NCBI GenBank assembly: GCA_965200965.1 | Contig: OZ241744.1 | Location: 2,144,001-2,208,000 of the forward strand | DNA length: 64,000 nt | Reading direction: 5' to 3' | Source: an uncultured Candidatus Binatia bacterium | Lineage (GTDB): Bacteria > Desulfobacterota > Binatia > Bin18 | Shown: in pieces, positions 1-64,000 of the stretch | Position numbering within the stretch: the first letter of the stretch is position 1 | How the letters are laid out: each line of letters opens with the position of its first letter | The notes under the pieces: model-generated | The model's input: the letters and a program-made list of their open reading frames with translations, nothing else | Told to the model about the DNA's origin: nothing | Databases searched by the model: none | Program-made: the position numbers and the translations under genes

Positions 1-1663
1 TCAGGTGACGCAGGTGGACATGCGAGACACGCTGCCCTTTGGTCTGGGCCTTTTTGACTGCCTCGGCAATGGAGCCATAGGTGCTGCCCCAGCCAACGAC
101 CACCAGCCGGCCGCTGTCCGCTCCCTCAATCCTGGTCGGGGGCATATCCCGGGTCATCAGGTTCAGCTTGCGGACCCGGACTCGCGCCATCTGTTCGTGA
201 TTGGCCGGGGCGTAGCTGATGTTGCCGGTCAGGTAGTCTTTCTCAAGACCGCCGATGCGGTGCTCAAGTCCCGGCGTCCCCGGCCGTACCCAGGGCCGCG
301 CCAGGGTTTCCTCGTCGCGGAGGTAGGGAAAGAAGCCGTGGGGGTCGGTGCGGAACGCAACCGTGATGTCGGGCAAATCGGCAAAGCGGGGCAGCAGCCA
401 CGGTTCTGCGGCGTTGGCCAGAAAGCCGTCGGTCAACAGAATCACCGGGGTCATGTATTTCACCGCCAGGCGGACCGCCTCATAGGCCGTCTCAAAGCAG
501 TCGGCCGGGGTCGCCGCGGCAAGCACCGGAACCGGCGACTCGCCGTGACGGCCATACACAGACTGTAAGAGGTCGGCCTGCTCCGGCTTGGTCGGCATAC
601 CCGTGCTCGGACCGGCACGCTGAATATCGGTAATAATCAGCGGGAGCTCGACCGAGGCCGCCAGGGCCACGGTTTCGGCCTTCAGGTTCATCCCCGGACC
701 AGCCGTGGTGGTCACTGCCACCGCGCCACCAAAGGCGGCCCCGAGGGCGGAGCCGACCCCGGCGATCTCGTCTTCGGCCTGGAAAGTATAGACATTGTAG
801 TTTTTGAGTTCGGCCAACTCATGCAGCACGTCACTGGCCGGGGTAATGGGATAGCTGCCCAGAAAGAGCGGCAGGCCGGCTTTATTGGCCGCGGCCACAA
901 AGCCAATCGCGGTAGCGGTGTTGCCGGTGATACTCCGATAGGTCCCGGGATTGATCTGGGCCGGCCTGATTTCGTACGAGGAGGCAAACAACTCGGTATG
1001 CTCGGCCAGATTATAGCCGCCCTTGAGCGCCAGCGTATTGGCCTCAACGATGTCGGGTGTTCTCTTGAACCGGTTCTGAATCCACTCCAGGGTGGGCTCG
1101 ATGGGACGGGTGAACAGCCAGGAGACCACGCCCAGCGCAAAGAAGTTGCGGCAGCGCATGACCGTGCGGTTCGGCAGGTTCAGGCTTTTGAGGGCCTCGG
1201 TTGTCATCCTGGTGACATCGACCCGGTACACTTGGTACTTGTCAAGCGAGCTGTCCTCCAGCGGGCTGGCCTCATACTGGGCTTTTCTGAGATTGGCCGG
1301 ACTGAACTCGGCCGCGTTGACGATAAGGATACCGTTTGGCTTGAGATCGCCGAGATTGGTCTTGAGGGCGGCCGGATTCATGGCCACCAAGGCGTCAAGA
1401 TCGTCACCCGGGGTGTAGACGGTGTCCTTGCTGAAGTTGACCTGAAAGGCACTCACACCGTACAGCGTTCCAGTCGGTGCCCGAATCTCGGCCGGGAAGT
1501 CTGGCAGGGTGCCAATATCGTTGCCGGCAAAAACGGACTCTGTTGTGAACTGGTTGCCGGTGAGCTGCATACCATCGCCAGAGTCTCCGGCAAAGCGGAT
1601 AACCACCTGGTCCAATTCCTGAACCGGTTTTTCCAGCGGAGCCCCGGCAGGGTTCGTTGCCAT
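1..1663 (-). CDS. korA: 2-oxoacid:acceptor (ferredoxin) oxidoreductase subunit alpha, truncated by the left window edge
   Basis: Not in the ORF track. Manual translation from ATG at 1663 (GAGGAG RBS upstream) gives MATNPAGAPLEKPVQELDQVVIRFAGDSGDGMQLTGNQFT. The reverse complement further down shows YPITPA and QAEDEIAG motifs typical of the alpha subunit. Confidence 0.9.
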   Translation of the reverse strand, partial: MATNPAGAPLEKPVQELDQVVIRFAGDSGDGMQLTGNQFTTESVFAGNDIGTLPDFPAEIRAPTGTLYGVSAFQVNFSKDTVYTPGDDLDALVAMNPAALKTNLGDLKPNGILIVNAAEFSPANLRKAQYEASPLEDSSLDKYQVYRVDVTRMTTEALKSLNLPNRTVMRCRNFFALGVVSWLFTRPIEPTLEWIQNRFKRTPDIVEANTLALKGGYNLAEHTELFASSYEIRPAQINPGTYRSITGNTATAIGFVAAANKAGLPLFLGSYPITPASDVLHELAELKNYNVYTFQAEDEIAGVGSALGAAFGGAVAVTTTAGPGMNLKAETVALAASVELPLIITDIQRAGPSTGMPTKPEQADLLQSVYGRHGESPVPVLAAATPADCFETAYEAVRLAVKYMTPVILLTDGFLANAAEPWLLPRFADLPDITVAFRTDPHGFFPYLRDEETLARPWVRPGTPGLEHRIGGLEKDYLTGNISYAPANHEQMARVRVRKLNLMTRDMPPTRIEGADSGRLVVVGWGSTYGSIAEAVKKAQTKGQRVSHVHLRHL

Positions 1664-1955
1664 GCGTTTGCCCTCCTCACTTGTATAACGATTGTTTGCG
1701 ACAGAGCGGATTCAACCCAGGGCATTTTCCCCAGGGGCCAACGAGGAGACGGTGCCAGGGTATCTGAGACACCCCACCCTGACAAGTTGACCCCCCGGTG
1801 TCAGATCGTCTTTCGCACAATCCTGCGCCTTAGGTTACAAAAAACGGAATGACGAGCGGAGGGGCGGCCTGTATCTGCCCACGGCCACGGCAGTCAGTGA
1901 CGGTATGCGCACAATCTCAGGAGAAAAACCGCCAGACCTGTCCCCAGGCCGCGCT

Positions 1956-2339
1956 TCAGGCCGACACACTCAGCTCGGGCCAGTCGTGCAGCCCGGCTCG
2001 TTCGGCCAGCTGACGGGTTTTCCAGGCCAGCAGGCCCCGGCGGAAGAAGACGGGGTTAATTTCAAACGCCTCGCAGATATTGACGAAAGAGAACAGCCAG
2101 CCCGGCTCGTCGGCCAGGAACCATACCTCGGCTTCGTCGTGGAGTTGGCGGTGTCTGCGGTCCGTCGCCCACAGGTGTTTCTGGAAGCACTCGATCGCGT
2201 CTTCCAGAATCGCCAGCATGAGCCGCCGTTCACCCTCGGCCGGGGCTTTCTGGCGGAGGTCGGCAAAAAACTGCACGGGCAAAAGAATGCTCGGTTCAAA
2301 GAATGGTACAGGATCATCGGCACGGTGTGTGTGTTGCAT
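1956..2339 (-). CDS. Hypothetical protein (small, helical)
   Basis: ATG with AAGGGAG RBS; protein-like sequence (ERRLMLAILEDAIECFQKH...WLFSFVNICEAF); co-oriented with neighbours. Confidence 0.7.
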   Translation of the reverse strand: MQHTHRADDPVPFFEPSILLPVQFFADLRQKAPAEGERRLMLAILEDAIECFQKHLWATDRRHRQLHDEAEVWFLADEPGWLFSFVNICEAFEINPVFFRRGLLAWKTRQLAERAGLHDWPELSVSA

Positions 2340-2447
2340 GGAGCAACTCCCTTGTTGAAGGATTCCTCCTCATCCTCAATCCACCACATCCCCACGTCCC
2401 TCTCCAAATGTGCCGCTCTGTAGAGAGCCCCGGCGGGAGACGACAGG

Positions 2448-2663
2448 TCAGTCTTCATTCTCTTCTTCATATAGTCCGAACCACGCCATTTGTATAGCCT
2501 CCAGCTTGCCTTCGCTCGCATCTTTCGGGTCATCAACGAAGCCGTTGAGTTGCGTCACCCATGTGAGCAGATCGGTAAACCGTATACTCAGCGGCTCGGT
2601 ATCGGGGTAGGTGTCCAGTAATGCCTCGGCAATCTCTTCAACGCTGTCCCAATACAAGGCCAT
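2448..2663 (-). CDS. iscX: Fe-S cluster assembly protein IscX
   Basis: W..EEIAEAL...YPD..P...RFTDL..WV..L.GF.DDP....EGKLEAIQMAW signature; directly after hscA. Confidence 0.95.
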   Translation of the reverse strand: MALYWDSVEEIAEALLDTYPDTEPLSIRFTDLLTWVTQLNGFVDDPKDASEGKLEAIQMAWFGLYEEENED

Positions 2664-2666
2664 TGT

Positions 2667-4493
2667 TTACACCTCGGATACGCGCTTATCGGCAAGGGCG
2701 GCCTGGATCGAGGTATCCATAATCCGCCGGGCGAACGGCTCGGTCGCCTCACTCAGGGCCTCGCTCAGTTCACGAATCCGATCAGAGTCCCGGCCCACGG
2801 TGGCCTCCTGGAGCGCCTTCACCGCGGCATCGATACGGTCGGCTTCGCCCTCCTGGAGGGCCGCGGCATTGTCACGGAGCGTCTTTTCGGTGGCGTTGAG
2901 GATGGTGTCGGCCTCAACCCGGGCCTCAATCAGCAACCGCCGGTTGAAATCCTCCTCGGCGTAATCGATCGATTCTTCGAGCAGTTGCTCAATCTCCTCG
3001 TCATTCAGACCGTAGGACGGCTTGACATCCACAGACCGCTCCCGGCCGGTCCGCAGATCAATTGCCGAAACATTCAGAATGCCGTTGGCGTCGATCATAA
3101 ACGCGACCTCAACCCGGGGGACGCCCGCCGGCTGAGGCTCAATGGGAATGGTAAATCGGGCCAGACTGCGACAGTCCCGGGCCAACTCGCGTTCTCCCTG
3201 GAGGACGTGGACCTCGACCGCGGTTTGGTCGTCCACCGCGGTGGTGAACATTTCTTTGACCATGGCCGGAATGGTGGTGTTACGCTCCAGGAGTTGGCTC
3301 ATCACCCCGCCCATGGTCTCAATACCGAGCGACAGCGGCACGACATCGAGCAGCAGCATGTCTTTGCGCCGCCCGGACAGGGTGTCGGCCTGAATGGCCG
3401 CGCCAAGGGCGACAACTTCGTCTGGATCGAGGTCGGTCAGCGGGGGACGCCCAAAGAACTCTGCCACCCGCTGTCGCACGAGAGGCATCCGGGTGGAGCC
3501 GCCAACCAGGACAACGGCATCAATATCAGCCGCTGCCACCCCGGCATCCCTGAGGGCTTGGCGACACGGCAGCAGGGTGCGGGCAATAATGTCATCCACC
3601 GCGGCCTCCAACTCCCGGCGACTGAGGGACCGCTCAAACTCCCCCCTGTCAGGAAGGCTGAGCGACAGGCTGGCCTGGCGATGGGTCGACAGGGTCTGTT
3701 TGGCCGCTCTGGCCGTGGCCTGCGCCCGGCTCAAGACCCGTGGGTCGGCCCACAGTTCTTCCGCCAATTCATCCAGCACAAAGCGCTGGGCAATGCGCTG
3801 GTCAATATCGTCCCCGCCCAGCCGGGTATCGCCGTTGGTTGCCACGACCTCAAAAATACCCGTGCGGAGGCGCAGAAGAGAGATATCAAAGGTCCCGCCA
3901 CCGAAATCATACACGGCAATGAGCCCTTCCTCTCGCTTATCCAGACCATAGGCGAGCGAGGCCGCGGTCGGCTCGTTGACCAAGCGAATGACCTCGAGGC
4001 CGGCCAGCCGACCGGCGTCTTTGGTGGCCTGACGCTGCGAGTCGTTAAAGTAGGCTGGAACCGTAATCACGACCTTGTTGATCGGTTCGTGCAGGGCTGC
4101 CTCAGCCCGTTCGCGGAGCGTGCGCAGAAGAGCGGCAGAAATCTCGGGCGGGGTATAGGAGCGGTCGTGTACGGCAAAGCGGACGAGGGCCTGCTTGTTT
4201 TCCTCCCCGGCGTCTCGGGCAAAAGCGTAGCGGCGACGGTCTTCGTCACTGACATGCTCCATCCCCAGGCCCATGAAACGCTTGACCGAGCGCAGCGTGG
4301 TCAGGGGATGGGCGGCTTCGCGCTCAACGGCCGGCTGGCCGACCAGGGCGCTTCCATCCGGGAGAAAGCTGACCACCGACGGGAGCAGGCTGCTGCCGGT
4401 GTGGGCGTCGGCCAGCACACGGGGGGTGTCTTCATGCGTATAGGCAATCAGACTATTGGTGGTGCCGAGATCAATACCGACTATGCGTTCCAC
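2667..4493 (-). CDS. hscA: Fe-S protein assembly chaperone HscA (Hsp70 family)
   Basis: [26 protein letters not shown] and VGGSTRMP motifs; VKPSYGL C-terminal HscA motif; between hscB and iscX. Confidence 0.93.
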
Positions 4494-5197
4494 GATATCC
4501 CGGTTTCCTTTTCCACATCTCGTAAGAGGGTCCGCAAATAGGCCAACTCGGACAGGACGCTTTTCAGTTCGGCCAGCAGAACAGACGACTCGCCTTTCAA
4601 AGACGAATCATCCTGACCGTTTCCAGGGGGAAGAGAGGATGATTCGCCTTTCTGGTTCTGCCAGTCAGAAAAGTGCCGAACCAGGGCGGCTTGTACGCCA
4701 GCCAGTCGCTCTTTGAGCTGGGTCTGTAGCCCGGTCAGGGCGCTGTCAACTTCGGCCTCTCTGCCCGCCCGGCGGGCGTCTCGGAGTTCTTCGAGCTGTT
4801 CCTGAACCGAAAAGACCACGCTCGCCAGCTGGGGCGGTACCCGGTTATTGTTCGTGCCGAGTTTCTCGCCGTGGAGTTCCAGCCAATACACCCCCCGCTG
4901 GACAGGATCGCGCAAGGTGCGGTAGGCACGGTTTACAAGCGCGCTATTGGTCAGGCTGGCCTCTTGTTCCTGGGCGCTGGCGGTCTGGTAGAGATCGGGA
5001 TGGAGACGCCGGCTCAACGCATAATAGCGGCTGGACAGGGCGGCTTCATCAAGCCTCAGATTCCGCTCCAGCCCCAAGACCCGGAAATAGTCAAGGTGGG
5101 CCGGGAGCGGCTGGATCGCCTCGCAGCGTGGACAAAAGGCCGTCACCAAGCCCTCGCTGTGGCAGTGCCAGCACAGCATCGTCTCAGGAGCAGCCAT
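4481..5197 (-). CDS. hscB: Co-chaperone HscB with N-terminal CxxC-CxxC domain
   Basis: J-domain HPD motif, [12 protein letters not shown]-terminal ELAYL; isc context. Confidence 0.93.
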
Positions 5198-5221
5198 GAA
5201 CGACACACAGGCCAGGAGCAG

Positions 5222-5563
5222 CTACACGGAGAAAGAACTGCCGCAGCCGCACGAGCGTTTGACGTTGGGATTATTGAGCTTGAAGCCGGAGTCCATCAGA
5301 CTTTCGGAGTAGTCGAGCTCGGTGCCCCGGAGATATAAAAAGCTTTTGCGGTCAACCAGAACTCTGGCATTGTCCCGCTCAAACACCCGGTCCCCCTTGC
5401 GTTCGGCGTCAAGGTTCATTTTGTACGACAGCCCCGAACACCCGCCGCCGACGACCTTCACCCGCAGGCCCTGTCCCTCCACATCCTGTTGACTGACCAG
5501 GGCCTGGATCTTCTGAACCGCATTGTCGCTGATGTCGATTTTCAGTTTTGCCGGCTGTGCCAT
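5222..5563 (-). CDS. iscA: Iron-sulfur cluster assembly accessory protein (IscA/HesB family)
   Basis: GGCSGLSY and NPNVKRSCGCGSSF motifs; ATG at 5563 with AAGGA RBS. Confidence 0.93.
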   Translation of the reverse strand: MAQPAKLKIDISDNAVQKIQALVSQQDVEGQGLRVKVVGGGCSGLSYKMNLDAERKGDRVFERDNARVLVDRKSFLYLRGTELDYSESLMDSGFKLNNPNVKRSCGCGSSFSV

Positions 5564-5577
5564 AGCGTTGTCCTTGC

Positions 5578-6798
5578 TCAGGCTGTTTTCCACTGCACAG
5601 ATTTGAGGTCAATACCCTCTCTGGCCATCTCATACAGGGGCGACAGTTCGCGCAGCCGCTGCACCACCTCAACGATGCGTCTGGCCACGCTATCGACTTC
5701 CTCCCCGGTATTGAAGCGGCCCAGTCCGAAGCGGATTGAGGTATGGGCCAACTCTTCCCCCACACCGAGCGCTTTCAACACATAGGAAGGCTCCAAGGTC
5801 GCTGAGGTACAGGCCGACCCGGAGGACAGGGCCACATCCTTGTTGATGCCCATCAGCAGCGATTCGCCCTCCACATACGAAAAGCTCAGGTTCAGGTTGC
5901 CGGGCAGGCGTTGGGTCGGATGTCCGTTCAGGTAGACTTCTTCCAGCTCCCGGGTAATGCCGTCGTGCAGGCGGGTGCGCAAACCGATGAGTGTGGCCGC
6001 TTCGGTCTCCAACTCCCGGCCGGCCAGCTGGCACGCCTTACCAAAGCCGACAATACCGGGCACATTCAGCGTACCGGACCGCATGCCACGCTCGTGCCCC
6101 CCCCCGTCGATGAGCGGGGTGAGCCGCACCCGCGGCCCTTTGGCCCGCACATAGAGGGCACCGCAGCCCTTGGGACCGTAGAGCTTGTGGGCCGTCATGG
6201 ACAACAGGTCAATGCCGTCCTGTTCAACATCCATCGGGATTTTGCCCACCCCCTGGGTGGCGTCGCAGTGAAAGAGCACCCCCCGGTCTTTGGCAATCCT
6301 GCCAATCTCACGAACCGGATGCAGGGTGCCGATTTCGTTGTTGGCGGCCATGATGGTAATGAGCACCGTTTTATCGGTGATGGCGTTTTCGACGTCGTCC
6401 GGGCTGACCATGCCGTATTGGTCAACCGGCAGATAGCTCACCTCGGCCTTGCCAGTCCGTTCCAAAGCCTTGCAGGGGTCAAGCACCGCCTTGTGTTCGG
6501 TCACACAGGTGATGATGTGATTGCCCTTCTCTCTATAGAACTCAGCCACGCCTTTGATGGCCAGATTGTCGGACTCTGTCGCCCCGCTGGTAAAGATGAT
6601 TTCCTTGGGCTTGGCCCCGATGGTCCGGGCAATCTGGCTGCGGGCAGTATCAACCGCCTCTTCAGCCGCCCAGCCAAAGGGATGGTTACGGCTGGCAGCA
6701 TTGCCAAAGTGCTCGCTGAAGTACGGCAGCATTGCCTCTAACACCCGTGGGTCCATTGGGGTAGTAGCCTGATTATCCATATAAATCGGCTGATGCAT
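5578..6798 (-). CDS. iscS: Cysteine desulfurase IscS
   Basis: [19 protein letters not shown] (PLP lysine), SSGSACTS catalytic Cys, SPLYEM...IDLKSVQW C-terminus. Confidence 0.97.
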
Positions 6799-6879
6799 GA
6801 CGATGCTCCTCACATGTTCGCAGGGGAGTCAGGTAAAGTAGACCTTACAGGTCAAAGATACGTCAGATCCGTGTGGCTG

Positions 6880-9393
<2,514 letters not shown>

Positions 9394-9402
9394 CGGCTCA
9401 GG

Positions 9403-10968
9403 CTAGCAAATTTTTGTCGCCGGGACAGGTGACTCGGGCTGGCGTCGCCAAGCTAACACCGGATGCCGGGCCGCCCGGGTTTCATCCAGGCGACCCACCG
9501 GCGTTGCGGTCGGCGCGGCTGTGAGCCGCTGCGGCTCGTCCCTGGCCTCCCGGGCAATGGCCAAGAGCGCGTCGGCAAAGGCATCAAGCGTCTCTTTGGT
9601 CTCGGTTTCGGTCGGCTCCATCATCAACGCCCCGCTCACAACCAGCGGAAAATAGATCGTCGGAGCGTAAAAACCGTAATCGAGCAGGCGCTTGGCGATA
9701 TCCAGGGTCTTGACCCCAGTGTGCTGAAAAGAACGGTCGGAAAACACACACTCGTGCAGACACGGGGAGGGCGAGGCCGACTGATAGGCAGATTCCAGGC
9801 GTTTCCGCAAGTAGTTGGCGTTCAGGACGGCCATCCGGGTGGCCCGGCTGAGCCCGTTGCCTCCCATCGCCAGGATGTAGGCGTAGGCGCGGACCAGGAT
9901 GCCGAAATTCCCAAAAAAGGACCGCACACGGCCAATTGAGCGCGGAAAATCCTCACTCCAGCGGTAGGTCAGACCGTCAGCGACCACGCGCGGGAGCGGC
10001 AGATAGGGTTCGAGGAGCTTTTTGACCCCGACCGGACCCGCGCCCGGCCCGCCCCCGCCGTGCGGAGTTGAAAACGTCTTGTGCAGATTGAACTGGATGA
10101 CATCCGCTCCCATGTGACCCGGTTTTGCCACGCCCATCAGCGCATTAAGATTTGCCCCGTCCAGATAGACCAGGGCACCCTGGGCGTGTACAATCCCGGC
10201 AATCTCGGTAATCTCCCGCTCAAACAGCCCCAGGGTATTGGGATTGGTGACCATCAGGGCAGCAACGTCGCTATCCACATAGTGGCTGACGGTGGCCGCT
10301 TCGAGCGTGCCGTCTGGTCCGGCCGGGACCTCAGCCACCGCGTAGCCGCACAGCGCGGCAGAGGCCGGGTTGGTGCCGTGGGCGCTGCCCGGAATGAGCA
10401 CTGTTGTGCGGGGCCGGCCCTGCTCGACATGGTAGGCCCGAATGAGCTTCATGCCGGTCAGCTCGCCCTGAGCCCCGGCTGCGGGTTGCAGGCTGATCGC
10501 ATCCATGCCGCTGATTTCGGCCAGGCTGTGCTCGAGACGGGCGACGAGTTCCAGCGCGCCCTGGGCATATTCGACCGGCATGAGCGGATGGAGTTGGGCA
10601 AAGCCGGCCAGGCGGGCCACCACCTCGTTGACGAGCGGGTTATACTTCATGGTGCAGGAGCCGAGCGGATACAGGGTGGTCGCCGCACTGAAATTCCACT
10701 GCGAGAGCCGGGTAAAATGGCGGACCACCTCCCCCTCGCTGACCTCAGGAAAATCCTCAAGCTCCGCCCGACACAGCTCGGGCGGCAAATCCTGAACGCT
10801 GTCGCGGACCGGAATATCGTCCAGGGGCAGAGAATAGCCGATGCGTCCGGGCGAGCCACGCTCGACAATCAACGGTTCGCTCAGAACAGACCGCTTGGGC
10901 GGCCCAGAGGCGGGCGGGCTTGGAACCTGCCGGCTTCGGCCACGCGGCAACTTGGAGCGTTTTTCCAT
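9403..10968 (-). CDS. gcvPB: Glycine dehydrogenase (decarboxylating) subunit 2
   Basis: [47 protein letters not shown]. Confidence 0.97.
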
Positions 10969-10991
10969 AGCGGCCCCGTCTGTCGCAAGAC

Positions 10992-12341
10992 CTAAGCGCC
11001 AGCCCCAAGTCCGTGGGCCAGCCGCTCAATATCCGCCCTGGGGTGTGTTTCGGTCACACACACCAGTACACAGTCGGACAGCTCTGGATACCACTCGGCC
11101 AGCGGCAGACCAGCGACCAGACCCTCGGCCTTGAGACGCTGCCAGACGGCTTCGGCATGGGGCACGCGCAGGACAAACTCGTTAAAGAACGGTGCCGAAA
11201 AACGCGCCTGACACGGGCTGTGGTGGGTCAGCACCTCTTGGGCGTAATGGCTCCTGGTGACATTCTGCCGGGCCAACTGGCGCAGCCCCCGGCGGCCCAG
11301 CAGGCACAGAAAGACCGTCACGGCCAGGGCACACAAGCCCTGGTTGGTGCAGATATTTGACGTTGCCCGCTCGCGGCGGATATGTTGTTCACGCGTCGCC
11401 AGGGTCAGGACAAAGCCGCGGCGTCCGTCCCGGTCGAGCGTCTCGCCAACCAGCCGACCGGGCATAGCGCGCAGGTATTGCTGGCGGCAGGCAAACAGAC
11501 CGATCCCCGGCCCGCCATAACTCATCGGAATCCCCAGGCTCTGTCCCTCGGCCACCGCAATATCCACTCCGAGTTCCCCCGGTGACTTGAGCAGCCCCAG
11601 CGCCAGCGATTCGGCTGTCGCGCTGATGACCAGGCCACCGCACTGATGGACCGCCCGGCTGACAGCCCCGACATCCTCAACAATGCCAAACACGTTCGGA
11701 TAGCCGATGACCGCAGCGACCAGCGTGTCATCCAAGTGGTCTCGCAGGACTGCGGCGTCCACCCGCCCGTCTTCGGCCCACGGCAACTCAGCGAGCTGAA
11801 CGCCGGGGAAACCGTCCACATAGGTCTGCATGACCTGTCGGTACTGGGGATGGAGGGCTCTGGAGACCAGCACTTTTGAACGCTTGGGCAGGATGCGTTT
11901 GGCCATCAAGACCGCCTCGGCGGTGGCCGAAGCCCCATCATACATACTGGCATTGGCGACATCTACACCGAACAGGCCCGCAATCAGGGACTGGAACTCG
12001 AACATCGCTTGCAGCGTCCCCTGGCTGACCTCGGGCTGATACGGGGTATAGGCGGTCGCAAACTCTCCCCGCTGTATGATCTGGTCAACAACGGCCGGGA
12101 CGCCGTGGGGGTAGGCACCGGCACCCAGAAAAACTACGGCCGCGGGGTCGCCGAGGTTCTGGCCGGCCAACTCGGTCAAACGGCCCCTCAGGTCGGCCTC
12201 AGACAGTCCCGGCGGGAGATCGATATGCGCCTTGGCTCGCAGAGCGTCCGGCAGGTGGGCAAACAGCGCATCAACAGACCGGAGCCCGAGGGCCGCCAGC
12301 ATGGACTCAATATCGTGCTCAGTGTGAGGGATGTAGCGCAT
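10992..12341 (-). CDS. gcvPA: Glycine dehydrogenase (decarboxylating) subunit 1
   Basis: MRYIPHT start, TAYTPYQPEVSQG, NASMYDGA, TREQHIRRERATSNICTNQ. Confidence 0.97.
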   Translation of the reverse strand: MRYIPHTEHDIESMLAALGLRSVDALFAHLPDALRAKAHIDLPPGLSEADLRGRLTELAGQNLGDPAAVVFLGAGAYPHGVPAVVDQIIQRGEFATAYTPYQPEVSQGTLQAMFEFQSLIAGLFGVDVANASMYDGASATAEAVLMAKRILPKRSKVLVSRALHPQYRQVMQTYVDGFPGVQLAELPWAEDGRVDAAVLRDHLDDTLVAAVIGYPNVFGIVEDVGAVSRAVHQCGGLVISATAESLALGLLKSPGELGVDIAVAEGQSLGIPMSYGGPGIGLFACRQQYLRAMPGRLVGETLDRDGRRGFVLTLATREQHIRRERATSNICTNQGLCALAVTVFLCLLGRRGLRQLARQNVTRSHYAQEVLTHHSPCQARFSAPFFNEFVLRVPHAEAVWQRLKAEGLVAGLPLAEWYPELSDCVLVCVTETHPRADIERLAHGLGAGA

Positions 12342-12354
12342 GCCGGCGGCTTCC

Positions 12355-12756
12355 CTAGTCTTCCTGGTCAGACTGATCCTGTTCGACAAACGCGGTGTAT
12401 TCTTCGGCGTCCATCAGGTCTTCGAGCTCATCCGGCTCACTGATTTGAATCCCGATCATCCAGGCATCACCGTAGGGATCATCGTTAACCATTTCTGGAC
12501 TGCTGGGCAGGTCGACATTGACCTCAACCACCGTTCCACTCACCGGCGAAAATATGTCAGAGACCGCTTTGACCGACTCGATCACCCCAAACGGCTCTTC
12601 CTTCTGCACGGCTGTCCCCACCTCGGGCAGCTCAACATACACGACATCGCCGAGTTGGTCCTGGGCATAGTCGGTGATACCCACCCGCGCAATACCCTCC
12701 TCAACAGCGACCCATTCGTGTTCGCTTGAATAGCGCAGCTCTTTTGGAACGTCCAT
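12355..12756 (-). CDS. gcvH: Glycine cleavage system H protein
   Basis: HEWV, GITDYAQDQLGDVVYVELP, lipoyl-lysine motif ESVKAVSD; ATG at 12756 with AGGAGG RBS. Confidence 0.97.
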   Translation of the reverse strand: MDVPKELRYSSEHEWVAVEEGIARVGITDYAQDQLGDVVYVELPEVGTAVQKEEPFGVIESVKAVSDIFSPVSGTVVEVNVDLPSSPEMVNDDPYGDAWMIGIQISEPDELEDLMDAEEYTAFVEQDQSDQED

Positions 12757-12773
12757 CGAAACCTCCTGACCCC

Positions 12774-13862
12774 CTACTCCTTTCTCCTCCGGTAGAACGG
12801 CCGGCTCACGACCCGGGCCCGGACCTGACGACCACGGATTTCCACCCACAACTCCATGCCTGGGACCGCCTCCGCCGGGCCGTATCCCAGGCCGATACCG
12901 ACCCCTAAGCTCGGAGACCGGGTTCCGCTCGTGATACGGCCGACCGTCCGCCCGTGTACCACCAGCGGATAGCCAGACCGCGGAATACCCCGCTCTTCCA
13001 TCTGTAGTCCAAGCAGCTTTTTCGTCACCCCACGCTCTTTGTGCCGCAACAGGGCCGGGCGGCCGATAAATGCTCCGCTCTCAAAGCGCACGAGGCGCGA
13101 CAGCCCGGCTTCAAAGGGTGAGATGTGGCTGTCCATGTCCTGTCCGTACAACATATAGCCGGCTTCGAGCCGGAGGGTATCGCGCGCGCCAAGACCAACC
13201 GGCACGAGACCGTCGGCCCGGCCCGCCTCCAGACACGCCGCCCACACGCGCTCGGCACGCTCGGCAGGCACAAACAGCTCAAAGCCATCTTCTCCTGTAT
13301 AGCCAGTCCGGGCCACAAGTCCAGCCACCCCGGCCAGCTCGCCCGCGGCGCACCAGTAGTACCGCAAGGCGGACAGGTCTACAGGCGTGAGGCGGTGCAG
13401 GATCGCCGCGGCGCGCGGCCCCTGGAGGGCAAGCAGGGCTGTCTCGGCAGTCCGGTTGAGCAACTCGGCACGACCCCGGTTGTGCTGGCCAAACCAGTCG
13501 AAATCAACCCCAATCCGGGTCGCGTTGACACACACAGCATACCGCTCCGGGGCGAGCCGATAGACGAGCACATCGTCAATAATCCCCCCGTCGGCGTTGC
13601 ACAAGAGGCTGTACTGGGCCTGACCGGTGGCCAGCCGGGCCACATCGCTCACCAGGAGTTCCTGGCACACTTCCAGGGCGCGAGGACCACGGAGTTCGAT
13701 CTCGCCCATATGGCTGAGGTCAAACAGCCCGGCCCGGGTCCGCACCGCCCGGTGTTCGGCCACAATACCTGAGTACTGGACGGGCATGTCCCAGCCTCCA
13801 AAGACGGTAAAGCGCGCCCCCAAAGCGCGGTGGGTGTCGTACAGGGGGGTCCGTGCTGGCAT
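12774..13862 (-). CDS. gcvT: Glycine cleavage system aminomethyltransferase T
   Basis: FGGWDMPVQY, GLFDLSHMGE, RTGYTGEDGFE, GLGARDTLRLEAG. Confidence 0.97.
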   Translation of the reverse strand: MPARTPLYDTHRALGARFTVFGGWDMPVQYSGIVAEHRAVRTRAGLFDLSHMGEIELRGPRALEVCQELLVSDVARLATGQAQYSLLCNADGGIIDDVLVYRLAPERYAVCVNATRIGVDFDWFGQHNRGRAELLNRTAETALLALQGPRAAAILHRLTPVDLSALRYYWCAAGELAGVAGLVARTGYTGEDGFELFVPAERAERVWAACLEAGRADGLVPVGLGARDTLRLEAGYMLYGQDMDSHISPFEAGLSRLVRFESGAFIGRPALLRHKERGVTKKLLGLQMEERGIPRSGYPLVVHGRTVGRITSGTRSPSLGVGIGLGYGPAEAVPGMELWVEIRGRQVRARVVSRPFYRRRKE

Positions 13863-13865
13863 CGC

Positions 13866-14732
13866 TCAGCTGGTGTGGGTGAGCTGTCGGTGGGCGGCTT
13901 TGAGCGTATTACAGAGCAGCATTGCCACCGTCATTGGGCCGACTCCGCCCGGCACCGGGGTGATAAAAGCGGCCCGTTCTCTGGCCGTCGTAAAATCGAC
14001 ATCACCCCCCAGCGAGCCGTCCGCCAGCCGGGAAATTCCGACATCAATGACAATCGCCCCGTCTTTGATCCACTCGCCGCGAATCGCACCCGGCTGCCCG
14101 ATAGCGGGAATCACAATATCGGCCTGGCGGACTTCTCGGGCCAGAGCAGTCGTCCGGGAGTGACAACAGGTGACGGTCACATGCTGCTCTAACAAGAGAA
14201 GGATCAGGGGCCGACCGACGAGGTGGCTGCGCCCGATGACAACCGCTTTCCGGCCGGCCAGGGGCAGCCCGGTCCGCTCAAGCAGACACATCACCCCCAG
14301 CGGGGTACAGGGGCGGAAACCGTCTTCGCCCCGCAGCAGCTTGCCCTGATTGAGGAGGTGCAGGCCGTCGACATCCTTGTCCGGGTCAAGGGCCTCAATG
14401 AAGCGCTCTTGGGCCAGGTGGGCCGGGAGCGGCAACTGAACCAGGACGCCGTTCACATCCGTCCGGGCGTTCAGCTCAGCGACAAGGGTCAGGACCTCAG
14501 ACGCCGGGGTGGTCGCCGGCAGCCGATAGCCAAACGACTGGATGCCGACATTCTGACAGGCTCGCTCCTTGGTCCCGACATACACGCGGGAGGCGGCATT
14601 GTCACCGACCAGGACGGTGGCCAGTCCCGGCCGGCTGCCATACCTGGCACAAAATCCGTCTACCTCCTCCTGTACGGCCTGACGGATTGAGCGGGCAATG
14701 GCTCTGCCGTCAAGAACTGTACCCCTGGCCAT
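13866..14732 (-). CDS. folD: Bifunctional methylenetetrahydrofolate dehydrogenase/cyclohydrolase
   Basis: VQLPLP, KDVDGL, PCTPLG, GRSHLVGRP, TPVPGGVGPMT. Confidence 0.97.
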   Translation of the reverse strand: MARGTVLDGRAIARSIRQAVQEEVDGFCARYGSRPGLATVLVGDNAASRVYVGTKERACQNVGIQSFGYRLPATTPASEVLTLVAELNARTDVNGVLVQLPLPAHLAQERFIEALDPDKDVDGLHLLNQGKLLRGEDGFRPCTPLGVMCLLERTGLPLAGRKAVVIGRSHLVGRPLILLLLEQHVTVTCCHSRTTALAREVRQADIVIPAIGQPGAIRGEWIKDGAIVIDVGISRLADGSLGGDVDFTTARERAAFITPVPGGVGPMTVAMLLCNTLKAAHRQLTHTS

Positions 14733-14795
14733 GCGGCTCAGGATACGCCAATCACCCTGCCGATGCAAAACGGCAGGGCGGGAAGAATGGACGGG

Positions 14796-17492
14796 CTAGA
14801 ACTCGAACCCGGCGCGCAAATAGTAGAAGCCACCGTTGAAGCCGTAGGGCGAGTATTCGGGGTATTTGGCCCCCAGGGCGCGGGCGTAGGGATTTCTGCG
14901 CGGGTAGGTATCAAACACGTTCTCTGCACCCAGCGCCAGCGTCACCGCCCGCATACAGGGGATGTTCAGAAAGGTGTAGGAGGCTTCCAGGTCCATCAGC
15001 CAGCGCTCGCCGGCGTTGATGGGCAAGTTCCTGTCTTCCACATGGTATTCGTGGAAATCGTCGTAGAAGTGCAGTCGGGCCAGGAGCCGCCACGGGCCCC
15101 AACTGTGGTCGGCCGTCAGCGAGAAGCGGAACTCCGGCAGGTTTTCTTCAAGCTGGTTGACACGCTTGTTGTCGATAACGCCGGGATCACGGCTGTCCAC
15201 CTCCGTCTTGTTCCAGTTGCCTACAAAGGTAAACCGGGTGTGGCCGGCCAGCGTCGTCAGCGGATAGCTGGCTACCAGGTCAGCCCCCTGGGTGGTGGTG
15301 TCAAAGTCGTTGGTGTAGTAGCGCACTGCGGCGAGGGAACTGGCCTCGGGCACCAGGGCGTTGAAGCGTGCCAGGGCGGCGCGGGACAGCTCCGATTTGT
15401 CAAAATTGCGGCTGAAGGCAATGCGGTCCTGGACCTTGATACGGTAATAGTCGAGGGTCAGTTCCAGTTCGCCCAGGGTGAACACCAGGCCGGCAGAGTA
15501 GTTGACCGATTTTTCCGGGGTCAGCGGCTTTGCGCCAAAAAAGGCCGCGGCCGGGTGGTAGGCCGGCAGGGTACCCTGGTCCTGTAACTGTCCGTTGCTG
15601 ATGGCCGTGGTGGTGTTGCGCAGGTTGATCTGGCCTGGGGTGGGGGCGCGGAAGCCTGAGCTGACTGAGCCGCGCAAGGCCAGGGCGCTCAGCGCTCGCC
15701 ACTGGACCGCGGCCTTGCCGTTGACCGTCTCGCCGATGTCGCCGTCAAAGTTCTCGTACCGACCGGCAAGCCCGAACAGGACGGATTCCACCATCTCGGC
15801 CTCCAGGTCCATATACAGCGCATAGTTGTGCCGCTGCCACTCGCCAGCAATGGCCGGGCTGTAGCCCGGAAAGCCGTTGGAGCCGATGCCGAAGCCCTGA
15901 GCCGCCAGGCCGTATTGATCGTCGATATACCAGGAGTTCTGCCCCCCGGCCTCTTTCTCAAAGGCTTCCACATGGTACTCAAAGCCGAAGGCAGCGTTCA
16001 GCGGTGAGGAGAAAAGACCCAGGTCCACCAGCCGCGACAGGTCAAGGTTGAATGTCCTCTCAAACTGCGTATCGGTCCCGGGCCGGTAGGAGGTCGGAAT
16101 GGTGGTCCGCAGGCCGGCCAGCTGCGGGTTGATGGTATGGTGCATGAAAAAGTCCACGCTGTTACGACCAAAGTAGGCGCTGGCGTCATACGACCAGCCG
16201 CTGAGCAGGGTGTACTTGCTCTCGACTGCTCCGCGCAGCCCGAAGGCAATGCTCCAGTCCTTCACAGAGCCGCCGAAGCGGGGCGTGAATCCGCCCGGAA
16301 AACGCTCGTTGAAGATAAAGCAGTGCGGATAGCCGTCCAGCGCGCCCTGGTAATTGGCCGCGGGGTTGGTGCGGATGATGGGGCAGCCGGTGCCGGTCCC
16401 CGACAGATCGGCGACCGGGATCGTATCGCTCAAGCCGGTGGTATCAATTCCGTCCTGCCTGGCCGCGGCGAGGGAAGCGTATGGATTGCCGGTGCGGTCC
16501 ACAACCCGGTTGCCGGCTCGGTCCACAACCGGCCCGTCAAACACCAGCGGGCGTTCGCTGGGGTGGCGGAAATAGAACCCGCCTTCAACCTTGCGTTCGG
16601 CATAATTGCCAAAGGCGTACAGCCGGGCGTTCAGGTCCTCGAGGTCCAGGCCAAGGTTGCCGAAGAACTTGTAGTCATAGTGCACCTCGGGCGCGCCCCA
16701 GACCTGGCTCGCCGGGCGGCGCACATGCGTGTTGCCGGCGGCAATCAGGTCCAGCGCGTCCCCACGCTGAACGCTGCGGCTGGTCTCGTCGGCGTTCAGA
16801 AACTCAAAGCTGAGGTTGGCAAAGCCGGCCTCGGTCAGCGGCAGGCCCAGGTTGGCCGCCACCTGTATCTTGTCGCCGTCGCCGTGGTAGTGCTGGCCCA
16901 GGCTGGTCTGCACCTCCAGCCCCTCGCGGTCTTCCCGCAGCCGGAAGTTCAGCACGCCGGCGATGGCGTCCGAGCCATACTGAGCCGCCGCGCCGTCGCG
17001 CAACACCTCAACCCGCTCCAAGGCGATGGCCGGGATGACCGACAGGTCGGCACCCTGCGCGCCGTCCGACGAGCCGTTGCTCAGCAGGCTGATGACCGCG
17101 GCGCGGTGGCGGCGTTTGCCGTTGACCAGCACCAGGCTGGAGTCCGGCGGCAGCCCGCGCAGATTGGCCGGCCGCACGAAGGTGGCAGCGTCGTTAATGG
17201 GCTGCTGGTTGACATTGTAGGACGGCACGGTGGCCCGCAGCAGCGCGTCCATGTCACGGATGCCGTAGGTCTGGAGTTCGTCGCCCTGAATGATATCCAC
17301 CGGCACCGGCGAGTCCTGGGCCGAGCGGCCCAGGACCCGGGAGCCGACCACCCGGTACTCCTCAAGCCCCAGGACTTCCTCCTGTGGCTCGGCGTTCTGC
17401 GCGCCGACCGCGCCCGCGCCCATCCAGATGAACAGGCCGGCCAACACATACCGCCGCCATCCTGCCTTGCTCACGCGCTTTTTCCTGTTCAA
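14796..17492 (-). CDS. TonB-dependent receptor
   Basis: Signal peptide, plug motifs (LVLVNGKRRH, ERVEVLRDGAAAQYGSDAIAGVLNF), C-terminal aromatic F; start is TTG and approximate. Confidence 0.92.
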   Translation of the reverse strand: MNRKKRVSKAGWRRYVLAGLFIWMGAGAVGAQNAEPQEEVLGLEEYRVVGSRVLGRSAQDSPVPVDIIQGDELQTYGIRDMDALLRATVPSYNVNQQPINDAATFVRPANLRGLPPDSSLVLVNGKRRHRAAVISLLSNGSSDGAQGADLSVIPAIALERVEVLRDGAAAQYGSDAIAGVLNFRLREDREGLEVQTSLGQHYHGDGDKIQVAANLGLPLTEAGFANLSFEFLNADETSRSVQRGDALDLIAAGNTHVRRPASQVWGAPEVHYDYKFFGNLGLDLEDLNARLYAFGNYAERKVEGGFYFRHPSERPLVFDGPVVDRAGNRVVDRTGNPYASLAAARQDGIDTTGLSDTIPVADLSGTGTGCPIIRTNPAANYQGALDGYPHCFIFNERFPGGFTPRFGGSVKDWSIAFGLRGAVESKYTLLSGWSYDASAYFGRNSVDFFMHHTINPQLAGLRTTIPTSYRPGTDTQFERTFNLDLSRLVDLGLFSSPLNAAFGFEYHVEAFEKEAGGQNSWYIDDQYGLAAQGFGIGSNGFPGYSPAIAGEWQRHNYALYMDLEAEMVESVLFGLAGRYENFDGDIGETVNGKAAVQWRALSALALRGSVSSGFRAPTPGQINLRNTTTAISNGQLQDQGTLPAYHPAAAFFGAKPLTPEKSVNYSAGLVFTLGELELTLDYYRIKVQDRIAFSRNFDKSELSRAALARFNALVPEASSLAAVRYYTNDFDTTTQGADLVASYPLTTLAGHTRFTFVGNWNKTEVDSRDPGVIDNKRVNQLEENLPEFRFSLTADHSWGPWRLLARLHFYDDFHEYHVEDRNLPINAGERWLMDLEASYTFLNIPCMRAVTLALGAENVFDTYPRRNPYARALGAKYPEYSPYGFNGGFYYLRAGFEF

Positions 17493-17537
17493 CTCCTGTG
17501 GTCTTTTGCGGGACCGGGGGCGTTTGGGGGGGAAGGA

Positions 17538-17563
17538 AACGGGGGACAGTCCTGTCCCCCGTT
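17538..17563. terminator. Intergenic hairpin between the two TonB receptor genes (terminator or stabiliser)
   Basis: AACGGGGGACAG-TC-CTGTCCCCCGTT perfect inverted repeat; only a weak pyrimidine tail on the minus strand. Confidence 0.5.
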
Positions 17564-17622
17564 CCGAAAAAGAGAGGGTCGGGGAGGCCGGATGGAGCCC
17601 CCGGCGACGGGAGATGGTCCGG

Positions 17623-20253
17623 CTAGAACTCGAACCCGGCGCGCAGGTAGTAGAACCCGCCGTTGAAGCCGAACGGCGAGGCTTCGGGGTACTTCATGCC
17701 AACCCCAGACCCGGCACCGTTCTTATACGGCACCCGGCGTGGGTACTGGTCGAACACGTTTTCCGCGCCCGCGGCCAGCGTTACCGTCTGCATGAACGGA
17801 ATGTTCCTGAAAGTGTAGGAGGCTTCGATGTCCATCAGCCAGCGCTCACCCGAGCGGAACCCCCAGGCTTGAACATCCGCCGGATAGGAGCGGAAGTTGT
17901 CGAAGAAATGCAACCTGGTCAACAGCCGCCACGGCCCATAGCTATGGTCGGCCGTTAGCGTGAACCGGAATTGCGGCAGCTTTTCTTCGATCTGTGTGAC
18001 CCGCCTGTCGCTGATGATGACAGGATTGCGGCTGTCGACCTCCGTCCTGTTCCAGTTCCCGACAAACGTGAACTCGGTGTTGCCGGCCACGGTTGTTACT
18101 GGATAGGTCGCCACCAGGTCGACCCCCTGCGTAGTGGTGTCAAAGTCGTTGGTGTAGTAGAGCACATCTCTGAGAGAACTCGCCTCGGGCACCAGCATGT
18201 TGAACTGCGCCAGTTGGCCGGGGGTCAAGTCCGAAACCCTGAATCTTTCGCTCAGTGCGATGCGGTCCTGCACTTTGATGCGGTAATAGTCGAGGGTCAG
18301 TTCCAGGGCACCCAGGTTGAAGACGGCACCCACCGAGTAGTTGACGGACTTTTCCGGGGTCAGCGGTTTTGCGCCGAAGAAGGATGCCGCGGGGTGGTGC
18401 GCCGGCAGGGTCCCCTGGTCTACCAGCCCGTCAGCACCGAAAGCCGTGGTGGTGTTCCGCAGGTTGATCTGTCCCGGCGTCGGGGCGCGGAAGCCCGAAC
18501 TGACCGCGCCGCGCAGGGCCAATGCCTCAATGACCTGCCAGCGAGCGGAGACTTTGCCGTTCACGGTCTCGCCGATGTCGCCGTCGAAGTTCTCGTAGCG
18601 TCCGGCGGCCCCGAGGGTAACCGCTCGAATCACCTCGGCTTCCAGGTCCATGTACAGCGCGTAGTTGTGGCGATCCCACTCGCCGGCGACATCGGGCCGG
18701 TAGCCGCCAAACCCGTTCGAGCCGATGCCGAACCCTTGGGCGGCAAGGCTATCGTCAATGTACCAGGAATTCTCTCCGCCGATCTTCTTCTCGAATTCCT
18801 CAATGCGGTATTCAAACCCGAACGCGGCGTTCAACGGGGAGTAGAACAACCCCACGTCAAACGGCCGCGAGATGTCGAAGTTGAATGTTCGTTCGAACTG
18901 CGTGTCCCTGCCCGGTCGGTACGATGTCGGGATATTCGTCCGCATGGCGGCCAGCTGCGGGTTGATGGTGTTGAACATGAAGAGGTCAACGCTGTTCTGG
19001 CCAAAATTGGCACTGACATCATAGAACCAGCCGTTCAGCAGGCTGAACGCACTCTCGACCTCACCGTTCATGCCGAAGACGATGCTCCAGTCCTTCACAT
19101 AACCGCCGAAGCGCGGCGTGAACCCGCCCGGAAAGCGCTCGTTGAACGCAAAGCAATGATCGGGCAGCCCGGCCAGGGCAGCCGTGTAGTCAGCCGCGGC
19201 GTTAGTCGGCACGGCGGGACAGCCTGCACCAGTCCCCGACAGGTCAGCCACTCGTATTGTGGGCGTACCGTCCGCAGGGGTGCCCTCGAACACGCCGCGC
19301 CGGGTATTGGGGTTGCGGTAAAAGAAGCCGCCCTCTACCCTGCGCTCGGCGTAGTTGCCAAAGGCGTACAAGCGGGCGTTGATGTCTTCCAGGTCAAGGC
19401 CCAAGTTGCCGAAGAACTTGTATTCGTACTGGACTTCGGGTGAGCCCCAGATCTGGGCCGCGGGCCGGCGCACATCCGTGTTGCCCGCCTCGATCAGCCC
19501 TCGCGCGTCGCCGCGTTGCACGCTGCGGCTGGTCTCATCGGCATTCATGAACTCAAAGCTGAAGTTGGCAAACCCCGCATCGGTCAGCGGCAGCCCCAGA
19601 TTAGCCGCGACTTTCACCTTGTCGCCGTCGCCATGATAGTTCTGGCCGTAGCTGGTCTGTACCTCCAGCCCCTCGCGGTCTTCCCGCAGCCGGAAGTTCA
19701 ACACCCCGGCGATAGCGTCCGAGCCATACTGGGCTGCGGCTCCGTCGCGCAGCACTTCAACCCGTTGCAACGCAATGGCCGGGATGGCGGACAAATCAAC
19801 GCCCTGCGAGCCATCTGCTAAACCGCCACCCAGGATGCTGATGACCGAACCGCGGTGGCGACGTTTTCCGTTGACCAGCACCAGGGTGTGATCCGGCGGC
19901 AGCCCGCGCAGGTTGGCCGGACGGATGAGCGTGGCGGCGTCGCTGATGGGTTGATCGTTGACGTTGTAGGACGGGACGGACGCGCGCAGCAAGGAGTCCA
20001 GGTCACGGATGCCGTAGGTCTGGAGGTCTTCGCCCCGGATGATGTCTACCGGCACGGCCGAATCCTGGGCCGAGCGTCCGGCCACGCGCGAGCCGACCAC
20101 CCGGTAGGCTTCCAGCCCGACAACATCCTCCTCCGGCTCCGTAACCTGCGGCTCGGTGGCCTGCTGTTGTGTATCCTGTGCGCCGACTGTTGCCGCGCCC
20201 GTCAGGGCGAATATGCCCGCCAATAGACCGTAGCGCCAATTTCTCTTTTGCAT
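17623..20253 (-). CDS. TonB-dependent receptor, paralogue of 14796..17492
   Basis: Same plug and barrel motifs; both proteins end GFNGGFYYLRAGFEF; AGGAG RBS. Confidence 0.93.
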   Translation of the reverse strand: MQKRNWRYGLLAGIFALTGAATVGAQDTQQQATEPQVTEPEEDVVGLEAYRVVGSRVAGRSAQDSAVPVDIIRGEDLQTYGIRDLDSLLRASVPSYNVNDQPISDAATLIRPANLRGLPPDHTLVLVNGKRRHRGSVISILGGGLADGSQGVDLSAIPAIALQRVEVLRDGAAAQYGSDAIAGVLNFRLREDREGLEVQTSYGQNYHGDGDKVKVAANLGLPLTDAGFANFSFEFMNADETSRSVQRGDARGLIEAGNTDVRRPAAQIWGSPEVQYEYKFFGNLGLDLEDINARLYAFGNYAERRVEGGFFYRNPNTRRGVFEGTPADGTPTIRVADLSGTGAGCPAVPTNAAADYTAALAGLPDHCFAFNERFPGGFTPRFGGYVKDWSIVFGMNGEVESAFSLLNGWFYDVSANFGQNSVDLFMFNTINPQLAAMRTNIPTSYRPGRDTQFERTFNFDISRPFDVGLFYSPLNAAFGFEYRIEEFEKKIGGENSWYIDDSLAAQGFGIGSNGFGGYRPDVAGEWDRHNYALYMDLEAEVIRAVTLGAAGRYENFDGDIGETVNGKVSARWQVIEALALRGAVSSGFRAPTPGQINLRNTTTAFGADGLVDQGTLPAHHPAASFFGAKPLTPEKSVNYSVGAVFNLGALELTLDYYRIKVQDRIALSERFRVSDLTPGQLAQFNMLVPEASSLRDVLYYTNDFDTTTQGVDLVATYPVTTVAGNTEFTFVGNWNRTEVDSRNPVIISDRRVTQIEEKLPQFRFTLTADHSYGPWRLLTRLHFFDNFRSYPADVQAWGFRSGERWLMDIEASYTFRNIPFMQTVTLAAGAENVFDQYPRRVPYKNGAGSGVGMKYPEASPFGFNGGFYYLRAGFEF

Positions 20254-20339
20254 CGCTCCTCATCTCCCTCCCGGTGTTTGCTTCGTTGCGTTCCCAGAAC
20301 CCCACCATCATAACGAGGGGCGGGGGGTAACGCAAGCAT

Positions 20340-21221
20340 TCATACCCCGTGTGCCCGCTCAACCGTGGGCAGAACCCGGTCAATCCAGGCCATTGCCCCG
20401 CCGTCCGCAATCTCCGTACCCATCTGCTGGGAGAAGGTCACAACGCCCCGCGCCCCGGCGTCCCGGTAGCGTTTGAGCTCGTCCCGAGACGGGCCGTCTT
20501 GTCCAGGATCAACAATAACCGTGATGTTCAGGCTGTCCGGGTCACGGCCGGCCTCTCTGGTCAACTGTCTCAGGCTGCGTATCTGCCTGTCACAAGCGTC
20601 CGGGCTGTGGACCAGCGGAAACCAGCCGTCATAGCTGCGCGCCACCCGTTCCAGGGCTTTTGGGCCGTGCGCGCCGAGCAGAACCGGCGGTCCGCCGGGC
20701 TGGACCGGCTTGGGTTCACAGCGGACAGGCGGGAAGCGGACCAGGTCGCCCTCATAGCCGGCTTCACCCTGGGTCCACAGGACTTTCATCGCCTCAACCG
20801 TCTCCCGCATCCGCTTCCAGCGCAGCCGGAACTCGGTTCCCAGCACCTCGGTTTCTTCCCGCAGCCAGCCCGCTCCCGCTCCGATTATCACCCGGCCCCC
20901 GGCATACAGGTCAAGACTGGCTATGGTCTTGGCCGTGACCAGCGGCTCCCGCTCGGGCAGCAGACAGATGCCGGTCCCCAGCTTGATCCTGTTGGTGACG
21001 GTCGCCGCTACGGTCAGGGCGATAAACGGGTCGGCCCAGCGGTTGTAGTGCTCCGGCAGCTGCCCGTCCGCGGCCGCGGGAAAAGGGGTCTGATGCCCCA
21101 CCGGGATAACCGGATGCTCAGGTATCCACAACGAATCAAACCCCTCGGCTTCAACCCGTCGGGCGACTTCGGCCAGATCGCCGCTCTGGGCGGTGGCGGT
21201 CACTAAAACGCCGACTTCCAT
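20340..21221 (-). CDS. LLM-class (probably F420-dependent) oxidoreductase
   Basis: GFDSLWIPEHPVIP, DPFIAL, IKLGTGI, GAGWLREE; ATG at 21221 after GGAGGG. Confidence 0.88.
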   Translation of the reverse strand: MEVGVLVTATAQSGDLAEVARRVEAEGFDSLWIPEHPVIPVGHQTPFPAAADGQLPEHYNRWADPFIALTVAATVTNRIKLGTGICLLPEREPLVTAKTIASLDLYAGGRVIIGAGAGWLREETEVLGTEFRLRWKRMRETVEAMKVLWTQGEAGYEGDLVRFPPVRCEPKPVQPGGPPVLLGAHGPKALERVARSYDGWFPLVHSPDACDRQIRSLRQLTREAGRDPDSLNITVIVDPGQDGPSRDELKRYRDAGARGVVTFSQQMGTEIADGGAMAWIDRVLPTVERAHGV

Positions 21222-21332
21222 ACTCGTGCCCTCCTGCTGCACAGCGCTGCCGTCTTCCATACCAGGGGCGATGCTGACGGCCAAGCAGCCCTTTTTATTG
21301 ACAGCCCCGGCCCCGGCGCATAGGTTCAGCGG

Positions 21333-22598
21333 GTGTTATCCAAGCCGTCCCCCCTGGCCCCCAAAGCACTCCAGGGCCCCGACCGGCAACTGCCCTACAG
21401 CCTGCGCGCCCTCCAACACCGCAACTTCCGGCTGTTCTTCGTCGGTCAGTTTGTCTCCCGGACCGGCTTCTGGATGCAGAACATGGCCCAGGGCTGGCTG
21501 GTCTATCAACTGACCCAGTCGTCCTTCATGCTCGGCCTCGTCGCCTTTGCCGGTCAATTCCCCACCCTGCTGCTCGGCCTGCTGGCCGGCGTGGTGGCCG
21601 ACCGCTTCAACCGCTACTCCGTCATCCTGCTGATGCTGGTGCTGGCCATGCTCCAGGCCGCGGCGCTGAGCGTCTTGACGCTGGGCGGCTGGATTACCGC
21701 CTGGCAGGTGTTTTTTCTGGCCCTGTTCGCCGGCACGGTCCAGACCTTTGAGATGCCGGCCCGGCAGAGTTTTCTGATGGAAATCGTGGGCCGGGAGGAC
21801 CTGCCGAGCGCGATCGCCCTCAACTCGGCCCTGGTCAACGGGGCACGGATTACCGGCCCGGCCCTGGCCGGACTGATTGTCGCCGAGGCCGGTGAAGGAG
21901 CGTGTTTTCTGGTCAACACGCTGTCCTACCTGGCCATTATCGGCGGATTTCTGGCCATGCGTCCGCCGGCCTGGACCCGGCCGGCCTCTCCCCACCGCTC
22001 GGTATGGGCGTTTATCCGTGAGGGGCTGGTCTACGCCGTCCGCACGCCGGCCGTCCGCCTGCTCCTTATTGTCATCGGCCTCGTCAGCCTGTTCAGCGCA
22101 CCCTACACCGTCCTCATGCCGGTGTTTGCCGAGGATATCCTGCACGGCGGCCCGAGCGGGATGGGCGTGCTGATGGGTGCCGCCGGGCTTGGTGCCGTCG
22201 TCGGGGTCAGTTTTCTGGCCAGGCATCGGGGAACGGACACCCTCGGCCGGGCGGTCGTCTTTGCCCTGCTCCAGCTCGGCCTTGGGCTTCTTCTCTTTGC
22301 TCTGTCCCGCAAACTGTGGCTGTCGGTGCTGATCCTGCCCCTGGTCGGCTCGGGCTTCATGGTCCCGCTGGCCGCGGTCAACACCCTGCTGCAAACGATC
22401 GCGCCCGATCACCTGCGGGGCCGGATCATGAGCCTGTTCTTCATCATGTTCATGGGCGCTTCGCCGGTCGGCAGCCTGCTGTCAGGCAGCTTGGCCCCGT
22501 ATATCGGCGCTCCGCTGACGGTCGGGCTGACCGGGCTGAGCTGCCTCGGTGCCGCGGTGTGGCTGAGCCTGAACCTGCACCTTCTCCAGAGCAAGTGA
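21333..22598 (+). CDS. MFS transporter (H+ antiporter-3/EntS-like)
   Basis: About 12 hydrophobic segments; ALQHRNFRLFFVGQ, GVVADRFNR, PARQSF, LRGRIMS. Confidence 0.9.
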   Translation: MLSKPSPLAPKALQGPDRQLPYSLRALQHRNFRLFFVGQFVSRTGFWMQNMAQGWLVYQLTQSSFMLGLVAFAGQFPTLLLGLLAGVVADRFNRYSVILLMLVLAMLQAAALSVLTLGGWITAWQVFFLALFAGTVQTFEMPARQSFLMEIVGREDLPSAIALNSALVNGARITGPALAGLIVAEAGEGACFLVNTLSYLAIIGGFLAMRPPAWTRPASPHRSVWAFIREGLVYAVRTPAVRLLLIVIGLVSLFSAPYTVLMPVFAEDILHGGPSGMGVLMGAAGLGAVVGVSFLARHRGTDTLGRAVVFALLQLGLGLLLFALSRKLWLSVLILPLVGSGFMVPLAAVNTLLQTIAPDHLRGRIMSLFFIMFMGASPVGSLLSGSLAPYIGAPLTVGLTGLSCLGAAVWLSLNLHLLQSK

Positions 22599-22811
22599 AG
22601 AGCAAGCGCAGTACTGCTGCTCGCCCCATGACGGCGTATCCGCACTCCACTTCCCGACTGAACGCCTGCTCATTGCGTCCATTGCAAAAGCTGCGGCCCT
22701 TGTGCTAGGGGTCAGGCATGTCTGGCCAGAAAATGGCACCCGGCGTAGAGATGTCGCGTCATTTTCTGGTTTCACCACCAGCCTGCTCACCTGAGCAAAA
22801 AGGAGGATCGC

Positions 22812-24554
22812 ATGGCTGATTATGACCTGCTTATCAAAAACGGCACAATCATCGACGGCTTGCGGATGCCCGCCTACCGTGGGGACATCGGTATCCGGAC
22901 CGGGAAAATTGCCACTATGGGCAATATCCAGGGCAGCGCCCAGCGCGTTATTGATGCCACCGGCTTGATTGTGGCCCCGGGGTTTATGGACATTCACACC
23001 CACTACGACGCGGCGCTTACCGGCTGGGACCCCTACGCCACGCTGTCAGGCTGGCACGGTGTGACAACGGTCGCCATCGGCAACTGCGGCTTCGGCTTTG
23101 CGCCGGTCCATCCAGAGGACCGCGAGCGGGCCATGCTGCGCATGGAACGGACAGAGACGATCCCCCTGTCCATTATGCAGGCGTCAATGCGCTGGGACTG
23201 GGAGACCTTTCCCGAATTCCTGGACAGCATTGAGCGCCACGGCACAGGGGTGAATGCGGCCTCGCTCATTCCCTACTCTCCGCTGCGCGCCTGGGTAATG
23301 GGCACAGACGCAGCACGGGACCCCAACTACACCGCCACCCAGGAGCAGGTCAACCAGATGAAGCACCTGGTACGAGAAGGCATGGAGGCCGGCGGCTTTG
23401 GCTTCTCGGCCAGCTTCAGCATGGCCAACCGCGACTACGACGGCGGCTATCTGCCGACCCATGTGGCCCCGCGCGAAGAATTTCTGGAAATGGCCAAGGT
23501 CATGCGCGAGTTCAACCGGGGATCAATCGAGTGGACCATGGGCCACGCCCTGCAAGGTTTGGGGCGGGATTTCCTGGTTGAACTGGCCAGGACCAGCGGC
23601 CGGCCGGTGAACTGGAACGCCATTATCTATGATCCGACCAACCCGAGTGCCTGGCGCAACCAACTGGAATGGACAGAAGAAGTGTTTCGTGAGGCCGTGG
23701 TGCTGCCGGTCAATATCTGCCTGCCGATCGAATTTGAGTTCAAATTTGAGACCGTAGGGCTTTTTGACCAGTTGCCAGCCTGGAACGAAGCCACGGTCGG
23801 CAGCCACGAAGAGCGCAAAGCCAAGCTGTCTGACCCGGCCCGGCGGGCGGCCCTCAGGCAGGATATGGAACAGACCCCAACGGTCATGGAGAAGAGGCAC
23901 CACGACGGTGAGGCGGCCCAGATCTCTCTCTTCAATTGGGACAAGACAACAATTGCTGAGGTGTGTCTGGACAAGAACAAACACCTGGAGGGTCGAACTA
24001 TCGCCGAGCTCGCCAAAGAGCAGGGCAAACATCCGGTTGACACCATGCTGGACCTGGCAGTCGAGGAGAACCTGGGAACCGAATTTGCCCTGCAAGACTT
24101 TATCAATGGCGATGAGGACGCGGTCAGCGAGATTGTCAAGCACCCGCTCACCCTGATCGGCGCTTCGGATGGCGGCGCTCACACCAAGTTCCTGACCACC
24201 GGCCGCTATCCGACCCACTTCCTGGGCCACTGGGTGCGCGACAGGCAGCTCATGTCACTCGAAGAGGCGCACTGGCGGCTGTCCACCATGCTGGGCTGGG
24301 CCATCGGCATCCGCGACCGTGGCTGGCTGCGTGAGGGAATGCCGGCAGACATCGTCGTCTACGATCTGGACAAGCTGCGCGTATTGCCAATGGAGACCGT
24401 AACCGACCTGCCGAACAAGGACTGGCGGCGGGTCCAGAAGGCCGAGGGCTACCACTATACGATCGTGAACGGAGCCGTCACCTTTGAGGGTCAGCAATGC
24501 ACCGGGGCGCTGCCGGGCAAGATGCTGCGCAGCTACGATATGGCAGCCGAATAA
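22812..24554 (+). CDS. N-acyl-D-amino-acid deacylase-like amidohydrolase
   Basis: PGFMDIHTHYD, GVTTVAIGNCG, SDGGAH, ADIVVYD; AGGAGG RBS. Confidence 0.9.
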   Translation: MADYDLLIKNGTIIDGLRMPAYRGDIGIRTGKIATMGNIQGSAQRVIDATGLIVAPGFMDIHTHYDAALTGWDPYATLSGWHGVTTVAIGNCGFGFAPVHPEDRERAMLRMERTETIPLSIMQASMRWDWETFPEFLDSIERHGTGVNAASLIPYSPLRAWVMGTDAARDPNYTATQEQVNQMKHLVREGMEAGGFGFSASFSMANRDYDGGYLPTHVAPREEFLEMAKVMREFNRGSIEWTMGHALQGLGRDFLVELARTSGRPVNWNAIIYDPTNPSAWRNQLEWTEEVFREAVVLPVNICLPIEFEFKFETVGLFDQLPAWNEATVGSHEERKAKLSDPARRAALRQDMEQTPTVMEKRHHDGEAAQISLFNWDKTTIAEVCLDKNKHLEGRTIAELAKEQGKHPVDTMLDLAVEENLGTEFALQDFINGDEDAVSEIVKHPLTLIGASDGGAHTKFLTTGRYPTHFLGHWVRDRQLMSLEEAHWRLSTMLGWAIGIRDRGWLREGMPADIVVYDLDKLRVLPMETVTDLPNKDWRRVQKAEGYHYTIVNGAVTFEGQQCTGALPGKMLRSYDMAAE

Positions 24555-24593
24555 GCCGGGCAGGGGTTGTCCTGCTGTAACCGTCCATGCCAG

Positions 24594-24617
24594 CGCCGGG
24601 TTCTCACCCGGCGTTTT
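24594..24617 (+). terminator. Probable intrinsic terminator
   Basis: CGCCGGGT-TCTC-ACCCGGCG followed by TTTT, 40 nt after the stop codon. Confidence 0.55.
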
Positions 24618-24742
24618 GCTCTCTCGACAGAGCGGTATCCGGTCCAGCGCTTCCACGGTCTCACCGCATATTGATTTCGCACAAGAAAAGCTGCTACAAG
24701 CATCGGCGTCCGAACGCTCACTCGAACCAGGAGGACAACACG

Positions 24743-25213
24743 ATGCCGGTAGAAGAAGGAAAGGCCGCCCCGGCCTTTCACCTCACAGACACGGCCGGGA
24801 ACACGGTCTCCCTCAAGGATTTCACAGGCCAGGACCTTATTGTCTACTTCTATCCCAAGGACGACACCCCCGGCTGCACCAAAGAAGCCTGCGGTTTTCG
24901 GGATGTGTGGCAAGCCATCCAGCAGTGCGGCGCAACGGTGCTCGGCATTTCGCCCGATGATGCAGCCTCACACCAGAAATTCGTCTCCAAACACCAACTG
25001 CCATTTCCCCTGTTGTGCGACCCCGACAAAAAAGTCATGACCAGGTACGGGGCTTACGGCGAAAAAATGATGTACGGCAAAAAGACGCTTGGCGTCATTC
25101 GTTCAACGGTCTGGGTGGGGCCAGACGGGAAAGTAAAAAAGCACTGGAAAAGAGTTGCCAAAGCCGCAGATCATCCCCGGAAAGTTTTAGACGCCCTGAC
25201 CCAGGCCGACTGA
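24743..25213 (+). CDS. bcp: Thioredoxin-dependent thiol peroxidase (BCP/PrxQ)
   Basis: YFYPKDDTPGCTKEAC; ATG at 24743 after AGGAGG. Confidence 0.93.
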   Translation: MPVEEGKAAPAFHLTDTAGNTVSLKDFTGQDLIVYFYPKDDTPGCTKEACGFRDVWQAIQQCGATVLGISPDDAASHQKFVSKHQLPFPLLCDPDKKVMTRYGAYGEKMMYGKKTLGVIRSTVWVGPDGKVKKHWKRVAKAADHPRKVLDALTQAD

Positions 25214-25267
25214 CATCCCGGGAGCCGTTCGGGCAGACGGCGACCCACAACAACAGTGGAGGCGAGC

Positions 25268-26671
25268 ATGAACACAGACGGATGCAGACCGGGCAGAGCC
25301 GGTTGGCTGCTGGCGGTGGTGGTGTTGCTGCTGCCGGGCAACGCCTGGGCGGCCGTAGGCGAGGAGACGCAGTTTATCCTCAACACCTTCTCGTTTTTGC
25401 TCTGGGGGGCCCTGGTGATGTGGATGTGTGCCGGCTTCACCATGCTGGAGTCCGGCTCGGTGCGCACCAAGAACGCCTCAGTGATCTGTCTCAAGAACAT
25501 CGGCCTGTACTCCATTGCCGGGCTGGCCTACTACATCATTGGCTACAACCTCATGTATGTTGATGTCGGGGCCTGGATCGGCTCTGTGACCTTGCTCTAC
25601 GGACCGTCGCCCGATGAGCTGGCCCTGCTGTCCGGCTCGGCAGAGGCCGAGGCCGCAGTTGTCGGCAACAACTACTCCACCATGTCCGACTGGTTCTTTC
25701 AGATGGTCTTTGTGGCCACCGCCGCCTCCATTGTGTCCGGCACCCTGGCCGAGCGGGTCAAGCTGTACTCCTTCCTGCTCTTCACCGCCGTGCTCACAGC
25801 CCTCATCTATCCTGTTGTCGGGGCCTGGACCTGGGGTGGGGGCTGGCTCAATCAGCTCGGTTTTCAGGATTTCGCCGGCTCCACCATCGTCCATTCAACC
25901 GGCGGCTGGGCCGCCCTGGCCGGGGCTATACTCGTCGGGCCGAGGGTCGGCAAGTTCCGGGCCGACGGCAGTATCAAACCCACGCCGCCCTCAAATGTCC
26001 CGTTTGTCACCTTGGGCGTGCTCATCCTGTGGTTTGGCTGGCTGGGGTTCAACGGCGGCTCACAACTCGCCCTTGGCGGTGTGAGCGACGCGGTGGCGAT
26101 GAGCAATGTGCTGGCCAATACCAACCTGGCCGCGTCCGCGGGGGTCGTGACCGCCCTGTTTGCCTCACGGCCCATACTCGGACGGATCGACCTGCTGGCC
26201 ATCCTCAACAGCGCCATTGCCGGCCTGGTCGCCATCACCGCCGGCCCGGACATTGTACAACAGCACTGGGCGGTCATCATCGGGGCGATTGGCGGGCTGG
26301 TGAGTCTGGGCAGCACAAAGCTGCTGGAGACGGTCAGGCTGGACGATGTGGTCGGCGCAATACCGGCCCATCTGGGCGCTGGTATCTGGGGCACACTGGC
26401 GGTGTGTATAGCCGCTGGCGGCAACCTTGGCGTCCAACTCCTGGGGGTGCTGGCGGTGGGGGTGTTCTCCTTCGGCACTTCATGGCTGATGTGGGCGGCC
26501 CTGGACAAGAGCTTGGGCGTCCGCGTCTCGCGTTCTGTCGAAGAGGTCGGCCAGGATTCAATGGAACTCGGTATTGAAGCCTACCCCGAGTTTGTGATTA
26601 TGCCCGACCCGGACGATGTTGATGAATTGCGTACCGGCCAGGCCGAGGCGTCCGAGGAGCCGAAGAGTTGA
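25268..26671 (+). CDS. amtB: Ammonium transporter (Amt family)
   Basis: FFQMVF, DFAGSTIVHSTGG, LWFGWLGFNGGS, DDVVGAIPAH (twin-His). Confidence 0.93.
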   Translation: MNTDGCRPGRAGWLLAVVVLLLPGNAWAAVGEETQFILNTFSFLLWGALVMWMCAGFTMLESGSVRTKNASVICLKNIGLYSIAGLAYYIIGYNLMYVDVGAWIGSVTLLYGPSPDELALLSGSAEAEAAVVGNNYSTMSDWFFQMVFVATAASIVSGTLAERVKLYSFLLFTAVLTALIYPVVGAWTWGGGWLNQLGFQDFAGSTIVHSTGGWAALAGAILVGPRVGKFRADGSIKPTPPSNVPFVTLGVLILWFGWLGFNGGSQLALGGVSDAVAMSNVLANTNLAASAGVVTALFASRPILGRIDLLAILNSAIAGLVAITAGPDIVQQHWAVIIGAIGGLVSLGSTKLLETVRLDDVVGAIPAHLGAGIWGTLAVCIAAGGNLGVQLLGVLAVGVFSFGTSWLMWAALDKSLGVRVSRSVEEVGQDSMELGIEAYPEFVIMPDPDDVDELRTGQAEASEEPKS

Positions 26672-26701
26672 AGCGCCGGCCTGCGAGAAAGGAAGAGTTT
26701 C

Positions 26702-27463
26702 ATGGCAGGAGTTATTGACGGCAAAGTCGCGCTGATAACGGGTGGCAGCGGTGGCATTGGCCGGGCGAGCTCGCTGGAGTTTGCCCGGCAGGGGGCCAAG
26801 GTCGTGGTGGCGGACCTGCTCGTTGAGGCCGGCCAGGAGACGGTTCAGCTCATCAGAGCTGCCGGTGGCGAAGCCACATTTGTCAAAACCGATGTGACCG
26901 AGGCGGCTCAGGTCAAAGCCCTGGTAGGGCAAACGCTTGAGACCTGCGGCCGTCTTGACTGCGCGTTTAATAACGCCGGCATTGAAGGCGGCATGGCCAA
27001 GACCGGCGACTACGCCGAAGACCGCTGGGACCAAGTCATCGCCATTAACCTCAAGGGCGTGTGGCTGTGCATGAAGTACGAAATCCAGCACATGCTCGGC
27101 CACGGCGGCGGGGCAATTGTCAACACCGCTTCGGTCGCCGGCCTCGTCGGCTTTCGCTACGGCCCGGCCTATGTGGCCAGCAAACACGGGGTGAACGGCC
27201 TGACCAGGACCGCGGCCCTGGAATATGCCAAGGCCGGCATCCGGGTCAACGCCGTGTGCCCTGGGGTCATCAGAACGCCGATGTTTGAGCGCGGTGTGCA
27301 GAAAAACCCCGGCCTTGAAGAGCGCTTTGCCGCGGTCCATCCCATTGGACGGATTGGCCAGCCAGAGGAAATCGCCCGGGCCGTGGTCTGGTTGTGTTCC
27401 GCCGCGGCCTCGTTTGTGACCGGAACCCAGCTGCCGGTCGATGGCGGGTTTGTGGCCCAGTAA
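26702..27463 (+). CDS. Short-chain dehydrogenase/reductase
   Basis: TGGSGGIG, NNAG, YVASKHG, NAVCPG, VDGG. Confidence 0.95.
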   Translation: MAGVIDGKVALITGGSGGIGRASSLEFARQGAKVVVADLLVEAGQETVQLIRAAGGEATFVKTDVTEAAQVKALVGQTLETCGRLDCAFNNAGIEGGMAKTGDYAEDRWDQVIAINLKGVWLCMKYEIQHMLGHGGGAIVNTASVAGLVGFRYGPAYVASKHGVNGLTRTAALEYAKAGIRVNAVCPGVIRTPMFERGVQKNPGLEERFAAVHPIGRIGQPEEIARAVVWLCSAAASFVTGTQLPVDGGFVAQ

Positions 27464-27477
27464 GAGAACCGCATAGA

Positions 27478-29877
27478 CTAATACAACACCCGCCGCTCTC
27501 TCAACTGAGCGATGCGCTCATCAGCATAGCCCAGGACATCCCGCATGACCTGCTCGGTATGCTGGCCGAGCAGCGGTGCCGGGGCCTGCACCCCGTTTGG
27601 CGATTCGGTCAGCAACCAGGGAATGCCGGTATGCTTGCGGACGCCGACCTCGGCGTGCGGCAGCTCAACAAAGAAACCCCGCTGCTTGAGATGCGGGTCG
27701 TCGGCCAGGTCTTTGCTGTTCATGGACGGAAAGGCGGCCACTCCCGCTGCCTGCAAGGTCTGTGTCAGCTGCCACTTGTCGCGCTTTTCGGTCCAGGCGG
27801 TGACGATGTTTTCCAGCGCGTCCTCGTTGGCCTTGCGGTCTTGAACGGTGCGGAAACGGGCGTCTGTGCCCAGCCCGGCCTGATCCATAGCCCGGCACAA
27901 CGCCCTCCACTCGGCGTCGTTGCCGCAGGCAATTGACACCCATTCGTCCTCGCCGGCGCACCGAAAACAGGTATGAGGGGCCATCAGCGGGTCGAGGTTC
28001 CCACGGCGGGCAGGTTCAAGGCCGTTCATGGCGTAGTCCATCCAGCCCTCGGGCACCAGCGCAGCCACCGACTCCCACAGGGAAACGTCAATGTACTGGC
28101 CTTTGCCGGTCCGTTTTCGGGCGGCCAGAGAAGCGGTCACGGCCACCGCGGCATGGATGCCGCTGTTGGGGTCGCCGTAGGAAATGCCGACCTCCTGGGG
28201 CGGACCGCCGGCATAGCCGGTCATGGCCGACAGCCCGGTCAGCGGCGCAATGGCCGGGCCGTAGCCCATATAGTTCTTGAGCGGGCCGCTATGCCCATAG
28301 CCGGAAATCGAGGCCATGATGATGTCGGGTTTGATCTTCACCAGGTCGTCATAGCCCAGGCCGAGGCGCTCCATCACCCCGGTCGCAAAATTATCGACCA
28401 CCACATCACTGTTTTGAATCAACTCCTTGACCACGGCCAGGCCCTCGGGGGTGGAGAAGTTGATCAGCACACTCTTTTTGCCCAGGCTCCACTGGTTGAA
28501 CAGCCCTGAGCGGTTCACCCCTGCTTCCATGCCCGTGGGATAGAGCGGCAGGCGACGGGTGACATCAATGCGGGTGTTGGACTCGATCTTGATGACCTCG
28601 GCTCCCAGGTGGCTGAGATACATAGTCCCGTAGGGTCCGGCCCATACCCAGGTGAAGTCGGCCACGCGAACGCCCTCAAGGGGACGGCGCATTGCGGGGC
28701 TGGGGGCCGGGGGCCGGGGAGCGGGGGCTGGAGGCAGCGCGCGCAGGACCTCGTCGGTGTGCTCGCCCAAGAGCGGGGCTGGACGGCGGACCTGCCACCA
28801 CGGCTCGCGCAGCTGGTAGGGCGGGCCAAGCTGGGTGACGGTCCCGGCGTGTGGCTGGCTCACATCAACAAAGAAGTGTCTGGACCGCAGCTGTTCCTGT
28901 TTGCTGAGCTGTTCCATGCCGAACACCGGCGCAAAACAGATCCGCCGTGACTGGGCCTCGTGCCACAACTCTTCAACCGTCCAGTCCTTGACCCATTCGT
29001 CCAGGTACATTTTCATCACGTCCTGGTTTTTAGAACGCTGGGTGGCGTCGGCAAAAATCTCCCAGCCGGCCCACTCAGGATTGCCCATCAACTCGACAAT
29101 CCGCTCCCACTGGTCTTCTTCAACCGCCAGAATGAAAATCAGCCCGTCTTTGCACTCAAAGATGCCCCACGGGTACAGCAGCCGTTTTCCTAAACGCGAG
29201 GCGATCCGGTCGCTGTACGAGTAGTAGACAAAGTTCTGCTCCAGAAAGGCGGCGATGAAGGCCTGGGTGGACAGGTCGATATGCTCCCCACAGCCGGTGT
29301 CCAAGGCCCGCTGATAGGCCGCCAGGGCCGCCATAGCGCCGGACACGCCGCCCTGGAAGTCGCACTGGTGGCCGGCGACTTTCAAGGGCGGGAGGTCTGG
29401 AAAGTCCGACGCGCCGGGACTCAGCCAGCCCCAGCCGCCGGCGTGGGACACATTCAGCTCATAGGCCCTGTAGTCTTTGTACGGCCCGCTCAGACCAAAA
29501 GGGGTGATCGAACACATGACCAGCCGGGGGTTGAGCTGCCGGAAGGCACCATAGTCAATGCCCCGCTCGGCCATCTGGGCGGCCGGGTAGTTGTGGACCA
29601 CGATATCGGCCCAGGCGACGAGCTGGGCCAGCCGGTCCTGGTGGCGGGTCAGATCAAGCGTGATGCCCCGCTTATTGGTATTCAGGGCCAGGAACAGGCC
29701 GCTCTTTTCCGGGTCGGCCAGCCCGCGGGGGAAAGGCCCACGCTGCCGGGCCGGGTCTCCGCCCGGTTCTTCGACCTTGACCACATCGGCCCCGAGGTCG
29801 GCCATGATTTTGCCGGCGTATGCGGCCGAGACCAGTTCTCCCAATTCTACCACCTTGACACCTTCGAGTCCTTGCAT
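27478..29877 (-). CDS. Tandem (two-domain) CaiB/BaiF family III CoA-transferase
   Basis: Two repeats of LEGV.V...LGA.V.K.E...NxxK, and APLLGEHT/APLLGQHT. Confidence 0.92.
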   Translation of the reverse strand: MQGLEGVKVVELGELVSAAYAGKIMADLGADVVKVEEPGGDPARQRGPFPRGLADPEKSGLFLALNTNKRGITLDLTRHQDRLAQLVAWADIVVHNYPAAQMAERGIDYGAFRQLNPRLVMCSITPFGLSGPYKDYRAYELNVSHAGGWGWLSPGASDFPDLPPLKVAGHQCDFQGGVSGAMAALAAYQRALDTGCGEHIDLSTQAFIAAFLEQNFVYYSYSDRIASRLGKRLLYPWGIFECKDGLIFILAVEEDQWERIVELMGNPEWAGWEIFADATQRSKNQDVMKMYLDEWVKDWTVEELWHEAQSRRICFAPVFGMEQLSKQEQLRSRHFFVDVSQPHAGTVTQLGPPYQLREPWWQVRRPAPLLGEHTDEVLRALPPAPAPRPPAPSPAMRRPLEGVRVADFTWVWAGPYGTMYLSHLGAEVIKIESNTRIDVTRRLPLYPTGMEAGVNRSGLFNQWSLGKKSVLINFSTPEGLAVVKELIQNSDVVVDNFATGVMERLGLGYDDLVKIKPDIIMASISGYGHSGPLKNYMGYGPAIAPLTGLSAMTGYAGGPPQEVGISYGDPNSGIHAAVAVTASLAARKRTGKGQYIDVSLWESVAALVPEGWMDYAMNGLEPARRGNLDPLMAPHTCFRCAGEDEWVSIACGNDAEWRALCRAMDQAGLGTDARFRTVQDRKANEDALENIVTAWTEKRDKWQLTQTLQAAGVAAFPSMNSKDLADDPHLKQRGFFVELPHAEVGVRKHTGIPWLLTESPNGVQAPAPLLGQHTEQVMRDVLGYADERIAQLRERRVLY

Positions 29878-29979
29878 GCCGTCCCCTCCCTCGCATCTCG
29901 CACGAATTCTCAGCCGGCCATGATAACCGGCTGCCGTGGCTTTTCAACACACCGCCGGCTTTTGTACCCTGCGGCCAGG

Positions 29980-30090
29980 GTGTTAGGCAGACACCCCGCA
30001 AGGAACGAGAACCCACCGTAAACTTAGAGTTTGAATCACGCTCAGGGGTGAATGTGTTAGGCAGACACCCCGCAAGGAACGAGAACCCAC
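29980..30090. repeat. Two exact 37-bp direct repeats separated by a 37-bp unique spacer
   Basis: GTGTTAGGCAGACACCCCGCAAGGAACGAGAACCCAC at 29980-30016 and 30054-30090; diverged homologue at about 34491-34527. Confidence 0.95.
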
Positions 30091-30138
30091 GGGGCGGAGC
30101 AAGGTTTTCCCTGATTCCCGACGAAGCCCCCCGGAGGG

Positions 30139-32232
30139 CTACTCCACGCCGGAAATCACAAAGTTCTGGAGGCTCTGCTCCCACTCCAGCACGGTCGTGG
30201 CTCCTGGAGCGGGGAAATCGGGGGCCCGGCACTCGCCGGCCAAGCCCCGGACAAAGGGATCGTCGGTCAGGTGGACGACCTCAAAGGCGTTGGTCTGACC
30301 GATCTGCTGGGCCACCTGCCCGGTGCCGGCCCAGGCTTCGGCCGTGTACGTCCCCTCGGGCAACTCGTTGAAGTTCCAGGTCAGCCCAAACCCGGTCAGG
30401 CCAGGATCGTCCTCTTCACGGATGAGGCACTGCCCGCGCGTATCGGGGCGGCTTGAGCCATAGGGCGTGTCCAGGGTGGCGACACGGCGGCCAGCCTCGT
30501 CAAAGAGGCGGACTTCGACGCTGGGGGCCGAACAGACCCAGCCCCGGATCAGGCCAATGCCGCCCCTGATCCCGTTGGGGGGGGGGTCCTCGATAACGCC
30601 CTTTGCGTTGATGGAAGGGCGGTAGGGGGCGGGGCAGGCAGGGGCCGGCGGGCAGGAGGGACAGGTCCGGGCTGGTGCGAGGCTGGCGAGTATGCGGTCA
30701 TCCCCGGGGGTGCCCTGCTGCACTCCGGCGAGGCGGGCAACAATGTGGTAGGCCCCGCTGGTCTGTGGTGTCTTCCCCTGCACCGTCACCCAATAGAACC
30801 CCGGCCGTTGGACATGGTAAAAAATCCGGCAATTGCTTCCCTCACCACTGGTATCGTTGGCCGCCAGCTGCTGGCCCCCCGGCCCATAGAGAGAGCAGAC
30901 CGTATCGACGGTGCCGAGCGTCTGGACTTCAAGGAGGCCGGGTGTAGCGACATCAATCCGGTAGTTCTGCACCTGCGGCGGGGTCCTGGCCACCAAGGTA
31001 GCAGGGGTGGCGACCCCCATTGACGGGGCAGTAATGGGGAAGGATTGCAGGCGGATGATGTATTGCCCGGTGGTTGAGGGACGCTCCCCCTCCACTTTCA
31101 AGATGGAGAGGCCTCCTGGCAGAATCACGGCTCTGAGTAAAAAATTGGAATCAACTCCACTATCAGAGTCCGTCCTGGACAGGCCACTCGAGCCGGGCAC
31201 AGGTCGCCTCAGAACGTCAAGCACACTCGGCGAGTATAAGGTCCCTTTGACATCCGTCCCCGATCCCGAGGTGATGCTCAGATGCCTCCTGGATTCTATG
31301 GTCGTGAGCAGAGGCGTACTGCCGAAATAGAGAACAGCGATGTATTGTGCCTCTCCTCTTCGCGGAATATTGCCGACGTTCCACGTCACTGGTCCGGAGG
31401 AAACAGCGGGGACCACTACAGTGCTCCCACTGAGCTTGTAGTCCACCCTTAGAATGTAATTCCCGCGCGCAGTGCTGCTCCGTGCCCCCACAGACACGGT
31501 AAAGGTGACCCCAAGCTCAATTGGCAGGACGATCCGAAAATTGTTCCCTACGCCGCTATTATCGTCCGCCGCAATCGCCCTCACGGTTGATGTCGCCGTG
31601 CCGATGGTGTCTACGCTCCCGGTCGTCTCTACGGTCAGGAGGCCGTCGCCGGAGGCGATGAAAGTGTAGGCGTCGCGCTGATTGTCGCGCATAAAGACGC
31701 CCCCGCCTGAGGTTCCGTCGGTCGTGGGAATAAGGCCATCAAAATGGCTGTAGAAGACATATGTTCCTCTGGCTCCGCCCTTCCCTGCTACCACTACAAA
31801 ATACTCTCCTGAGCTGACCGGATGTTCTATCCTGAAATGTCCAGTGTCGGGATCTTGCGTCGCAAGCTGGGTGCGTCCCTGACACAGAGACGCGGCCGAG
31901 GCAGTGAGGGTCCCTCTGGGAATGGCCGTTACTATCAGCTTCCCCGAGATAAGTGGGGGAACCCTGATCCTGAAGTAATTGACTGGGCTTGACGTCGCAA
32001 TATTACCGGGGAGCCGCCCTGAGGAGACACCGTTTCTGAGACGCCTATCAGAATCGCTCGCGAGATTTATGGTGAAATGGCGCGTATCTTCGATATCTGT
32101 GCTATCGCCGTCATCGGCTTGCATATTGAAGGCGGCAAATTGATTCACATTGCAGTCTGGAGCCTGGGCTTGGGCCGGCGGCCCCCACAGCAAGGCACAG
32201 GCTGCCAGGGCGAGGAACAGGGCGGTTTTCAC
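30139..32232 (-). CDS. Secreted/surface protein with repeated PPC-like beta-sandwich domains and a Cys-containing C-terminal domain
   Basis: Signal peptide after GTG 32232 (VKTALFLALAACALLWGPPAQA); about 4 repeats with T.G.VDT.G...DD.SG...NF.I...G.Y; Pro/Cys linker; alternative start 32292. Confidence 0.8.
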   Translation of the reverse strand: MKTALFLALAACALLWGPPAQAQAPDCNVNQFAAFNMQADDGDSTDIEDTRHFTINLASDSDRRLRNGVSSGRLPGNIATSSPVNYFRIRVPPLISGKLIVTAIPRGTLTASAASLCQGRTQLATQDPDTGHFRIEHPVSSGEYFVVVAGKGGARGTYVFYSHFDGLIPTTDGTSGGGVFMRDNQRDAYTFIASGDGLLTVETTGSVDTIGTATSTVRAIAADDNSGVGNNFRIVLPIELGVTFTVSVGARSSTARGNYILRVDYKLSGSTVVVPAVSSGPVTWNVGNIPRRGEAQYIAVLYFGSTPLLTTIESRRHLSITSGSGTDVKGTLYSPSVLDVLRRPVPGSSGLSRTDSDSGVDSNFLLRAVILPGGLSILKVEGERPSTTGQYIIRLQSFPITAPSMGVATPATLVARTPPQVQNYRIDVATPGLLEVQTLGTVDTVCSLYGPGGQQLAANDTSGEGSNCRIFYHVQRPGFYWVTVQGKTPQTSGAYHIVARLAGVQQGTPGDDRILASLAPARTCPSCPPAPACPAPYRPSINAKGVIEDPPPNGIRGGIGLIRGWVCSAPSVEVRLFDEAGRRVATLDTPYGSSRPDTRGQCLIREEDDPGLTGFGLTWNFNELPEGTYTAEAWAGTGQVAQQIGQTNAFEVVHLTDDPFVRGLAGECRAPDFPAPGATTVLEWEQSLQNFVISGVE

Positions 32233-32245
32233 AGGTGACACTTTG

Positions 32246-32261
32246 CCCCCCCCCCCCCCCC
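32246..32261. repeat. C16 homopolymer (G16 on the coding strand) at the 5' end of the surface-protein gene
   Basis: 16 consecutive C. Confidence 0.9.
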
Positions 32262-32403
32262 GCGCCAGTTTTGGCGTAGAACATATGTGCATCTTCTTCT
32301 ATCAGTATCACGATCTTGATCCGCGTTCAATCAGCCTGTTGTCTCGGCTCCTCAACACGCGCCGGCTCTTGCACCCTGCGGCAGGTGGTCGTGCGTTCCT
32401 GTG

Positions 32404-32892
32404 TCAGGCTGCCCCTTTCGGCGGCGCAGTACGTTCAATCAGCGTCCGCAAGGCGAGCATGGTTTCTGCATGGCGTTCGGCGTGGGCGAGCGTGGCTTCT
32501 GCATGGCGTTCGGCGTGGGTGCGCATGGCTTCCATGGTTTCGGCGTGGCGTTCGGCGTGGATGCGCATGGTTTCTGCATGGCGTTCGGCTTGAGTGCGCA
32601 TGGCTTCCATGGTTTCGGCGTGGCGTTCGGCGTGGGTACGCGTGGCTTCTGCATGGCGTTCGGCTTGGGTGCGCATAGCTTCCATGGTTTCGGCGTGGCG
32701 TTCGGCGTGCTGTTGTTCGCGGCGGTCGCCCATCCGTGCCATGTAGCGAATGCCGTAGCCGACGATCCCGGCCTGAATCAGCCCGACGGCCAGGGCAACC
32801 CAGGCCTGCAGATGGGCGGCCGTGACCGCGGCCTCCTGCAAGGCGAGCGTGGCCTGCTCAAAGGTGGTGAGGGTGCCAGCGGTGTCAAACAT
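32404..32892 (-). CDS. Membrane-anchored His-rich repeat protein, copy 4 (7 AERHAE units, 162 aa)
   Basis: One TM segment (WVALAVGLIQAGIVGYGI), [HQ]AERHAE repeats, LIERT terminus. Confidence 0.75.
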   Translation of the reverse strand: MFDTAGTLTTFEQATLALQEAAVTAAHLQAWVALAVGLIQAGIVGYGIRYMARMGDRREQQHAERHAETMEAMRTQAERHAEATRTHAERHAETMEAMRTQAERHAETMRIHAERHAETMEAMRTHAERHAEATLAHAERHAETMLALRTLIERTAPPKGAA

Positions 32893-32924
32893 CAGGCGTC
32901 GTCCAGGTGGTCTGCGTTCCTGTG

Positions 32925-33479
32925 TCAGGCTGCCCCTTTCGGCGGCGCGGTACGTTCAATCAGCGTCCGCAAGGCGAGCATGGCTTCTGCATGGCGTTCG
33001 GCGTGGGCGAGCGTGGCTTCTGCATGGCGTTCGGCTTGGGTGCGCATGGCTTCCATGGTTTCGGCGTGGCGTTCGGCGTGGGTACGCGTGGCTTCTGCAT
33101 GGCGTTCGGCTTGAGTGCGCATGGTTTCTGCATGGCGTTCGGCTTGAGTGCGCATGGCTTCCATGGTTTCGGCGTGGCGTTCGGCGTGGGTGCGCATGGT
33201 TTCTGCATGGCGTTCGGCGTGGGTGCGCGTGGCTTCTGCATGGCGTTCGGCTTGAGTGCGCATGGCTTCCATGGTTTCGGCGTGGCGTTCGGCGTGCTGT
33301 TGTTCGCGGCGGTCGCCCATCCGTGCCATGTAGCGAATGCCGTAGCCGACGATCCCGGCCTGAATCAGCCCGACGGCCAGGGCAACCCAGGCCTGCAGAT
33401 GGGCGGCCGTGACCGCGGCCTCCTGCAAGGCGAGCATGGCCTGCTCAAAGGTGGTGAGGGTGCCAGCGGTGTCAAACAT
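32925..33479 (-). CDS. Membrane-anchored His-rich repeat protein, copy 3 (9 units, 184 aa)
   Basis: Same architecture as the other three copies. Confidence 0.75.
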   Translation of the reverse strand: MFDTAGTLTTFEQAMLALQEAAVTAAHLQAWVALAVGLIQAGIVGYGIRYMARMGDRREQQHAERHAETMEAMRTQAERHAEATRTHAERHAETMRTHAERHAETMEAMRTQAERHAETMRTQAERHAEATRTHAERHAETMEAMRTQAERHAEATLAHAERHAEAMLALRTLIERTAPPKGAA

Positions 33480-33511
33480 CAGGCGTCGTCCAGGTGGTCT
33501 GCGTTCCTGTG

Positions 33512-33925
33512 TCAGGCTTCCCCTTTCGGCGGCGCAGTACGTTCAATCAGCGTCCGCAAGGCGAGCATGGCTTCTGCATGGCGTTCGGCGTGGGTGCGCG
33601 TGGCTTCTGCATGGCGTTCGGCTTGAGTGCGCATGGCTTCCATGGTTTCGGCATGGCGTTCGGCGTGGGCGAGCGTGGCTTCTGCATGGCGTTCGGCTTG
33701 AGTGCGCATGGCTTCCATGGTTTCGGCGTGGCGTTCGGCGTGCTGTTGTTCGCGGCGGTCGCCCATCCGTGCCATGTAGCGAATGCCGTAGCCGACGATC
33801 CCGGCCTGAATCAGCCCGACGGCCAGGGCAACCCAGGCCTGCAGATGGGCGGCCGTGACCGCGGCCTCTTGCAAGGCGAGCGTGGCCTGCTCAAAGGTGG
33901 TGAGGGTACCGGCGGTGTCAAACAT
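33512..33925 (-). CDS. Membrane-anchored His-rich repeat protein, copy 2 (5 units, 137 aa)
   Basis: Same architecture as the other three copies. Confidence 0.75.
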   Translation of the reverse strand: MFDTAGTLTTFEQATLALQEAAVTAAHLQAWVALAVGLIQAGIVGYGIRYMARMGDRREQQHAERHAETMEAMRTQAERHAEATLAHAERHAETMEAMRTQAERHAEATRTHAERHAEAMLALRTLIERTAPPKGEA

Positions 33926-33957
33926 CAGGCGTCGTCCAGGTGGTCTGCGTTCCTGTG

Positions 33958-34404
33958 TCAGGCTGCCCCTTTCGGCGGCGCAGTACGTTCAATCAGCGTC
34001 CGCAAGGCGAGCATGGTTTCTGCATGGCGTTCGGCGTGGGCGAGCGTGGCTTCTGCATGGCGTTCGGCTTGGGTGCGCATGGCTTCCATGGTTTCGGCGT
34101 GGCGTTCGGCGTGGGTGCGCATGGTTTCTGCATGGCGTTCGGCTTGAGTGCGCGTGGCTTCTGCATGGCGTTCGGCTTGGGTGCGCATGGCTTCCATGGT
34201 TTCGGCGTGGCGTTCGGCGTGCTGTTGTTCGCGGCGGTCGCCCATCCGTGCCATGTAGCGAATGCCGTAGCCGACGATCCCGGCCTGAATCAGCCCGACG
34301 GCCAGGGCAACCCAGGCCTGCAGATGGGCGGCCGTGACCGCGGCCTCTTGCAAGGCGAGCGTGGCCTGCTCAAAGGTGGTGAGGGTGCCGGCAGTGTCAA
34401 ACAT
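33958..34404 (-). CDS. Membrane-anchored His-rich repeat protein, copy 1 (6 units, 148 aa)
   Basis: Same architecture; only copy with unique upstream sequence. Confidence 0.75.
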   Translation of the reverse strand: MFDTAGTLTTFEQATLALQEAAVTAAHLQAWVALAVGLIQAGIVGYGIRYMARMGDRREQQHAERHAETMEAMRTQAERHAEATRTQAERHAETMRTHAERHAETMEAMRTQAERHAEATLAHAERHAETMLALRTLIERTAPPKGAA

Positions 34405-34473
34405 CAGGTACGTCCCGACCCGGCCTTTCTACCCTGTTTTATCTTGGTTATCCAGTAGCCAGTAGGCCGGCTC

Positions 34474-34501
34474 TTGCACCCTGCGGCCAGGGTGCTATGC
34501 A
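34474..34501 (+). promoter_or_regulatory. Putative sigma70-type promoter containing a palindrome
   Basis: TTGCAC-N16-TATGCA with extended TG; GCACCCTG-CGGC-CAGGGTGC palindrome at 34476-34495. Confidence 0.4.
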
Positions 34502-34527
34502 GGACTCTGGAAGGAACGAGAACCCAC

Positions 34528-35676
34528 ATGGCGGAGCAACGTTTTTCTCTGATTAGCGACGAAGCCCTGGCCGCCCTCCGGCAACTGATCAAGGTGCCGA
34601 TTGAGGACTCGCTGGAGCCGTGGTGCTATGAGGCCAGCCGCGACAACATCCGTCACTACGCCCACGGCATTGGCGACGATAACCCGCTGTGGTGTGACCC
34701 CGACTATGCCGCCACAACAGCCTACGGCACCCTGGCCGCTCCGCCGTCGTTTGTTTTTCCGCTGAACCGCATTCTGAGCGGCTATGTCGGCGGGCTGCCC
34801 GGCGTACACGCCATGTGGGCCGGGGCCGATATCAGCTGGCACAGCCCCATGCTGCGCGGCGACGAGTTCACCACCAAAGCCTGGCTCAAAGACCTGATTG
34901 AGCACGACACCCGTTTTGCCGGCCGGGCGATCCAGCAGGTCTACCATGTGGAGTACTACAATCAGACCGGGCGGCTGGTGGCCAGCGGCGACAGCTGGTG
35001 TTTTCGGACCGAGCGCGATACCGCCCGCGAGCGGGGCACCAAATACACCGCGCTCAAGCACCGCCAGCCTGTTCGCTATTCGCGTGACGCTCTTGCCCGA
35101 ATCTTTGCCCAGTACGCCGAGGAAAAAATCCGGGGGGCAACCCCACGCTATATTGAAGATGTGCAGGTCGGTGACAGCCTGCCGACTATGGTCAAAGGCC
35201 CGATGACAGTGACGGGCTTTATCTGCTACGCCCAGGGCTGGGGCGGGCTGTATATTCGGGCCAACCGTCTGGCCTGGAAGCAGCTCAAGAAACATCCCGG
35301 CCTGGGCATCCCGGACCGCTTCGGCATCCCTGATGTGCCCGAGCGGGTCCACTGGGACGGCGACCTGGCCGCCCTGGTCGGTACGCCCGACGCCTATGAC
35401 TACGGACCGGAGCGCACCTCGTGGATGACCCACCATCTGACCGACTGGATGGGCGACAGTGGCTTTCTGTGCCATATCCATGTGGAAATCCGGCGGCATA
35501 ATCCGGTCGGAGACACCCTGTACATCAACGGCGAGGTCAGGCGGATTTTTGCACAAGACCACGCCCACTACGTCGAGATTGCCCAGACTGCCACGAATCA
35601 GAATGACGAGTTGTCTGTCCATGCTACGGCCATCATCCGGCTCCCGTCACGGGTGCCGTCACTGCGAAAGGAGTAG
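34528..35676 (+). CDS. MaoC-like double hot-dog fold dehydratase/hydratase
   Basis: DNIRHYAHGIGDDNPLW, APPSF, second domain EDVQVGDSLP...HWD...DWMGD; ATG at 34528 after AAGGA. Confidence 0.85.
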   Translation: MAEQRFSLISDEALAALRQLIKVPIEDSLEPWCYEASRDNIRHYAHGIGDDNPLWCDPDYAATTAYGTLAAPPSFVFPLNRILSGYVGGLPGVHAMWAGADISWHSPMLRGDEFTTKAWLKDLIEHDTRFAGRAIQQVYHVEYYNQTGRLVASGDSWCFRTERDTARERGTKYTALKHRQPVRYSRDALARIFAQYAEEKIRGATPRYIEDVQVGDSLPTMVKGPMTVTGFICYAQGWGGLYIRANRLAWKQLKKHPGLGIPDRFGIPDVPERVHWDGDLAALVGTPDAYDYGPERTSWMTHHLTDWMGDSGFLCHIHVEIRRHNPVGDTLYINGEVRRIFAQDHAHYVEIAQTATNQNDELSVHATAIIRLPSRVPSLRKE

Positions 35677-35679
35677 GCT

Positions 35680-37086
35680 ATGGCAACACTTTCATTACCC
35701 CCGACGGTCAGCGGTTCGGCCCCGGTTATTGGCCATGCGGTTGAGTTCCTCAGAGACCCGATTCCGCTCCTGGAACGCGGCTATCAGGAGCACGGCTCGG
35801 CGTTCTCGCTACGGCTCGGCACCAAGCCGGCGGTTGTCCTGCTCGGGCCCGACAACAACCGCTTCTTTTTTGCCGAAACCGATAAGCTGCTGTCGATCCG
35901 GGAAGGCTATCCGTTCTTCATCAAGATGTTCCACAAACGGTTTTACTTCTTTGCCGAGTTTGAAGAATATCTGGAGCAGCGGGCCATTGTCCTGCCCCGC
36001 TTCCAGGGCCAGCAGATGAACCAGTATGTCTCAACCATGGCCCAGGAGACCTGCGACCTGATTGAACGGCTGGGCGACAGCGGCTCGTTTGATCTGATTC
36101 CGACCCTCGGCCCGCTGGTGATGAATATCGCCGCCAATGCGTTTTTAGGCCCGGCCTTCCGGGGCGGGCTGGGCGGCGAGTTCTTTACCGACTTCCGGCA
36201 CTTCTCAGGCGGCATGGAGCCGGTCCTGCCGCTGTGGCTGCCCCTGCCCAAACTGCGCCGCAGCCAGAAGGCCAAGAAAAAGCTGCACCGGGTGCTGGGC
36301 GAGTTGATCGACACCCGTCGCCGGCAGCCGCCGGCTGAGCCCGATTTTCTCCAGACCCTGGTTGAGGCCCGCTTTTCTGATGGCCGGCCGGTTGATGATG
36401 AGCTGGTCATCAACCTGATCCTGCTGCTGGTATGGGCCGGCCACGAAACGACCGCCGGGCATATCAGCTGGGCGCTGATCGACCTGTTGCAGCATCCAGG
36501 TTATCTCCAGACCGTCCTTGACGACCAGGACGAGCACATCGGCGACCGCCAGGACCTGACAATGGCCGATGTGCGCCAGTTGTCGCGCATTGACTGGGCG
36601 GTCAAGGAGACCGAGCGGCTCCACCCGGTCGCCTATATTCTGATGCGGACCGCGGCCGAGGAGCTGGAAATCGGGGGGTTTCGGGTGCCGCAGGGCAGCC
36701 GGGTGTTTGCCGCCCCGTCAATCTCTCACCGGATGCCGGAGGTCTTTCCTGAGCCGGAGCGCTATGTCCCGGAGCGCTTCTCCCCGGCCCGGGACGAATC
36801 CCGCACCCCGCACAGTCTGATCGGCTTCGGTGGCGGGGTGCATCGCTGCGCCGGTGTCAACTTCGCCTATCTGGAGATGAAAGTCGCCCTGACCCTGCTG
36901 CTCCAGCACTATGAGTTCAACCTGCTGAACCCCGACCCCCAGCCGGTGGCCGGGGCGATGACCAAGTGGCCGGCCAGCCCGTGCCTGGTGAGCTATCAGC
37001 GGCGCTCCGGAGTGCCGAAGAGAGAGCGGCCGGTGGAGGAGACGCACCGCACGGCCAGCGCAGGACACTGCCCGGTCCACCACTGA
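35680..37086 (+). CDS. Cytochrome P450, CYP51-like
   Basis: AGHETT I-helix, KETERLHP (ExxR), PERF, FGGGVHRCAG haem-Cys motif. Confidence 0.95.
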   Translation: MATLSLPPTVSGSAPVIGHAVEFLRDPIPLLERGYQEHGSAFSLRLGTKPAVVLLGPDNNRFFFAETDKLLSIREGYPFFIKMFHKRFYFFAEFEEYLEQRAIVLPRFQGQQMNQYVSTMAQETCDLIERLGDSGSFDLIPTLGPLVMNIAANAFLGPAFRGGLGGEFFTDFRHFSGGMEPVLPLWLPLPKLRRSQKAKKKLHRVLGELIDTRRRQPPAEPDFLQTLVEARFSDGRPVDDELVINLILLLVWAGHETTAGHISWALIDLLQHPGYLQTVLDDQDEHIGDRQDLTMADVRQLSRIDWAVKETERLHPVAYILMRTAAEELEIGGFRVPQGSRVFAAPSISHRMPEVFPEPERYVPERFSPARDESRTPHSLIGFGGGVHRCAGVNFAYLEMKVALTLLLQHYEFNLLNPDPQPVAGAMTKWPASPCLVSYQRRSGVPKRERPVEETHRTASAGHCPVHH

Positions 37087-37087
37087 C

Positions 37088-37124
37088 CGTCCGGTTTCCT
37101 CTCCGATAGAGAGGAAACCGGACG
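37088..37124. terminator. Strong 16-bp-stem hairpin right after the P450 stop
   Basis: CGTCCGGTTTCCTCTC-CGATA-GAGAGGAAACCGGACG perfect inverted repeat; no U-tract. Confidence 0.6.
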
Positions 37125-37237
37125 CGGGTCAAGCTGCGCCAGCAACCAATCAAGACAGTCCGATTGTCAAACCCCCAATGTTTGCCTGAAATAGTCCGCA
37201 GCCAAACGGGAGCCTGTACCGGAAGGCAGAAGTTCAC

Positions 37238-37957
37238 ATGACGAAACAGGAGAAAACAGCCAGCAACAGAGGAGAGGACTGGAATGTTGATATTACCGAA
37301 TTCTCCGTTGTTTTGCTTGCCACTTCCAACAATCCGTCAATTTTAAACCCGGATTTCCTGCAATATAACGACATCGTGGACGCGAGTCAGCAGATACAGG
37401 AGCCTCGTATTTCGACTCCAGCTTTTTCCCAAGTGATATTCCAGGACGGGCTCACCGTGACCGCCGACCCGGACCGCGTTATATTTGCGCAAACCAGAGG
37501 CAGATTGGCCACAGAAGACATTGTCTGCCCAGAAATAGCAAAACGCTATGTGAAGACAGTTCCGCACGTCACCTACCGCGCCGTCGGTATCAACCCGAAA
37601 GGCTTTAGACGCTCGGGGGACGGAGCACCTGACAGGGTAGCAAACGCTCTGACCGACAAAGGAGCATGGCTGTCATTCAAGGACACCATACCGGAAATTC
37701 AGCTCAAGGCGGTGTACCGTTATTCCGGACGGACAATTTTCCTGGACGTTATTGAAGCCAGACGAGAAGCTGACGGACGCCAAACTCCTGGAATACTGTT
37801 TCAGGCGAACATTCACCGTGATATCACAGAGACAAACCCGCAGAAGCGTACCGAGGGCTTGTTGTCTATTATCGACTCCTGGAAAGAAGACCTGTCCGAG
37901 TTTCATGTCCTGGTAAATAAGGTTCTACGAAAGGAAGCGGAATGCCCATTGAACTGA
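37238..37957 (+). CDS. Hypothetical protein, first gene of an AT-richer three-gene island (TIGR04255-like by motif)
   Basis: SVVL...NNPSILNPDFL, PHVTYRAVGINP, FQANIHRD; overlaps the next gene. Confidence 0.75.
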   Translation: MTKQEKTASNRGEDWNVDITEFSVVLLATSNNPSILNPDFLQYNDIVDASQQIQEPRISTPAFSQVIFQDGLTVTADPDRVIFAQTRGRLATEDIVCPEIAKRYVKTVPHVTYRAVGINPKGFRRSGDGAPDRVANALTDKGAWLSFKDTIPEIQLKAVYRYSGRTIFLDVIEARREADGRQTPGILFQANIHRDITETNPQKRTEGLLSIIDSWKEDLSEFHVLVNKVLRKEAECPLN

Positions 37958-38745
37958 ACTCTCAAACAGACAGGGCGAATATCACCACAACGGTTGAGAC
38001 TCCGCAGTATGATTGGGACCAATCTCTACTCTCCTGCGACCAGCCCACGACCCCAGACACAGCAATCATGCAGCGGCTTGGCTTGGCGTATGATCGAGGC
38101 CAACTTGGGTCTCGTGAGCCGGTTCCATGTGTTCCGAATTCCCCGACCCCTCTTTCCAGTTGGAGCGGGACAGAATATCAATCCGATAATACCCAGGCCG
38201 AAGAGCAATTAGCACAAAGGGCTTTGTCCATTCTTCCCCAGTTGATGCCCCAGGTAAACCGATTCCTCAGCGAGATCATCTCGGCCTGGACCACCCCCCA
38301 GTTGATGCCTCGGGTAGACCGACAGGCTTTCCCAGCAGCTCGGAACATCCTGGCTGAGTTTGTCGTGCGTGGTGCGAGCAGTTTCCCGGTCTCACTCGTC
38401 AACGCTTTGGGGGATCTCCAGGAAGTGACCGATGAGGCGTGTGAAGAAGGGCTCCCTCTACCGTCTGATGTGGCGCGACAAAACGCAGACCGCCTGTTGC
38501 GAAAAATGTATACAATCTCGCCCCGTCGTTTCGAGGTATATCCTACACAGGATGGCGAGATTGCCATTGACGCGCCGGATGGGCACGGGCGATCAGTGCT
38601 GTTGCTGTGCGATTCAGAAGGGGGGGCGCTGTGCCTCGTCAATATGAACGGGAACCATCGCCGCGCCCGGTATTCCACTACCGACACGCTTCCTGATGGC
38701 TTCGTGCGTGAAGCCTTGGCCGATCTGGAACGGCAGAGTGATTGA
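37942..38745 (+). CDS. Hypothetical protein, putative antitoxin-like
   Basis: Low-complexity N-half with a PQLMP duplication; globular C-half (EVYPTQDGEIAID); overlaps both neighbours. Confidence 0.7.
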   Translation: MPIELNSQTDRANITTTVETPQYDWDQSLLSCDQPTTPDTAIMQRLGLAYDRGQLGSREPVPCVPNSPTPLSSWSGTEYQSDNTQAEEQLAQRALSILPQLMPQVNRFLSEIISAWTTPQLMPRVDRQAFPAARNILAEFVVRGASSFPVSLVNALGDLQEVTDEACEEGLPLPSDVARQNADRLLRKMYTISPRRFEVYPTQDGEIAIDAPDGHGRSVLLLCDSEGGALCLVNMNGNHRRARYSTTDTLPDGFVREALADLERQSD

Positions 38746-39154
38746 ACCTGTGCATGTTCCCAAAGATATTGCACCCGAAGAGGAACTCGGACGTGGTGTG
38801 TTTTCGGAGAAACACAAGCACCGCGCTACACGCTCGCGTGTTCCGTTCCATGTGTTTCTGGAAAAACCGGGGAAGACCGAGATTTCTGTTGACAGGTTGA
38901 GGATCGCTCCACCGGGTGAAGCGCGTACAATTGCCGACAAAGTAGCTGCGGCGCGTAAGCGTGCTTTTCACGGATGGGCCTTCGTTATTGCTGAACGGGC
39001 TGTCAGCAATAAGCGGCGGGTGACTGCGAGTCCGCTTCCCGACAATCCCTATCACGCGGACATCATACTGCCGCAGCTTGCTGCCGATGATCGAGCAGAG
39101 CAGAAGCGACACGCTCAAGAATTGGCGGATGCTTCAGAGTGGCGTGGTCGTTGA
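38738..39154 (+). CDS. Hypothetical protein, putative ADP-ribosyltransferase-fold toxin
   Basis: E.LGR...F...EISVDR...P...NPYHADI pattern; GTG at 38738 overlaps the upstream stop. Confidence 0.65.
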   Translation: MIEPVHVPKDIAPEEELGRGVFSEKHKHRATRSRVPFHVFLEKPGKTEISVDRLRIAPPGEARTIADKVAAARKRAFHGWAFVIAERAVSNKRRVTASPLPDNPYHADIILPQLAADDRAEQKRHAQELADASEWRGR

Positions 39155-39194
39155 AGGACGGCTATTCCCCGGATCGGACAGCAAACGCTCTTGC

Positions 39195-40343
39195 CTAATA
39201 CTGACGCAGCCGCGCCCAGCGCTCCCGGTGCCAGGCCGCATCCCCAAAGGTCATCTCGGCCACCCGGGCGCGTTTGATGTAAAACCCCACATCATGCTCA
39301 TCGGTCATGCCGATGCCGCCGTGCATCTGCACGCCCTCGTTGGCGGCTGACACAAAGGTGTCCGAGCAGCGTGCTTTGGCCAGCGAAATCAGCGCTGCCG
39401 CCTCAGCATCATCGGCATCAACAGCCCGGGCCGCGGCCATGACCGCAGAGCGAGCCAGTTCAATGTCCATGAACAGCCGGGCCGCCCGGTGTTTGAGCGC
39501 CTGGAAGCTGCCGATCAGCGCCCCGAACTGGGCCCGCGTCTTCAAATAGTCCAGGGTCGTCTCGAAGAGCTGGGTCATCCCGCCGAGCATCTCCGCGCAT
39601 AAGCCAACCGTTGCCCGATCGACGACCTGAGACAGGGCCGGGAACCCCGCGCCGAGCGGGCCAATCACGCTCTCCGTCCCGACTTTCACATCCTCCAGGC
39701 CCACCAGAGCAACGGCCCGACAGTCAACCCGCGACTGGGGTGTGATGCTGACACCGGGCGCATCTTTGGGGAGCAGGAACAGGCTGATGCCATGAGGGTC
39801 GGCCTTCCCGCCAGATGTCCGGGCCGAGATAATCAGCGCGTCCGCGCTGGAGCCGTCAAGGACCTGGACCTTTTCGCCCGAGAGATGCCACGCCTCGCCC
39901 CCGGCGGTGGCGGTGGTGCTGACCCGGTTCAGGTCGTAGCGGCTGCCGGCCTCTTGACAGGCCAGGCTGAGGATCTTTTCGCCGGCGGCAATGCCCGGCA
40001 GCCAGGCGCGTTTCTGGTCAGCGCTGCCGGCACCGGCCAGCAGTTGGCCGGCCAGCAGCACAGTCGAGAGAAACGGCTCGGGGGCGAGGTTGCGGCCGAG
40101 GGCTTCGATGACCACGGCAAAATCGGCCATGCCCAGCCCGGCCCCGCCGTACTCTTCTGGAATCAGTATACCGACCCAGCCCAGCCCGGCCATGTCCTGC
40201 CACAGTGAGCGGGAAAAGCCGACCGGGTCTCCAGCGTCGCGCAAGGCCCGCACGCGGGAGAGGGGCGAGTTGGCCCGCACATAGTCAAGCGCGGTTTGCG
40301 CCAGAAGTTCCTGGTCTTGGGTAAGAACGAGTTGCTGCGCCAC
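39195..40343 (-). CDS. Acyl-CoA dehydrogenase family protein (second subunit of a pair)
   Basis: PEEYGGAG, RAQFGALIGSFQALKHR, QMHGGIGMTDEHD. Confidence 0.93.
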   Translation of the reverse strand: MAQQLVLTQDQELLAQTALDYVRANSPLSRVRALRDAGDPVGFSRSLWQDMAGLGWVGILIPEEYGGAGLGMADFAVVIEALGRNLAPEPFLSTVLLAGQLLAGAGSADQKRAWLPGIAAGEKILSLACQEAGSRYDLNRVSTTATAGGEAWHLSGEKVQVLDGSSADALIISARTSGGKADPHGISLFLLPKDAPGVSITPQSRVDCRAVALVGLEDVKVGTESVIGPLGAGFPALSQVVDRATVGLCAEMLGGMTQLFETTLDYLKTRAQFGALIGSFQALKHRAARLFMDIELARSAVMAAARAVDADDAEAAALISLAKARCSDTFVSAANEGVQMHGGIGMTDEHDVGFYIKRARVAEMTFGDAAWHRERWARLRQY

Positions 40344-40354
40344 GGTGCTCTCTC

Positions 40355-41545
40355 CTAATCCGGCAGTCCCAACACCCGCTTGGCAATCACATTGAGTTGA
40401 ATCTCGCTCGTCCCGCCCTCAATCGTGTTGCCCCGTGAACGCAGCCAGTCGCGAGTCAGGCCGAGCTCGCGCTCATCAAAGCCCGGCCCTTCCCAGCCCA
40501 GGGCCTGCGGACCGGCAATCGACAGCAGGAGTTCCTGGCGGCGCTGGTTGAGTTCAGTCCCGTAGATTTTGAACATTGAGCTTTCCGGACCTGGCGGGCG
40601 GCCGGCCTTGGCCGCGTCACGGCTGCGCTCGGAGGTCAGCCGAAACGCCATATTGTCCATCTCGAAGCGGGCGATACGGTCGCGCAGCGCCGTGTCGGCG
40701 AGCCGTTCGTGGTCAAAATCGAGATATTTTCTGGCCCAGTCGCGCAGCCCGCGGCGTTTGCCGCCCCCGCCACTAAAGGCGGTGGCGATCATCGACCGTT
40801 CGTGGTTCAACAGCGCCTTGGCCACGCTCCAGCCCTCGTTCACCCGGCTGACCACATTTGTGGCCGGCACCCTGACATCAGTCAGAAAAGTCTCGCAGAA
40901 CGGCGAGGAGCCGCTGATGAGTTTGATCGGGCGGGTTTCCACCCCGGGAGTTTCCATGTCCATCAGGATGAAGGTGATGCCCCGGTGTTTGGGTGCGTCC
41001 GGGTCGGTCCTGACCAGCAGAAACATCCAGTCGGCAAAGTTGGCGTAGGAGGTCCAGATTTTCTGGCCGTTGATGACGTAGAAGTCGCCGTCGAGCACGG
41101 CCCGGGTCTGGAGCGAGGCCAGATCGCTGCCCGAGCCGGGCTCTGAATAGCCCTGACACCAGCGGATTTCACCCCGCACAATTTTGGTCAGGTGTTCGTG
41201 TTTTTGTTCTTCGGTCCCGTACTCCAGCAGGGTCGGGCCGATCATGGTCAGGCCAAAGCCGATGAGCGGCACCGGCAGCCTGAGCGACGCCATTTCCTCG
41301 CGCAGAATCCTGGCCTCGGCCTTTGACAGTCCGCCGCCGCCGTACTGGGTCGGCCATTCGGGCGCAGTCCAGCCCTTCTCAGCCATGCGGTCCAGCCAGA
41401 CTTTGGCGTCTGGATTCCTGTAGTGCGCCTTGCGTCCGCCCCAGTTGCCCTCCAGCTCGCTTGACGCTGTGCCGATAAGCGACGCCGGGGCGTGGTCTGT
41501 AAGCCACTGACGGGTTTCGACACGAAAGGTTTCAAGATCGGCCAT
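40355..41545 (-). CDS. Acyl-CoA dehydrogenase family protein
   Basis: WCQGYSEPGSGSDLASL, NGQKIWTS, TIEGGTSEIQLNVIAKRVLGLP; ATG at 41545 after GAGGAGG. Confidence 0.95.
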   Translation of the reverse strand: MADLETFRVETRQWLTDHAPASLIGTASSELEGNWGGRKAHYRNPDAKVWLDRMAEKGWTAPEWPTQYGGGGLSKAEARILREEMASLRLPVPLIGFGLTMIGPTLLEYGTEEQKHEHLTKIVRGEIRWCQGYSEPGSGSDLASLQTRAVLDGDFYVINGQKIWTSYANFADWMFLLVRTDPDAPKHRGITFILMDMETPGVETRPIKLISGSSPFCETFLTDVRVPATNVVSRVNEGWSVAKALLNHERSMIATAFSGGGGKRRGLRDWARKYLDFDHERLADTALRDRIARFEMDNMAFRLTSERSRDAAKAGRPPGPESSMFKIYGTELNQRRQELLLSIAGPQALGWEGPGFDERELGLTRDWLRSRGNTIEGGTSEIQLNVIAKRVLGLPD

Positions 41546-41880
41546 TGCTCCAGTCCTCCTCAAAGCTGCATGGACGCGGCAAGCCTTGGAGCGCCAGGGC
41601 GTGCCCGTTGGGCGGTTTCTTCTCTGGCCGCGTCCGGGGCTGGTCAGCCGGGGCCGTGCTGTAGACGATAGTATCCGGCTCAGCCTTTGCTCGGGCGCTT
41701 GCTGATGGTGTCGGCTCCTGACTGGTCTGGGGGAATAGTTGTTCAAGCGTCAACTTCATCATCCCTGCTATGCGCCGAGTATAGACCTGGATGTCTTCTG
41801 TTCGTCGGGGTCAGAGCGGGCTGAGGCTGAGCCGGTCAAGGTCCCTGCAAGGACCAGGGCCATGATGATTATTCTCCCGG

Positions 41881-42123
41881 TCATGGGCCACTCCTTCCTT
41901 GCTCCCCGGTGCGTTCAATCAGCGCCCGCAAGGCTTCCCCCTGCTGGCGGAGGGCTTCCATTGTTTCGGTGTGCTGCGCATCCCGTGCGCCGGCGGCTTT
42001 GCACATCAGCCATAAGTCCCCGCCAATCAAGCCCGCTTGCAGGAACCCGATCCCGACTTGGGCCGCGGCAATCAGATTACCGGTTTCGCGCAAGGCGATC
42101 ATGGCGGTTTCGTATTCGGTCAT
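41881..42123 (-). CDS. Small membrane-anchored protein related to the 32.4-34.4 kb array (single H.ETMEA unit)
   Basis: GIGFLQAGLIGG.L.LM...RDAQHTETMEALR...LRALIERT matches the array proteins; GGAGGG RBS. Confidence 0.75.
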   Translation of the reverse strand: MTEYETAMIALRETGNLIAAAQVGIGFLQAGLIGGDLWLMCKAAGARDAQHTETMEALRQQGEALRALIERTGEQGRSGP

Positions 42124-42202
42124 GCTGGCCCCTCCACACGGTCATTTTACGCCGGCCAAGCCAAGCGAAACAGGCAAACAGAGCTGAGCGGGCCGGGTCA
42201 AG

Positions 42203-42268
42203 CATTCGGGCGCGGTCCAGCCCTTCTCAGCCATGCGGTCCAGCCAGACTTTGGCGTCTGGATTCCTG
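42203..42268. repeat. 66-bp intergenic copy of 41355-41420 (inside the acyl-CoA dehydrogenase gene)
   Basis: 65/66 identical, same orientation. Confidence 0.95.
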
Positions 42269-42284
42269 AGGGTGAAGGCGCGTC

Positions 42285-43421
42285 TCAGGCGGCCTGGGAA
42301 GCGGGTGCCGGCATGTTGGTCAGCGGCTGAGGCGTAACCAGCGGGGCGGTGTCCCACTTCTTGAGTTCGGGCAGGACGTGTTGAGCAAAACACCTGAGGC
42401 TGCGCTCGGCCTGGTCGTAGGGCATACCCGCGTAGCTCATGTTGCACATGATGCCGTTCATGTCGATCATGTTGCGCATATTTTCAATTTTGCGCAGCAC
42501 TTGGTCGGGCGTACCCCACGGCATCAGCTTGACAAAGTCCCTGGCTGCGCCGTCCATGCCGTGTTTGCTGATGTATGTGCCAACGTTGCTGTAGAACTCG
42601 TAGCCCTTATGCGTGCCGAAATGCTGGCCGGTCATTTCGTAGTGGCGCATAGCGGTATGGTAGTAGGCCCCAATCCACTTGTAGGCCTGCTCTTCGGCCC
42701 GCTTCTCGTCTTCGTCCACATAAAAGAAGCCCCCACACAGCGGCCGGGGCGGTGCGGAGTCGGCCCCGTACTCTTCCTTCCAGACCTTGTGGTAGACCTC
42801 AAAATCCTGCTGGACGACCTCCCAGGGCTTCTGCGGGATGACCAGCAGACCGATGCCGAGCTTGGCCATGATCGGCATTGACTCTGGCGACACCGCGGCA
42901 GCATAGGTGCGGCCCTCAAAAGAGTATTTGGGATAGGGGCGGATATCGCGGCGCGGCTGCCGGGTCTCCAGGCCTCCCTCCATATAGCCGTTTTTGAGGC
43001 CGTTCATGATCAGTTCTGCGTATTCAACAAAACGGTTGCGGCCCTCATTCTGGTCAATCCGAAAACCCTCATACTCAACCCGGGCCAAGCCCCGGCCAAA
43101 GCCCAGGATCATCCGGCCGTCCGACAGGTGGTCAAGCAGTGCGATCTGTTCGGCGACCCGGACCGGATCGTGCCACGGCAGAACGATGACCATGGTGCCG
43201 AGCTTCATGTGCCTGGTCTTGCCGGCCATGTAGGACAGAAACTGGACCGCATCCGGGCACATCGTGTAGTCGGTAAAGTGGTGCTCAATTGACCACACCG
43301 AGTCAAAACCCAGCGGCTCGGCCAGTTCGGCCAAACGCAGTTCCTCGTGGTACACTTCGGCGTCCGACAGCGCGTTGCCGGGATTCTGAAAAACCGGGGC
43401 ATAGCCAACATGTAACGACAT
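42285..43421 (-). CDS. LLM-class flavin-dependent oxidoreductase
   Basis: AEPLGFDSVWSIEHHF, LPWHDPVRVAEQ, GFGRG, GTPDQV. Confidence 0.92.
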   Translation of the reverse strand: MSLHVGYAPVFQNPGNALSDAEVYHEELRLAELAEPLGFDSVWSIEHHFTDYTMCPDAVQFLSYMAGKTRHMKLGTMVIVLPWHDPVRVAEQIALLDHLSDGRMILGFGRGLARVEYEGFRIDQNEGRNRFVEYAELIMNGLKNGYMEGGLETRQPRRDIRPYPKYSFEGRTYAAAVSPESMPIMAKLGIGLLVIPQKPWEVVQQDFEVYHKVWKEEYGADSAPPRPLCGGFFYVDEDEKRAEEQAYKWIGAYYHTAMRHYEMTGQHFGTHKGYEFYSNVGTYISKHGMDGAARDFVKLMPWGTPDQVLRKIENMRNMIDMNGIMCNMSYAGMPYDQAERSLRCFAQHVLPELKKWDTAPLVTPQPLTNMPAPASQAA

Positions 43422-43644
43422 AGTCTCCTCCTTGCGTCGCCTGTGCGGTGTGTCCTGTGCAGATTGCTCAGTTCGTATACGCTAGCGTGTATATGCCCGG
43501 CAGCCCGGTGTCAAGCAACACGGGGCTTGCCTGGATCGCACCAGAAAGGCTACAAGGACTCGACAGACTGATGGCCAAGCGTTCTCGAACGCACTGCAGG
43601 AACTCAGCGTACCTTTAGCGACAGGAAGAGAAAGGAGTACAACC

Positions 43645-44406
43645 ATGGCCGGTCAATTGGATGGAAAAGTTGCACTAGTCACTGGCGGCGGCTCGGGCAT
43701 CGGGCGGGCCACCTGCCTGGTAATGGCCCGAGAGGGGGCCAAGGTGGCGGTGGCCGATGTGGTGGTTGAGGGCGGACAGGAAACGGTCAGGCTGGTTGAG
43801 GAGGCCGGCGGCCAGGCGATCTGTATCCGGGCCGATGTGTCCCAAGCCTCCGAGGTGGAGGCGATGGTCAAACAGACGGTCGAGACCTATGGCCGGCTGG
43901 ACTGCGCCTTCAATAATGCCGGCATTGAGGGGCCGGTGTGCGCAACGCCCGAGTATACCGAGGAGGATTTTGACCAGGTGGTGGCCATTGACCTCAAGGG
44001 CGTATGGCTGTGCATGAAGTATGAGATCCCGCACATGCTGGAGGGCGGAGGCGGCGCAATTGTGAATACCGCCTCAGTTGCCGGCCTGGTCGGTTTTCAG
44101 GGTTTATCGGCCTATGTGGCCAGCAAGCACGGGGTGAACGGCCTGACCAAAACGGCCGCCCTGGAGTACGCCAAAGACGGCATCCGGGTCAATGCCGTGT
44201 GTCCAGGGGTGATTGAAACGCCGATGGTCAGACGGGCTTTTGCCAAAAGCCCCGCTATGGAAGAGGGCGTGGCCACGGCCGAGCCGATCGGACGGCTTGG
44301 CCAGCCGCAGGAGATTGCCGAGGCGGTGGTGTGGCTGTGTTCTGACGCCGCCTCGTTTGTGACCGGCCTGCCGATGGCGGTGGACGGCGGCCTGATCGCC
44401 CAGTAG
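43645..44406 (+). CDS. Short-chain dehydrogenase/reductase, close paralogue of 26702..27463
   Basis: TGGGSGIG, NNAG, YVASKHG. Confidence 0.95.
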   Translation: MAGQLDGKVALVTGGGSGIGRATCLVMAREGAKVAVADVVVEGGQETVRLVEEAGGQAICIRADVSQASEVEAMVKQTVETYGRLDCAFNNAGIEGPVCATPEYTEEDFDQVVAIDLKGVWLCMKYEIPHMLEGGGGAIVNTASVAGLVGFQGLSAYVASKHGVNGLTKTAALEYAKDGIRVNAVCPGVIETPMVRRAFAKSPAMEEGVATAEPIGRLGQPQEIAEAVVWLCSDAASFVTGLPMAVDGGLIAQ

Positions 44407-44485
44407 CCCTGCGCTCACCCCCATGACAAGCCCCTGCCTGTGTCGGGCGTCTGTGTTGACATTATGCTGACGACAGGAGGACCGC

Positions 44486-44736
44486 ATGAACGACCCCGCC
44501 TGGTTCCAAGCCTCTGCTGCCTGGACGATCGGACTGTTGCGACTGGGCTGATTGGCTGGGGTCTGTGGCAAATGCGCATGTCATCCCGCGAGCGAAACCG
44601 TCAATTGGACCTCATGGCCGCCACACAGGCCGGGCACAGCCAAGTGCTGACGGCTATTGCAGCGCACTGTACCACACACAGACAGTTTAACATTGACCCG
44701 ACAAGGGTCTTTGTGAACTGCGGCTCGCCCGTATGA
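44486..44736 (+). pseudogene. Frameshifted small single-TM protein gene, related to the array family
   Basis: AGGAGG RBS; MNDPAWFQASAAWTIGLL runs to TGA at 44549; a 1-nt shift near 44540 restores GLIGWGLWQMRMSSRERNRQLD; 3' end uncertain. Confidence 0.55.
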
Positions 44737-45773
44737 ACACCGCCAACAATTCGCCGCCGGCGTCCGACCCGGCTGAGGCCGCGGCCTGGATCGAGTTCTA
44801 TTATCGCCAGGGCTGGAGCGACGGTCTGCCCCTCGTCCCGCCGACCGAAGCCTCGGTCCGGGCCATGCTGAACGCCGGCCGACTCAGCCCTGAGGATATC
44901 CTTGGCGCAATTCCAGAACGTAACGCCCGGATTCCGGCTGAAAAGGTCGCCATTAGCGCGGTCATGGCCGGCTGCCTGCCGGACTACTTCCCGGTTGTAG
45001 TGGCCGCGGTCAGCGCCCTGTGTCATCCAGACTTTGCCTACCACAACCCAGCCACCAGCACCGGCGGCTCGGCCCTGGCCCTTATCGTCAACGGCCCTAT
45101 CGGTCCGGCCCTGGGCATCAACGCAGGGAACAACCTGTTCGGCCCCGGCCATCGCCCGAATGCCACCATCGGACGGGCGCTCAGACTGGTGATGATGAAT
45201 GTCCTGAATACCAGACCCGGCCTGCTGGACCGGGCCACACTCGGCCACCCCGGCAAATACACCCTGTGTTTTGCCGAAGACGAGGCCAATACGCCGTGGC
45301 ACCCACTTCACATTGAGCGCGGCTTTCAGCCCCACGACAGCACGGTCACGCTGTACGCCTCCAATAGCCTGAGCGGTGTCTACAACCAGCTGGCCAGCCG
45401 GCCGGAGCCCCTCTTGCTGGAGTTTGCCGACGCGGTATGCAACCTGGCCACACCCAATGTCTACGGCTTCAACCAGACCTTGCTTGTTCTGGCCGGCGAA
45501 CACACCGAGGTGCTGGCCAAGAGCGGCTGGAGCAAACGCCAGACCCGGGAGTTTGTGGTCCAACACGCCCGCCGGACAGTGGCCGACTTTAAGCGGGCAG
45601 CGCGGCTGCCCGGGCCGATTACGCCGGACGACGAAACCACCTGGCGGTATGTCATGCGCCGGCCCGAAGACCTGCTCATTGTGTGTGCAGGCGGCCGGGC
45701 CGGGAGCTGGTCGGCCTGCCTGCCCGGCTGGGGGAATAAATGGACCCGGAGTATTACCGTCCCGATTGCATAA
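44733..45773 (+). CDS. Conserved protein of the family that accompanies UGSC (seleno)proteins
   Basis: GWSDGLPLVPPT, AVMAGCLPDYFPVV, RPNATIGRALRL, GHPGKY..CFAE; directly upstream of the UGSC gene. Confidence 0.8.
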   Translation: MNTANNSPPASDPAEAAAWIEFYYRQGWSDGLPLVPPTEASVRAMLNAGRLSPEDILGAIPERNARIPAEKVAISAVMAGCLPDYFPVVVAAVSALCHPDFAYHNPATSTGGSALALIVNGPIGPALGINAGNNLFGPGHRPNATIGRALRLVMMNVLNTRPGLLDRATLGHPGKYTLCFAEDEANTPWHPLHIERGFQPHDSTVTLYASNSLSGVYNQLASRPEPLLLEFADAVCNLATPNVYGFNQTLLVLAGEHTEVLAKSGWSKRQTREFVVQHARRTVADFKRAARLPGPITPDDETTWRYVMRRPEDLLIVCAGGRAGSWSACLPGWGNKWTRSITVPIA

Positions 45774-45790
45774 ACCACAGGAGGACCGCC

Positions 45791-46384
45791 ATGCCTCGTA
45801 CAGTATTTGATCCCACCGTCTCGCCCCAACACCCGGCCGGAAAAGATAGTGGCGATGACCAATCCCCGGGCAGGGAGATATCACCGCCCTCTTTTTCCTA
45901 TGCCCCACGGCCCCGCTCGCTGGACGGGCTGCGGCTCGGCCTGGTCGAAAACACCAAGTTCAACTCTGCTGTCCTGCTGCTGAAAATTGCCGAGCGTTTA
46001 CACAATCGCCACGGCATGAGCATGATCCATCTGGACCGTAAAAAATCGTCCGGCCATAGCCTGAGTGACGAAGCCCTGGGGCTGTTTCAGCAGCGGGCCG
46101 ACCTTGTGCTGGCCGGGGTCGGCGATTGAGGCTCGTGCAGTTCGAGCAGTGTGCTCGACGGTATCAAACTGGAGCAAGTCGGCATCCCCGCGGTGGCCAT
46201 TATCACCCAGCCGTTTATCGCCACCGGCCAGGCCATGGCCAAAAACTGGGGCGCGCCAGACTATGCGTTTGTCGTCACCCCCCATCCGATCGCCAATCTG
46301 AACCAGGCCGGGCTGGACGCCAGGGCGGACGAGCTGACCGACCAGGTACTCGCATTTCTGGGCCGGGACATGCCGGCGCATTGA
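45791..46384 (+). CDS. UGSC-family selenoprotein (Sec at TGA 46127-46129), 197 aa
   Basis: ORFs 45740..46129 and 46151..46384 are in the same frame; read-through gives LVLAGVGD-U-GSCSSSSVLDGIKLEQVGIPAVAII; AGGAGG RBS before ATG 45791. Confidence 0.88.
46140..46159 (+). promoter_or_regulatory. Putative bacterial SECIS element
   Basis: G-[T bulge]-TCGAGCA-GTG-TGCTCGA-C hairpin starting at the 11th nt after the TGA, G in the apical loop. Confidence 0.7.
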
Positions 46385-46389
46385 CCAGC

Positions 46390-47178
46390 ATGGAAGAGAA
46401 GACTCAACCTGGTTTCGCATGGGGCCGGGCAGCTGTGGCACTCCTGGCTGTGCTGATGCTCGCCAGCGCCGGTCCGGCCAGTGCCGGAGACGACGAGGCC
46501 GCCTTTGACTGGACGGAGCTCTATGCCGGCGGTTTTGGCGGCTTCGGGCGGACCGGCAATGAAATTGTCGATATCGACGGATTCTCGAACTGGGGCCAGC
46601 CCGGCTGGTCGGTTGATTACGACGATATCGGGGGCGTCGGGGGGGTGCTGCTCGGCAAGAAGTTCGCCCTCGGTCCCATCCCGCTCAGGCTTGAACTTGA
46701 CAGCACCTTCGGCAGCCTGGCCGCGGACACCAACAGGCTTGACCCGCAGGGCCGGGACGAAACGGCGAAAGCAAAATTTCGCTGGATCGCCACCGCGCGC
46801 GCCGGGCTTGAGCACACCATCGGCCCGGTGACGCTGTTCGTCAGCGGCGGGCTGTCGCTGGCCGGCATCGCCAACTCGGTCACGGATATTGATTTCGGCC
46901 CGAACCTGCCGACGCGGAAAGACCCCGACGACTCCTTCCACAGCTCCTCAACCGAGCTCGGCTGGGTTATCGGCGGGGGGATTGAAGCCCCGCTGGCCGC
47001 GGCCTGGACCTTGCGGCTGGAAGGCTCATATCTGGATTTCGGGCGGAGCATCTACCCGGTGAACCGCTCGGGCAACAACCGTTGCGGGCCGGGCAACCCT
47101 CGCCGGTCGTGCCCCTATGCGGTTGAGAACGAGCTTGGCGTCATACGCCTGGCGATCATTCGCCGCTTTGACTGGTAG
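46390..47178 (+). CDS. Outer-membrane beta-barrel protein (Omp25/RopB-like porin family)
   Basis: Signal peptide, FDWTELYAGGFGGFG, GWVIGGGIE, WTLRLEGSYLDFG, aromatic C-terminus; likely start ATG 46390. Confidence 0.82.
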   Translation: MEEKTQPGFAWGRAAVALLAVLMLASAGPASAGDDEAAFDWTELYAGGFGGFGRTGNEIVDIDGFSNWGQPGWSVDYDDIGGVGGVLLGKKFALGPIPLRLELDSTFGSLAADTNRLDPQGRDETAKAKFRWIATARAGLEHTIGPVTLFVSGGLSLAGIANSVTDIDFGPNLPTRKDPDDSFHSSSTELGWVIGGGIEAPLAAAWTLRLEGSYLDFGRSIYPVNRSGNNRCGPGNPRRSCPYAVENELGVIRLAIIRRFDW

Positions 47179-47219
47179 GCCGGGCTGCGGCTCGCCCGGC
47201 GCACCCAACCCGCTTCCGC

Positions 47220-48350
47220 CTATTCCATGCGGTACAGCCTGATGGCGTTATCGGCCACAATTTTTTGCGTGATATGGTCGGGGACCTTGGCGAAGTCCTT
47301 CTGAATTACCGCTTGCGACTCAGGCCAAGTCGAGTCGGTATGCGGGAAGTCAGAGGCCCACATGTAATTGTCTGCGCCAAAATACTCCCAGGTTGAGGGA
47401 CCGATGGGGTCGTCCTGGAAGGTCGCGTACATCTGCCGCCTGATATACTCGCTGGGTGCCATGGGCAGGGAGTCTTTGTCAAAATAGCGGAACTTCTCCC
47501 AGGCATGGTCGGCCCGATACATATAGTGCGGCAACCAGCCGGTGTCATTCTCGGCCGACACAATCAGCAGCTTGGGAAAGCGCTCCAGGACGCCGCCCAG
47601 AATAATATCGGTAATTGACTGCTGCACCTCGTGGATCAGGCGCATGTACACGCTCTGGCGTCCGCTGCGGACCACGTTGGCGGGCGGACGTTGCCCGGTG
47701 TTTTTCTTTTCCCGGTTGCCCTTTTTGCTGGTGACGACATGCAGGCTGACCGGCATGTGCAAATCCTGGGCCGCGGCCCAGAAGGAATCGTACTCAGGGC
47801 TGCTATACGGCTTTTCGCGCGGCGGCGACCCCCAGATCATGGCCCCCCGCATCCCGTTTTTTGCCCCCCGCTCAAGCTCCCGCACCCCAGCCTGCATGTC
47901 TTCAAGCGAAATCAGGGAGATGCCGAACAGGCGTTTCGGGTCATAGCGACAGAACTCGCTCAGCCAATCGTTATAGGCCGCAAAACACGCCTGCTGAAAC
48001 TCAGCGTCGTCCAGGCCGAACAGCGACATGCCGAGCGTGGTGTACAACACCTCGGCCTCAACCCCGTCAATGTCCTGGTCTTTGATCCGCTCGGCCGGAT
48101 CCCAGCCGCTCGGCCGGGCACCCTCGTAGCCCTTCTCCCAGGCTTTGGGCAGGTCTTCCGGTTTATTGCCGGCGGCAAATCCACCCGCCACCGGAAACGG
48201 CCGGAGACCCTCAACATGGAAGAAATGGCCCTTCTTGCCGTTATAGCCCTCAATAACCCGGGGCGCTCTGTCCCGATATTTTGCATCCAGGCGGGTCTGC
48301 CACAGGTCGGCCGGCTCCATCATATGCGAATCCGCAGATACCACGCGCAT
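47220..48350 (-). CDS. Amidohydrolase_2 family protein
   Basis: VSADSHMMEP, DQDIDGVEAEVLY, MWASDFPHTDSTWP; ATG 48350 after AAGGAGG. Confidence 0.92.
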   Translation of the reverse strand: MRVVSADSHMMEPADLWQTRLDAKYRDRAPRVIEGYNGKKGHFFHVEGLRPFPVAGGFAAGNKPEDLPKAWEKGYEGARPSGWDPAERIKDQDIDGVEAEVLYTTLGMSLFGLDDAEFQQACFAAYNDWLSEFCRYDPKRLFGISLISLEDMQAGVRELERGAKNGMRGAMIWGSPPREKPYSSPEYDSFWAAAQDLHMPVSLHVVTSKKGNREKKNTGQRPPANVVRSGRQSVYMRLIHEVQQSITDIILGGVLERFPKLLIVSAENDTGWLPHYMYRADHAWEKFRYFDKDSLPMAPSEYIRRQMYATFQDDPIGPSTWEYFGADNYMWASDFPHTDSTWPESQAVIQKDFAKVPDHITQKIVADNAIRLYRME

Positions 48351-48363
48351 GTGTTTGCCTCCT

Positions 48364-48383
48364 TTGTGTACAATTGTGTACAA
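48364..48383. promoter_or_regulatory. Tandem near-palindromic operator-like site (TTGTGTACAA x2)
   Basis: Exact 10-mer duplication in the divergent intergenic region, abutting the amidohydrolase RBS. Confidence 0.45.
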
Positions 48384-48490
48384 TAGTGTCAGCCAGAGAC
48401 CTCAGCCTCCACGGTCTCGGTGGCCATTGTCTGCCCAGCCCTCGCGGTTTGTCAAGAAGCTGCCAAGCTGGGGCGACAAGGAGGAAGCGT

Positions 48491-49516
48491 ATGGATTTTG
48501 GTCTGCTGATGCCGTTTCAAAACCCGGCCCGTTGGGCGCGGCCATTTCCAGAACTGTACCAACGGTACCTCGAAGACATCGTTGCGGCCGAGCAACTCGG
48601 CTACGATACGATCTGGCTGACCGAACATCATTTTGACCAGGACGGCTGGTCGCCTTCTTTACTGCCGCTCGCCGCCGGGATTGCGACCCGCACGCAACGG
48701 ATTCGGATCGGCACCTGTATTCTGATTCTGCCGTTTCAGAACGCGCTGCGCGTGGCCGAGGATGCGACCACGGTTGATATTCTGTCAAACGGTCGTTTTG
48801 ACCTTGGCCTGGGCAAGGGCTACCGGGTCAACGAGTTTGCCGGCTTTGGCATCCCCCGCCAGACCCGCAGCGCCCAACTTGAAGAGGGACTCGAGGTCAT
48901 CCAAAAAGCCTGGACCGGGAAGCAATTCTCGTATGCCGGCGACTATTACCAGTTGCACGATGTTGAGCTTACCCCGCGCCCGGTTCAAACGCCCCATCCA
49001 CCGATCTGGATCGGGGCCCGGGGCAGGCGGGCGGTCGAGCGTGCCGCCCGGATGGGTTTTCACCTGATTGGGACCGGCGAGGTTGAACAGCAGCGGGCCT
49101 ATGACCGGGAGCTTGAGCGTCAGGGGCGCAGTCCCAGAGACTACTACCTGTGTCAGCTACGCTGGGTGTATGTTGCCCCCACCCGCGAACAAGCCTGGCA
49201 GGAAGTCGGCGAACACCTGCATTACCTGTTCAGTTCGGCTTTTCCGCTGTTGAAAAAAGCCGGAGACCTGCCCGCCGACCGGGCCATGTCAGCACTCCCC
49301 AGCCTGAAACAGTTGCGCCACGTTGACCCGACCATTCCGGGTGGGACGCCGATTGTCGGGACGCCGGACGACTGCATTCGGGCGATTGAACGCTACCAGC
49401 GGGAAACCCGGGTGAGCCATTTGGCTATGGGTATGCATCTGCCCGGCTTGGCATCAGAAAAAGTGCTGGGCAGCCTTGAGCTGTTCGCCCGTCAGGTCAT
49501 GCCCCGGTTCCGCTGA
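48491..49516 (+). CDS. LLM-class flavin-dependent oxidoreductase
   Basis: GYDTIWLTEHHF, RVAEDATTVDILSNGRFDLGLGKGY, P.PVQ.PHPPIW. Confidence 0.92.
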   Translation: MDFGLLMPFQNPARWARPFPELYQRYLEDIVAAEQLGYDTIWLTEHHFDQDGWSPSLLPLAAGIATRTQRIRIGTCILILPFQNALRVAEDATTVDILSNGRFDLGLGKGYRVNEFAGFGIPRQTRSAQLEEGLEVIQKAWTGKQFSYAGDYYQLHDVELTPRPVQTPHPPIWIGARGRRAVERAARMGFHLIGTGEVEQQRAYDRELERQGRSPRDYYLCQLRWVYVAPTREQAWQEVGEHLHYLFSSAFPLLKKAGDLPADRAMSALPSLKQLRHVDPTIPGGTPIVGTPDDCIRAIERYQRETRVSHLAMGMHLPGLASEKVLGSLELFARQVMPRFR

Positions 49517-49626
49517 TATAAAGTGAACACTCATTCAGAAGACCCCCCGGGCGCTCTTGCTGAGGCAGAAAAAACATGCCATGCAGAGCCAGACATTTTC
49601 GTGCAGAAATTTTTTGGCGATATCGC

Positions 49627-49656
49627 TTGACATCTGACACAACTGTGGAGTATGCC
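49627..49656 (+). promoter_or_regulatory. Putative sigma70 promoter
   Basis: TTGACA-N18-TATGCC, about 45 nt upstream of ATG 49701. Confidence 0.4.
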
Positions 49657-49700
49657 GAGGGTACGGCATTCCCGAAACATCCAACAGAAGGAGGGTAGCT

Positions 49701-51443
49701 ATGCCACAGTTCGACACTATCGTGAAGGGCGGGACCGTTGTCGATGGGACAAAGGTGCCGCGTTACCAGGCCGACATTGGTATCAAAGACGGCAAAATTG
49801 CCGAAATCGGCAAACTGAACGCCAGCGATGCCAAGAAAGTCGTTGACGCCAGCGGGCAGATCGTGGCCCCGGGCTTTATTGACCTCCACACCCACTACGA
49901 CGCCCAACTCCACTGGGACCCCTATTGCACCATCGGCAGTTGGCACGGCGTCACCACCGTCACCATCGGCAACTGTGGCTTTGGCTTTGCCCCGCTGCGG
50001 TCCCAAGATGCCGACCGGGCCATGCTCGCCCTGTCCCGGACCGAGGCCATCCCACTGGAACCCATGCGGGTATCGATGAAGGTCGATTGGGAGACCTTCC
50101 CCCAATACATGGAGCGGCTGTCGCGGATGCCGCTCGGCGTCAACATCTCGCATCTGTTTCCGATTGCACCGGCGGTGGCGTATGTGATGGGCGGCTTTGA
50201 CGATGCCAAGAAGCGCTTCCCCAACAAGGCAGAGATGGACACCATCATCGGCCACTACAAGGAAGCGGTGCAGGCCGGGGCGGCTGGCTGGTCAGCTCAG
50301 CGCCTGGTGCCCGAAGGTCGGGCGTCGGTGCAGCGCGACTACGACGGCACGCCGATGATTACAGACATTTTGCCCGACGAGTTCTACCTGGACATGGCCC
50401 AGGCGATGAACGAGGTCGGCCAGGGCTGCATCCAGTTCACCCAATCGGGCGCTGCCGATAGCTCCTTTGGCGTTGAGGACGACTTCAAATTCCTGGAAAA
50501 AATGACCAAGACCGCCGGTCGGCCGCTGCTCTACAACGCCATCCTGATCAGCGACAAACACCCCGAATCGCACAAGGCTCAGCTCGATTGGGTCAACTCC
50601 GCCAACGAGCGCGGTGCCCGCGTCTTTGGGCAGGCCGTCACCGCCCGTGCCCCGGTGCGCATGACCCTCGAAGACTGGAACCTGTTTGACAGCGTGCCGG
50701 CCTGGAAGGAAGCCACCATTGGCACGGTCGAAGAGCGCAAAGCCAAGCTGTCCAAGCCCGAACTGCGGGCCGAGATGCGCGAAGACTACGACAAGGGCGG
50801 CATGGAGACCTTGAATGTGGTCTTTGGCGAATTCGACAAGTTCATCGCCCGCAAGGTGAAGAACACCGACCTCAAGCTGAAATACGAAGGCATGTCAGTG
50901 CAGCAGATCGCCGAAGCCGAAGGCAAGCACGTCATTGACGCCATGCTCGACCTGTCGGTGGCCGACGACCTGCGGACCGAGTGGGCCGGCCCGGTCGCCA
51001 ACGCGAACATCGAGGGCTACAAAGAACTGATGGGCTCGCCCTACACCATGCCAGGTGTGTCAGACGGCGGGGCGCATGTGAAGTTCATCACCCCGGCGAT
51101 CTACCCGACCGAAGTGCTGTCCTGGCTCGTTCGTGAGACCGGCACACTGTCGCTGGAAGAGGCTCACTTCCGCCTGAGCGGTATGATGGCCTGGGCGGCC
51201 GGCATCAAAGACCGTGGCACACTGCGCCCGGGGATGGCTGCCGATATGGTGATCTACGACATCAACACCGTCAACGCGGCCGAAGGCGAGATCGTCCATG
51301 ACCTGCCGGCCAACGAATGGCGGCGCGTCCAGCGGGCCGAAGGCTACAAGCACATCATGGTCAACGGCGAAGTGACCTTCAACGACGGCCAGTGCTCCGG
51401 GGCCACCTCCGGTGCTCTGCTGTACAACGGCGCGGCTCGCTAG
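49701..51443 (+). CDS. N-acyl-D-amino-acid deacylase-like amidohydrolase, paralogue of 22812..24554
   Basis: PGFIDLHTHYDAQ, GVTTVTIGNCG, SDGGAH. Confidence 0.9.
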   Translation: MPQFDTIVKGGTVVDGTKVPRYQADIGIKDGKIAEIGKLNASDAKKVVDASGQIVAPGFIDLHTHYDAQLHWDPYCTIGSWHGVTTVTIGNCGFGFAPLRSQDADRAMLALSRTEAIPLEPMRVSMKVDWETFPQYMERLSRMPLGVNISHLFPIAPAVAYVMGGFDDAKKRFPNKAEMDTIIGHYKEAVQAGAAGWSAQRLVPEGRASVQRDYDGTPMITDILPDEFYLDMAQAMNEVGQGCIQFTQSGAADSSFGVEDDFKFLEKMTKTAGRPLLYNAILISDKHPESHKAQLDWVNSANERGARVFGQAVTARAPVRMTLEDWNLFDSVPAWKEATIGTVEERKAKLSKPELRAEMREDYDKGGMETLNVVFGEFDKFIARKVKNTDLKLKYEGMSVQQIAEAEGKHVIDAMLDLSVADDLRTEWAGPVANANIEGYKELMGSPYTMPGVSDGGAHVKFITPAIYPTEVLSWLVRETGTLSLEEAHFRLSGMMAWAAGIKDRGTLRPGMAADMVIYDINTVNAAEGEIVHDLPANEWRRVQRAEGYKHIMVNGEVTFNDGQCSGATSGALLYNGAAR

Positions 51444-51494
51444 GCTGACAGACCCCACCGATCGGTCCTCAACGGAGGACCCGTTGTTCAACCG

Positions 51495-51529
51495 GGCGGC
51501 AGGGCACTATGCTCTGCCGCCTTTTCTTT
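51495..51529 (+). terminator. Intrinsic terminator
   Basis: GGCGGCAGGGCA-CTA-TGCTCTGCCGCC (one G.U pair) followed by TTTTCTTT. Confidence 0.75.
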
Positions 51530-51626
51530 GCTGGATCACACAGCTTGACATTCAGCCCGGTTGCCCATTCTTTGTTCACGTCCCGGGCGAGACGCTGCAA
51601 GCACCCAAGTAAAAGATGGAGAAGTC

Positions 51627-52787
51627 ATGCAAGACAATCCCTATGTGTCTGCCGACGGCCATGTGGTCGAACCGGCCGATCTGTGGACCACCCGCATGGA
51701 CCGCAAGTTCCGTGACCGCGCCCCGCGCGTCGAGTCACGCCCGGAGGCAGACTATTATGTGATTGACGGGCTGGCTCCCTTCGCCGTTGGCCTCGAAGGC
51801 GTGACCCTGGAAGATAAGATCGCCGGGGAGATCACCACCGTTATCGGCCACCGTCACAGCGAGACCCGGCCCGGGGCCTCGGACCCGCAGGCGCGCTTGG
51901 CCGACCAGGACCTTGACCATCTGCGGGCCGAGGTCTTATATCCCGGCGCGTTCGGCCTTCAGTTCTGGACGCTGACCGATGCCGCCTACCAGCGCGAATG
52001 CTTCCGGGTCTACAACGACTGGCTCGGCGAGTTCTGCGCCGCCGCCCCGGAGCGCTTCTTAGGCGCGGGCCTCCTGCCGCTCAGAGGGCCGATTGCGTGG
52101 GCGTGTGAGGAAGCCGAGCGGGCGGCAAGCAAGGGCCTGTGCTCCCTCTCCATCCCGGCTGAGGTGGCCGACCAATCCTATGCCGACCCGGAGTTCAGCC
52201 GGCTGTGGGACACCCTGCAAGACCTTGGTCTGCCCGTCTCCATTCACTCCGGTACCACAACCGGCGAGCCGTTTGCCACCAAGTTTGCGCGGCTCGGCAT
52301 GGGCATGGGGCTGGTCAACACCAAGATCAGCCTGCCCATGAACGCCCTGGCCGGCCTCATCTGGGGAGCCCTGCCCCAGCGCTATCCCCGGCTCAAGTTC
52401 GTCATCGTCGAGGGCGGCATCGGCTGGATCGCCTCCCTGCTGGGCCTGATGGATCACTGGTGGAAGGATCACCACCGGTGGATGACCCCCAAACTGGACG
52501 AAGCGCCCAGCACCTGTTTCAGGCGTCAGTTCTGGGCCACCTTTGAAGACGACCGGGCCGGCATCCTGACGCGTGGCTTGCTGGGCGTGGACCGGCTGAT
52601 GTGGGGCTCGGACTATCCCCACACCGAGGGAACCTTTCCCCACTCGCAAGCCCAGATCAGGCGGGACTTTGCAGGGGTGACCGAGAGCGAAGTCTACCAG
52701 ATGGTGGCCGGCAACGCGGCCAAACTCTACGGACTCGACCCCTGGGCCGGCTTCCGTTCCGCCCGGTCGGCAGAAGCCTCCTTGTGA
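51627..52787 (+). CDS. Amidohydrolase_2 family protein
   Basis: VSADGHVVEP, VEGGIGW, MWGSDYPHTEGTFP. Confidence 0.92.
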   Translation: MQDNPYVSADGHVVEPADLWTTRMDRKFRDRAPRVESRPEADYYVIDGLAPFAVGLEGVTLEDKIAGEITTVIGHRHSETRPGASDPQARLADQDLDHLRAEVLYPGAFGLQFWTLTDAAYQRECFRVYNDWLGEFCAAAPERFLGAGLLPLRGPIAWACEEAERAASKGLCSLSIPAEVADQSYADPEFSRLWDTLQDLGLPVSIHSGTTTGEPFATKFARLGMGMGLVNTKISLPMNALAGLIWGALPQRYPRLKFVIVEGGIGWIASLLGLMDHWWKDHHRWMTPKLDEAPSTCFRRQFWATFEDDRAGILTRGLLGVDRLMWGSDYPHTEGTFPHSQAQIRRDFAGVTESEVYQMVAGNAAKLYGLDPWAGFRSARSAEASL

Positions 52788-52796
52788 CAGCCCGCC

Positions 52797-53477
52797 CTAC
52801 GCCTCCTGAGATGGGTACAGCGGCGTGCCCCGCAGCGCAGCCGGATAGTTGACCGCGGCCGCGCTCTGGTAGGCCGGCCGTGCGGTCTGCCGCGCCGTAT
52901 AGTCTGTGAGCGTATCGTCCAGGGGCTGGTGATAGAAATCGGCCCAGGTCAAACAGCTGGTCAGAATGATATCGGCGCAGCTGAACGCGTCGCCTAACAC
53001 ATACGGCCCAGCGGTCCGCAACTCCCGGCTCATCACGGCCACCTGTCGGGCAAACCCTTCTTGCGCAGCTGTGATCGCGTTGGGCGCTTCGCCGTACAGC
53101 TTGGCGAGGTCGCGGTGACGGCGTATCACATACAGGGTGTGGGCGTCCAACTCGGTCATCAGAAAAAAACACCACTGGTTGTAGACCGCCCGCTGGCGCG
53201 AACCGGGTGCCGGCAGCAGGTCGGGGCCGTAGCTATCGGCCAGATAGGTGACAATGGCCGCGCTCTCGGCCAGGACCAGATCACCGTCGCACAGGACCGG
53301 AATTTTTCCGCGCGGGTTCAAGGCCAGATACTCCGGCGTCTGCGTCTCCCCGGTTCGGGAGCCGATCAGCCGCCTGGCATAATGTGTGATGCCGAGTTCG
53401 TGCAACACCCAGTGAACCCGCATGGTGCGGGTCGTTCCTCCACCCCAGACGGTGAGGCGTTGATGTTCGTCTGCCAT
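52797..53477 (-). CDS. Glutathione S-transferase family protein
   Basis: RVHWVLHELG, LNPRGKIPVL, ESAAI, FSCADI; ATG 53477 after GGAG. Confidence 0.92.
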   Translation of the reverse strand: MADEHQRLTVWGGGTTRTMRVHWVLHELGITHYARRLIGSRTGETQTPEYLALNPRGKIPVLCDGDLVLAESAAIVTYLADSYGPDLLPAPGSRQRAVYNQWCFFLMTELDAHTLYVIRRHRDLAKLYGEAPNAITAAQEGFARQVAVMSRELRTAGPYVLGDAFSCADIILTSCLTWADFYHQPLDDTLTDYTARQTARPAYQSAAAVNYPAALRGTPLYPSQEA

Positions 53478-53538
53478 CGCTTGTCTCCACTCTGTTGGCA
53501 GTATAGGAGGGAGGGGGGCAGAATCAAGGAGGGGACGC

Positions 53539-53727
53539 ATGGCAGGGGAAAAGCTCGTGTACCGCTGGTGGGTGCTGGCCACCAGCGTTCCGGTCTTCAC
53601 CTGTACCTTTGGCATGGGCCTGGTTGGCATTAATCCGGTGCTGGGCTTCATCTTCCGGGGCGGCGGTTATGTGCTCTCGGGCCTGCTGTTTCCGGCCTTG
53701 AAAGAGACCGGACTCAGAGCAGCCTGA
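53539..53727 (+). CDS. Small hypothetical membrane protein
   Basis: AAGGAGG RBS, 62 aa, two hydrophobic stretches. Confidence 0.5.
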   Translation: MAGEKLVYRWWVLATSVPVFTCTFGMGLVGINPVLGFIFRGGGYVLSGLLFPALKETGLRAA

Positions 53728-53745
53728 GAAAACAAGGAGAGGCGC

Positions 53746-54117
53746 GTGAAGCACTACAAAATATATGAGCATCCTGCTGGAAGAATTGAAGCAGTGAAAC
53801 AAGGCTGGTCATGGCCAGCGTTCTTCTTTGTCCCTACATGGGCACTGTTTAAGAAAATGTGGGGGTTGGGCGGCGGCGTTCTCGCAGCGTACCTCTTCTC
53901 CGTCTTCTTACTCCCTGAAGAAGAAGCAGGAGATTTGTCATTGATACTTGTCGAAACCGCTCTGCACGTTATCTTCGCTGTGAACGGTAACAGATGGCGG
54001 GAGAACAATCTGCAATCGCGTGGCTATGAGCACAAAGAGACGCAGACCGCAGCACATCCAGAGGGAGCAGTCGCGCTCTATCTCAGGCACAAATCAAACG
54101 CCCCTGTTCAGATGTAG
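53746..54117 (+). CDS. DUF2628-like membrane protein
   Basis: VKQGWSWPAFFF..WALFKKMW and GNRWRENNLQSRGY motifs; AAGGAG RBS; A/T-richer codons than the flanks. Confidence 0.8.
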   Translation: MKHYKIYEHPAGRIEAVKQGWSWPAFFFVPTWALFKKMWGLGGGVLAAYLFSVFLLPEEEAGDLSLILVETALHVIFAVNGNRWRENNLQSRGYEHKETQTAAHPEGAVALYLRHKSNAPVQM

Positions 54118-54167
54118 CCGTGATGGTGATAGGAAAGACAGACTTGGTAGCAAAGGAGGCAATACCC

Positions 54168-54818
54168 ATGTCCGCCGAACCCGGAATCTTTGAGATCATC
54201 TACTCCACCCGCGCCATGCGCCGGCTCAAACCAGACCCCATCCCGGAAGACACCCTGAAAAAAATTGTGGACGCCGGCATCCGCTGTGCCAGCGGCGGCA
54301 ATATGCAGGACTGGGCGTTCATCATCGTCCAGGACACAGAGCGCAAACGCTTTATCCGGGATTACTACTGGAATACCTGGCAGCAGATGCGGGGCAGCGG
54401 CACGCTCAACTACGACGATATCCCCGCCCCCCAGCAGCGGATGCTGAACGCCGCAGCCCACCTCGCCGCCCACATGGACGAAGCGCCGGCCCTGCTGCTG
54501 GCCTGCACCCGCGACCACTATCCGCCCATCGCCGTAATGGGCAATGAGCGGGCGAGTAAAATCGTCGTCTACGGCTCCATCTTTCCCGCGGTCCAGAACA
54601 TCCTGCTGGCCTGCCGCGCCCTCGGCGTGGGAGCAACCCTGACGACCATCCACTGCTTTTTTGAGGACCAGCTCAAGGCCCGGCTGCATGTCCCGGACGA
54701 TATGGAAGTCGCGGCCCTGATCCCGATGGGCTACCCCCAGGGCACGTTTGGTCCAGTCACCCGCAAGCCGGTTGAAGAGGTGATACACTGGGACGAGTGG
54801 GGCAATACCAGGGCGTGA
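54168..54818 (+). CDS. Nitroreductase family protein
   Basis: RAMRRLKPDPIP, ASGGNMQDW.F, QNILLACRALGVG, IPMGYP. Confidence 0.92.
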   Translation: MSAEPGIFEIIYSTRAMRRLKPDPIPEDTLKKIVDAGIRCASGGNMQDWAFIIVQDTERKRFIRDYYWNTWQQMRGSGTLNYDDIPAPQQRMLNAAAHLAAHMDEAPALLLACTRDHYPPIAVMGNERASKIVVYGSIFPAVQNILLACRALGVGATLTTIHCFFEDQLKARLHVPDDMEVAALIPMGYPQGTFGPVTRKPVEEVIHWDEWGNTRA

Positions 54819-54902
54819 CCCGCCTCCGCTTTTCACCGGATACCCCGCCGAACGCAGGATCGGGGCGACCGTCCCACCGTCCGAAGGGCTGGGGGTGAAC
54901 GC

Positions 54903-56240
54903 ATGGCTCAAACCCGCGAGCAGAGCCGCCATACTGTCCGTGAGCTCTATGACTTTATCGGCGAGCACCTGTACCTGAACCGCCCTGACCTTGACCTTGG
55001 CGGCGAAAAGCTGAACTCGACCCTGCTGCTCAGCCTGCTGACCGCGCTGATTGGCGGCAAAGCCCTCATCATTGGCGAGCCGGGCCTGGGCAAGACCACC
55101 TCCGCCGAATATATCGCCTGCCTGTTCTACCGCATTCCGCTCGGCGTCATCTGGGGCAGCCAGGTCGCCGGCCACCCCGAGCAGACCGAGGAGAAAATTG
55201 TCGGCCGGCCAAATCTGGGCAAACTCAACCAGGGCGAAGAGCAGGTGGTGTGGAGCAATTTTGCCCAACTGCCGGTCAAGATCATTGACGAAATCAACCG
55301 CCTGCCCGAGACCAAACAAAGCCTGATTCTCGACGGCGTTGACCGGGGCAACTGGGAATACCTCAATCAATTCCTGCTCCACGATGAATACTGCCTGTTT
55401 GCCACCGCCAATTACCAGGACCCCGGCACCCACCCCTTGATCCCGCCCCTGCTCGACCGCTTTGATGTGATGATCGAGTCCAGACATCCCGGCGCAAACC
55501 TGGCCTTTTTCATCGGCCAACAGGACAACACAGACGCCCTGCTGCGGGACCCCGAACAAGAGCAAGCCTTGTATGCCGTGCTGAGCAATGGCCAGACGCC
55601 GGCAAACGCCGAGCTGGAAGCCGCCTGTCAGCGGTTTGCCGAGTGCTTGTCCGCTCAGCACGGCCTGCGCACCTTTGACAAGGCCGAGCGGCAGGCAATC
55701 CGTGCAGATATAGCCAGCCTCGGCTTCAGCCAGGACGCCAGCGCGTTCGCCCGGACAGCCCTGGCCGAGTTTTCGTTCTGCTGTTTATACGGACAAAAAC
55801 GCTCAAACGAAGAGTGCCCCGAAGGCTGCCACTACACCGGCTATCTGTGTTATCAGGTCCAGAACTGCGCCTCGAACCGCCTGCCGATTGCGCTGCGGCA
55901 CTACGCCCAGGCCCTGGTCTGGTTTCTGGGCGGCGAGCAGGTCAAGGCCGAACATGTGCGCTGGGTTCTGCCCTTTGTGCTCGCCCACCGCACCCAGTGG
56001 CGCGACGCCTATGTTGCCGCCCGGGAGCGGGAGGCGCGCCGTGACCCGCTGCCCCTCCATCTGGCCAAACAGGCCACCGCCGAGAGCTGGCGGCGGTTTG
56101 CCGAACAGCGCGACGACATCATGGGTGCGCTGGCGATTGCGGCCCGGATTCTGGCCGGCGAGGATGTGGCCCCAAGCCAGGGCGACCATCCGATCTTTGC
56201 CGAGATTCAGCGCGACTTGGGGATTGAGCCGGCATGGTAA
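54903..56240 (+). CDS. MoxR-like AAA+ ATPase with a Cys-rich C-terminal insert
   Basis: Walker A GEPGLGKTT, Walker B KIIDEINR, FATAN, LLDRF. Confidence 0.88.
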   Translation: MAQTREQSRHTVRELYDFIGEHLYLNRPDLDLGGEKLNSTLLLSLLTALIGGKALIIGEPGLGKTTSAEYIACLFYRIPLGVIWGSQVAGHPEQTEEKIVGRPNLGKLNQGEEQVVWSNFAQLPVKIIDEINRLPETKQSLILDGVDRGNWEYLNQFLLHDEYCLFATANYQDPGTHPLIPPLLDRFDVMIESRHPGANLAFFIGQQDNTDALLRDPEQEQALYAVLSNGQTPANAELEAACQRFAECLSAQHGLRTFDKAERQAIRADIASLGFSQDASAFARTALAEFSFCCLYGQKRSNEECPEGCHYTGYLCYQVQNCASNRLPIALRHYAQALVWFLGGEQVKAEHVRWVLPFVLAHRTQWRDAYVAAREREARRDPLPLHLAKQATAESWRRFAEQRDDIMGALAIAARILAGEDVAPSQGDHPIFAEIQRDLGIEPAW

Positions 56241-56992
56241 ACCCATTTGCCGAGTTCCAGACCTGCCGGCCCCGCCGGCGCGCCCTGCCGCTCGACCGTA
56301 TCGTTGCCATCCGGGACGCGCGGCTTGAACAGCTGATGGCCGGCTACACGGCCTATATCGCCCAGACCGAACTGGATTGGGACCGCATGCCCAACCGTCA
56401 TCTCACCGACCAGGCGTATGAAGCCGCGCTGCGCTGTGTGACCGGGCTTGTCTGCGACCCCGACGATATTGAGGATTTCTGTTTCAGCCTCGAACAGCTC
56501 CATACGCCGACGACTGCCCACGAGCTGCCGGATAACGCGCCCGGCCTGTGGGGCCTGTCCGGTCTGTACCTGTCGGCCCTGTGCAACCGGACCAAGGGCA
56601 GCCGACTGCAACTCCGCCTGCAATGGATGCCGGCGCGGCTCCATCTGCTGGGCTATAAGCTCCCGGCCGGCAAGCGGCTCAACATTGAGGGCCTGTGCGG
56701 CGACTTGCTCGGCATGGCCCTGGCCGGCGGAGAAATCAGCCTCCAGGGCAGCGCCTTCCATGGCGTCGGCTATGAACTGCAACAGGGCAGGATCACGATC
56801 TCCGACAACGCCGGAGAAGATGTCGGCCAGGGCATGGTCGGCGGAGAAATCCACATCCTTGGCGGTCGCATTCGAGGCGTTGGTCAGGTTTGTGGCGGCA
56901 GCGTCTATCTCGGCCAACGGCGCGTTGCTCCTGCTCCCATTGAGCCAGACGAGTGCCACACGAGCGCGGCCAGGGAGCGCCCACCCGCATGA
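56234..56992 (+). CDS. Hypothetical protein with C-terminal GXGXG beta-helix repeats (FwdC/GltB-C-like)
   Basis: GLYLSALCN, then repeated G..G..M.GGEI.I.G units; overlaps both neighbours. Confidence 0.8.
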   Translation: MVNPFAEFQTCRPRRRALPLDRIVAIRDARLEQLMAGYTAYIAQTELDWDRMPNRHLTDQAYEAALRCVTGLVCDPDDIEDFCFSLEQLHTPTTAHELPDNAPGLWGLSGLYLSALCNRTKGSRLQLRLQWMPARLHLLGYKLPAGKRLNIEGLCGDLLGMALAGGEISLQGSAFHGVGYELQQGRITISDNAGEDVGQGMVGGEIHILGGRIRGVGQVCGGSVYLGQRRVAPAPIEPDECHTSAARERPPA

Positions 56993-58602
56993 ACCTTCAC
57001 GCCACGCTCGCCGCGGTCTGGCCCCGCGCCCGACGCAAACATTTTTTTCCCGAGCTGCCCCGGCCACGCATTACCGACGGCCTCAGCCAGGAAGCGGTGG
57101 AAGTGCGTCAGCGACAGATCATTCTGAACCCCAGCTTTTGTCAGCAGCTCGCCGAGCACCTGCCGGTCAAGGCCGTGATCGAAGCCCTGCTTGACCACGG
57201 CATTGCCCACTACACCCGCTGCCCGTGGGATGTTGCCACCCATCTGCGGCTGTACGCCGCGGCCAAACGCGAACTCGGCCGCCGCGATTACGCCCAGCGG
57301 GCAAGCGATATTTTTATCGACATAGTGGTCAACACCCACTGTGTCAAAGACTTTGACACCGCCCTGCCCCAGGTATATCGTCACCTCCAGCGCCTCAGCG
57401 GTCGCCCGCTCGACCGGCTGACCGTCGCCTTATACAGCCTGATGTGGGGCATGGACCTTGAGGCCAGCGGCCCCGAGCCGCTGTTGCGACGCTTGGCGCG
57501 GATTCCGTATCTGGACCGCGGCCGCTGGGAAGAGAGCATCCGGCGCTTCTGCCGACTGATCCAGCCAGTCCTTGACGAAGAACGCCGGCACTCAGAGATT
57601 CTGCCCACCGCCCTGCTCGGCCGCCACGGCCTGTCGAGTCATGCCCCCAACGAGGTCGAACGCGGCCTGCGGACCTTTGCCCTCCAGGTAGACAATCCGC
57701 GCGAGTTTCGGACCACGATTGCCGATTTTGACGGGGAACTGGCAGCCCAGGGCCACGCCGAAGAACAGGAGGGCATGGGCTGGGGCCGGGGCGAGCGGAT
57801 TGACACCGGCCTGCTCTACTACATGAAGCTGACCGAGCAGTACCAGCTGCCCGTATCCGCTGCGCCGCTGCACCGGAGCAGTTCCTCAGACCCGCATATG
57901 CATACCCCGTGGGAGCTGAGCAAGCCGCTTCAAGACCTGGATGTGTGGACCAGTTTTGGCAAGCTCCTCCCCGGTCTGTCCCAAGCCTGGCTGTACCAGA
58001 ACGGCCTGCTCTACGGTCGCCGGGAGGGCGTGCCCGACTGTATCATCATCCTCGACTCCTCGGGCAGCATGGCCAACCCGCGCTATCTGCTGAGTCACGC
58101 GATTGTCGGTGCCGGCTGTGCCGCGGACGCCTATCTGCGCGCCGGTGCCGAGGTGGCGGTCTACAATTTCAGCGACGTGCCGGCCGGTGACAAGCTGGTG
58201 CTCGGCTTCAGCAGGGAACGCAAGCCGGTCTATCAGGCCCTATGCCGCTATTTTGGCGGGGGTACGGTCTTTTCGTTTGAAGAACTCGACGAGCTGCTGC
58301 GGCTCGTTGCGCACGACCGGCCCGATATCTTCTTTATTACCGATATGCAGATTCCCGACCTGCACAGCCTGATTGCCTATCTGTCAGAATTGACCGGCCG
58401 GATTACCGCGGTGCATATCGGCGAGACCGACTCGGCCGCGGTGTTCAAAAAAGAAACCGCCGGCTGGAGAAACGCCCAGGTGTTTTCTGTCCGGCGGCGG
58501 GAGGATATCCCGCGCATTGTGCTGGGTCAGGTCAAAACCTGCCTGGGCTACGGCCAGAGCGCAAAGGGTGAGGCAGATACTTGTCGGCTTACGCTTCGCT
58601 AA
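56989..58602 (+). CDS. VWA-domain protein with an N-terminal metallopeptidase-like region
   Basis: MIDAS DSSGS...GGGT...ITD; N-terminal HGIAH..CPWD and DIVVN; ATGA overlap with the upstream stop. Confidence 0.85.
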   Translation: MNLHATLAAVWPRARRKHFFPELPRPRITDGLSQEAVEVRQRQIILNPSFCQQLAEHLPVKAVIEALLDHGIAHYTRCPWDVATHLRLYAAAKRELGRRDYAQRASDIFIDIVVNTHCVKDFDTALPQVYRHLQRLSGRPLDRLTVALYSLMWGMDLEASGPEPLLRRLARIPYLDRGRWEESIRRFCRLIQPVLDEERRHSEILPTALLGRHGLSSHAPNEVERGLRTFALQVDNPREFRTTIADFDGELAAQGHAEEQEGMGWGRGERIDTGLLYYMKLTEQYQLPVSAAPLHRSSSSDPHMHTPWELSKPLQDLDVWTSFGKLLPGLSQAWLYQNGLLYGRREGVPDCIIILDSSGSMANPRYLLSHAIVGAGCAADAYLRAGAEVAVYNFSDVPAGDKLVLGFSRERKPVYQALCRYFGGGTVFSFEELDELLRLVAHDRPDIFFITDMQIPDLHSLIAYLSELTGRITAVHIGETDSAAVFKKETAGWRNAQVFSVRRREDIPRIVLGQVKTCLGYGQSAKGEADTCRLTLR

Positions 58603-58655
58603 GCCGACCTGCGATGCACGAAGGGCGAGGCAGTCGTTTCGCCATAAGGGGCGGC

Positions 58656-60101
58656 CTAGCCCAGGGACAGGAACGACTCGCGGGCGATAGAAATGGAGGC
58701 CGAGGGAAAGACGCCGAGCAGGACCGTGCCCGCCGCGGCGATGATGATCGCCAGGCTGAGGGCGGGGCGTAGCGCGGCGATCTCCAGGGCGTGTTCGTCC
58801 TCGTGCATATACATGGTGACAATCACCCGGATGTAGTAGCAGGCCGAGACCGCGCTGTTGAGCACAGCGATGACCGCCAAGCCGATATACCCGGCCTCAA
58901 CCGCGGCGCTGAAGACGTAGAACTTGCCGGTAAAGCCGACCAGCGGCGGTACGCCGGTAAGCGACAGCATGAAAATTGCCATTGCCATGCCCAGGGCCGG
59001 ATGGCGGAAGCCCAGCCCGGCATAATCGCCGAGCTCTTCGTGTCCTTGATCCTGACGATTCAGAGCCAGCACCACCCCGAACGCGCCCAGATTCATAAAG
59101 CCGTAGGCCAGCAGATAATACAGCAGGGCCGCACCGCCCAGGTCTGTGCCGGCCACCATCGCCACCAGCACATAGCCGGCGTGGGCGACACTGGAGTAGG
59201 CCAGCATACGCTTGATATTGGTCTGAACCAGGGCTGTCAGATTGCCGACTGTCATTGTCAGCGCGGCAGCCGCCCACACCACGCCCTGCCACTCGGCATG
59301 AACCGCGCCGAGCGTATGCAGAAAGACCCGGGCAAAGGCGGCAAAGGCCGCGGCCTTCACGCCGACCGCCATGAACGCGGTAATCGTGGTTGGTGCGCCC
59401 TCGTATACATCGGGCGTCCAGACATGGAAGGGGGCGGCGGCCACCTTGAAGCCAAAGCCGACCAGCAACAGCCCCATGCCAATGAGCAGCAGGCTTGAGG
59501 ACCCCTCGGCTGCGACCTGCTCGGCAATCACGGCCAATTGCAGGCTGCCCGTTGCCCCGTACATCAAGGCCATGCCGTACAGCAGAAAACCGCTGGCAAA
59601 CGCACCGAGCAGGAAGTATTTCAGCGCGGCTTCATGTGCGCTCAGGCGCTGGTGCCAGATGCCGGCCAGCACATAGACGGCGATGGACATGGTTTCGAGG
59701 CCCAGAAAAATCGTAATCAGGTCGGTCGCCGCGGCCATCAGGACCATGCCGACCGCGGCAAACAGCAGCAGGGCGTAGTATTCGCCCTGGCGGATTCTGG
59801 TCATGTCCAGATAGCTGCCCGACATCAGCACGGTCAGCGCCCCGGCCAGACAAAAGAGGCTGTTAAAAAACAGGGCGTAGGAATCCAGGGCCAAAGGCCC
59901 GGATGCGTCGGCGCGTCCCCACAGGGCAAGAGACACCGCACCGCTTGCCACAAAGCCGCTGACGGTCAGCCAGGCCAAGTGGGGGCGGTCTGCTTCCTGA
60001 ATCCAGAGGTCCCAGAACAGGACCAGCAGCCCGGTCAGGACCAGCAGCCCGGAGGGCAGGACGGCCAGCCAGTTGATGTGTGGCAGGGCAATCATCTCCA
60101 T
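58656..60101 (-). CDS. nuoN: NADH-quinone oxidoreductase subunit N
   Basis: EAALKYFLLG, FKVAAAPFHVWTPDVYEGAPT, KRMLAYSS. Confidence 0.96.
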   Translation of the reverse strand: MEMIALPHINWLAVLPSGLLVLTGLLVLFWDLWIQEADRPHLAWLTVSGFVASGAVSLALWGRADASGPLALDSYALFFNSLFCLAGALTVLMSGSYLDMTRIRQGEYYALLLFAAVGMVLMAAATDLITIFLGLETMSIAVYVLAGIWHQRLSAHEAALKYFLLGAFASGFLLYGMALMYGATGSLQLAVIAEQVAAEGSSSLLLIGMGLLLVGFGFKVAAAPFHVWTPDVYEGAPTTITAFMAVGVKAAAFAAFARVFLHTLGAVHAEWQGVVWAAAALTMTVGNLTALVQTNIKRMLAYSSVAHAGYVLVAMVAGTDLGGAALLYYLLAYGFMNLGAFGVVLALNRQDQGHEELGDYAGLGFRHPALGMAMAIFMLSLTGVPPLVGFTGKFYVFSAAVEAGYIGLAVIAVLNSAVSACYYIRVIVTMYMHEDEHALEIAALRPALSLAIIIAAAGTVLLGVFPSASISIARESFLSLG

Positions 60102-61624
60102 TGCGCACCTCCCACTTCCGGCTGCCTCTTGTCCGCGGCCACGGTCTGGGCTGAGGCCCGGTCCAGCCGGGCCAGGGTCGCCTCAACCGATTTTTCCATG
60201 CGGGTCAGGAAGGGCCGCGGATACAGCCCCATGAAGAGCATCAGGACCAGCAGGGGCGCAAAGATCAGCACTTGCCGGCGGTCAAGGTCTCTGAGGCCGG
60301 TGTTGGCCGTATTGGTGAGCGGCCCAAACATCACCCGCTGAAACATCCACAGCATATACACCGCCCCCAGCACCACGCCGGAAACGGCAATCACGCCGAC
60401 TACGGGGCTGGCCTCAAAGGTGCCGAGCAGAATAAGAAACTCGCCCACAAAGCCGCTGAGGCCGGGCAGGCCAATGGACGCCAGCATCACAAACAGAAAG
60501 ACCGAGGCGTAGACCGGCATCTGCTGCCACAGGCCACCATACTCGCTGATGAGCCGCGTGTGACGCTGCTCATAGATCACACCGACCAGCAAAAACAGTG
60601 CGCCGGTAGACAGGCCGTGGCCCAGCATCTGATAGATGGCACCCTCGGTGCCCTGCACATTGAAGGCAAACAGACCCAGGATGACAAAGCCGAGGTGGCT
60701 GACCGAAGAATAGGCCACCAGCTTCTTCAGGTCGGGCTGGACCATAGCCACCAGAGCGCCGTAGATGATACCGACCGCCGCCAGGGCCATGATCAGCGGT
60801 GCGGCCTCTCCGGCGGCCGCGGGGAAGAGCGGCAGGGCAAAGCGCACAAACCCGTAGGTGCCCATCTTGAGCAACACCCCGGCCAGGATGACCGAGCCGC
60901 CGGTCGGTGCCTCAACGTGAGCGTCGGGCAGCCAGGTATGAAACGGAAACAGCGGCACCTTGATCGCAAACGACAGGGCAAAGGCCGCAAACAGCCAGCG
61001 CTGGGTGTCGAGGGGAATCACCAACTGGTAGAGGCGCAGCAGGTCAAAGGTCACGACCTGCTGCTGGCTATGATGCAGGTGGGCCAGATACAGGATCGCC
61101 ACCAGCATCAGCAGGCTGCCGAGCATGGTGTACAGCAGGAATTTGAGGGCGGCGTAAATCCGGCGGGGCCCGCCCCAGATACCGATCAGGAAATACATCG
61201 GGATCAGCATCAACTCCCAGAACACATAGAACAGGAACAGGTCAATGGCCACAAAGGCACCCAATATGCCGGTCTCTAAGACGAGAAAGAAGAACTGGTA
61301 CTCCTTGACCCGGCTCTGCACCTCGGCCCAACTGGCCAGCAGCACCAGCGGCGTCAGAAAGCTGGTCAGCAACACCAGAAACAGGCTGATGCCGTCTACG
61401 CCGACATAGTACTGGATGCCAAAATCGGCAATCCAGGCGTAGCGCTCGACAAACTGGAAGTCGGCTGTCCGGCTGTCAAAACCGGCCAGTACGCCCAGCG
61501 ACACGACAAAGGTCAGCAGCGCGGTGGCCAGGGCCGCGTAGCGAATCCTGGCCTCCTGCTCCTTGGGCACAAAGAGGATGGACACAGCGCCCAGCAGGGG
61601 CAGAAAGACGAGCACGCTTACCAT
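60092..61624 (-). CDS. nuoM: NADH-quinone oxidoreductase subunit M
   Basis: GVDGIS, FWELMLIPMY, PFHTWLPDAHVEAPT, LLKMGTYG. Confidence 0.96.
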   Translation of the reverse strand: MVSVLVFLPLLGAVSILFVPKEQEARIRYAALATALLTFVVSLGVLAGFDSRTADFQFVERYAWIADFGIQYYVGVDGISLFLVLLTSFLTPLVLLASWAEVQSRVKEYQFFFLVLETGILGAFVAIDLFLFYVFWELMLIPMYFLIGIWGGPRRIYAALKFLLYTMLGSLLMLVAILYLAHLHHSQQQVVTFDLLRLYQLVIPLDTQRWLFAAFALSFAIKVPLFPFHTWLPDAHVEAPTGGSVILAGVLLKMGTYGFVRFALPLFPAAAGEAAPLIMALAAVGIIYGALVAMVQPDLKKLVAYSSVSHLGFVILGLFAFNVQGTEGAIYQMLGHGLSTGALFLLVGVIYEQRHTRLISEYGGLWQQMPVYASVFLFVMLASIGLPGLSGFVGEFLILLGTFEASPVVGVIAVSGVVLGAVYMLWMFQRVMFGPLTNTANTGLRDLDRRQVLIFAPLLVLMLFMGLYPRPFLTRMEKSVEATLARLDRASAQTVAADKRQPEVGGAQWR

Positions 61625-63492
61625 AGGTAATATCCCAGAATGAGCATGGCCCCGGCCAGAAACGAGAGGACATAGTTCTGGACATTGCCGGTCTGCCACA
61701 GGCGCAGCGCCGAACCGCTGGCGGCGGCTGTCCGGGCTGTGCCGTTCACCGCCCGGTCAATGACCCGTGTGTCCCACACCTGCCACAACCACTGCGAGGC
61801 GACGAGCGTCGGGCGGACAAAGACGGCCTGGTAGATTTCGTCAATATAATATCTGTTCAGCAGCAGCGTGTGCAGGCCGGCGAACTGTTGGCTCAGCCGC
61901 TCAACCCGGCCCGGCTCGCGCACATACAAGACATACGCCAGCCAGAGGCCGGCCAGGCCGACCAGCGTTGGCGTATAGCGAACCACAAACGACACATGCG
62001 CGGCGTGGTGCTGGTCAAACACCGCTTGCAGAAAATGGGGAACCGGGAAGTAGCCACCAATGACCGACAACACGGCCAGCGCAATCAGCGGGGCAGTCAT
62101 CACCGAGGGCGATTCATGGATATGGGCGGCCACCTCGCGGTCGGCCCGGGTCTTACCCCAGAAGGTGACAAACAGGAGCCGGAACATGTAGAGCGCGGTC
62201 AGGCCGGCCCCCAGCGTGCCCAGCAGCCATAGTATCGCCGAGCCGTGCGGGGCGGCGTAGGCTTCCTCCAGGATCAGGTCTTTGCTGAAGAAGCCGGACA
62301 GCAGAGGCAGGCCGGCAATAGCCAGACAGCCAACTGCAAACGTCCAGTATGTGGTCGGCATGGTAGTGCGCAGGCCGCCCATCTTGCCGATATCCTGCTC
62401 GTCGCTCATGCCGTGGATGACACTGCCGGCACCCAGAAACAGCAGGGCCTTAAAAAAGGCGTGGGTCATCAGGTGAAAGACCGCCGCCCCATACGCCCCA
62501 ACCCCCAGACCCAGGAACATATAGCCGAGCTGGCTGACGGTCGAGTAGGCCAGGACCTTTTTGATATCGGTCTGGACCAGGGCGATGGTGGCCGCAAGCA
62601 GGGCCGTGCCGGCCCCAACGCAGGCCACCAGCGACAGCGCGGCGGGTGACAGTGCGTACAGGAAGTGCAGGCGGGCGATCAGGTAAATCCCGGCTGTGAC
62701 CATAGTCGCGGCGTGGATCAGGGCGCTGACCGGCGTCGGGCCGGCCATAGCGTCCGGCAGCCACACATACAGCGGAATCTGGGCCGATTTTCCGGTCGCG
62801 CCGATAAACAACAACACGCACACCGCAGTCAGCGTGCCGACCGACAGTGCTGAGGCATTGGCCTCAATGTCGGTGAACGACAGGGTCCATACGCCGTGCT
62901 CAGCCAGGCTCCAGAACAGCACAAACAGGCCCAGCAGAAAGCCCGCGTCTCCGATCCGATTGACAATAAACGCCTTTTTGCCGGCGCTGGCTTTCTCGTC
63001 GTCGGTGTACCAGAAGCCGATCAACAGGTAGGAACACAGACCCACGCCTTCCCAGCCGACAAACAGCAGCAGCAGGTTCTCGGCCATGACCAGTACCAGC
63101 ATGGCCGCGGTGAACAGGTTGAGATAGGCGAAATAGCGCGCTACGTCCGCATCCTCGGCCATATACCCGACCGAATAGACATGGATCAGAAAACCGACCC
63201 CGGTGATGACCAGGATCATCACTGCGGACAGGGCATCGACCCGCAGGGCAATGTCAACGTGCAACTCCCCGGCCGTAATCCACGGAAAAATGCGATCAAC
63301 CAGCACCCCGCCCTCGGGCAACTGAAAAAAGGCCGACACGGCCAGCAGAAACGCGGCCAGGACCACGCCCGGACCAATGGCGTTGACCGCCCCGCGGCCC
63401 AGCCGCGCACCACAGAACACATGAAACACCACCCCCAGCAGGGGCAACAGGACAATAAAACGCAGGGAGGGAAGCGGAAGAGCCTCGTGCAT
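61618..63492 (-). CDS. nuoL: NADH-quinone oxidoreductase subunit L
   Basis: GWEGVGLCSYLLIGF, WLPDAMAGPTPVSALIHAATMV, THAFFKALLFL. Confidence 0.97.
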   Translation of the reverse strand: MHEALPLPSLRFIVLLPLLGVVFHVFCGARLGRGAVNAIGPGVVLAAFLLAVSAFFQLPEGGVLVDRIFPWITAGELHVDIALRVDALSAVMILVITGVGFLIHVYSVGYMAEDADVARYFAYLNLFTAAMLVLVMAENLLLLFVGWEGVGLCSYLLIGFWYTDDEKASAGKKAFIVNRIGDAGFLLGLFVLFWSLAEHGVWTLSFTDIEANASALSVGTLTAVCVLLFIGATGKSAQIPLYVWLPDAMAGPTPVSALIHAATMVTAGIYLIARLHFLYALSPAALSLVACVGAGTALLAATIALVQTDIKKVLAYSTVSQLGYMFLGLGVGAYGAAVFHLMTHAFFKALLFLGAGSVIHGMSDEQDIGKMGGLRTTMPTTYWTFAVGCLAIAGLPLLSGFFSKDLILEEAYAAPHGSAILWLLGTLGAGLTALYMFRLLFVTFWGKTRADREVAAHIHESPSVMTAPLIALAVLSVIGGYFPVPHFLQAVFDQHHAAHVSFVVRYTPTLVGLAGLWLAYVLYVREPGRVERLSQQFAGLHTLLLNRYYIDEIYQAVFVRPTLVASQWLWQVWDTRVIDRAVNGTARTAAASGSALRLWQTGNVQNYVLSFLAGAMLILGYYLW

Positions 63493-63495
63493 GGT

Positions 63496-63798
63496 TTACC
63501 ACCGCAGCAGGGTCAATTCATCCGCATTGACCGTCTCTTTGCCGCGAAACACGAGCAGCACAATCGCCAGCCCGACCGCGGCCTCGGCCGCGGCCACGGC
63601 CATCACAAAAAAGACGCTCAGCTGCCCGTCCATAGAGCCGAGGTGGCGGGCAAAGGCGACAAAGGACAGATTCACCGCGTTGAGCATCAGTTCAATTGAC
63701 ATGAAAATAATGATCGCGTTGCGGCGCACCAGGACACCCATCACCCCAATGGTGAACAGGACTGCACTGAGGACGAGGTGATAACCGATGGGAACCAT
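63496..63798 (-). CDS. nuoK: NADH-quinone oxidoreductase subunit K
   Basis: RRN...[23 protein letters not shown]. Confidence 0.97.
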
Positions 63799-63832
63799 GT
63801 GTTTCGCTTTCAGCCGTCAACACGGCGCGTCT

Positions 63833-64000
63833 TCAAGCCTGGCGCTGGGCTAAAACCACCGCACCGACAACGGCCACCAGGAGCAACACCGAGGTCACTT
63901 CAAACGGAATCAGAAAATCGGTAAACAGTCGCTCGCTCAGGGCGGCGACCGTCCCAAACCCCTCCGGCAACTCGGCCGTGGCCTCAGACGGCACCCGGCC
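63833..64000 (-). CDS. nuoJ: NADH-quinone oxidoreductase subunit J, 3' end only
   Basis: Manual translation ...GFGTVAALSERLFTDFLIPFEVTSVLLLVAVVGAVVLAQRQA*; upstream of nuoK. Confidence 0.9.
   Translation of the reverse strand, partial: GRVPSEATAELPEGFGTVAALSERLFTDFLIPFEVTSVLLLVAVVGAVVLAQRQA

Follow-up and report, generated by a model that had tools for sequence, protein, structure and literature searches.

Between a CoA-transferase gene and a MaoC-like dehydratase gene of an uncultured Candidatus Binatia bacterium, in a stretch of 64,000 nucleotides (the window), lie a surface-protein gene and four tandem genes for small membrane proteins, set apart by partial copies of one promoter region (Table 1). 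Which process stacked these genes at a single place? A sequence-only reading of the window had proposed serial insertion into an integrase-free, cassette-like hotspot keyed on a palindrome. The repeats, the former adjacency of the two flanking genes and the serial insertion stood up to our analysis, while a single cassette system did not. We consider it probable that three nested insertions split one divergent promoter, each with its own duplication of host DNA, the most recent being a likely product of the resident Cas1-Cas2 integrase at work outside its CRISPR arrays.

Table 1. Features of the insertion locus and of a second cargo in the window.
Feature	Position	Strand	Basis or remark
CoA-transferase family III gene	27478..29877	-	PF02515, E 4e-204; left neighbour of ancestral site
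Left decayed copy of 130-bp promoter and MaoC-start segment (event 1)	29927..30129	+	Later split by event 3
First 37-bp copy, event-3 target duplication	29980..30016	+	Single copy in strains X3 and X6
37-bp foreign stub, likely off-target CRISPR spacer	30017..30053	.	43% GC; skipped by conspecific contigs
Second 37-bp copy, event-3 target duplication	30054..30090	+	Double depth in X1
717-aa predicted secreted/surface protein, event-1 cargo	30139..32292	-	ORF; hydrophobic N-terminal stretch
Right 130-bp copy, left part	32335..32382	+	32361-32382 is first 22-bp copy of event 2
Four tandem genes, event-2 cargo	32383..34465 (32404-32892, 32925-33479, 33512-33925, 33958-34404)	-	ORFs, repeats
Second 22-bp copy, event 2	34466..34487	+	Retains -35 box before MaoC
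Predicted sigma-70 promoter of MaoC	34474..34501	+	-35 at 34474-34479, 16-bp spacer, -10 at 34496-34501
MaoC-like dehydratase gene	34528..35676	+	PF13452, E 5e-19; right neighbour of ancestral site
Second cargo in window	41347..42268	-	Gene 41881-42123, same family as array

The repeats recur much as had been described. Positions 29954-30016 match 34466-34527 at 85.7%, 30054-30129 match 34492-34567 at 81.8% with GGG in place of the MaoC ATG, and 32361-32382 equal 34466-34487 exactly over 22 bp. Their E-values in a whole-genome search ranged from 6e-13 to 3e-4, and no significant fifth copy was found anywhere in the genome (best other match E 0.15). The left end of the third copy lies further left than first stated, near position 32335, and the four pieces represent two copies of one 130-bp segment, each later split by a smaller insertion. 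With both later inserts set aside, the left and right copies agree in 105 of 130 columns (81%); the right copy (its part at 32335-32382) is nearer than the left one to the sequence of the congener G007. Within the left copy an exact 37-bp pair (29980-30016 and 30054-30090) encloses a stub that is indeed AT-rich, at 43% GC compared with 61.5% for the genome. Three duplications are nested here, of about 130 bp around the surface-protein gene, of 22 bp around the four-gene array and of exactly 37 bp around the 37-bp stub, and they are unequal both in length and in end points.

The congeners preserve the site in its uninterrupted form. In all seven of them the start codons of the CoA-transferase and MaoC genes lie 126-180 bp apart (4650 bp here), as the proposed former adjacency would have it, and the empty site was seen in each; the serial entry of cargoes with duplication of host DNA is likewise supported. 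None of the seven congeners carried an alternative cargo at the site; in 14 Binatia-like loci from further afield MaoC lacks a CoA-transferase neighbour, which makes them uninformative on this point. Outside the genus, the best relatives of the MaoC-like gene are found in Binatia genomes (77-81%). That no recombinase is encoded nearby was confirmed, the two tyrosine recombinases of the genome being located about 0.55 Mb away.

The palindrome is present as an exact sequence at 34476-34495, where it overlies the spacer of the predicted MaoC promoter. The boxes and spacing of this promoter, which is missing from the listing of our consensus scan, recur in six of the seven congeners; the palindrome recurs in one only (7 of 8 bp in G007) and is lacking in the other six, and a genome-wide search found no other exact copy. 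As a recombination site it was rejected, being unique in the genome and unconserved among congeners. Integron cassette arrays possess an integron integrase, attC sites and the same crossover point for each cassette. The present locus resembles them in its co-oriented accessory genes stacked at one place but differs in its unequal duplications of host promoter DNA: no attC-like site was detected in 29.8-34.7 kb by matching to an attC core pattern, the integron integrase model TIGR02249 exceeded its cut-off in none of eight genomes, and there is no common crossover point, so that an integron cassette array was rejected as well. A site-specific cassette system at the palindrome with its integrase encoded elsewhere, the model of the sequence-only reading, could account for an array junction that falls at the palindrome centre with a short shared motif, and for the empty site of the relatives. 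However, only one of the three events breaks at the palindrome, cargo homologues elsewhere lack it, and neither attC-like sites, nor an integron integrase, nor alternative cargoes among the seven congeners were found. Similar duplications, moreover, flank insertions at unrelated sequences. We regard this model as very unlikely and as largely refuted by the unequal duplication lengths and ends and by the unique, unconserved palindrome.

The two gene-sized cargoes have relatives elsewhere in the genome. The C-terminal domain of the 717-aa protein belongs to a large in-genome family (39 tblastn matches in the present genome, G000); other leads, to PF23623 and PPC-like domains, are weak, and an atlas search with the protein gave leads under 0.9 only. 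The four array proteins are small, with one hydrophobic segment each and a repeat-built tail, and the three units compared differ at 1-4 positions across their last 190 nt; the array was likely amplified in place. Its protein family has 20 matches in G000 and 12, at other sites, in G007. One member is the second cargo of the window; 74 bp of host sequence are duplicated on either side of it (41347-41420 and 42195-42268, 94.6% identical), and the site is shorter in G007. Pfam and NCBIfam scans revealed no restriction-modification family in the cargoes.

Gene insertion with a variable, genome-unique duplication of more than 30 bp, without a mobile element and with an empty relative, has been described as insertion with long target duplication (Furuta, Abe and Kobayashi, 2010; PMC2853133). 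The entry of the surface-protein gene fits this pattern, with a unique 130-bp duplication, a 2.2-kb insert (<20 kb), an empty site in 7/7 congeners and no mobile-element gene, whereas the 22-bp duplication around the array is below the 30-bp cut-off of these authors. In their report the cargoes are restriction-modification genes and breaks are proposed as the cause; here a surface protein and a small membrane protein were inserted, neither with a nuclease match. In event 1, which we infer to be the oldest, the entry of the surface-protein gene would have duplicated about 130 bp comprising the promoter, the ribosome site and the opening codons of MaoC, and the left copy would have become dispensable. 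A small membrane-protein gene would then have entered the right copy (event 2) with a 22-bp duplication that retains the MaoC -35 box, and was probably amplified to four genes thereafter. Both may have arisen by break repair or by recombination that needs no integrase encoded on the inserted element.

The stub insertion (event 3) is strain-specific. Reads of run X1, which is probably the source sample, show the 37-mer at double depth (67 versus 32-36); a 97-nt contig crosses the stub and extends 30 letters beyond either end of it, one letter fewer than the bridging rule requires. In X3 (study P2) and X6 (study P3), contigs contain the surface gene but skip exactly the 74-bp unit, the X3 contig joining across the missing unit with a 37-bp overlap. 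That the copies are artefacts of assembly might be argued from the filled 74-bp form, seen only in X1, and from the scope of the read comparison, which is limited to the part left of the four-gene array. For that left part, the depth and contig layout in X1 fit the filled form; the left copy, the surface gene and copy 3 are found independently in both X3 and X6, and the long copies have diverged by 19%. An artefact is hardly credible.

A 37-bp stub within 37-bp copies, with a period of 74, matches the dimensions of a single repeat-spacer unit of a CRISPR array; this geometry had been overlooked in the sequence-only reading. The genome contains six CRISPR-Cas systems (I-C, I-B, II, I-E, III-B, V-C) and six cas1 loci, with an internal stop in the V-C cas1 match; cas2 is present in the same genome and was looked at beside the III-B cas1. 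A period of 74 occurs in the resident I-C (19/127), III-B (4/85) and I-B (2/22) arrays, so a module of type I-C, III-B or I-B would fit by size. In event 3 a 37-bp fragment was joined across 37 bp of the decayed left copy and those 37 bp became duplicated, in the manner of Cas1-Cas2 at a repeat. Similarity to the target is low for every resident repeat (best 17/37, to III-B, p about 0.05 before correction) and does not single out a module. No donor of the stub was detected: there was no second copy in G000 or in the searched G007 DNA, none in viral or metagenome contigs (24-nt core), and only chance-level matches in phage (6 records, E 2-6). Loss of IHF as a cause of poor aim was unsupported: the genome has IHF alpha-like and IHF beta-like genes and one further DNABII gene, and a missing host factor thus does not explain it. 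The 74-bp unit is likely a scar rather than a working mini-array.

The same unit filter was applied to G000, to 2.46 Mb (two thirds) of G007 and to 2.23 Mb of control loci. Clean isolated repeats fell inside the CRISPR-size range, which is 5.8% of the size grid, in 15 of 23 cases in G000 and in 28 of 35 in G007; the control loci, all around one metabolic gene, yielded none of this size. Removal of unit 114968 (a coiled-coil protein repeat) and of five G007 units (array remnants or tandem context) left 14 units in G000, the present locus included, and about 23 in G007. Ten of the other 13 G000 units are empty in congeners and none is filled; two more tested were empty in X3, X6 and X8. A chain comparison passed over the present locus owing to paralogue matches. 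Units of I-E size are found in G000 (4/15) and not in G007 (0/28; p 0.011), and searches for an I-E Cas1 in G007 and for Cas1 in G003 gave no match, while G001, G004 and G006 do have an I-E Cas1. The four I-E-size targets tend to resemble the I-E repeat (p 0.01-0.14 each, combined p 0.001), but three of the four units have period 60, the I-E array having period 61 in 220/223. Stubs copy distant chromosomal DNA in 5 of 14 cases, compared with 12 of 490 array spacers (Fisher p 4e-5). Among 14 donor comparisons, AAG, TTC and ATG flank the donors of three units of matching size, although a clear PAM is missing from the majority of donor flanks and, of the three PAM calls, two hinge on the side to which a shared base is assigned.

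These data bear on two alternatives. Repair or template switching independent of CRISPR, in which a short distant segment is copied into a staggered break, would suit the several self-derived stubs, the 37-bp-class targets that hardly resemble repeats, and the clean G000 units of other duplication sizes (8/23). We judge it unlikely, given the tight clustering of units at resident array periods, the 60-61 class that follows I-E Cas1, the three PAM-like donor flanks and the lack of units in control DNA. Quite unlikely, too, is one process for all three events, whereby Cas1 half-site integration or breaks by Cas nucleases would admit gene-sized cargoes: neither 22 nor 130 bp corresponds to the length of a resident repeat (25, 28, 36-38), long duplications span about 55 to 200 bp or more, and the same pattern has been reported with no involvement of CRISPR (PMC2853133), even though all three events are nested within 130 bp and long duplications flank other lineage-specific cargoes.

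Non-canonical integration of spacers by Cas1-Cas2 is known as the formation of 'neo-CRISPR arrays' (Nivala, Shipman and Church, 2018, Nat Microbiol 3:310; via 10.1101/148544, PMC7054753, PMC11788318). This was reportedly seen in E. coli with overproduced type I-E Cas1-Cas2, with circumstantial evidence only in two other species (10.1101/148544). Here, too, spacer-sized DNA lies between two repeat-sized copies of ordinary chromosomal sequence, and the I-E-size targets tend to resemble the I-E repeat. The present unit has resident repeat and spacer lengths and a single-copy empty allele in relatives, and the genome has cas1 and cas2. In contrast to that work, our units come from wild strains and fall into three or more size classes attributed to different types of Cas1. 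One genome has 14 of them and two thirds of a congener's genome about 23; they vary between strains and often lie in frame within long reading frames. A type III-A Cas1-Cas2 of Thermotoga profunda integrates promiscuously unless guided by a DNA-bending protein (PMC13769266), which recalls the off-target integration and the type III module considered here; the available account is in vitro only, whereas our genome combines three DNABII genes with fixed scars.

Both off-target spacer integration and insertion with long target duplication are thus already in print; the natural scale of the former seems undocumented. The literature that we searched, with most subscription journals outside it, held no natural genome-wide case, and the frequency of Cas1-Cas2 misfiring in wild cells is called unclear in the available text of 10.1101/148544. 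The stacking itself may reflect survivorship, since each duplication would retain both promoters and create neutral DNA for the next insertion. An integrase-free 'hotspot' can arise from unrelated processes combined with survivorship, which cautions against taking stacked repeats as cassette systems. Strains that differ by 0.3-0.4% carry filled and empty forms, which gives the lineage dated natural alleles; these, size classes that follow resident Cas1 types, and donors with their flanks make target choice, ruler length and self-acquisition testable for each system. On balance, we favor the view that, in this genus of sponge symbionts, mutation by off-target spacer integration is routine and involves several CRISPR types at once, with roughly one event surviving for every few hundred base substitutions. 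It would place in-frame insertions of 20-26 residues in ordinary proteins, segregate between strains, and leave an unfiltered record of Cas1 captures that includes self DNA, since such spacers would escape autoimmune purging.

The sequence-only reading took the region around the MaoC start for a site recurring as four partial copies, and these repeats are present in the window sequence as described. A BLAST comparison of the site with the 3.62-Mb single-contig source genome (G000) returned three window copies and no further significant match. When two later inserts are removed, the left and right copies align over 130 columns with 81% identity. This layout, two long copies that were each split later, is simpler than one of four partial att sites: the left copy is interrupted by an exact 37-bp duplication enclosing a 37-bp stub (event 3), the right copy by an exact 22-bp duplication enclosing the four-gene array (event 2). 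Because several bases common to both long copies are missing from the congener G007, the 130-bp duplication accompanying the surface-protein gene (event 1) would have arisen in the G000 lineage.

Coordinates of the features (window positions unless a contig is named)
Feature	Position	Strand
Left copy of the site	29927-30129	
Right copy, first part (copy 3)	32335-32382	
Right copy, second part	34488-34567	
Surface-protein gene	30139-32292	-
C-terminal domain (last 150 residues) of the surface protein	30139-30590	
15-C run	32246-32260	
Second repeat-flanked case	41347-42268	
I-C array	G000:C1:1689412-1698694	
V-C system (L371, L033)	G000:C1:678575-684000	
Degenerate isolated I-B, V-C and III-B repeat copies	G007:C1 1391780, 1760908, 1040191, 1798098-1798641	
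51-bp hairpin, examples	G000 C1 81257, 90162, 2265819, 2670008, 3576550	

All seven congeners compared have the CoA-transferase and MaoC genes side by side in divergent orientation, at a spacing of 126-180 bp vs 4650 bp in G000, and none of the seven carries other cargo there. The -35 and -10 boxes flanking the palindrome were found again in six of the seven, the palindrome itself in G007 only, with one mismatch; its exact form occurs once in G000. No integron integrase above the cut-off was detected in the eight genomes, no attC-like pattern is present in the site region, and the two tyrosine recombinases of G000 lie about 0.55 Mb away. The proposed cassette hotspot is partly right on history (genes once adjacent, an empty site in relatives, serial cargo), while a cassette system acting at this unique, non-conserved palindrome is the wrong mechanism. 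The best relatives of MaoC are Binatia-like, and the organism occurs in runs labelled sponge metagenome. In a genome of another family (locus L007, G025:C39), MaoC and a P450 gene with 86% DNA identity stand beside a CoA-transferase fragment only, an arrangement suggestive of lateral transfer from the genus of G000.

Relative to G007, the source genome has 106 insertions, 13 of them with a flanking direct repeat scoring at least 15. Comparison of 45 repeat-flanked candidates with G007 gave five empty, 10 shared, 13 other and 17 unplaced cases. Among the five empty ones, three are clean insertions, each at an unrelated gene end and with a duplication in the range of 90-200 bp; the other two look like tandem paralogue duplications. 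In the second case in the window, an array-family gene is flanked on each side by a 74-bp copy of sequence from within an acyl-CoA dehydrogenase gene, probably a long target duplication that has since eroded. Members of both cargo families are scattered through G000 (39 tblastn hits for the surface protein, 20 for the array protein), and the site sequence is absent from the array family's other copies. The gene-sized events are alike in form to the insertion with long target duplication described in PMC2853133, but the cargo there is restriction-modification, of which there is none here. The C-terminal domain of the surface protein is unannotated (no Pfam or NCBIfam match) and recurs in both genomes, tblastn giving about 39 hits for G000 and 35 for G007. 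A 51-bp hairpin (about -36 kcal/mol), which may resemble a REP or IS200/IS605-derived element, forms clean insertions without duplication, many of them at sites that G007 lacks. G000 has about 77 occurrences of it and the portion of G007 that was read has 16.

Event 1 would be the oldest, because its copies are 19% diverged. In contigs from runs X3 (study P2) and X6 (study P3), which hold strains of the same species, the left copy, surface gene and copy 3 are present and the 74-bp repeat-plus-stub unit is skipped; in X3, position 29979 is followed directly by 30054, and 37 letters at this join can be placed on either side. In X1, probably the source run, depth at the 37-mer is doubled, and a contig of 97 nt crosses the stub and extends 30 letters beyond it in both directions. 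Since X3 and X6 skip the unit whereas X1 shows the filled form, event 3 is strain-specific. The X3 and X6 contigs include 18 bases of the array, where the compared stretch ends, and event 2 is, tentatively, likely to be common to all three strains. A 15-C run located close to the surface gene's 5' end differs in length by strain (eight fewer in X3, two more in X6); it might shift the frame or start of the gene, possibly as a phase-variation switch.

G000 carries six CRISPR arrays, all with a cas1 next to them, namely I-C (period 71-75), I-B of Myxococcus type (70-74), II (67-68), I-E (60-62), III-B (73-83) and V-C (43-44). We applied a single filter for isolated clean direct repeats, in which the CRISPR-size window makes up 5.8% of the size grid. 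It returned 23 repeats in G000, 15 of them inside that window, and 35 in G007 (2.46 Mb, about two thirds of the genome), 28 of them inside. None fell inside it among the control loci, which total 2.23 Mb (12 Binatia-like, 68 from other genomes, 80 metagenomic) and would be expected to hold about nine at G000 density. Removal of one protein repeat from G000 and of five array remnants or tandem contexts from G007 left 14 and 23 units. The repeat copies are identical in 13 of the 14 G000 units; besides the stub unit, 10 are single-copy in congeners, three unplaceable and none shared, while two G000 repeats whose size falls outside the CRISPR range do recur in G007. Among 30 G007 candidates checked in G000, 12 are clearly empty and one control is shared, the remainder giving no clear call. 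X3, X6 and X8 lack two G000 units that lie 8 kb apart; the divergence of these strains from G000 is 0.3-0.4% of sites (X3 31/8275, X6 24/8275).

Degenerate isolated repeat copies also lie beside or away from arrays in G007. In the I-C array of G000, G follows the 37-bp repeat in 91% of copies, which would mean a 38-bp repeat whose end varies or else a bias at the spacer ends. The V-C system has 25-bp repeats and 18-19-bp spacers, five of 12 matching the organism's own chromosome, with a stop inside the cas1 match and a cas12c frame of 817 aa only.

Stubs copying distant chromosomal DNA number five of 14 in G000 (four exact) vs 12 of 490 array spacers (p 4e-5), and eight of 24 queried in G007, two visible only via the orthologous G000 stretch. 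Such self-derived stubs would fit spacers that yield no guide and hence escape autoimmune loss. Donor flanks read AAG (I-E-size unit), TTC (period-72 unit) and ATG (36+35 unit), the first two calls assigning a boundary base to the spacer; the remaining 11 donor-flank comparisons gave no clear PAM. AAG and TTC are given as I-E and I-C PAMs in PMC6546366, ATG as a I-B PAM in PMC9881144. Period 60-61 units make up four of 15 in G000 vs none of 28 in G007 (p 0.011), where no match to I-E Cas1 was found (97% completeness). Their four targets are similar to the I-E repeat at p 0.01, 0.04, 0.14 and 0.05; three of these units are one base under the array's usual 61, which counts against a clean I-E fit. 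Periods divisible by three (22 of 37 over both genomes, p 0.001; G000 alone 8 of 14, p 0.06), together with several G000 units inside long, still open reading frames, suggest a survival filter. Because no donor of the 37-bp window stub was found and the unit's best match to a resident repeat is weak, the unit is assigned from its geometry, the existence of an empty allele and its membership of the class.

Off-target integration has been described in E. coli with overproduced Cas1-Cas2 (Nivala 2018, as cited in 10.1101/148544, PMC7054753 and PMC11788318), type III-A integration is described as promiscuous in vitro in PMC13769266, and 10.1101/148544 calls it unclear whether off-target integration is common in nature. 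The literature searched, partial in coverage, gave no report of natural genome-wide off-target scars. What stands out at the site is the 37+37 unit together with the class it belongs to. All three units tested were branch-specific, and if all 14 are, with half of the 0.3-0.4% strain difference on the G000 branch, surviving units would arise at roughly one per 350-500 substitutions.

Follow-up and report, generated by a model that had tools for sequence, protein, structure and literature searches.

Why should a bacterial genome hold, side by side, four versions of one small membrane protein that differ in the length of a repetitive stalk? The window analyzed here, a 64,000-nucleotide stretch from the genome of an uncultured Candidatus Binatia bacterium (G000, a single contig of 3.62 Mb), contains such an array. 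A sequence-only reading of the locus had described four membrane-anchored, histidine-rich coiled-coil proteins built from 14- and 11-residue modules, had attributed their variety to combinatorial shuffling at two nested levels, and had suggested that the stalks might bind metals or respond to pH.

Structure and authenticity of the array

Parsing of the minus-strand ORFs confirmed that all four genes are in frame and have a common 61-aa N-terminus and a common 26-aa end, and it reproduced exactly the order of the 14- and 11-residue modules in each copy (Table 1). Tandem Repeats Finder reported the whole-gene array with a period of 446 nt (score 2053) and nested periods of 33, 42, 75 and 108 nt inside it, which supports the two levels of duplication that had been proposed. 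The 183-nt N-terminal parts of the four copies differ at five variable sites, four of them at third codon positions, and histidine makes up 6.6-8.2% of the residues. Since every 14-mer module precedes an 11-mer, the working units of the stalk are 25 and 36 residues long, corresponding to 7 and 10 helical turns; under the periodicity rules given in PMC4786415, units of these lengths are expected to form nearly straight helices. A scan for sigma-70 promoters between positions 32200 and 34600 returned no sites.

Table 1. Features of the array, its insertion site and related loci, in window coordinates
Feature	Position	Strand	Description
Copy 1	33958..34404	minus	148 aa; modules 14-11-11-14-11
Copy 2	33512..33925	minus	137 aa; modules 14-11-14-11
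Copy 3	32925..33479	minus	184 aa; modules 14-11-11-14-11-11-14-11
Copy 4	32404..32892	minus	162 aa; modules 14-11-14-11-14-11
32-nt spacer 1	33926..33957		same 32 nt at all three junctions
32-nt spacer 2	33480..33511		
32-nt spacer 3	32893..32924		
Left partial copy of the ancestral CoA-transferase/MaoC intergenic region	32333..32385	plus	
Left 25-bp direct repeat bounding the array	32361-32385	plus	
Right copy of the array-bounding direct repeat	34466..34491	plus	runs into the MaoC upstream region
Additional partial copies of this intergenic region, with the 5' end of MaoC	29852..30129	plus	bound the 717-aa insert
717-aa ORF	30139..32292	minus	signal-peptide-like start; second cargo of the 4.6-kb insert; outside the family
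80-aa repeat-free paralogue P0005	41881..42123	minus	lineage-specific insertion
74-nt duplicate of acyl-CoA dehydrogenase 5' region	41347-41420 / 42195-42268		beside P0005

An assembly artefact was considered as the source of the array and is ruled out by read depth in four public runs and by variant copies in other assemblies. Runs X1, X3, X6 and X11 come from four studies, X1 being perhaps the source sample, and in their Logan contigs the collapsed N-terminal piece common to the copies has a depth of 116.5 against 32-37 in the flanks (X1), 26.7 against 7.5-9 (X3), 48 against 11-12 (X6) and 130 against 47-56 (X11). The array is collapsed in all four runs and the whole of it is spanned by no single Logan contig; the resulting 2.3- to 4.4-fold excess, a ratio of unitig depths too rough to reveal differences in copy number between samples, lies above the flanks in every run and upholds a multi-copy array over a single gene. 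Runs X12-X16 contributed small shares and were not used, X13 giving sparse cover at another locus. Four runs labelled sponge metagenome contain 57-60% of the sampled genome words, and X6, a sponge metagenome run, covers both flanks in addition to pieces of the array.

Other assemblies encode proteins of the same lengths with different module letters (P0006 and P0007, 148 aa; P0098, 137 aa; P0099, 162 aa), and the exact 184-aa sequence of copy 3 was absent from the protein collection searched. The recurrence of the lengths 148, 137 and 162 with other letters looks more like conversion and point change than like active combinatorial shuffling. It could also mean that certain lengths are under selection and not simply tolerated. 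Across non-repeat blocks, dN/dS is 0.25 for 21 disjoint pairs drawn from 77 genes with usable blocks, and it is 0.17-0.22 between copy 1 and its four closest copies in congeners. Judged by these codon ratios (0.17-0.25), the family is shown to be under purifying selection.

Insertion of the array and spread of its family

The genes for a CoA-transferase and a MaoC-like protein are directly divergent in 7/7 congeners, where the array is absent. In G000 they are separated by a 4.6-kb insert consisting of the 717-aa gene and the array, each lying between incomplete copies of the ancestral intergenic sequence, and the 25-bp direct repeat that bounds the array has a 19-nt core present only twice in the genome. 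On this comparison of congeners, the array was inserted in this lineage only, with a 25-bp duplication at its borders, and then amplified. Its birth may have involved microhomology duplication followed by unequal recombination, which would have raised gene dosage. In G007, the closest congener, the sites orthologous to the paralogue at 41881 and to a pair at C1:1.771 Mb are empty, and a repeated unit in the tad operon takes in the 5' end of the downstream gene, an outcome that unequal recombination between flanking duplicates would give. Target-site duplication as a feature of the whole family proved unsupported: the window array alone, among 15 G000 loci tested, has a direct repeat within 300 nt, and family-wide such flanking repeats were found in 8/71 cases against 22/397 controls (p 0.11).

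A homologue search with one copy recovered 94 homologues, and a profile built from 19 short members recovered 643 clusters at 50% identity (E<=0.001). The absence of a described family, as first noted, holds; the array is nonetheless not unique, being one locus of a large family. Searches of Pfam, PHROG, NCBIfam and PADLOC with 32 members gave no model at its curated cut-off, and at E<=1 each model matches at most 7/32 members, the limit being 2/32 for any one anti-phage model of PADLOC 2.0. The PDB likewise offers nothing significant: a sequence search gave two matches at E 0.08 and 0.47, and a fold search with the single-helix model gave none at E<=10, a result that says little for a bare helix. 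The family is likewise undescribed in the literature searched, a search outside which subscription papers and most supplements lie. The family is real, selected and without a name in any library searched. Domain fusions were sought among 7993 scored candidates, and the four longer matches were taken as frameshift or start extensions.

Twenty-two intact members are present in G000 along with several that are broken, frameshifted or weak; 16 of the 22 lie in tandem groups of 8, 4, 2 and 2, and up to 33 family matches occur per genome. The shortest members, at 55-90 aa, have no repeats, and many relatives are lengthened by His-free heptads; as these proteins are composed, repeats are dispensable in the family. 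Within the order, matches were found in genera g1 (7/7 genomes), g8 (25/28) and g11 (1/1), and in 0/19 genomes of eight other genera, several of those genomes being incomplete. A sample of the phylum contained matches in 2/301 genomes, G000 counted. In the databases searched the family is confined to a few genera of uncultured lineages. Because it is large (643 clusters), limited to few genera and nameless in the libraries searched, it is a candidate symbiont-specific trait of a sort that would be overlooked by Pfam/KEGG enrichment studies.

The best 80 of 136 confirmed matches (77 loci) also include Alphaproteobacteria, Gammaproteobacteria and Nitrospinota MAGs, with two or more members at 21 of the 77 loci, and 12 family loci were found in the JGI collection. 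One family protein labelled Gemmatimonadota has 53-57 of 58 N-terminal residues the same as Binatia copies, a label that possibly arose through misbinning. Two of the Binatia copies that it resembles sit on a rep-bearing small contig. In a tree of 71 short cores, which is weak, having been built on 60 columns, each array clusters by itself and the Pseudomonadota label needs at least three changes, a pattern consistent with transfer followed by local amplification. Independent arrays of the family are, by comparison of these loci, shown in several phyla.

Arrays of this type also involve other proteins. G000 has 54 close direct-repeat regions genome-wide. Among them are an unrelated four-copy array (150, 164, 164 and 176 aa, without a notable Pfam match) whose proteins are laid out as a signal-peptide, a coiled coil, a TM helix and a second coiled coil, and a three-copy CCDC90-like array (116, 156 and 149 aa) varying by 7 and 11 residues. 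Counts of CCDC90-like and family matches are correlated (Spearman 0.77 in 37 genomes and 0.58 in 25 near-closed ones), figures that are overstated by the kinship of the genomes compared. Viewed genome-wide, tandem arrays of membrane stalks that vary in length characterize these lineages as a syndrome and are not peculiar to the array locus, which raises the question of why such membrane rods accumulate. On this pattern the four module orders are less likely to embody a special code, and the occurrence of the same array type in two unrelated families makes tolerated slippage plus dosage a more likely basis for length diversity than a code. Even if the amplification is only tolerated, it still documents a regime of duplication and slippage across several helical families in one genome. 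A bolder proposal is that sponge-associated bacteria from several phyla convergently amplify at least three unrelated families of membrane-anchored coiled-coil rods into tandem arrays of diverse length, an adaptive library. In the family described here, the rod would be a single coiled coil passing through the inner membrane, with His3 core layers serving as a metal or pH switch and a conserved cap that intercepts phage or pilus machinery at graded distances from the membrane. We consider this unlikely; if true, it would define an unrecognized class of envelope defence or tuning proteins.

Protein anatomy and the histidine stripe

Anatomy was analyzed in the 168 of 253 stored proteins that have both anchors, a Gly at the end of the TM helix and a LIERT-type cap. 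The constants of the family are one TM helix, an HxExM motif and an ALRxLIERT cap. In the four copies the TM lies before the repeats at about residues 27-48, in agreement with the single helix per protein that had been proposed. Lys plus Arg content is higher C-terminal to the TM in 97.6% of the 168 proteins, which by the positive-inside rule predicts an N-out/C-in topology; the His-containing stalk is predicted to be cytoplasmic and not displayed at the surface. AlphaFold2 models copy 2 as a single unbroken helix spanning residues 10-130 (pLDDT 90). With 0.15 nm per residue, the portion in the cytoplasm would be ~12-19 nm long in the four copies and 4-5 nm in minimal members.

Distances from the TM-end Gly to the cap take the values 25, 29, 32, 36, 39/40, 43, 47 and so on, quantized with a best period of 3.6 (R 0.78 in 140 proteins). 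Restricted to the 33 unique lengths no greater than 90, the distances give an R of 0.49, a value reached by 0/1000 random sets, whose maximum was 0.34. Stalk repeats occur in 83/168 proteins with periods of 7 (38), 11 (30), 18 (9), 22 (2) and 25 (4) only, and repeats ahead of the TM occur in 32/168 with periods of 7 (30) or 14 (2) only, the best period there being 3.53. The suggestion that 14- and 11-residue modules preserve coiled-coil register is thereby extended to the family, in which, among 168 sequences that are kin, helical phase is preserved by every change of length, cytoplasmic and pre-TM alike. The letters of the repeats differ between lineages, so the expansions are independent, and copies in G007 contain 11-mers only (2, 3, 4 and 6 units), which makes the 14-mer a recent three-residue insertion.

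One stripe of conserved positions comprises Gln -18, Gly -10, Gln -7 (148/168 proteins), Gly 0, Met +4 (153/168), Arg +11 (156/168), HxExM and the cap, and the Gln/Gly stripe of the TM is in phase with the Met/His/Ala stripe. We infer a parallel homo-oligomeric coiled coil that is continuous through the membrane; that the oligomer is a trimer is a guess from the established behavior of polar core layers. The explanation we favor, with moderate confidence, is a coiled-coil scaffold that spans the membrane, its ends conserved and its stalk free in length but constrained in phase; the genes would have spread as passengers and been amplified for dosage. The four genes would form a recently inserted and amplified group whose products are single-pass inner-membrane helices with the N-terminus outside. 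These helices would self-associate into a coiled coil running through the membrane, its conserved C-terminal cap held 4-19 nm deep in the cytoplasm and probably working there as an envelope scaffold or adaptor. The His residues would supply polar core layers of the coiled coil, and stalk length would be tolerated provided that helical phase is kept.

Several observations would equally suit a nearly neutral passenger, that is, a small, harmless membrane protein of no useful function, carried along as a hitchhiker and multiplied because the genome is prone to duplication: the close direct repeats noted above are numerous, insertion sites are lineage-specific, gene context is not fixed, and some copies are frameshifted or decayed. 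Such a protein would not be expected to have the low dN/dS found here, the strict conservation of phase on both sides of the membrane or near-invariant residues across 144 diverse sequences, and we regard this account as improbable, although selection acting only to avoid toxic misfolding could produce some of the same constraint.

The periodic His, Met and Glu residues of the stalk were the basis for the proposed binding of metals or response to pH, in which a trimer would present His3 sites and stalk length would set capacity or sensitivity. H66, E68 and M70 are each at least 90% conserved in 144 sequences, only 3/168 proteins lack a stalk His altogether, and in copy 2 the His residues are phase-locked on the hydrophobic stripe, in phase with Met/Leu and facing away from Glu/Arg/Gln (R 0.95 at period 3.57). 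Many relatives extend with His-free heptads, so His-richness is not central to the family, although one HxExM motif is near-invariant and the His residues sit on the core stripe. Those heptads, and members with a single His, are difficult to reconcile with a metal or pH sensor, as are a stalk predicted to be cytoplasmic, the lack of an output domain or fusion among the four longer matches, and the lack of metal-transporter or metal-resistance families in the Pfam matches of 116 neighboring genes. A sensor of this kind is decidedly unlikely. Whatever their role, the His-cored coiled coils of 7, 11, 18, 25 and 36 residues form a natural series for structural work.

Known systems and genomic context

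The Bdr proteins of Borrelia are anchored in the inner membrane and have helical repeats of 7, 11 and 18 residues, with a layout of conserved N-domain, repeats and then a C-terminal TM. The array family resembles Bdr (PFam80, KID repeat PF02524) as a repeat-variable, multi-paralogue family, having 22 intact paralogues in G000 and 2, 3, 4 or 6 hendecads in the copies of G007. In contrast to Bdr, its TM is N-terminal with repeats on both sides, and its HxExM and ALRxLIERT motifs differ from the Bdr sequence motif. PMC3303823 describes Bdr genes as a multi-paralogue family of unknown function with complex imperfect direct repeats whose number differs between strains. Models for KID or Bdr matched neither the four ORFs (Pfam, E<=0.1) nor P0002 (NCBIfam, E<=1), and none is among the matches listed (top 25 families) for the other 31 members.

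CCDC90-like proteins (DUF1640, PF07798; MCUR1, CCDC90B and prokaryotic homologues), the stalk of which is trimeric, share with the array family a membrane-anchored coiled-coil stalk. In G000 they are also multi-copy, tandem and length-variable by 7/11 residues, and often adjoin members of the array family, but they have an N-terminal head, a beta-layer ATK motif and a C-terminal anchor where the array family has an N-terminal anchor. PMC4786415 describes them as small integral proteins of the membrane whose coiled-coil stalk begins with the beta-layer motif [aliphatic]-A-T-K-[polar]-[DE]. This motif and the C-terminal anchor are missing in the four translations, the AlphaFold2 helix is unbroken, and PF07798 has no match in the four ORFs while control proteins of the same genome do match. 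In F-type ATP synthase subunit b, too, one N-out TM leads into a cytoplasmic coiled coil that includes hendecads, but the subunit is of fixed length and single-copy in the atp operon, whereas the array family is variable and multi-copy; the Pfam model of subunit b has no match in the family. From these analogies, our best reading is that the array family would be a Bdr/CCDC90-like accessory membrane scaffold of opposite topology, and its members of ~70-90 aa would offer a tractable minimal model for the role of Bdr-/CCDC90-like variable-length stalks in bacteria.

A single predicted N-out TM followed by an amphipathic helix is also the coarse topology of BhlA/UviB/TpeE (PF10960, TCDB 1.E.27). 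These are described in PMC9527704 as small proteins with one N-terminal N-out TM and then a charged amphipathic helix, with the motifs T-Q-G, a 14-residue aromatic TM and K/R-x-N-x-E-R-E. A holin-like or type I toxin-like permeabilizer could act in the manner of BhlA/TpeE or TatA, the N-out TM and amphipathic helix clustering and weakening the membrane in abortive defence or non-lytic export. The nearest ESM Atlas clusters, one of them 28% PF10960, consist of small phage proteins and score 0.83-0.84, below the lead level of 0.9, and phrog_1625 gives a weak match (E 0.011) in 2/32 members. Against this, PF10960 has no match in G000 at E<=1, profile-profile comparison (hhalign) with a 3-sequence BhlA alignment gives a probability of 0.3%, and all three motifs are absent from the column frequencies of the 168 proteins. 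The array family further differs in its long variable stalk and in the lack of a lysis or toxin gene context, there being no linkage to an endolysin, toxin or bacteriocin gene and no fixed antitoxin in the Pfam matches of the 116 neighbors. IMG/VR, PLSDB and INPHARED contain no confirmed match in viral contigs, phages or plasmids (IMG/VR has one unconfirmed candidate), and 22 intact partnerless copies are hard to reconcile with a toxin, leaving a permeabilizer scarcely probable. An Arg followed mostly by an acidic or small residue soon after the TM is the sole reminder of the BhlA motifs.

The neighbors scanned were 116 of 150, the 34 omitted being duplicates or orthologues of scanned ones, or fragments. 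No fixed partner gene was found among those scanned, which include nine TA, six R-M, four transposase, two plasmid rep, two CCDC90-like and two tad genes. TA, R-M, transposase or rep genes represent 21/116 neighbors, a raw tally without a matched control, and the remaining annotated neighbors are mainly ordinary metabolic genes, others being unmatched. The upstream gene is co-oriented in 65/75 cases, compared to 359/494 control genes (p 0.01). For the downstream gene the figure is 47/75 (p 0.08). Passengers located at the ends of operons would be expected to show this pattern.

Ten of the 22 intact G000 copies lie in the tad operon, in which secretin, TadA and CpaB are assigned by Pfam and the CpaE label is positional, with no Pfam match. 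This concentration could mean that the family assists or modulates the Tad (Flp) pilus machinery, copies at other loci being strays. Across 26 tad loci, counted after dropping four extra pieces, an intact member lies within 1.5 kb of a CpaE-like gene in nine and a relic in two more, the tad-linked members belonging to at least two different subfamilies and occupying several positions; however, 15/26 loci have none, and members are neither universal to tad operons nor fixed in position there, as a core component would be. Genomes without a match to the CpaE-like protein (G005, G014, G045, G047, G056, G057, G063 and G065) still carry 6-24 family matches, and the window array is far from any tad genes. 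A dedicated Tad function is, on these counts, highly improbable. For the membrane scaffold that we favor, the arena may, tentatively, be conflict or tuning at the inner membrane involving mobile elements, phage or the Tad pilus, because copies occur in R-M/TA islands and tad operons, at the ends of operons and behind the rep genes of plasmids; this is the least secure part of the reading. A family gene is present on two small rep-bearing contigs, and in G000 one copy lies directly downstream of a DNA methylase gene and one broken copy lies between HsdM and HsdS.

Family copies in the tad operon, beside rep genes and in a restriction-modification island

Members of the unnamed membrane coiled-coil rod family were found in several genetic settings (table). 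The eight-copy array of the tad operon is flanked by a secretin gene and a CpaE-like gene, and the closest congener genome carries five family copies at the matching place. Depth over this array in X1, a public sequencing run possibly made from the source sample, is ~5-7x that of the flank. On the two small plasmid-like contigs, the rep genes upstream of the family gene are TrfA and Replicase, and in one of them the family member is followed by an MmeI-type restriction-modification gene. In the restriction-modification island, the four copies have an FRG-domain gene on one side and a Schlafen AlbA_2 gene on the other.

Features by position (C1, the source genome's single contig)
Feature	Position	Remarks
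717-aa ORF	window 30139-32292 (-)	signal-peptide-like start
C16 tract	window 32246-32261	G16 on coding strand; near 717-aa ORF start
Eight-copy array, second subfamily	L022:7016-10154 (C1:2753015-2756153)	inside tad operon
Family gene directly 3' of rep gene	L030:3095-4748	small plasmid-like contig
Family gene directly 3' of rep gene	L051:4796-6276	small plasmid-like contig
Four family copies interleaved with chimeric AlbA_2/TPR fragments	L025:4957-9869	R-M island
Four tandem genes, unannotated protein unrelated to family	L182:1270-3645 (C1:2391270-2393645)
Three tandem CCDC90-like genes	L183:951-2537 (C1:2994951-2996537)
~180-nt element	L023:7484-7667	adjoins family pair at 1.77 Mb
Two ~33-kb regions	C1:271784-305588; C1:1132569-1165221	387-441-nt repeats
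Low-GC block (~55%)	window 37238-39154	three co-oriented ORFs (239, 267, 152 aa)
Two tandem putative TonB-receptor-like genes	window 14787-19607	74-87% alike, ~2.8 kb apart

The 717-aa ORF and its homopolymer tract

The intergenic site that holds the four-gene array also received the 717-aa ORF, which is bounded by partial duplicates of the site and gave nothing over the cut-off in a Pfam search. Its true start likely lies downstream of the C16 tract, which is shorter by 8 letters in public run X6. The genome holds 32 G/C runs of at least 10, and phase variation at such runs, this tract included, is possible.

Unrelated stalk arrays and other repeats

Proteins of the unannotated four-gene array combine a signal peptide, a coiled coil, a TM segment and a second coiled coil, and they differ from one another by heptads (150/164/164/176 aa). 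The CCDC90-like copies (116/156/149 aa) vary by 7- and 11-residue repeats; PF07798 has 16 matches in the genome. Both ~33-kb regions probably encode giant repeat proteins. The ~180-nt element, with ~10 matches (69-75%) in the closest congener genome, may be a small mobile element or a repeated gene. In the window, the TonB-receptor-like label is a putative reading of the repeat. The low-GC block is flanked by a P450 gene and an acyl-CoA dehydrogenase gene, and its three ORFs had no match in a Pfam search.

What the first reader, a model, noticed from the sequence alone, without database searches (positions are those of the whole stretch)
54903..58602. Coupled AAA+ / GXGXG beta-helix / peptidase-like-VWA operon of unknown function
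Seen: three translationally coupled genes (7-nt and ATGA overlaps). They encode a MoxR-like ATPase with an unusual C-C-x10-C-x3-C-H-x5-C cluster, a protein with a helical N-terminus, GLYLSALCN and FwdC/GltB-type Gly-rich repeats, and a VWA protein with an intact MIDAS. Known: MoxR-VWA pairs are chaperone/remodelling modules, and RavA-ViaA has been linked to respiratory complexes including complex I; this operon converges on nuoN. From recall, unverified: stand-alone GL.LSAL.N/GXGXG proteins are common in DPANN archaea. Inference: an undescribed three-component system, possibly archaeal in origin, in which the beta-helix protein is client or adaptor, with a role in metal-cofactor insertion or biological conflict.
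Basis: partly seen in the sequence, partly recalled or inferred. Interest (0 to 1): 0.7.

Follow-up and report, generated by a model that had tools for sequence, protein, structure and literature searches.

The report
ATP motor with tagged beta-helix partner
Three tightly overlapping genes encode an AAA+ ATPase, a von Willebrand-domain adaptor and a small beta-helix protein that are inherited together in several uncultured bacterial groups and likely form an undescribed ATP-driven remodelling machine, probably taken from DPANN archaea, whose cellular job is still untested.

Summary
In detail: three coupled genes (7-nt and ATGA overlaps) encode a MoxR-class AAA+ ATPase (A), a capped GXGXG beta-helix protein (B) and a VWA protein with an intact MIDAS (V). 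B directly follows A in 76 of 80 GTDB loci. V resembles CobT/NorD in layout, with a metallopeptidase-like front domain that lacks its catalytic Glu here but keeps it in distant relatives. In two independent genome rearrangements A moved away and B stayed with V, so B is likely V's partner. B starts with a short NPFxEF motif that is duplicated in one lineage, and archaeal-type loci carry neighbours with shared N-terminal tags. The complex I link fails: nuoN adjacency is genus-specific, and a sister genus has NuoN-like genes without B (0 of 27). The Cys cluster is missing from most distant relatives. All three genes are single-copy and under purifying selection, unlike known conflict systems. 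I found no description in 8 paper searches. The scan noted this trio before in at least 7 other genomes. Verdict: new three-part variant of MoxR-VWA machines; output unknown.

The parts
54903..56240 (+). Gene A: MoxR-class AAA+ ATPase, 445 aa, forming its own family
55074..55097 (+). Walker A (residues 58-65)
   Evidence: G58 and K64 in 112 of 115 rows; the other 3 are gaps
55287..55292 (+). Walker B D129-E130
55779..55868 (+). Cys-rich insert in the lid (C293, C305, C309, H310, C316, C322), just before sensor-2 R326; likely a structural metal site, absent from most distant relatives
   Evidence: low model confidence at 297-310
56234..56992 (+). Gene B: N-terminal motif, helical cap with conserved acidic residues, FwdC/GltB-type GXGXG beta-helix, 252 aa
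56234..56296 (+). N-terminal NPFxEF...LP motif of B, a putative docking tag (duplicated in 17 of 167 B ORFs, all from Latescibacterota loci)
56989..58602 (+). Gene V: metallopeptidase-like N-domain, helical linker, conserved flexible segment, VWA domain, 537 aa
57196..57210 (+). H70-G-x-x-H74: HExxH motif with Glu replaced by Gly (with D111 as likely third metal ligand)
   Evidence: Gly/Ala in 64 of 68, Glu in 4 of 68 and in L108, L109, L170
57853..58023 (+). Residues 289-345: conserved but low-confidence segment before the VWA core; inferred pore-inserting finger
   Evidence: position as in NorD and CobT
58054..58068 (+). MIDAS DxSxS (D356-S360), completed by T426 and D452
   Evidence: 68 of 68

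Best explanation
The three genes likely encode one ATP-driven remodelling machine in which an A hexamer would drive the adaptor V and V would grip the beta-helix protein B as its dedicated client or third tier. Shown: the three coupled genes, intact ATPase and MIDAS motifs, V's two-domain layout, strict co-inheritance, and B staying with V when A moves. Inferred from NorQD and CobSTN: V's front domain docks on the small domain of A, its conserved flexible segment (289-345) threads the pore of the ring, and ATP hydrolysis moves the MIDAS, which holds an acidic residue of B (D78/E80 are candidates). Inferred from the tags: B is recruited by its N-terminal NPFxEF peptide, most simply in the groove of V's metallopeptidase-like domain, which would bind but not cut here because the catalytic Glu is gone. 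The machine probably came from DPANN-type archaea, where it sits beside several tagged proteins, and these bacteria kept a one-client, stably inherited version. What remodelled B then does for the cell is not known.
For: Gene order A-B in 76 of 80 GTDB loci, with V also seen in 72; 4 end at a contig edge after B, 1 after A, and 3 lack B next to A. In those 3 related Latescibacterota genomes B and V are adjacent elsewhere. In the unrelated one-contig genome G070, V-B lies about 330 kb from A. A second subfamily uses the order A-V-B (L098-L100). A was found in 16 of 16 B-positive and 0 of 12 B-negative genomes tested. The V model (pLDDT 80.6) has one helix, three strands and a helical bundle, then a VWA domain; CobT's N-domain is described the same way and as peptidase M48C-like, and CobN sits between CobT's two domains without touching CobS. 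The best viral fold matches run over the whole length to CobT-like and metallopeptidase-VWA proteins. NorD aligns over 200 residues (Z 14.5, rmsd 3.5), against about 165-170 for most plain VWA domains. Residues 301-345 are as conserved as the VWA core (0.72 vs 0.70). Tags: tandem NPFxxF in 17 of 167 B ORFs; two L109 beta-helix paralogues share 25 of the first 30 residues against 53 of 159 in the rest; two otherwise unrelated L170 ORFs share an N-terminal motif (0 of 5000 shuffles and 0 of 3838 other N-termini score as high). Origin: L108 and L170 carry archaeal marker genes; Atlas neighbours are DPANN-rich; the two bacterial subfamilies are rejected as one clade (p-AU 9e-12).
Against: No interaction was modelled or measured. 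Gene adjacency can reflect shared transcription rather than binding, and the splits are only two events. The finger is inferred from position: its model confidence is below 50 and NorD's Z is tied with Rpn10 and other VWA domains. No Pfam peptidase family matched any of 68 V sequences at E 0.1, and the N-domain was not folded or searched alone. A profile of the bacterial tag did not detect the L109 or L170 tags; their likeness to it is weak (2, 3 and 12 of 200 shuffles as high), and I picked the L170 pair by eye before testing. No second tagged protein was found in the window's genome. L108 and L170 show no B beside A and V in the DNA held. Of 30 distant representatives looked up, only 1 cluster had an archaeal name, 1 was named 'bacterium' and the rest had no taxon, so the archaeal origin rests on few rows. 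The Atlas score for B is below the tool's recognition level.
Confidence: 0.55

Rival explanations
1. The trio is a metal-insertion or repair chaperone for a separate metalloenzyme, such as complex I or another Fe-S/Mo/W enzyme, with B as a specificity adaptor and the Cys insert as a metal site.
For: NorQD inserts iron into NO reductase and CobST powers cobalt chelation with the same parts. The trio converges on nuoN here. Five small trio-positive genomes all have NuoH-family genes (5 of 5). The Cys residues are invariant in the bacterial subfamily. B resembles FwdC.
Against: nuo genes lie next to the trio in only 5 of 80 loci, all the window's close kin. Sister genus g8 lacks B (0 of 27) yet has NuoN orthologues at 70-75% identity (5 of 5). 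FwdA was over its cut-off in 0 of 5, Rubisco found in 0 of 5, and V-ATPase subunit C over its cut-off in 0 of 5 trio-positive genomes. No neighbour is shared across lineages. 59 of 114 distant A proteins have at most one Cys in the insert.
Confidence: 0.2
2. The trio is a defence or conflict switch like the MoxR-vWA ternary systems, with B as sensor or effector.
For: Four ternary MoxR-vWA conflict systems are described and a MoxR-vWA pathway senses epibionts in Actinobacteria. Presence is all-or-none between sister genera. Archaeal-type loci show paralogues and variable cargo. B evolves a little faster in this genus (dN/dS 0.17-0.29 vs 0.05-0.13 for A).
Against: One close-type copy per genome, fixed in whole families (10 of 10, 5 of 5, 6 of 6) and kept in 1.5-1.9 Mb genomes. 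Median dN/dS is 0.05-0.06 for all three genes over 27 other pairs. No fused or adjacent effector domain; neighbours are housekeeping genes. No PADLOC match better than E 0.024, no plasmid match and no member of the family on viral contigs in three scans (one weak partial AAA hit).
Confidence: 0.13
3. B is a passenger, a stand-alone FwdC/GltB-like subunit co-transcribed with an ordinary two-part MoxR-VWA chaperone.
For: B's beta-helix matches FwdC and GltB. L108 and L170 show A and V without B in the DNA held.
Against: B is kept in two gene orders and two independent splits, co-occurs with A in 16 of 16 vs 0 of 12 genomes, has its own conserved cap, and its L109 relative aligns from the N-terminal motif through the cap (E 2.6e-5). 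No FwdA was found in the window's genome.
Confidence: 0.07

Closest known systems
CobSTN class I cobaltochelatase (CobS AAA+, CobT M48C-like/VWA adaptor, CobN)
   Same: Three parts; adaptor with a peptidase-like N-domain, linker, shaft and VWA; the third part contacts the adaptor, not the ATPase (10.64898/2026.07.21.739949 and 10.64898/2026.10.09.757910, passages seen).
   Different: The third part is a 250-aa beta-helix protein, not a 137-kDa chelatase. A is longer, has a Cys insert and scores far below the chelatase family cut-offs. No tetrapyrrole gene recurs among the neighbour clusters.
NorQ-NorD (also CbbQ-CbbO, RavA-ViaA, CoxD-CoxE)
   Same: MoxR-class ATPase plus MIDAS-bearing VWA partner; the V model aligns to NorD beyond the VWA core; finger-in-pore mechanism (PMC13036017 part 1 of 7, PMC9976466 passages).
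   Different: No client enzyme gene nearby; a third conserved gene; no model of these families matched; Rubisco not found in 5 genomes tested.
MoxR-vWA ternary conflict systems (VMAP, iSTAND, FtsH, beta-propeller; Kaur et al. 2020, PMC7159879)
   Same: MoxR + vWA + a conserved third component that the pair is proposed to restructure (passages seen).
   Different: The third component is none of the four; no variable effector fused to V; strong purifying selection and family-wide retention.
Jumbo-phage MoxR with metallopeptidase-fused vWA (PMC7824862)
   Same: vWA fused to an N-terminal metallopeptidase domain beside a MoxR ATPase (passage seen); fold matches to such phage proteins.
   Different: Cellular; catalytic Glu lost in this subfamily; beta-helix partner; family not found on viral contigs.
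FwdC/FhcC and the glutamate synthase GXGXG domain
   Same: Beta-helix repeats.
   Different: 38 bits against a cut-off of 130.65; own N-terminal motif and helical cap; no FwdA partner.

Membership tests
MoxR-class AAA+ ATPase | Walker A/B, sensor 1, Arg finger, sensor 2 | tested here: met
   G58/K64, D129/E130, N170, R186, R326 nearly invariant in 115 rows
MoxR-class AAA+ ATPase | Fold and lid of the MoxR/chelatase type | tested here: met
   Pfam AAA_5 and AAA_lid_2 over cut-off; best Foldseek hits 2r44, BchI/ChlI, MCM, RavA
MoxR-class AAA+ ATPase | Helix-2 insert | tested here: inconclusive
   A conserved insert lies at about 86-117 with two short strands, but 86-95 is below pLDDT 50
MoxR-class AAA+ ATPase | Hexamer and ATPase activity | not testable with these tools
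MoxR-VWA couple | Linked VWA protein with intact MIDAS | tested here: met
MoxR-VWA couple | Finger preceding the VWA core that enters the ring pore | tested here: inconclusive
   Conserved flexible segment in the right place, fold not resolved
NorQD / CbbQO / RavA-ViaA / CobST orthologues | Match to the family models | tested here: not met
   No NCBIfam model near its cut-off for A, none at all for V; no family-specific Pfam domain at E 1
NorQD / CbbQO / CobST orthologues | Client enzyme gene linked or present | tested here: inconclusive
   No shared neighbour; Rubisco 0 of 5; norB and cobN were not searched genome-wide
MoxR-vWA ternary conflict systems | Third component is VMAP, iSTAND, FtsH or beta-propeller | tested here: not met
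   Third component is a GXGXG beta-helix protein
MoxR-vWA ternary conflict systems | Hypervariable effectors fused to or beside the vWA | tested here: not met
   Constant layout and dN/dS at most 0.35 in bacterial pairs; archaeal loci too few to judge
Active zincin metallopeptidase (domain of V) | HExxH with catalytic Glu | tested here: not met
   Gly at that position here; Glu only in the second subfamily and in L108, L109, L170
Zincin/M48-like fold (domain of V) | Structural match of the N-domain | tested here: inconclusive
   Topology fits the CobT N-domain description and full-length viral matches; PDB lists were filled by the VWA domain
DUF2201-type (metallopeptidase-VWA) partners | PF13203 DUF2201_N match | tested here: not met
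   Not among the families matched by any of 68 members at E 0.1
FwdC/FmdC subunit | TIGR03122 over cut-off and FwdA in the genome | tested here: not met
   38.2 vs 130.65 bits; FwdA over cut-off in 0 of 5 genomes

The most novel reading that the evidence does not exclude
This is a tag-reading, ATP-driven protein-processing machine of DPANN archaea: V's zinc-peptidase domain recognises, and in its active HExxH form clips, a short N-terminal tag carried by arrays of beta-helix and other cargo proteins, while the AAA+ ring pulls on V to mature or release them, possibly for action on host cells. Bacteria captured it at least twice, and this lineage turned it into a non-cutting, one-client motor.
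Probability: 0.3. Interest if true: 0.85.

Novelty: new variant of a known kind. Interest (0 to 1): 0.6.

Why it matters
For most MoxR-VWA pairs the client is unknown. Here the likely client is encoded in the operon and carries a short candidate docking tag, so substrate recognition can be tested with three soluble proteins and a few point mutants. Natural active (HExxH) and inactive (HGxxH) versions allow a direct test of whether the peptidase-like front domain, also seen in CobT, was once a working protease. If the archaeal side holds, it would give a function to expanded beta-helix gene sets in DPANN archaea, whose means of acting on hosts are largely unknown (my recall).

Tried and rejected
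Complex prediction of V with B was not available, so no verdict on binding. Complex I as client: rejected as a requirement. FwdA, Rubisco and V-ATPase as clients: not found or below cut-off in 5 genomes each. Search for other tagged proteins in the window's genome: none. Fetching DUF2201_N proteins for a profile comparison gave no member over cut-off in 61 genomes, so that comparison was not made. Plasmid and viral searches were blank; INPHARED phages were not searched. The metagenome scan aimed at distant relatives returned mostly the bacterial subfamily: only L108, L109, L135 and L170 of 80 loci were distant. Promoter and terminator scans gave chance-level counts. No RNA holder was listed. 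PDB sequence searches with V's profile gave only chance coiled-coil hits. Taxon look-ups for 30 distant representatives were almost all unnamed. Two word searches of earlier findings and the place search returned nothing.
Full report
Observation. The three ORFs are as described: A 54903-56240, B 56234-56992 and V 56989-58602, coupled by a 7-nt and an ATGA overlap. G+C matches the rest of the window. None of the three has a 19-residue hydrophobic stretch above 1.9, so all are likely soluble. Close relatives carry record titles of Candidatus Binatia.

A. It passes Pfam AAA_5, AAA and AAA_lid_2 but is far below every NCBIfam cut-off. Its model (pLDDT 79, pTM 0.86) matches 2r44, BchI/ChlI, MCM and RavA. 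It defines its own family: 911 hits in the word search, and 584 clusters at 50% identity in the full profile search, of which the best 150 were listed. Two long hits score above 570 bits; the other full-length ones score 430 or less, so the bacterial subfamily is tight and sits in a much more diverse radiation. The Cys insert lies just before sensor-2 R326. C293, C305, C309, H310, C316 and C322 are invariant in 39 close relatives and C294 is kept in 27 of 39. Among 114 full-length representatives (36 of the 150 were dropped for length), 36 keep a four-Cys pattern and 59 have at most one Cys. I read it as a lineage-specific structural metal site, not the core function.

V. The model (pLDDT 80.6) shows a helix, three strands and a helical bundle, a linker, a low-confidence segment at 289-345 and a VWA domain. 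The MIDAS is identical in 68 of 68 sequences. The front domain has H70-x3-H74 and D111. The middle residue is Gly or Ala in 64 of 68 but Glu in the 4 members of a second subfamily and in L108, L109 and L170. CobT's N-domain is described with the same topology and as peptidase M48C-like (10.64898/2026.07.21.739949, passages), and the best viral fold matches cover the whole length of CobT-like and metallopeptidase-VWA proteins, with low TM-scores. Against this, no Pfam peptidase model matched and PDB lists were filled by the VWA domain. NorD aligns over 200 residues (Z 14.5, tied with Rpn10). Segment 301-345 is as conserved as the VWA core and lies where NorD and CobT carry the finger that enters the ring pore (PMC13036017 part 1 of 7; PMC9976466 passages; 10.64898/2026.10.09.757910 passages). 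The finger assignment is an inference.

B. The word search found only 20 relatives, but loci show that B is always there. Its family profile matches FwdC over the C-terminal repeats only. The N-terminal half is its own: an NPFxEF...LP motif, a helical cap with D78 and E80 acidic in 66 and 65 of 68 sequences, and a G-x-Y-x-SALCN helix.

Conservation of the trio. The GTDB scan found 340 loci and returned the best 80: A-B-V in 72, A-B then contig end in 4, contig end after A in 1, no B after A in 3. The metagenome scan returned 80 of 171: 56, 10, 11 and 3. The 3 GTDB exceptions are related Latescibacterota genomes where B-V is intact elsewhere, probably one event. A second subfamily has the order A-V-B (L098-L100), and in G070 its V-B pair lies about 330 kb from A. 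Two genomes hold both subfamilies. So two independent splits left B with V, as expected if B binds V, and as CobN binds CobT without touching CobS. In Latescibacterota, A was present in 16 of 16 B-positive and 0 of 12 B-negative genomes tested, out of 61 scanned for B; these are kin, not independent.

Distribution and selection. V was found in 41 of 301 genomes of the phylum, one close-type copy in each of 39, fixed in families at 10 of 10, 5 of 5 and 6 of 6 and kept in 1.5-1.9 Mb genomes. In the window's family B is in 6 of 7 other genomes of its genus (the miss is a fragmented assembly with A at a contig edge) and 0 of 27 of a sister genus. dN/dS against five congeners is 0.05-0.13 for A, 0.17-0.29 for B, 0.08-0.20 for V and 0.05-0.18 for nuoN; over 27 other pairs the medians are 0.051, 0.054 and 0.060. 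Neighbours are housekeeping genes that differ by lineage. No PADLOC, plasmid or viral support was found. This argues against a fast-evolving conflict system in these bacteria.

Complex I and other clients. nuo genes are adjacent only in L011-L015. The sister genus without B has NuoN orthologues in 5 of 5 genomes tested. Trio-positive small genomes do have NuoH-family genes, so complex I is not excluded as an optional client. FwdA, Rubisco and V-ATPase tests were negative or below cut-off.

Archaeal side and the tag. L108 carries the archaeal NAC gene and L170 carries TYW1, both over cut-off; one distant cluster is named Woesearchaeota; Atlas neighbours of A include Nanobdellota clusters and those of B include Altarchaeota, Microcaldota and Nanobdellota clusters (leads only, and B's recognition value is low). 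In a 46-row tree the two bacterial subfamilies lie apart among archaeal and unnamed rows, and their union is rejected (p-AU 9e-12; quick tree, simple model, test run after the tree was seen). Most rows have no taxon, so direction of transfer is likely, not shown. L109 (domain not verified) has two beta-helix genes directly before A; one aligns to B's family from the N-terminal motif onward (E 2.6e-5), and the two share 25 of their first 30 residues against 53 of 159 aligned in the rest, which gene conversion or recent duplication could also give. L170 has two ORFs flanking V whose bodies are unrelated but whose N-termini match beyond all shuffles and all 3838 other N-termini (pair chosen by eye). 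In Latescibacterota the NPFxxF motif is tandemly duplicated (17 of 167 B ORFs). Against: the bacterial tag profile misses the archaeal tags and finds no other tagged protein in this genome. Earlier, unchecked notes of the scan report tagged beta-helix arrays beside the same pair in DPANN genomes; I had noted the tag idea, before seeing them, and could test it on only two loci.

Literature. Eight searches found no paper on this trio; the library lacks most subscription journals. Kaur et al. list four ternary MoxR-vWA systems, none with a beta-helix (PMC7159879, 12 passages). I saw passages of PMC7824862 and 10.64898/2026.09.08.750141. I opened no supplements; those of PMC7159879 and PMC7824862 could list this family. 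The Snider and Houry subfamily scheme is cited in those papers but I did not read it.

Verdict. A real, strongly conserved three-part variant of the MoxR-VWA motor, working most likely like CobSTN or NorQD but not a member of any of those families. Interest 0.6.

Noticed in passing
window 32452-34408: Nested tandem repeats (33, 75, 108 and 446 bp periods, 86-96% matches in the best arrays) with strong AT skew; reading frame and function not worked out.
   Followed up: partly
L097-L100 (G070, G167, G040, G227): A second bacterial subfamily with order A-V-B and an intact HExxH in V; G040 and G227 hold both subfamilies.
   Followed up: yes
L170:1840-5889: Archaeal locus where a methyltransferase and two unknown ORFs with a shared N-terminal motif surround V.
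   Followed up: partly
L109:5201-6897: Two tandem beta-helix paralogues with nearly identical first 30 residues directly before A.
   Followed up: partly
window 54168-54818: Nitroreductase gene 84 bp upstream on the same strand; near the trio only in L011-L015.
   Followed up: partly
window 2667-6813: Run of genes that look like hscA, hscB, iscA and iscS by sequence (names recalled, no scan); ordinary Fe-S assembly cluster about 48 kb from the trio.
   Followed up: no
window 37238-39154: Three ORFs of unknown type in a lower-GC stretch (0.55), possibly acquired.
   Followed up: no
L208:5304-5951 (G416): A repeat-rich coiled-coil ORF is inserted between A and B.
   Followed up: no
window 56234-56992: B of this genus has lost the family's conserved cap stretch around residues 45-62 and evolves faster than A and V.
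   Followed up: partly
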